A stretch of DNA of 16,238 nt from Promethearchaeota archaeon (GTDB lineage Archaea > Asgardarchaeota > Heimdallarchaeia > Hodarchaeales > Hodarchaeaceae), in NCBI GenBank assembly GCA_048938105.1, contig JBHLMN010000037.1, forward strand, positions 1 to 16,238. Reading direction: 5' to 3'. The notes under the pieces were generated by a model that saw only the letters and a list, made by a program, of their open reading frames with translations, ran no database searches and was not told the DNA's origin. The first letter of the stretch is position 1, and the number at the start of each line of letters is the position of its first letter. The position numbers and the translations under genes are program-made. Shown here one piece after another: positions 1-16,238 of the stretch.

Positions 1-167
1 GCTTTCAGAATACCTAGTAATAACCTTATGGTTGTTGTTTTTCCGGCCGCATTGGGACCAACAAGACAGAAAACTTCGCTACGCTTGATCTGGAGATCGA
101 GATCATTAACAGCGATCACATCACCGAATGTTTTAACTAATCCATCTATTTGTATATCAAATGCCAT
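1..167 (-). CDS. ABC transporter ATP-binding protein, N-terminal part (runs off window start)
   Basis: Manual translation from ATG at 167: MAFDIQIDGLVKTFGDVIAVNDLDLQIKRSEVFCLVGPNAAGKTTTIRLLLGILK. Contains Walker A GPNAAGKT. Not in the ORF track because truncated. Confidence 0.93.
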   Translation of the reverse strand, partial: MAFDIQIDGLVKTFGDVIAVNDLDLQIKRSEVFCLVGPNAAGKTTTIRLLLGILK

Positions 168-192
168 GCTAACCACAACGATTTCTTTTTAA

Positions 193-210
193 TTACTACC
201 TGAGTAGTAA
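193..210. promoter_or_regulatory. Palindromic operator candidate TTACTAC-CTGA-GTAGTAA between the divergent ABC and TrmB genes
   Basis: Perfect 7-4-7 inverted repeat in a 79-bp divergent intergenic region, next to TATA-like TTTATTAA (213-220). TACT...AGTA half-sites resemble described TrmB-family sites. Confidence 0.6.
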
Positions 211-246
211 GTTTTATTAAGATTGTTATCTCTTGGAGAGCTGACT

Positions 247-1128
247 ATGGTAGGCGACCAATTGATAAAAGACCTTCAAATACTCGGTCTAACAAAATGG
301 GAAGCTCAAGTATTTGTTGAACTTGTTAAACTTGAAACCGCTGATCCATCAACATTAGTTGAACGGTCAAAAGTTCCTCAAAGCAAAATATACCACATCA
401 TGGATCTTTTAGAAAGGAAAAACCTCATCTCGAGCCAGATTGTTGGAAAAAAACGCAAATTATACCGTGTTATTCCAGTCCAGCAAGCAATAAAGATTCT
501 CTCAGATCCTTTTACTCGCGCCGTAACGACTAGTGAAGTCACCTTGAAATCACTCTACCAGTCAGATAGGTATCAAGAAACGTCAGGCCAGGAAATAAGG
601 ACAATCCGAGGGAGCCAAGCCCTTACTCTGTTTATCAATGAGATCGTAGATAACGCACTGGAAGAAATTTTCGTCATTTTTTCTGTAAAGTGTCTCATTC
701 GACACGTACCGGCCTTTATTGCTGCTATCGAGAGAGGAGTGGACGTTAAAGTAATCATCACCACGGAGGAAAATAAAATATTGTTGCACCATCCAGAATT
801 TGGTTCGTTAAAAGATCTTATCACCGATGTGTGCATAGTAAACTTGGATTTATTTTCAAATCTTGCAAAGGAGTTTTCCTCAAGTCAATCTCCAGCAGCA
901 ACAATTTTCCAGAAAATAACACGCCATATCATGCCTGTTTTTGCAATTAGACCAGATACAATTCTTGTTGATAGCCAGTTAGACAGGAAAGAATCATTGA
1001 TCATTATCAAAACTTCAAATGACCTTCATGAGAATCTCGGTATCCACTTGAAGGCAAAAGAATTCATTGACTTTCAGAGTAATCTGATCCGTATCATTTG
1101 GGAACTGTGGAGTAGCTTTGGAGTTTAA
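247..1128 (+). CDS. TrmB-family transcriptional regulator (N-terminal winged HTH plus effector-binding domain)
   Basis: LQILGLTKWEAQVFVELV...SKVPQSKIYHIMDLLERKNLI...LYRVIP is the TrmB wHTH pattern; IRTIRG...AIERGVDVKVI is the C-terminal domain pattern. ATG 247 is preferred over TTG 223 because GGAGAG precedes it. Confidence 0.9.
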   Translation: MVGDQLIKDLQILGLTKWEAQVFVELVKLETADPSTLVERSKVPQSKIYHIMDLLERKNLISSQIVGKKRKLYRVIPVQQAIKILSDPFTRAVTTSEVTLKSLYQSDRYQETSGQEIRTIRGSQALTLFINEIVDNALEEIFVIFSVKCLIRHVPAFIAAIERGVDVKVIITTEENKILLHHPEFGSLKDLITDVCIVNLDLFSNLAKEFSSSQSPAATIFQKITRHIMPVFAIRPDTILVDSQLDRKESLIIIKTSNDLHENLGIHLKAKEFIDFQSNLIRIIWELWSSFGV

Positions 1129-1273
1129 CATTTCCGTATTATCCGTGAATGGCAAAAGCAAGGATACACGAGTAATAATAGTTAGTAGTGAAAAAAAACC
1201 ATGCAGCAACACTAAGTAGTGTGAACAACCGCTATTATCTGGCAAGATGAGTTCTAGAAATAAATACGTCAAT

Positions 1274-1301
1274 TTTATATTAAACGTTGGTTATATGATC
1301 A
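1274..1301 (+). repeat. dif/Xer-like site J1: TTTATATTAAA-CGTTGG-TTATATGATCA
   Basis: Intergenic AACGTTGG core; AACGTTGGTTATAT is 14/14 identical to site J2. Confidence 0.6.
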
Positions 1302-1664
1302 AACATTACTAATAAATATTGACAATTATCATTTTGATAATTACATAGAATTATCTGATATTTCCACTAAGCTTCATATACGTTATAAACCAGCAGATTG
1401 CTCCTAAAACTACTGAAGCTACACAAACTTGCGGTGAGAAAGACTCGCGTAATGAAATCCAAATATTTCTCTGTATACAAATAAGTTTTCAAAAATAAAC
1501 AAATTTTACCACAGAACTTATAGGAAAAAATCTTATAAGAATAAAAGATCATCTTATTGTTATCCTCGTGTCAAAGAGGCAATTATATCATATATTCCAA
1601 AGTCTGCATTGATATAAGAAATTGTAAGAAAATTCAGTGTTAAACATATGGCTAGAGATCAATT

Positions 1665-2357
1665 ATGTCAAATAAACTAATATTTATTTTGCTAAAAATA
1701 TTTACAGTAGCTGCAGTACTTTTTTTCATTAATGTAATATTGATTTTATTCTTTCCTGAAGTTTATAAACATGTAAACTTCTCGATTACTCTTATATTAT
1801 TTAATATCTCTCTTGTAGTTGATAAGGCTGCTCAACCATTCCTTGTTTACGGTCAAAAAGATAAAAAAGCTAAAAAAGAGCTCTATAAAGCTCTCTCAAT
1901 GTTCCTTCTTCTCTTTATGATTCCATTTATTGTTTCTCTTCCTTATCTTGAATATTCCTTAATTCAAAAAATGATGCTCCCTCTAGAGTTAACTTGGATG
2001 TTTTGGATGTTGGGTACCCTAATGATTATAATTGGAGGACTTATTTTATGTATAAGTCGGATTATACTTGGTAGAGAAAGTTCAATAGTAATAGGGATTG
2101 AAACAGATCATAAACTAATCACCAAAGGACCTTATCACATCATTCGTCATCCTATTTATACTGGAGCATCATTTCTTTTCCTTGGTTATTCTTTTTCATT
2201 TTCTAGTCTGATTTGTTCGATTGTTATCTTGTTAATTCTTATGTTGTGGTTAGATAAAAGAATAACATTAGAAGAAAAATTGTTGATTCAAACCTTTGGA
2301 AAAGAATATCTAAACTATATGAAATATACAAAAAGACTGATCCCTTTTATTTATTAA
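1665..2357 (+). CDS. Isoprenylcysteine carboxyl methyltransferase (ICMT/Ste14)/PEMT-family membrane methyltransferase
   Basis: Multiple TM helices; motif HKLITKGPYHIIRHPIYTG and C-terminal RITLEEKLL..FGKEY..Y...TKRLIPFIY. Confidence 0.9.
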   Translation: MSNKLIFILLKIFTVAAVLFFINVILILFFPEVYKHVNFSITLILFNISLVVDKAAQPFLVYGQKDKKAKKELYKALSMFLLLFMIPFIVSLPYLEYSLIQKMMLPLELTWMFWMLGTLMIIIGGLILCISRIILGRESSIVIGIETDHKLITKGPYHIIRHPIYTGASFLFLGYSFSFSSLICSIVILLILMLWLDKRITLEEKLLIQTFGKEYLNYMKYTKRLIPFIY

Positions 2358-2776
2358 TCTTCAAGTATATTTTCCTTAGAATTAAGAATTTTATATTTTT
2401 TCTCTAATCAATGAAAAAAGAATTAGTTAAAGTCCATTAAACACCAATCTAAGTCATAGAATTCCTTTCATAAAAAACAGCATAATAAACTTAAAGTTTT
2501 AAAAATTAGTTTAAAATATGCAGGAAATCGCATTATATAAAGATAAAGCTAAGAATCAGAAAATCTTTATTCGTGGTCTTCAGCTGACTTGATATACTCT
2601 ATGAAATTTTTTTGTTCCTTACTCTCTCACCTTTGTTGCATCACCAAGGTTTAAACTTTCTAAAAATGTTATAACGGTGCCATGTGTAGTTAATTCTATC
2701 AAAAAAATAGAAGCCCACCCAATATCTGAAAAAAGGCTTAGAGTTACTATGATTAACGAAAATTGAGATAAACTTT

Positions 2777-4462
2777 CTAAAAATATTCACGTTCATTAAT
2801 TTTCTTAATACATATAACATACATAATACAAATTAATGACAAATATAGACTAATGATAACAATATCTTCCAAAATAATTGTTTCTTCATAAAGTATCCTG
2901 ATTCTATCAATCCAGTAAAAAGGGGTCAGAGTAGAGAGGAACTTAATTTGATCAATAGTATATGCCAGCATAAATACCAATAGAATGCCAAAATAAGTTA
3001 TTCCTGAAATTGTAACTGCTTTTTCAGGATTTTTTATAAATATAGACAATAGTACAATTAAAAAGGTCATTGTAATTACTACTAGAAATGTAAGGAAGAT
3101 TCCAATTCCCAAAATAGGAATATACTTGAAACCATTTCCATATAACATGATTCCTACAATATATGCAAGATAATTCAATAGAAAAACGGTGAAAATTTCT
3201 AAACTTATCGCAGCTAACCTTTCTTTTAATATTTTAGAGGTAGGCTTTGAATGTGCAAATAATAAATCTAGAGTGTTTGATTTCTGATCTCGAATAATTA
3301 TTTTTGACCCTAAAAACATTGAAATTATTCCTGAATAAAGGAAATACTCTCCGAAGCCTTCAGTGGCAATGTATCCAATGAATGAGTTTGCAACACCATG
3401 ATTTCGTAAAATTGCGCTCATTAAGATATCTATTGAACTGTAGGTCTTTGATAGACCAACCCATGCTTCATCTCCAGGATACATTGAAGGTGTAACAAGA
3501 CCTGAAATTGTCATGATCAACGCAAATAGGTAAATGAATGCTTTATCTGATTGCAATTGCTCAATAAAACTCGGGAATCGGTGTTGTAATCTTCTAACAA
3601 AAAAGAAAAGGAATGGAATTCCTTTTTCTTTGGATTTTTTTTCGTTAATCTTATGAGAAAAGTGAGGAATAAGATCTTTCCGATCATTAATTACAAGAAT
3701 CATTCCAAATATTAAGATAGAAAAAATAAGAAGATAAAAAGCCTTATCCCAAACGACCTGTCCAATAGAAGGTTTTAGAATTGTAGAGGCACTATCATAA
3801 TAATAGAAAACTTGAAAATATTTCAGGAATTCTAATTCTTCGGAAAATAATACAATCAGACCAATTATGAATGATCCTACAATTATAGTACCAATATAAC
3901 GTTTTGCACGACCAGAATCTAAGAATAAAACAGCAAATAGGACACTGAGTAGTCCTATAAAAACAAGCAGTGTAAATAATTGAAAACACGATGCAGATAA
4001 TAATTCAATGGAAATATTTTGGCCAATTACAAGGGATAAAAGATAAATAAGAAGGAATAAATAAACAATCGATCCAAAAGACATTGATAAAACAGCTAAA
4101 ATTTTTTCCAGTAAGATTTTTCTCCTAGTTATCGGATTGGACATTAATAAATCGATTGTATTATCATCATTATCCTTAGAAAAGACGTTTGTACCCACGA
4201 GTGCGGGGATTGCTGTATATAAAATTCCAATATAGCTAAATAGAAACAATGCCAACCAGAAACGATATTCACCTCCCTCTCCATAAACGATCCCATAAAT
4301 CGCCTCCCAGTCTCCCATATCCTCTAAACCAGTGATCTGTTCGACAGCTGCTTCATCACCTGGATAAATCATAATCATTAATACTATAAATACCGTTGAA
4401 AAGAATAAAAAAGCAAGCATTAATCCTTTTTCTTGTTTGAGGCTATCTAGAAAAACCTTCAT
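2777..4462 (-). CDS. ABC-2 type exporter permease with two tandem permease domains
   Basis: About 12 TM segments; duplicated motifs YPGDEA, DNTIDLLMSNPITRRKILLEK / SNTLDLLFAHSKPTSKILKER, FYYYD / FYWID. ATG directly follows the ATPase stop (TAAATG). Confidence 0.88.
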   Translation of the reverse strand: MKVFLDSLKQEKGLMLAFLFFSTVFIVLMIMIYPGDEAAVEQITGLEDMGDWEAIYGIVYGEGGEYRFWLALFLFSYIGILYTAIPALVGTNVFSKDNDDNTIDLLMSNPITRRKILLEKILAVLSMSFGSIVYLFLLIYLLSLVIGQNISIELLSASCFQLFTLLVFIGLLSVLFAVLFLDSGRAKRYIGTIIVGSFIIGLIVLFSEELEFLKYFQVFYYYDSASTILKPSIGQVVWDKAFYLLIFSILIFGMILVINDRKDLIPHFSHKINEKKSKEKGIPFLFFFVRRLQHRFPSFIEQLQSDKAFIYLFALIMTISGLVTPSMYPGDEAWVGLSKTYSSIDILMSAILRNHGVANSFIGYIATEGFGEYFLYSGIISMFLGSKIIIRDQKSNTLDLLFAHSKPTSKILKERLAAISLEIFTVFLLNYLAYIVGIMLYGNGFKYIPILGIGIFLTFLVVITMTFLIVLLSIFIKNPEKAVTISGITYFGILLVFMLAYTIDQIKFLSTLTPFYWIDRIRILYEETIILEDIVIISLYLSLICIMYVICIKKINEREYF

Positions 4463-5371
4463 TTATTTTCCCCCAGATCTATTCTTAAGATCATAAAAAT
4501 GCATAAAATAGTCTTCAAGAGACGGTTCCGGTGCATAAAATCTTTCTATGGGGAATCTGGAAATTTTTTCAAGAAACGTATGAAAATCGCCCTTTACTAT
4601 CGAAATTAGCTCATTTTTATCTTGAGATAATACCGTTATATTGGGATCTTGGAGTAATGAGGGATTAACCTCGGATTTAAAATCAATATGAACTTTCTGT
4701 ACTACCTGTTGGTCAAGTTTTGAAACATCCATGGTTGAAATAATTTCACCCTCTCGAATTATAGACACTATATTAGCAATTTTCTGAATTTCTCCAAGAA
4801 AATGACTAGAAATAAAAAATGTTTTTCCGTTTTCTACTTCTTCAGTTATTAAATCATATAAAACCTGTTGCATTAAAGGATCTAATCCACTCGAAGGCTC
4901 ATCAAAAATATAAAAATCAGGATCATGCATAAACGCTTGAACTATAGCTACTTTTTGCCTATTCCCCCTGCTTAACGTTTTGGTGTTTTTCGTAATATCT
5001 AAATCAAATAATTTCACCATTTCTTCCATTCGTGAAGATGGCCGATTTGATCTGAGAGAAGTAAAATAATCAAGCATTTGTTTGACAGTTAAATGTCCAT
5101 ATAAAGCCACATCACCGGGAATATATCCAATTCTATCATGAATTTGAACATTCGATCGATCAACAGGAATTCCGAATAATTTTACTTCCCCACTTGATGG
5201 CTTAAGAATACTGAGAATAATTCTAATGGTGGTGGTTTTTCCCGCTCCATTTGGCCCTAAAAATCCGTAAACAGTTCCTGTTTCAACAGTAATATTGATA
5301 TTATTTACCGCAAGGAGTTTTCCATAATATTTATAGAGATTCTTAATTTCAAGAACTACTTGTTCAGTCAT
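4463..5371 (-). CDS. ABC-2 type exporter ATP-binding protein
   Basis: Walker A GPNGAGKTT, signature LSRGNRQK, Walker B/D-loop YIFDEPSSGLDP, H-loop SSH, C-terminal PSLEDYFM. Confidence 0.96.
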   Translation of the reverse strand: MTEQVVLEIKNLYKYYGKLLAVNNINITVETGTVYGFLGPNGAGKTTTIRIILSILKPSSGEVKLFGIPVDRSNVQIHDRIGYIPGDVALYGHLTVKQMLDYFTSLRSNRPSSRMEEMVKLFDLDITKNTKTLSRGNRQKVAIVQAFMHDPDFYIFDEPSSGLDPLMQQVLYDLITEEVENGKTFFISSHFLGEIQKIANIVSIIREGEIISTMDVSKLDQQVVQKVHIDFKSEVNPSLLQDPNITVLSQDKNELISIVKGDFHTFLEKISRFPIERFYAPEPSLEDYFMHFYDLKNRSGGK

Positions 5372-5411
5372 TTAAACCAACTCTTGAGTACTTTTAAGCA
5401 CTTATCAATAT

Positions 5412-5423
5412 CTACTGGAGTAG
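5412..5423. promoter_or_regulatory. Second CTAC-N4-GTAG palindrome upstream of the ABC operon
   Basis: CTACTGGAGTAG matches CTACCTGAGTAG (196-207) at 10/12; both lie 29-41 bp upstream of minus-strand ABC ATPase starts. Confidence 0.45.
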
Positions 5424-5728
5424 TTTTCTTGAAAACATATAAGGTTTATGTTCTTGACTATTGAGAACATTTAAAACTGGTTATCTTCACATTTGAGAAC
5501 ATTTTAACTAATATAGATCTAAAATTCCAATTAAAAAGGGACTTAAGAAGATTCGACTATTGCTTCAACTTTTGGCCAGTTGTAACTAAATAATGCTTCT
5601 ATAGAATATTTTATAACGAAAATTAATGTCAAGAGAATTAATAAAATCATAAGTATAACAAAAATATCCAGTACAGGCATGTTCTATCCATACGATTTAT
5701 CAATGAAAAAACGCATATCGATACATAC

Positions 5729-5808
5729 AATGTCATTTATCAAAGGTTAAACGACATTCAGACTATATAAAGAAAATATAAAGACTTTCGTGAGCATAAC
5801 GTTGGTTA
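5729..5808 (+). repeat. 80-bp direct repeat, copy 1 (module right end, type b)
   Basis: 75/80 identical, ungapped, to 13670-13749; contains AATGTC-N18-GACATT and TATATAAA; ends in site J2. Confidence 0.95.
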
Positions 5809-5816
5809 TATTCAAA
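5789..5816 (+). repeat. dif/Xer-like site J2: CGTGAGCATAA-CGTTGG-TTATATTCAAA
   Basis: 11-6-11 layout with ATAA/TTAT inner inverted repeat; arms match E. coli dif arms (GGTGCGCATAA / TTATGTTAAAT) at 9/11 and 8/11. Confidence 0.7.
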
Positions 5817-6155
5817 AATGACTTCATTCTAAAATCAAAAACCTGTATAATCTATAATTTTACCATGTATGAACTACTTATTACGTAAAATCTTACCAAA
5901 GAAATGCATTATTCTGTGTACGAAAAGTTGCTGTTGATGTTTGTTGTTAAAACTTGTTTTCATTTGATGATGATGTCGCTTTAATGTACCTTCTCTCTTG
6001 TTTTTTCTTATCATATAGCTAGATAATTACCTTTTTAAGGACTAAAGCGAACTAGAATGAATGTTCAATGGTATAAAATGGAAAAATGGTCATCAAGAGT
6101 ATTGCGGAAGTTCGTCTTATTAAAAAGATTCAGTAGAAGGATGTAGGTTATCTTA

Positions 6156-7331
6156 ATGAATGGAGGGTTAATTCAAATTTTGAAGGCCAAACGAACTATT
6201 ATTATAGGTGTTCTCATTCTTATTATTATTGTATGGGGATTTCTCTCTTCAATTGTGATTAGTCTTCAGGTGCCCTTTGCTTTATACCTTGAATTTTCAG
6301 AGAATCCGTGGCAACCAATTAGCTCTGAGACTTATCCTGAAACAGGTGTTAAAGCTATTGATTTTGTTGATTCATATCATGGTTGGATCGCAGGTGAAAA
6401 CGGAATGATTATGGCTACTACAGACGGGGGGAAATCTTGGAAGGAACAACAATCAGGAATTAACTCTAGTATTACAGTTATTGACTTCTTTAATACTGTT
6501 ATCGGGGTAGCCATAAGTGAATATGATGTTCTCATTACGTACAATGGAGGTCTAACATGGACTGTACTGCAAGAGCTTCTCTATGAGCATCCATCTTTTG
6601 GGCTGCAAAGAGCACATTTATGGGATATAGTTTTAAGCGATGAACATACGGCCTGGGTTCTCGGAACAATGGGAACTTTTTTTCGAGTTGATATCTACAA
6701 TCAAAATTGGACTTGGGTTTCAAAAATTTCCCTCTACCTTCATTATTTAGCAATGGTGAATAACACTCATGGTTGGGCAACAGGGGGATTTAGTGCGATT
6801 GTTAGAACTATAGATGGGTGGCAAACATATGAAATTCAAGATGTAGGAGTTTTACAAAACTTTTATGGGATCTTCTTCTGGGATGTGCACAAAGGTTGGG
6901 TGGTGGGTTCTGATCATACGATTCTAGCCACAACTGATGGCGGGCAACACTGGCGACTTCAATACACTTACCGTCCATTTCTTGCAGAAGATGAGGTTGC
7001 ATTACTTGACATTTTCTTTATTACAGAGTTACAGGGTTGGGCTGTCGGTGATGGTGGTATCCATTATACCAAGGATGGCGGAAAATCGTGGTATAATCTG
7101 GGAGAAGAGACATGGGGGCCTTCCAGAATTGCTTTTGCTAATGAAACTCATGGTTGGGCAGTCTGGTCTCGCAAAGAACGCAGTTATTTCACCTCAGTTG
7201 GAGGTGTACCATCGATTGACGAGAATCTGCTAAATCTTGTAGCAACAATCTTTATATTCATTGGTATCTTCATTCCAGTCATCTTAACTATCACTTTGAT
7301 GCTCTTTCAACAAAAAAAAGCCTTACGATGA
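6156..7331 (+). CDS. Membrane-anchored YCF48-like / BNR (Asp-box) beta-propeller protein
   Basis: Repeats TTDGGKSW, TYNGGLTW, TIDGWQTY, TTDGGQHW, TKDGGKSW with GW(I/A/V)xG strands; N-terminal signal/TM segment and C-terminal TM followed by KK. Confidence 0.88.
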   Translation: MNGGLIQILKAKRTIIIGVLILIIIVWGFLSSIVISLQVPFALYLEFSENPWQPISSETYPETGVKAIDFVDSYHGWIAGENGMIMATTDGGKSWKEQQSGINSSITVIDFFNTVIGVAISEYDVLITYNGGLTWTVLQELLYEHPSFGLQRAHLWDIVLSDEHTAWVLGTMGTFFRVDIYNQNWTWVSKISLYLHYLAMVNNTHGWATGGFSAIVRTIDGWQTYEIQDVGVLQNFYGIFFWDVHKGWVVGSDHTILATTDGGQHWRLQYTYRPFLAEDEVALLDIFFITELQGWAVGDGGIHYTKDGGKSWYNLGEETWGPSRIAFANETHGWAVWSRKERSYFTSVGGVPSIDENLLNLVATIFIFIGIFIPVILTITLMLFQQKKALR

Positions 7332-7440
7332 TAGTAGTATGTTTTTCTCGACCGATTTCTCCTTGTTTTCCTTGGTTTTGTGCGCTGGGCCTTTTCCCCT
7401 GTTTTCTCTTTTCTTTTTTGACCTGTCTTAATCATGTTTA

Positions 7441-7468
7441 ATGGCGTATAACGTTGGTCAGATACATT
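7441..7468 (+). repeat. dif/Xer-like site J3: ATGGCGTATAA-CGTTGG-TCAGATACATT
   Basis: AACGTTGGTCAGATACATT is 18/19 identical to site J4; lies between convergent genes. Confidence 0.65.
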
Positions 7469-7507
7469 AATGTATAATTCTCTCAATTTAGATTTAGATA
7501 GTGAATT

Positions 7508-10500
7508 CTATTTTGTGCTTTGGATATATGGTTTATTTTTTTCCTGATATTTTTCCCATTTTTTGCGTTCTGAACGCAATTTAAAGAGGTCTACATCTTT
7601 ATAGATAATGCTTTCCTCTTTTTTTGGGATAGTTCGTTCAATACGCTCCTTTTCAGGAGTGTATATTAGGGAATCACCGTATTCCGCAATGTTTGCGAAG
7701 AAACAGTAAGCATAAATTGATCTACGAGCGTCAAAGTGTGCTGCTTTGAAATCAGCTGTGACAGGAGTGAAAGCTGGGTTAAAGATTAAATCTACTGGCG
7801 GTTCAAAGTTTTTCAATTCTACCCTTAGATCCATATCGAGAAAGTCTCTGCAAATGACGATTGCAATCCTTCCAAACTCTGTGTTGCAGACGATGGTTTT
7901 TTGTGGGACAGTTCCCACATCTATTCCCTCTTTGAATCGTTTTCCCTTATAATGTAAAGAAGCTGGGATGTGTTTTTCTTGTTCCCAAAGGATTCCATTA
8001 GTATTTATAACTAAGCTAATATTTCTTTTTGTATTTTGATCATGAAAAGAGCCTGGAATTATGTACATATCGTATGCTTTAGCAAGATTTGATATGTCTT
8101 CTAGTAGTTGATTGTAATTGAGATCGATGGTCAGTTCTGGGAAGAGTAAGATATTGACTCCTTTTGAGAAAGCGATTTCTATCATGTTTTTAACCTTCGA
8201 TCGTACGATTTCAATCTTATCCTTCTGAATACCGAAAAAACCTGGGGTTTTTTCGTCGTATAAATCGCTTAGGATATCTCCTGTTTTTGATACGCCTATT
8301 TGAGCGATAGCAACTCTACACTCCCTTCTCTGGATCCTGGGGAACTCTTTGAGTAAGTCTCTATAGACTAGTTCATATTTCTTTTTTAGCAGCTTTTCCT
8401 CTGCTGCTCTCCTTACTTCTTCTGTGAATTGTTGTACCTCACGATAATCTGGTGATAAGCTGGTTTCTATGGGACTGGTAGGAGTAACTATCCCTATAGT
8501 GCTTTTAGAGATGGAGGGTTCTTTAATAGTGTTTAAGGCAGAAACCAGTATTTTCTCTTCCTTTTGCACCATATCTAGGCGTTCTAAGACCTCAATCTCC
8601 TTACTACTGTAACCAGCTTTGTTGAAGAGTTCTGCTGCAGATTTTAAATACCTAGATACGATTCCTAACAGCTTTTGTTTTTTATCAAGCCTTATTTCCG
8701 TGTCTGTTTGGATTAAGTGCCAAACTGCATCGAAATAGGTTGACGTTGCTAAAGCCCATTCAGCTCCACTTTCAAATCCCCCCTTCTGATATGAAGATGC
8801 TGCTTTTCTAAGTATCATCTTTATTTTTGGGTATAACTGGGCTTTATTTTGTATTTCAGATGACTCGTCAAACTTGTAGCCATATTCCAGTGCTTGGCAG
8901 AAAGCTGAGTTACCTGAGGCCAGTAACTTTAATTTACTGTCGGTGAAGAGTTTGCTGGCTTTTGAAAATTGGGTTGCCGCTTCTGCGAACCTGTCGGGAT
9001 CCTCATATTGTTCTGCGAGATCCATGCTTTCCCACGCTCTACAGAGGTAGTAACCCGCTTCAAGTTCCCCTCGCTCCTGCTTCGTTTTAATTAAAGTGAA
9101 AACCTCTCTGAATTGAGAAGCTGCAGAGCCGAATTTTTCTGCAGCTGCGAGAAGCTTTCCCTGTTTTTCTAGAATTCTTGCCCTTTCAATAGTAGCTCTG
9201 GCGGAACAATAGAGTATTCTTACATTAGCTACTTTTTCAAGGTTATCGAGTCGTATTCTTTCCCTTTTATCTGTAGACTGCTTGGAAGCTTTTTTCAGCG
9301 TTTTTATGGCATTGAAGAAGCTTTTTCTGGTCGTTTCATATCTCTCTATGGCTTTTTCATGTCTTTCGTTCTTACTGAGTTGTTCTGCTTCCTCTTGTAA
9401 AGCCCAAGAAATATAATAGGGTGCTTCATATTTGTAGCTAGGAAGTTCTTCAAGAATCTCACATCCCTTATTATAGGTTTTTTTAGCTTTAAGATGGTTT
9501 TCCTTTTTGTGATAGGCTTTTGCTCTCTGGATTAGGCTCCATGCTTGTGTGTACTCTATTTTTTCTTTAACTCTGTCTTTTAGGGGTTCATATTCGATAT
9601 TTTTCAATGACTCTGTGTAAGCTTCTTGAGCTCTTTCATAATGTTCTGCAGAAACGATGTGATTCCCCAATCGATCATCAAGGTGCGCGATGTATTCGTG
9701 AGCTGCAGCTGCGTGGGAATGATACCCTCTTTCATGGCATTCTTTGACCACGTTTTGGAATGTTTCCCTTGCATTCATTAGCGATTTGGTTTCCTCGGTC
9801 GTGATACCAAGTTCTTCGTAGAGGAGCCCTACTCGCATTTGAGCAGCAATAATACCAGTGCGAGACTCAATGGAATATGTAACGTACTTTTTAGCAGCAT
9901 CTATAGCCATTGATAACATTTTAATTCTTTCTTCTTTGTTATTAGCGATGTCTGCAAGAGTTTTGTAAGCTCTATAGAGAGAGGAGGAGCCGTGAGTCCT
10001 AGACCATCCCCCTTCGTACTTTTCTGCAATATTTTCTGCCTGTTTCGCGTATTGAAGCATCTTCTTAGAATATTCGTCCCGTTCATCCTTTGTGGTCGCG
10101 ATAGTTGCTAATTGCGAGTAAGACCATGTCAATGCTTGATGTATCCAAACCGAAAATGGTAAAAAAGAAAAAATCTTTAAGCACTCTTTCGCGTATTCTA
10201 TTGCCTTTTCAGCATAAGATTTCCTTTGGGCTGGGGTGAAAACACTCCTTTGAGCAAAGTACATATGAGTAAATGCAGGGTAATAGTTCGAATAGAAAGA
10301 CCAGATACTATATAAACCTGAAAATATTTTTCCTAGCTTAACAATTTCGTCAAGGTCATCTGTTACCCTCTTCAGGAAGTAATTGAGTCTACCCGAAATT
10401 GAGATAGCCCAAGAAATGTAAAATATTAGCTCAATTATTAGAGATTTATCTTTTGTTTTCCTAATGAAAGCCAAAGCTTTTTCCAGTGACTGTATCCCTT

Positions 10501-11302
10501 TGTCAACAAATTCCCTCTGTTCCCTTTCAACTTCAGAGAATTGATATCCAAGGACAAAATACATAAGACCACAGCCATAGTAGATTATTCCGAGAATTCT
10601 AGGGTCTTCACAGTTTGCTAAAATCCTTAAAGTTTCATTATGCTTTAAAAGGAGTTTCTCAATTTCTTTTCTCCATCGTTCATCCCCTCTAAAAGGCTTA
10701 ATACACCATTCAAAACCCAAAAGCCACCCATCAGCAAATAGTGATTCAGCAAGAGACTGAATATTTCCTGTCTCCTTTGAAAGCTTCCAAGCTTTGTCTG
10801 AAAAATCTCTACCTTCGTGAGAATACTTCTCAATCTCCTCTTGGGTGCTACAATAAGTTACTCTGTACAAAGAAGCCATTCCTATTCGACTCATAATTCT
10901 TGCAATACTCTCTTGATTCTCCTCCTTGGAATAGAGCTCACTAGATTCTATGAAAAGTTTACAAGATTTACCAAACGCCTCTTTTGATTTCATAATCGAA
11001 TTCATAATAAACCCGCTTATGTATAACGCTTCAGCTTCACATTCCAATTTCTCAGAGTTATTTCCAGTCTGCTCAAAGAAATCTGCAGCTTTTTTGTAAG
11101 CTTTGATAGCTTGTTTGTTTTTTGTTACATATTCCTCTGCATGTTTCATTGTCCTCGCTGCCTGCGCATAAGCATATCCCTGCTTCTTACAAGTCACAGC
11201 AGCTTTTTTCATCATTTTTTTATTTAAATAAGACCGTAATGCTTGTTTGTACAGTTTTACAGCCTTCACCCAGTTATAATCCTTCTCCTCATCCCCAGCC
11301 AT
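7508..11302 (-). CDS. Large TPR/alpha-solenoid protein with C-terminal carbon-nitrogen hydrolase (nitrilase) domain
   Basis: About 930 aa of Ala/Tyr/Lys/Glu-rich helical repeats, then RVAIAQ...FPEL (Glu), QEKHIP (Lys), VICRDF (Cys) triad. Start uncertain: ATG 11302 or GTG 11314. Confidence 0.85.
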   Translation of the reverse strand: MAGDEEKDYNWVKAVKLYKQALRSYLNKKMMKKAAVTCKKQGYAYAQAARTMKHAEEYVTKNKQAIKAYKKAADFFEQTGNNSEKLECEAEALYISGFIMNSIMKSKEAFGKSCKLFIESSELYSKEENQESIARIMSRIGMASLYRVTYCSTQEEIEKYSHEGRDFSDKAWKLSKETGNIQSLAESLFADGWLLGFEWCIKPFRGDERWRKEIEKLLLKHNETLRILANCEDPRILGIIYYGCGLMYFVLGYQFSEVEREQREFVDKGIQSLEKALAFIRKTKDKSLIIELIFYISWAISISGRLNYFLKRVTDDLDEIVKLGKIFSGLYSIWSFYSNYYPAFTHMYFAQRSVFTPAQRKSYAEKAIEYAKECLKIFSFLPFSVWIHQALTWSYSQLATIATTKDERDEYSKKMLQYAKQAENIAEKYEGGWSRTHGSSSLYRAYKTLADIANNKEERIKMLSMAIDAAKKYVTYSIESRTGIIAAQMRVGLLYEELGITTEETKSLMNARETFQNVVKECHERGYHSHAAAAHEYIAHLDDRLGNHIVSAEHYERAQEAYTESLKNIEYEPLKDRVKEKIEYTQAWSLIQRAKAYHKKENHLKAKKTYNKGCEILEELPSYKYEAPYYISWALQEEAEQLSKNERHEKAIERYETTRKSFFNAIKTLKKASKQSTDKRERIRLDNLEKVANVRILYCSARATIERARILEKQGKLLAAAEKFGSAASQFREVFTLIKTKQERGELEAGYYLCRAWESMDLAEQYEDPDRFAEAATQFSKASKLFTDSKLKLLASGNSAFCQALEYGYKFDESSEIQNKAQLYPKIKMILRKAASSYQKGGFESGAEWALATSTYFDAVWHLIQTDTEIRLDKKQKLLGIVSRYLKSAAELFNKAGYSSKEIEVLERLDMVQKEEKILVSALNTIKEPSISKSTIGIVTPTSPIETSLSPDYREVQQFTEEVRRAAEEKLLKKKYELVYRDLLKEFPRIQRRECRVAIAQIGVSKTGDILSDLYDEKTPGFFGIQKDKIEIVRSKVKNMIEIAFSKGVNILLFPELTIDLNYNQLLEDISNLAKAYDMYIIPGSFHDQNTKRNISLVINTNGILWEQEKHIPASLHYKGKRFKEGIDVGTVPQKTIVCNTEFGRIAIVICRDFLDMDLRVELKNFEPPVDLIFNPAFTPVTADFKAAHFDARRSIYAYCFFANIAEYGDSLIYTPEKERIERTIPKKEESIIYKDVDLFKLRSERKKWEKYQEKNKPYIQSTK

Positions 11303-11722
11303 TTTTAACAACACTCGTTCTCTTTCATTTTTATTATTTTGCGTTTTTATCTCCCTACTATGAAATTTTTAAGAGAACTTACAAATAATTAGGTAATCTC
11401 TCTTTAATCAACTATATATATTCTCCTCATGAGTTTAAATATCTTTCAGACCATTTCTAATCTAAATATCAGTGAATTGTCATATTTTGTTTTATTTTGA
11501 TTATATTTTTTGATTTTGATTCTCTTTATTCTTGATAAGTACATTTAATGCCATTTTTTCATCAAATTGTGTTGATAGAAACTCCTACTCCAAAGAAAAT
11601 GAAATCATTAATTTCTTGATCACTATCTTTAATACAGAATGTTTACTGTTTCTTCAAATCTCCATTTCATATCAAAAACATGGTTGTGGAACATTATTAG
11701 AATTTCTTTAATTCTTTTGTTA

Positions 11723-11754
11723 AAAATTAAAGAATAGTTCTGAAGAAACGTTGG
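11723..11754 (+). repeat. 32-bp direct repeat, copy 1 (module right end, type d)
   Basis: AAAATTAAAGAATAGTTCTGAAGAAACGTTGG is 31/32 identical to 13616-13647; identity stops right after CGTTGG. Confidence 0.93.
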
Positions 11755-11765
11755 TCAAATACATT
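11738..11765 (+). repeat. dif/Xer-like site J4: TTCTGAAGAAA-CGTTGG-TCAAATACATT
   Basis: Left arm shared with J5, right arm shared with J3. Confidence 0.65.
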
Positions 11766-12016
11766 TAGGTTATTACAGAAAAAAAATCTTTGAATTTAAT
11801 TATAAAAATAAAGAAAAGCTTAATACAATTATTTGTGTAAATGCGTTCTTTCATAATTTATCTGAACAAGAAGCTTTAAAATGAAGGTCGTTGACCTTTT
11901 TGGTATATTTGATATGTGGGGAGGGACAACTGAAACTGACGAGACACAGGGAATAGGGAGTATTTGGTAGGGGTCTTCTCATCAGTCTTTCTCTCAGTTA
12001 CTATCTCTTGATGGGC

Positions 12017-12024
12017 TTTATATA
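12017..12024 (+). promoter_or_regulatory. Archaeal TATA box TTTATATA
   Basis: Matches the TTTAWATA consensus, about 37 bp upstream of ATG 12061. Confidence 0.45.
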
Positions 12025-12060
12025 CTTGTTAAGAAAAAAGGTTAAACTACTAAAATAAGG

Positions 12061-12285
12061 ATGATCTTTGTAAGTGAAATTATCATCGGATTTTTTTATC
12101 TTAAAGAAGAATTCTGGAATAAATTCTTAATAGAACTCAAAAAGAAACAAGAAAGATGGAATAATGAAGTCTTAGAGAAAGAAGTATTGGTAATATTAGA
12201 TCCTTATTTTATAAAGAATAAAAATGTAATAGAAGGTCATATACTTTCCCATAAATGTAATTCAGATAAGCATTTAATGCCCTAA
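12061..12285 (+). CDS. Small hypothetical protein or gene fragment (74 aa)
   Basis: ATG start downstream of a TATA box; protein-like K/E-rich composition; no recognised family. Confidence 0.35.
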   Translation: MIFVSEIIIGFFYLKEEFWNKFLIELKKKQERWNNEVLEKEVLVILDPYFIKNKNVIEGHILSHKCNSDKHLMP

Positions 12286-12353
12286 CCTAAATTCTTATTT
12301 AAATTCAGTTTATCATTTCACTGGGAATTTATATGAATAAACGTTTTAGTAAA

Positions 12354-12515
12354 ATGAAAAAAGTTATTCTGTTTGTGATTATAGTAACAACATCATTTCT
12401 ACTTTCAGGTTGTACAACTCCAGAAAAGGATACCTATATCTTCCCTTTTACTTCTCCAGAAGAACAGGAAAGAAAATTTGAAATAAAAGAGGAATTTTGG
12501 AAGGATAATTTATGA
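12354..12515 (+). CDS. Small putative lipoprotein, possibly truncated
   Basis: MKKVILFVIIVTTSFLLSG-C: basic n-region, hydrophobic h-region, lipobox LSGC. Stop overlaps the next start (ATGA). Alternative start at 12333. Confidence 0.55.
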   Translation: MKKVILFVIIVTTSFLLSGCTTPEKDTYIFPFTSPEEQERKFEIKEEFWKDNL

Positions 12516-13453
12516 AGTTTGGAGTTTATATTAGAGCAGGAACAACTTATTCAGGTATGTTGGAGTTAGCAAAACAGGCTGAAAAATTAGACTATTTTGG
12601 AGTTTTTTTAAATGATCACGTTCATGGGTTTGCTAATAAGGGTAAGGAACCTTATCTTGAAGCTTGGACAGCAATGACCGGGATAGGTGTCCAAACAAAG
12701 AAAATCCGTTTGGGACATAGCGTATTATTCAACTCATTAAGGAATCCTGCCTTTCTTGCAAAATCAATAGCAACATTAGATCAAATGACAAATGGACGAT
12801 ATGAATTGTTAATAGGAGCAGGATGGAATAAACCAGAATATGAAGGATATGATCTAATGGAAAAAGGACGTGGAATGCCTTCAGCGAAAGAACGGGTTGA
12901 TCGTTTTGAAGAAGCACTGCAAATTTTACGAGGAATGTTACACAATGAAACTTTTTCTTATGAAGGTAAGTATTGGAAATTAAATAATGCAATTAATATT
13001 CCTCAACCAATCCAAAATCCATTTAGAATATCAGTTGGAGCAGATAAGCCACGAATGATAAAAATTACTGCAAAATATGCTGATGGTTTCAATATTCCAA
13101 GAAATTTAAAATTACTAAAAGAAAAAATTGAATTATTAGAACCAGAATTAGAAAAAAACAATAAACGATTGAGTGATTTCTTCATTTCTGGTTTCTCGGC
13201 TATTCACATTGCAAAAAATAATGAAGAATATGACATGATAATTAAAGCCCTGGTAACGAAAGGAAAAAAGCCTAAAGAGGAACTTAAGCAGTATGGATTT
13301 ATTGGAACTCCAGAAATTCTTGTTAATAAGCTTAGACAAGCAACAGACTTAGGAGTAAAAATGATGGTTTCAGATCTGAGACCTATGAATAATGTTTCTG
13401 AAATGAAGGATAAATTAGTTTCATTTAAGGATGAAGTTATTTCAAATTTGTAA
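12512..13453 (+). CDS. LLM-class (luciferase-like) oxidoreductase, probably F420-dependent
   Basis: MKFGV...AEKLDYFGVFLNDH, EAWTAMTGIGVQTKKIRLG, RNPAFLAKSIATLDQMTNGRYELLIGAGW, PQPIQ, AKYADGFN, IGTPE. Confidence 0.93.
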   Translation: MKFGVYIRAGTTYSGMLELAKQAEKLDYFGVFLNDHVHGFANKGKEPYLEAWTAMTGIGVQTKKIRLGHSVLFNSLRNPAFLAKSIATLDQMTNGRYELLIGAGWNKPEYEGYDLMEKGRGMPSAKERVDRFEEALQILRGMLHNETFSYEGKYWKLNNAINIPQPIQNPFRISVGADKPRMIKITAKYADGFNIPRNLKLLKEKIELLEPELEKNNKRLSDFFISGFSAIHIAKNNEEYDMIIKALVTKGKKPKEELKQYGFIGTPEILVNKLRQATDLGVKMMVSDLRPMNNVSEMKDKLVSFKDEVISNL

Positions 13454-13615
13454 AGAAGGTTATATATGTAATTTCTTTTATTTAAATACTATACTAGGTC
13501 TAAACTTCAATCCAGAGGAGAATTTGTTGTCCAGTCTTCGTTCAGCACACCACTATTTTCATACATTGGTGATTCTTTCAACCATATATGTTTCTATGTA
13601 TGTTGTCTTTGAACC

Positions 13616-13647
13616 AAAATTAAAGAACAGTTCTGAAGAAACGTTGG
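13616..13647 (+). repeat. 32-bp direct repeat, copy 2 (type d)
   Basis: 31/32 identical to 11723-11754. Confidence 0.93.
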
Positions 13648-13658
13648 ATACTAGACAA
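13631..13658 (+). repeat. dif/Xer-like site J5: TTCTGAAGAAA-CGTTGG-ATACTAGACAA
   Basis: Exact AACGTTGG core; left arm identical to J4. Confidence 0.6.
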
Positions 13659-13669
13659 TTCTTACGGAA

Positions 13670-13749
13670 AATGTCATATAACAAAGATTAAACGACATTC
13701 AGACTATATAAAGAAAATATAAAGATTTTCGTGAGCATAACGTTTGTTA
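13670..13749 (+). repeat. 80-bp direct repeat, copy 2 (type b)
   Basis: 75/80 identical to 5729-5808. Confidence 0.95.
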
Positions 13750-13757
13750 GTGGAACA
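13730..13757 (+). repeat. dif/Xer-like site J6: CGTGAGCATAA-CGTTTG-TTAGTGGAACA
   Basis: Left arm identical to J2; spacer has one mismatch. Confidence 0.6.
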
Positions 13758-13813
13758 AATGTTGTATATTAGGAAAAGTATATATCATAAAATTCAAATT
13801 ATATAAGAAATAT
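13756..13813 (+). repeat. Degenerate direct repeat, copy 1 (module left end, type e)
   Basis: CAAATGTTG...ATATATCATAAAATTCAAAT...AAGAAATAT versus 14567-14621; central block 19/20 identical. Confidence 0.75.
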
Positions 13814-13863
13814 ACGTTCATCCTTTCTAAATAGTCAGCTAAATTGTTTTGGAGGCAAAATAA

Positions 13864-14337
13864 GTGAATAGGGGCGAAGAATTCCAAGTAGGTGATCCAC
13901 GCTCCCTTACTCTTCTCAAACTGATATGGGGAATTTGGACTGTACTGACTGGAATCATGGCTTTATTTATGATCATGTTCATTTTTATTGGGATTACTTA
14001 CTTACCAAGATTTCTTCACTCACCTACTAACGGAGGAGAGTCATACTTTGTATTTGGGGGATTAGTCGATGTAGGTTTATGGGTTCTTTTTGGGGGTAAT
14101 ATTTACATCACATTTGGATTAAATAGATTGCATTATTTTAGATGGAAACTTCTAATAATTGAATCAGGTCTAATAGGGATAGTGATGGGATTTGTGAGTT
14201 TAAATGTGATATTAGACATCAGAAATAATCTACAGAATCATCCGATGTCTATACTTGTAGCTCTAGTTGGGATAGGTTTTCCTCTGGTTTTATTATACCT
14301 AGCCTTTAATGTCCGAGATAAATTTAGTAAAACCTAG
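13864..14337 (+). CDS. Hypothetical 4-TM membrane protein
   Basis: GTG start preceded by GGAGG; four hydrophobic helices; no recognised family. Confidence 0.8.
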   Translation: MNRGEEFQVGDPRSLTLLKLIWGIWTVLTGIMALFMIMFIFIGITYLPRFLHSPTNGGESYFVFGGLVDVGLWVLFGGNIYITFGLNRLHYFRWKLLIIESGLIGIVMGFVSLNVILDIRNNLQNHPMSILVALVGIGFPLVLLYLAFNVRDKFSKT

Positions 14338-14559
14338 GTTTACCAACGAGATGAAGTGTAGGTTAAGTATTTCTCTTGTCCCCAGTTACCTTACGAGGTG
14401 TATGTATATACTGCGGTATATACACTCCGAGATGCTTTTAGGGCTGGGGAGGAGTTAGATTACCCTTTTGCAACAGGAGGAAAAATAGATATGGTATCCG
14501 CATTCTCTAGCTTAGTATTCAAGGCATTCAAAGAAATTATATACCAGAGTATAAAAAAA

Positions 14560-14621
14560 TGTTATTCAAATGTTGGTTAAAAAAAGGATATATGATAAAA
14601 TTCAAATAAAACAAGAAATAT
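14560..14621 (+). repeat. Site J7 (TGTTATTCAAA-TGTTGG-TTAAAAAAAGG) and degenerate repeat type e, copy 2
   Basis: Spacer is one mismatch from CGTTGG; downstream sequence repeats 13756-13813. Confidence 0.6.
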
Positions 14622-14873
14622 TAATGGTATATAACGCAAGTAGTACACGCGATCCTCATCTTATTTCTAAAATCTTAATTTTTGGGATTATTCAATATAA
14701 TATTTTCATAAGTCCATAGTTCAATATCGTATTAAAAAATAATTCAAATCTATAGCTATTTACAGTATTGGTTCCAAATTTTGTTCTATTTAAACAATCC
14801 ATCCTATTGAATCTTCGGAACCATTCATTAGATTCAGTGTTAACTTGCAAAACTGTTATATTTGCTTGATTAA

Positions 14874-16238
14874 TCACATTTTATTATTCTCATCCTTTGG
14901 CTGAGACTTCGATTTTCGACCTCTTAAACGAGGAGAAAGTCGTATTTTATTTATTCTTCCATAAGCTTGTTTCCAAAGTTTTTGAATCTGATGAAGTTCA
15001 GGTATTTTAGATATAATCTGTGGATCTTTTGAGAGAGCGTCAACAGTATCAGCCACAAGCAGTAATTCGACATCTTTAACTTCCCCTGTTACTTTCTCTC
15101 TCTCATGTTCTTCTGTGAGTGAGACTAATTGGCGTTTTTTTCGATTGAGGTCATTGAATTCCTCAATATAACGATTTTTCGTTCGTCTGTATGCTGCTTC
15201 GGAAATTTCTCCCTTTTCATAGGCATCTAAAAGCACGTTTAATGTTTCTTGTATTAAAATAATTTGGTACTCTATGTACTCGCCTCTCGACTCCTCCTGT
15301 GCAAGTAACGTTTGGTATCTTTCTTCCAACAGATAGAGTTCCTCTTTTAAGGGAAAACTTAATCGTCGAAAATCACTTGATCGAATAATTTTTTCGGTAC
15401 GATCTTTAATTAGTTTTTCAAGCTCTGCTTCAATGGCTAGTTTTTGGGCTTTAATTTCCTCCAATTCGCTTAGCTCCTCCACAACTTCGGTTTTAGTAGA
15501 AAGTGGTCTGATAATTAATCCTTGAAGTGTTCCTGTGAGTAAGATCACAATAAGTGAAGAATAGAGGAGGAGTTCTGCAAGTGGATGGTTTAATGGCTCT
15601 AAGTTGACGTATGCGAATAATGCCAAAATTGCAGTGGTTAAACCCTTAAATCCAGCGATTCCAACAAATAACCGTTCTTTATTGGAGAAAAATTCTGCTG
15701 TTTTCTTCTGAAGCTCCAGAGGTAAGGTTACTACAAAGACAGCTATAATCCTACTGATAATTACAATCAAACTTATGAGTATAGCAATGAAAAAATAGCT
15801 AGGAAGAATGTCAATACTTAAAAGAACACCAATAAAAATAAAAGCAACAATTTCAAATAGAAACGTGATATCATCCCAGAAATCATACAAATGAGTGCGA
15901 GAAAAAAACGTTTCAAAACCAATAAAACTAGGATTACGAATAATTATCCCACTAACAATAGCTGCAATTGCAGAGGAGATTTGGAGTGGTTCTGAAAGAA
16001 CAAATATCAAGAAAACTGCACTCAGTGTTATAAAGGAGATTTCACTTTTTTTCTCTACAATACTTATAAATCGAACAGCTCCCCAGCCGATAAGGATGCC
16101 AATTAAGATTCCACCGATGATTGCCCAGATACCAAGGATGATAAGGTTGAAAGAAAACTGAACCTGCCCTTTTCCCTCAATTAATTGAGGAACAAAAATT
16201 ATTACGACAAGAAGAATCGCAATTACATCATTAAAAGC
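14874..16238 (-). CDS. Cation:proton antiporter, CPA1/NhaP type, with long helical C-terminal domain (5' end beyond window)
   Basis: Frame is open from 16238: AFNDVIAILLV... (ND motif of ESxxND), later IAGFKGLTTAILAL and LTGTLQGLIIRPL. The track start at 16010 is not the true start. Confidence 0.9.
   Translation of the reverse strand, partial: AFNDVIAILLVVIIFVPQLIEGKGQVQFSFNLIILGIWAIIGGILIGILIGWGAVRFISIVEKKSEISFITLSAVFLIFVLSEPLQISSAIAAIVSGIIIRNPSFIGFETFFSRTHLYDFWDDITFLFEIVAFIFIGVLLSIDILPSYFFIAILISLIVIISRIIAVFVVTLPLELQKKTAEFFSNKERLFVGIAGFKGLTTAILALFAYVNLEPLNHPLAELLLYSSLIVILLTGTLQGLIIRPLSTKTEVVEELSELEEIKAQKLAIEAELEKLIKDRTEKIIRSSDFRRLSFPLKEELYLLEERYQTLLAQEESRGEYIEYQIILIQETLNVLLDAYEKGEISEAAYRRTKNRYIEEFNDLNRKKRQLVSLTEEHEREKVTGEVKDVELLLVADTVDALSKDPQIISKIPELHQIQKLWKQAYGRINKIRLSPRLRGRKSKSQPKDENNKM

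Follow-up and report, generated by a model that had tools for sequence, protein, structure and literature searches.

What brings together the unrelated genes of a 16,238-nucleotide stretch of Hodarchaeales DNA (the window; host genome G000), in which the same short sequence recurs between one group of genes and the next? Bacteria capture genes by site-specific recombination in integrons and, on Acinetobacter plasmids, in Xer-site modules; Hodarchaeales belong to the archaea most closely related to eukaryotes. A sequence-only reading had proposed that the window is an integron-like array delimited by dif/Xer-like recombination sites. Here we analysed the sites, the modules between them, their distribution across the genus and the recombinases that might act on them.

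The 8-mer AACGTTGG is found at positions 1283, 5798, 7450, 11747 and 13640, in all five cases on the + strand and in all five cases between genes. Shuffling the window 200 times gave a mean of 0.24 copies and never as many as five, confirming that five same-strand intergenic copies stand against a chance expectation of less than one. Two near-variants had also been put forward as sites, and these fared differently. The one at 13739 (J6) is a true variant, because the 87-nt left repeat of J2 is present there at 91% identity; its variant spacer, CGTTTG, recurs at C11:158603. The one at 14569 (J7) is weak, scoring below all of J1-J6 in the site model (Table 1). Homology with a related genome (G018:C268) does break at J7 (14571), but no matching core exists at that place in G018.

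Table 1. Features of the window by position. Scores are from the site model (J1-J6, 15.6-25.3 bits; J7, 12.2 bits).
Feature	Positions	Strand	Details
TrmB-family regulator	223..1128	+	Pfam
J1 site	1274..1301	+	spacer 1285-1290; 15.6 bits
Module 1	1291..5799		ICMT/PEMT-like 1665-2357 +; ABC-2 permease 2777-4462 -; ABC ATPase 4463-5371 -
A-left copy 1	5722..5799	+	two-armed site 5730-5757 (spacer CAAAGG); TATA-like boxes
J2 site	5789..5816	+	spacer 5800-5805; 25.3 bits; A-left arm
Module 2	5806..7451	+	BNR/YCF48-like protein 6156-7331; GC 0.37
J3 site	7441..7468	+	spacer 7452-7457; 22.9 bits; good left arm
Module 3	7458..11748	-	TPR + carbon-nitrogen hydrolase (CN-hydrolase) protein 7508-11314
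J4 site	11738..11765	+	spacer 11749-11754; 23.4 bits; B-left arm
Module 4	11755..13641	+	luciferase-like monooxygenase 12512-13453; GC 0.31
J5 site	13631..13658	+	spacer 13642-13647; 19.5 bits; B-left arm
A-left copy 2	13663..13740	+	two-armed site 13671-13698 (spacer CAAAGA); most of gene-free J5-J6 unit
J6 site	13730..13757	+	variant spacer CGTTTG 13741-13746; 18.3 bits; A-left arm
Module 6	13747..14570	+	157-aa membrane protein 13864-14337; four hydrophobic segments
J7, doubtful or decayed site	14560..14587	+	spacer TGTTGG 14571-14576; 12.2 bits
Na/H exchanger	14874..16238	-	runs off contig

The core site spans 28 bp and consists of 11-nt imperfect inverted arms flanking the spacer CGTTGG (11-6-11); the spacer is asymmetric, and the site therefore has a direction. 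Across the site family both arms follow a single consensus, ATGTCGTATAA / TTATACGACAT, which bears out the dif/Xer-like architecture that had been proposed. The best-matching copy (C53:230098-230125) departs from this consensus at 0+2 arm positions, and in many sites the arms are degenerate or only one is good. The agreement of J2 with E. coli dif, earlier given as 17/22, is arithmetically correct, but the J2 arms are atypical of the family. The most conserved part of the site model is the inner TAA-N6-TTA, with AA at positions -2/-1 and TA at +2/+3 in about 30 of 36 sites. This inner motif is a hallmark of archaeal dif sites (PMC11840125; PMC2958812). Half-site counts inside the window alone showed no excess over shuffles. 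Of 21 genomes, 18 contain arms of this type around other spacers, compared with values near 0 in controls; a search of G000 for other spacer classes using fixed short inner arms returned only coding-like noise.

The array sites are dif-like and are not the dif. Instead of the single conserved copy per replicon by which dif serves dimer resolution, G000 has about 36-48 real sites in co-oriented intergenic arrays. Two near-palindromic sites on C14 and their counterparts in the genus, considered as candidates for the chromosomal dif, are not syntenic, and arm-type sites lack synteny between species, so that equating the array site with dif is not supported.

Genome-wide in G000 the 8-mer shows no enrichment (137 copies observed, about 123 expected), and the site model gave 48 matches at 16 bits or more (16 under the null) and 29 at 18 bits or more (5 under the null). 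The proposed scan for clustering was positive: matches group into co-oriented arrays, on C3, C53, C56, C61, C52 and C34, and the closed genome G009 contains a co-oriented array of six sites. All but one of the 36 strong sites are intergenic, and the genes adjoining them are convergent, divergent or tandem.

Pfam searches upheld the description of unrelated cargo between the sites of the window. Each module brings its own intergenic regions and contains 0-3 genes, which may point either way, and GC content changes stepwise from module to module (0.30 in Module 1). The label integron-like thus holds for co-oriented exchangeable units but not for promoterless cassettes of the integron type. The J5-J6 unit is 99 nt long and carries no gene, and the 157-aa protein of Module 6 had no Pfam match. 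The ICMT gene of Module 1 and its ABC pair are found on separate contigs in relatives; the luciferase-like monooxygenase gene of Module 4 is 96-98% identical in G011 and G018. By Pfam, the window has no replication, capsid or conjugation genes and its modules no transposase. The trmB and nhaP genes, taken earlier as borders, are not fixed flanks: a trmB homologue in G014 (C130) lies between co-oriented sites, and the window overlaps at its end with contig C11, along which the array extends to the J6-type site mentioned above, the next in the same orientation. The window's own TrmB gene likewise lies within a module.

Left and right flanks of the sites assort independently. In a comparison of 630 strong-site pairs, the left flank alone is shared in 35, the right flank alone in 20, and both in none. 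The right flank of J2 belongs to the commonest right-flank family, found at six or more further sites in G000 whose left flanks are unrelated, and the left-flank family of J3 occurs three further times in the C56 array. J4 and J5 have a 32-nt repeat in common, and B-left copies, present in at least 6 genomes, end at the core. Copies of the A-left repeat likewise end at the core and occur in at least 10 genomes of the genus; a search of viral contigs gave no match to it. This repeat holds a second complete two-armed site with a spacer other than CGTTGG, which in copy 2 has 1+1 mismatches to the arm consensus.

Comparison between species also points to exchange at the cores. In the sister species G018 (C307) Module 3 is 87% identical and has the same core on both sides and different neighbours; homology between G000 and G018 switches at the spacer on both sides, J4 being one end of the shared module. 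At J1, a G006 contig (C215) matches the right flank starting exactly at AACGTTGG and its left flank is unrelated, which confirms J1 as a site. Modules of the C56 array (TPR, PKD, GNAT) are found singly in other genomes, ending beside sites, and many short matches in relatives start or end within a few nucleotides of cores. Breakpoints thus coincide with the spacer for Module 3 and J1, but some breaks fall at gene ends instead (the luciferase-like monooxygenase gene in G011, trmB in G014, Module 3 in G006 and G020).

A model in which the window belongs to a chromosomal array, with modules joined at directly repeated tyrosine-recombinase core sites and reshuffled by recombination, is supported by the architecture of the sites, by their co-oriented intergenic arrays, by the independent assortment of flanks and by the presence of one module in two species with breakpoints at the spacer; we assign it a probability of about 70%. 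Two sites that share a spacer would recombine and so swap the DNA to their left and right. Between direct repeats, excision would yield a module circle carrying one site, the reverse reaction would insert the circle at any other site, and, as this is repeated, modules would be stacked and shuffled both inside single genomes and from one genome of the genus to another.

The genome encodes three tyrosine recombinases, none of them in the window, and four serine recombinases, none of them near an array. A single XerA equivalog (C14:173967-174788) scores above the NCBIfam equivalog cut-off (283 vs 220 bits) and has a counterpart, about 27% identical, in 19 of 20 genus genomes. This housekeeping XerA, acting in trans, is the most likely enzyme, at about even odds. 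A less likely candidate, though one to be taken seriously, is a dedicated element-encoded recombinase, P0001, working with an RHH partner, in which case the gene-only modules would be non-autonomous passengers mobilised in trans. P0001 is a Xer-like paralogue (C56:201270-202136) with SAM-like and catalytic domains; its catalytic residues are present, and among solved structures archaeal XerA proteins come nearest to it. The RHH partner lies 70 nt and the start of P0001 about 530 nt downstream of the last site of the C56 array, and this layout of site, RHH (excisionase-like) and Int resembles the end of an integrative element. The 13-kb segment bearing the pair occurs in no genome but G000 and has a site at either end, G000 exceeds the rest of the genus in both site number and genome size, and in G009 an RHH+Int pair lies 2.9 kb from a double site. 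However, P0001 homologues in G012 (70% identity), G002, G008, G017 and G005 have no adjoining CGTTGG site, and arm-type sites occur near homologues at background rate only. Nor does the presence of a close homologue track site abundance: it is absent in the site-rich G018, G011, G019 and G016 and present in the site-poor G002, G017 and G005. A link between P0001 and the sites across relatives was rejected on these grounds. No empty site was found for the 13-kb segment, whose flanks are never adjacent in relatives, and a pattern scan of the species genomes detected no close P0001 relatives.

It is improbable that the arrays are instead the remains of larger IMEX-like elements, either plasmids or viruses, that integrated in tandem at a dif-like site and decayed, with modules never mobile singly. 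Repeated cores also arise when elements integrate in tandem at a single att site, and both the homology that ends at gene boundaries and the unlinked Module 1 genes of relatives would fit such a history; this account is nevertheless difficult to reconcile with Module 3 being core-bounded on both sides in two species, with a gene-free unit between two cores, with 55 site pairs sharing one flank only, and with the lack of replication, capsid or conjugation genes in the window and of matches on viral contigs. We give hardly any credence to the motif being a transcription signal (promoter or start-site element, terminator) or a dispersed repeat or transposon end with a 6-bp target duplication: TATA-like boxes do precede the core by about 15-20 nt in A-left and B-left, and a same-strand gene lies downstream of A-left in 4 of 5 copies, but the orientations of adjoining genes reject a general promoter, the missing 8-mer enrichment rejects a genome-wide signal motif, the decoupling of flanks, which never co-occur, rejects a dispersed repeat or MITE, the modules contain no transposase, and no Rfam family was matched.

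Among known systems, integrons and CALINs, archaeal ones included, have been described by Ghaly et al. 2022 (PMC9668308). Like these, the arrays have co-oriented exchangeable units, breakpoints at a short conserved core and accessory cargo, and most lack an adjoining recombinase. Identity with attC integrons was rejected: no significant attC-like hairpin forms on either strand (z-scores -1.7 to +0.1), Rfam gave no match, and no IntI was found (TIGR02249, 64 bits vs a cut-off of 265; integron-integrase models far below cut-offs). The sites here are 28-bp core sites of the double-strand type, and modules with 0-3 genes on both strands differ from the mostly single promoterless ORFs in one orientation of integrons.

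In Acinetobacter, pdif modules are accessory genes between 11-6-11 Xer-type sites without a recombinase, and sites rearrange with one another when their spacers are identical or nearly so (PMC13141974; PMC6449649). The modules described here are also bounded by Xer-type sites and exchanged at matching spacers. However, successive pdif sites point in opposite directions (C and D modules), whereas those here are direct repeats within each array; pdif modules reside mainly on Rep_3 plasmids, whereas this array is chromosomal; and the XerC/XerD heterodimer with its distinct arms contrasts with an archaeon that has a single XerA and one arm consensus. One spacer class also dominates here. The suggestion of an integron analogue separate from both attC integrons and, by site orientation, pdif modules is therefore supported. 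Integrative elements stacked at dif (IMEX), such as CTX, TLC and VGJ in Vibrio (PMC4246890; PMC5357621), similarly lack their own integrase, exploit host Xer, as the modules here may do, form tandem arrays at a dif-type site and commonly have degenerate arms, but they are phages or islands at a single chromosomal dif, as opposed to small gene-only modules at dozens of sites in several arrays. Aloposons, which are tRNA-targeting giant-gene elements, are unrelated. We found no published description of this Asgard system.

More broadly, and with somewhat less than even confidence, we suggest that Hodarchaeales may possess an integron analogue run on housekeeping XerA, in which the 6-nt spacers of dif-like sites would set compatibility classes and modules would be captured, stacked and exchanged between species, providing a major route by which the accessory genes of their unusually large genomes were gained. 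With the site, the candidate enzymes and the predicted junctions defined, this proposal lends itself to direct testing. If true, chromosomal gene capture at direct-repeat dif-like sites in Asgard archaea would answer the same need as integrons and Xer-site modules in bacteria by a distinct route, and would show in concrete terms how the lineage nearest to eukaryotes could gain genes horizontally and enlarge its genomes.

In the 16.2 kb of the window there are five copies of the motif AACGTTGG, where 0.24 would be expected; each lies on the plus strand and between ORFs. Its genome-wide count, 137, is in line with the roughly 123 expected. Pfam confirmed that the cargo between the sites is unrelated. 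The sequence-only reading, which had described five same-strand intergenic copies, well under one expected, separating unrelated genes, was thus correct on each of these points. Repeated left and right flanks extend the junctions beyond a mere 8-mer. Among the dif-like core sites J1-J7, an 87-nt repeat (A-left) lies to the left of both J2 and J6, and J4 and J5 have one of at least 32 nt in common (B-left). The left flank of J3 has three further copies on contig C56, and the right flank of J2 recurs at six further places where the left flanks are unrelated. Modules (gene units between neighbouring cores) differ stepwise in GC content, which rises from 0.30 to 0.37 and then drops to 0.31. Immediately 5′ of its degenerate left arm, B-left carries a perfect short palindrome, AGAAC-A-GTTCT, to which an accessory protein might bind. 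Just inside module 4 (luciferase-like monooxygenase, LLM) lies a 74-nt element distinct from the site flanks, found at 85-94% identity in genomes G011, G018 and G003 and at C14:367622 of the source genome.

Aligned on the spacer, the sites give the consensus ATGTCGTATAA / CGTTGG / TTATACGACAT, in which 11-nt imperfect inverted arms enclose an asymmetric 6-nt spacer. An 11-6-11 design is known from archaeal dif-type sites (PMC2958812), and the best-conserved part, TAA-N6-TTA, is their hallmark (PMC11840125); arm consensus and TAA-N6-TTA bear out the dif/Xer-like layout first proposed. One arm is degenerate at many junctions (e.g. A-left, B-left). Sites whose arms are of this type but whose spacers differ turned up in 18 of the 21 genus genomes; controls gave values close to zero. 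The chromosomal dif could not be named because these sites, compared across the genus, are not syntenic. Two isolated near-palindromic sites on contig C14, whose arms are of the type seen across the genus and whose spacers are unique, are candidates for it; conserved synteny was looked for and none was found.

The assembly (5.85 Mb, 35% GC), whose TFIIB and TrmB genes mark it as archaeal, was scanned with a 24-nt site model, using the reversed genome as null. At least 16 bits were reached by 48 matches (16 in the null) and at least 18 bits by 29 (5 in the null). The clustering for which the sequence-only reading had proposed a genome scan was observed, with matches grouped as co-oriented arrays on six contigs. 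Most arrays lie close to contig ends, where repeats probably broke the assembly. The window, which is the whole of contig C3, shares an exact 77-nt assembly overlap with the end of C11 in reverse orientation; since the next site on C11 is co-oriented with those of C3, the array extends past the window. A general promoter or terminator role is excluded, as 35 of the 36 strongest sites fall between genes and the genes around them run in every combination of directions.

Coordinates of sites, arrays and associated features (window positions refer to contig C3)
Feature	Location	Detail
Co-oriented array	C3	6 sites, site-model scan
Co-oriented array	C56	8 sites, site-model scan
Co-oriented array	C53	5 sites, site-model scan
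Co-oriented array	C61	3 sites, site-model scan
Co-oriented array	C52	3 sites, site-model scan
Co-oriented array	C34	3 sites, site-model scan
Best copy of the site	C53:230098-230125	
Inner A-left site	window 5730-5757	spacer CAAAGG
Inner A-left site	window 13671-13698	spacer CAAAGA
B-left palindrome	window 11735-11745, 13628-13638	
74-nt element	window 11810-11883	
Module 3	window 7458-11748	TPR plus CN-hydrolase
CN-hydrolase part	window 7508-8384	minus strand
Assembly overlap	window 16162-16238	C11:161694-161770
Candidate dif sites	C14:250384-250411, C14:86371-86398	
P0001	C56:201270-202136	Xer-like paralogue, 27% identical
Site-bounded segment	C56:200736-213862	L001:16736-20000, L002:1-9862
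Third recombinase gene	C45:377-844	L007

The 36 strong sites form 630 pairs, of which 35 had only the left flank in common, 20 only the right and none both. A dispersed repeat, which would show left and right together, is thereby ruled out. Module 3 is 87% identical in G018 (contig C307), where its left neighbour is B-left instead of the J3-left family and its right neighbour is unrelated; homology changes at the spacer on both sides. J1 was confirmed in G006 by a homology change at the core, and dozens of short matches in relatives begin or end within a few nucleotides of cores. The predicted synteny breakpoints at the spacer therefore hold for module 3 in G018 and J1 in G006, but not for LLM in G011, trmB in G014 or module 3 in G006 and G020, where homology ends at gene ends. 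The TPR, PKD and GNAT modules of the C56 array each occur singly in other genomes with ends adjoining sites, six sites form a clean co-oriented array in the closed genome G009, and environmental contigs (33-35% GC) carry co-oriented site pairs 1.4-2.4 kb apart. Taken together, flank decoupling, homology switches, GC steps and arrays in other genomes provide evidence for recombination at the spacer.

On one environmental contig, a site at L077:1393 is inverted relative to a co-oriented pair 150 nt away, an arrangement that would permit inversion instead of excision. The C-terminal CN-hydrolase part of the 1268-aa module 3 protein has more than 30 matches across the genus (~70% identity, several per genome); the matches make up a large multicopy gene family, with members often near sites.

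Each A-left copy also holds a complete 11-6-11 site with two good arms and a different spacer. Two-armed sites number nine genome-wide (one in the null), two of them the inner A-left sites. Because some A-left copies in relatives start at the inner spacer, this may be a second active site class, recombinogenic too.

Comparison with known systems upheld the proposed distinction from attC integrons and from Acinetobacter pdif modules. The attC integron was rejected: folding of the left elements, on either strand, did not exceed that of shuffled sequences (z-scores between -1.7 and +0.1), these elements had no Rfam match, and none of the genome's recombinases comes close to integron-integrase models. 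Aloposons are unrelated to these arrays. The pdif modules differ in their alternating site orientation, plasmid location and XerC/XerD pair. The searchable literature yielded no account of module arrays at Xer sites in archaea.

The search for XerA and integrases suggested by the sequence-only reading returned three tyrosine recombinase genes in the source genome. One, on C14, scores 283 bits against the 220-bit cut-off for a XerA equivalog, and 19 of 20 genomes of the genus contain a counterpart; another, on the 5.9-kb contig C45, is interrupted by an in-frame TAG. The closest solved structures to the remaining protein, P0001, are archaeal XerA proteins. Its gene follows an RHH gene that starts 70 nt after the last C56 array site, and both genes belong to a 13-kb segment that is found in this genome only and has a CGTTGG site at either end. 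With its cargo of RHH, Xer-like recombinase, HNH nuclease, Ras-like GTPase protein, STAND NTPase and DUF6602 protein, the segment resembles a defence-type island that brings its own recombinase. This Xer-like character and position beside an array would suit P0001 as the enzyme, but no site adjoins any of its homologues in five other genomes, and the number of sites in a genome does not track whether such a homologue is present. For these reasons P0001 is ranked second, and XerA acting in trans, at about even odds, is the first-ranked candidate enzyme.

Follow-up and report, generated by a model that had tools for sequence, protein, structure and literature searches.

Integrase-less elements known as IMEX, among them the CTX and TLC phages, use the Xer recombinases of their host, and their repeated insertion stacks direct dif-like sites. 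The pdif modules of Acinetobacter plasmids and chromosomal dif-module islands are served by XerC/XerD (PMC13141974, PMC12907356); crossover takes place at matching spacers and can lead to inversion, excision and two-step exchange, and fusion modules also occur (PMC13141974). The dif site of archaea has an 11-6-11 geometry (PMC8371274) and AT-rich flanks of about 23 bp that have been proposed as partner-binding sites (PMC2958812, PMC8371274). Archaeal dif has been published as a single-copy site (PMC8371274). Asgard archaeal genomes are large and hold many acquired genes; this group includes the Hodarchaeales, for which a position as sister to the eukaryotes has been put forward and is in dispute (PMC12395588).

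Here we describe a locus from the Hodarchaeales in which two adjacent modules with unrelated cargo are bounded by dif-like sites. The window, that is, the whole stretch of DNA analysed, is contig C3 (16,238 bp) of a 5.85-Mb genome with 35% GC (G000). The XerA of this genome is 79-91% identical to those of Hodarchaeota/Heimdallarchaeota MAGs, the closed chromosome CP070695.1 among them, and GCA_016839515.1, which matches one relative of the same genus, is assigned to the Hodarchaeales (PMC13247210). The window encodes TrmB, an ICMT/PEMT-like protein, an ABC pair, a BNR protein, a TPR-nitrilase, an LLM oxidoreductase, a small membrane protein and a Na+/H+ exchanger. Judging from sequence comparison, site-specific exchange at dif-like sites has left a genuine footprint on the locus, which represents Xer-type module systems in variant form. 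We found no published description of this system, in a literature whose coverage was incomplete.

Results

Two adjacent modules share both ends

Module 1 (7458-11748, TPR-nitrilase cargo) and module 2 (11755-13641, LLM cargo) sit between co-oriented 28-bp dif-like sites (11-6-11, spacer CGTTGG; Table 1). The first-pass annotation of this DNA had stated that the two modules share both ends, and they do. The starts (7458-7468 versus 11755-11765) differ by one mismatch, flank B being identical at 14 of 16 positions and divergent beyond, and the ends, termed d, are identical at 25 of 26 positions (11723-11748 versus 13616-13641). Chance would produce such a pair of 26-mer ends about 3e-5 times per window and the anchored 14/16 start match about 1e-6 times. 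In addition, AACGTTGG is present in five copies on the + strand versus 0.16 expected, and five or more copies were seen in 0 of 2000 shuffles. The arm pairings proposed along the array stand for b (J2 and J6, over 71-80 bp), B (J3 and J4) and d (J4 and J5). The right arm "A" assigned to both J1 and J2 has to be given up: the part common to the two is only the 6-bp consensus TTATAT, and they belong to different flank families.

A Logan contig from run X1, which may be the source sample, covers 11193-11863 and bridges J4 with 0 differences, and a second X1 contig bridges J1 with three; J3 and J5 were not among the pieces listed. No excised module circle was seen in this comparison at the level of contigs, a negative that proves nothing. 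Neither end of the window had a match in the five relatives searched per end, and hence no empty-site allele can be defined.

Table 1. Sites, units and cargo in the window (positions in the 16,238-bp contig).
Feature	Position	Strand	Remarks
J1, primary dif-like site	1274..1301	+	spacer 1285-1290; right flank is its own family
Secondary site, near-perfect palindrome	5730..5757	-	spacer 5741-5746; 59 bp before J2; arm score 21.7
Unit b, gene-less, secondary site to J2	5747..5799	+	left-flank family, 18 members
J2, primary site	5789..5816	+	spacer 5800-5805
J3, primary site c/B	7441..7468	+	spacer 7452-7457; c/B again at G000 C56:189240
B flank, module 1	7458..7507	+	about 60 bp shorter than in orthologues, between two CATTAA repeats
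TPR-nitrilase (carbon-nitrogen hydrolase) gene, module 1 cargo	7508..11314	-	Pfam CN_hydrolase + TPR_12
Inverted decayed copy, d + spacer	11685..11713	-	just inside module 1 end; local hairpin z -0.3
d' end, module 1	11721..11748	+	degenerate secondary spacer 11721-11726 + 22-bp d unit; weak site
J4, primary site d'/B	11738..11765	+	spacer 11749-11754; same junction type in G018, L266-L268
B' start, module 2	11755..11812	+	first 58 bp of TPR-module flank
74-bp scrap, interior of methyltransferase-like gene	11810..11883	+	85% to own C14 gene; 91-94% to G003, G011, G018
LLM block, module 2 cargo (gene 12512-13453)	12019..13528	+	no recognisable site at either edge
Module 2 end	13584..13641	+	truncated epsilon unit, secondary site 13603-13630 (spacer CCAAAA), 22-bp d unit
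J5, primary site d/C	13631..13658	+	spacer 13642-13647
Palindromic secondary site	13671..13698	-	spacer 13682-13687; 40 bp after J5, 59 bp before J6; arm score 19.4
Unit b, second copy	13688..13740	+	94% to 5729-5808
J6, primary site	13730..13757	+	spacer CGTTTG, 13741-13746
J7, weak site	14560..14587	+	spacer TGTTGG, 14571-14576; score 13.8; flank 81% to J6 flank

The primary site and its distribution

An iterated profile gave about 56 intergenic sites in G000 and 261 distinct sites once relatives were included. The consensus of the 261, ATGTCRTWTAA + CGTTGG + a near mirror image, is palindromic with 11-6-11 geometry, and its inner 5 bp on both sides (TATAA/TTATA) match the dif site of P. abyssi (PMC2958812). 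The d and B arms match this consensus poorly (J4 arm score 4.3). Despite a genome that is 86% coding, 39 of the 42 top-scoring matches are intergenic. Consecutive primary sites are co-oriented in 44 of 44 cases with neighbouring genes on both strands, the genes downstream of sites lying on the same strand in 26 cases and on the opposite strand in 36.

The site pattern rises above a reversed control in 19 of 20 genomes of the genus and is at control level in other families; a loose pattern search of single-contig genomes likewise gave the control level. An Rfam search returned no match, and 0 viral contigs carried the pattern. Arrays occupy at least six loci of the closed G009 chromosome.

Flanks change partners at the spacer

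Pairs of sites in G000 have only the left flank in common in 45 cases, only the right in 42 and both in 0. With relatives added, the counts are 326 left-only, 474 right-only and 6 with both, versus 4.6 expected under independence of the sides; left and right flanks assort independently across the 261 sites. In pairs that share the left flank, identity is raised from -11 to -1 and is at background from +6, and the reverse is seen in pairs that share the right flank. The earlier statement that homologies stop at the spacer thus holds in bulk, both in the G000 counts and in the switch of identity between -1 and +6. Among 189 intergenic homology ends, 62 (33%) are at most 8 bp from a primary spacer versus 3.8% expected, 30 are near a secondary spacer versus 2.7% expected, and 97 are elsewhere. 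These values amount to a roughly 9-fold enrichment at primary spacers and a roughly 6-fold one at secondary spacers, ratios that overstate significance because site pairs, like homology ends, are not independent events. The side switch of identity and the clustering of homology ends both support the crossover in the spacer that had been proposed.

Whole junctions are sometimes inherited, as seen for c/B at C56:189240 and for d/B in G018, L266, L267 and L268. In 64 pairs the left flank is the reverse complement of the right flank, and therefore inversions also occur. An attempt to locate the cut inside the spacer was abandoned, spacer variants being too rare and uninformative. Taken together, the alignments demonstrate an exchange, at the spacer, of the DNA on either side of the sites, within and between species of one Hodarchaeales genus.

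Secondary sites at fixed distances form compound sites

Secondary sites with a variable spacer (C-N4-G; starting with C in 33 of 39 and ending with G in 26 of 39) accompany primary sites at preferred offsets, namely +52 in 36 of 234 primary sites, -59 in 12 and -28 in six, when the mean secondary-site count per offset is 0.6. A linker of 24 bp holds two TAYRTA boxes 12 bp apart (TAYRTA-N6-TAYRTA), and this box pair is found at +15/+27 in 23% of primary sites, with a median of 0% elsewhere. Among 82 genomes of the class, the exact compound pattern was found in this genus only.

Within the window, b is a unit of the 59-bp type, d is of the 28-bp type and a 40-bp unit follows J5. Homology between copies of unit b begins at the secondary spacer or at the outer arm of the secondary site. 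Similarly, about 23 copies of d in nine genomes precede many different right arms, and upstream their similarity ends at the secondary spacer or some 10 bp ahead of it. The secondary sites at fixed distances make gene-less units such as b and d. We also considered B as a 52-bp mini-module; this was rejected, as orthologues continue past that point and only the left half-site scores.

The shared ends as halves of one junction

Flank B was found only with the TPR-nitrilase lineage, whose orthologous DNA is 87-95% identical in G018, G006, G020 and L266-L269. The orthologues in L266, L267, L268 and G018 have a full-length B at the 3' end of the gene, with d directly before B. B is the native flank of the TPR-nitrilase module, with d as its usual left partner. 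In G018 and L266, which are probably a single species, the TPR module has d at its end too, and B-TPR-d is therefore an inherited unit; the modules of G006 and L268 have other ends. Elsewhere in G000, a 180-bp B...d unit (C56:189240-189420) represents a gene-less copy of module 1, in which the last 11 TPR codons are kept and the rest of the gene was lost at a short microhomology.

In module 2, 58 bp of B are followed by the 74-bp methyltransferase-like scrap, 135 bases that could not be placed, the LLM block, another 55 such bases and a truncated epsilon unit with d, which makes the module a patchwork. None of its inner joins (11812, 12019, 13528 and 13584) is a convincing site, and every other LLM carrier continues differently after 13528. 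The end of module 2, which contains a secondary site with a score of 10.7, is 94% identical to the unit preceding B in L268. When this end is joined to the start of the module, 110 of 125 positions are identical to the native d/B junction of L268, unbroken across the spacer; such a reconstituted d/B junction is what a circular intermediate predicts. A genome-wide test for circle junctions that are native elsewhere gave 5-7 of 91 modules (P 0.13-0.37, not significant), and for this reason the d/B match could be due to common descent together with a frequent d unit.

These observations change the meaning of the reusable "chassis", capturing different genes in either orientation, that the first-pass annotation had envisaged. 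The ends are reused passively, as the halves of an ancestral d/B junction native to the TPR-nitrilase module; active capture of genes at defined points falls away, because new cargo was joined at non-site positions. Both orientations do occur across different cargos, but each cargo keeps its orientation to the spacer, and no flipped cargo was seen among the relatives examined. The shared ends are thus best read as two halves of one recycled junction, not as a dedicated gene-capture frame. Rather than through a circular intermediate, module 2 may have arisen from a duplicated copy of B-TPR-d with its interior replaced.

Cargo identity across species

The LLM block is 96% identical to that of G011, 96% to L262 and 98% to G018; rpoB in the same comparison is 83.5% identical for G011 and 80.6% for G018. 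For the TPR module, an identity of 87% stands against 77-81% for rpoB. An exact look-up of the LLM protein found no match. PADLOC matches of the TPR-nitrilase span the nitrilase domain only, and we therefore claim no defence role for this protein.

XerA as the candidate recombinase

G000 has three PF00589 matches: XerA, an Xer-like gene adjoining a site (C56) and a broken gene (C45). The xerA gene (C14) is intact, and its product scores 282.9 bits with NF040815 (cut-off 220) and has 4a8e as its best PDB match. No IntI was found in G000, all three PF00589 matches being below the TIGR02249 cut-off, and neither XerC nor XerD was found there above cut-off. Nearly all genomes of the genus have XerA, and in eight of them, seven with several sites, no other tyrosine recombinase was found. 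There is no intergenic site near xerA; site-like matches near the gene in relatives were discarded, as they apparently lie within coding sequence. Other integrase clades adjoin sites in G000, G009, G011 and G020. XerA is the likeliest candidate enzyme, which we would favour by about 3:1 over a dedicated integrase.

Discussion

The explanation that we prefer combines dif-like exchange, XerA as the candidate enzyme and the recycling of a junction into new modules, and we put its probability at roughly 0.68. In this model, a homomeric tyrosine recombinase, most likely host XerA, would act on sites whose spacers match, excising and integrating the DNA between them. If a circle or cointegrate with a d/B junction integrates via d/B, the result would be B...cargo...d, and therefore all modules descended from that junction would share both ends. 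New cargo would enter via ordinary microhomology or illegitimate joining. For module 2, LLM-bearing DNA could have come to enclose about 120 bp around a d/B site, or a B-TPR-d copy could have had its interior replaced; under either option, the d/B site would then have mobilised the product. Secondary sites would permit two-step exchange as well as inversion, and a factor that probably binds the TAYRTA box pair would protect the chromosome from deletion by dozens of like-spaced sites. Several points count against the combined explanation: about half of the homology ends are away from any spacer, no excised circle was seen at contig level, the genome-wide circle-junction test was not significant, the d and B arms match the consensus poorly, other integrase clades adjoin sites, and a chromosome with so many direct sites would need some form of control, when published archaeal dif is single-copy (PMC8371274).

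The enzyme is the point at which the closest competitor departs from this explanation. The same sites and module logic could be served in trans by a mobile, dedicated Xer-like integrase with XerA as a bystander, candidates being the gene beside a site at C56:201270 in G000 or the L184/L185/L189 clade. L002, L184, L185 and L189 are indeed within about 1 kb of a site, when xerA has no intergenic site nearby, and a transient enzyme would account for the stability of the chromosome. However, the site-adjacent genes make up two clades, unrelated and patchy, that are 24-38% identical to each other, they may be mere cargo, and none was found in the site-bearing genomes G001, G016, G014, G006, G003, G004 and G013 (83-95% complete), which makes a dedicated integrase improbable, if still worth keeping in mind. 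A different view would do away with a site-specific enzyme, taking the 28-bp palindrome as the operator of a dimeric regulator and the mosaic as a result of microhomology recombination. Many breakpoints are off-site, gene scraps are abundant and the box pair has a regulatory appearance, but an operator has no need for an asymmetric conserved spacer, and neither the 44/44 co-orientation irrespective of gene strand nor the exact switch of flank identity at the spacer would be explained. We consider this very unlikely.

A further reading takes the array as an integron (CALIN) in which IntI recombines atypical attC sites as single-stranded hairpins; it would fit the AAC/GTT core, the direct orientation, the gene-less units and the enrichment of integrons in Asgard archaea (PMC9668308). 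The attC-fold and IntI tests largely refute it, and we give it less credence still: upstream of J1-J5 there is no significant hairpin (z -1.5 to +0.7), the one low z reflecting local palindromes and not an R''-R' stem, the arm complementarity of paired sites is at the shuffled level (P 0.16, 0.86), no IntI was found and both strands carry genes. Given the same P values, we also dropped hairpin pairing between coupled sites as a candidate. Least credible of all is that the shared ends are a fixed MITE-like element, the counter-reading that the earlier annotation itself had raised, or that the junctions were misassembled. The junctions c/B and d/B do recur whole, and arrays are found near contig ends. 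But flanks assort independently, some 23 copies of d pair with many different right arms and there is neither a terminal repeat nor a target duplication, while J1 and J4 are bridged by contigs and arrays are also present in the closed G009 chromosome.

Where cassettes come from is a long-standing open question. Here one junction can be followed in four states: it is native in L268, its halves enclose the original gene in module 1 and G018, it is emptied on C56, and in module 2 the halves enclose new cargo. This series suggests how dif-like gene shuffling turns ordinary DNA into new mobile cassettes. Tentatively, the dif-like exchange could amount to an integrase-free cassette system of Hodarchaeum-group archaea, running on host XerA with compound sites made up of a primary site of uniform spacer, an accessory TAYRTA box pair and a secondary site of variable spacer. 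Modules would be circularly permuted by excision at one class of spacer followed by integration at the other, and DNA of any kind would turn into a new cassette on acquiring a junction fragment of about 120 bp. If true, it would provide an observable route of cassette birth, unexplained so far for integrons and dif modules, and genus-wide site-specific shuffling would supply a mechanism for Asgard gene flux.

In comparison with IMEX, the modules have host-type cargo, no phage or replication genes and no folded attP, and the site was found in none of the viral contigs. As in integrons and CALINs (PMC9668308), the sites are direct repeats, circular cassettes are implied, cargo is horizontally shared and some units are gene-less; unlike integrons, there is no attC hairpin, IntI or attI, and modules hold 1-5 genes, which may lie on either strand and have promoter regions of their own. 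A single recombinase and a palindromic 11-6-11 site with inner TATAA/TTATA recall archaeal XerA/dif, but in place of a single-copy housekeeping site at the replication terminus, each genome has about 60 sites, whose flanks are shuffled. The likeness to pdif modules lies in 28-bp 11-6-11 sites that bound accessory modules, some without ORFs, in the lack of a module-encoded recombinase, and in flank exchange at the spacer. Unlike pdif, the host is an archaeon, and primary sites have one spacer and are all direct (44/44), with no alternation of inverted sites; since a single consensus fits the two arms of a site, in place of distinct XerC and XerD arms, C and D modules are absent here. The system differs further from pdif in its variable-spacer secondary sites, coupled at 28, 40, 52 or 59 bp, in its TAYRTA box pair, and in arrays at six or more chromosomal loci of a closed genome.

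Mosaic junctions and cargo

A further mosaic junction, one that does not fall at a dif-like site, is found on another contig of the same genome (C56:200546-200760), where the window pieces 14734-14856 (92%) and 7386-7476 (87%) lie side by side. This joined form is also present in sequencing run X1, which may derive from the source sample.

The ABC pair and the ICMT-like gene travel independently of each other, even without an intervening site. The oxidoreductase gene LLM, cargo of the second module, recurs with 91.6% identity on a contig whose MAG is labelled Thorarchaeota (L264:4732-5721), without a site nearby; this may reflect either cross-class transfer or mis-binning. A short ORF that overlaps the beginning of LLM carries a lipoprotein-like signal (LLSGC) and is possibly a truncated gene. 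Many modules carry small gene pairs resembling PIN-domain toxin-antitoxin systems.

Locations of repeat, cargo and toxin-antitoxin-like features
Feature	Location	Remark
ICMT-like gene	window 1451-2411	89% in relative G018
41-bp repeat	window 2565-2605	98% identity at C34:5081-5121; 90% in relative G011
ABC pair	window 2777-5536	92% in relative G002
Short ORF	window 12333-12515	
PIN toxin-antitoxin-like pairs	C9; C56:188274-188696; C14:87604-88014 (all three contigs in the window's genome); L049, L050, L056	from N-termini only

Recombinase genes

At C56:200734-202139 (L002), a site is followed directly by two genes: one is ribbon-helix-helix-like, the other encodes an intact Xer-like integrase with 27% identity to the host recombinase XerA. 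An HNH-type gene adjoins them. The XerA open frames of two relatives (L171 in G001, L174 in G016) span 428 codons and align only in pieces, which suggests an insertion or extension.

Probable inversion scar, array extent and tandem duplication

An attC-looking hairpin, not significant, occurs at J4 alone (window 11685-11754). It arises from a decayed inverted copy of d, the 22-bp unit that ends both modules, and this copy is probably an inversion scar. Window 16162-16238 matches the end of contig C11 exactly, and C11 bears more sites; the array therefore probably continues on that contig. In relative G008 (L059, contig C89), a two-module block is tandemly duplicated, with direct sites on either side; site-specific amplification would be expected to give this arrangement.
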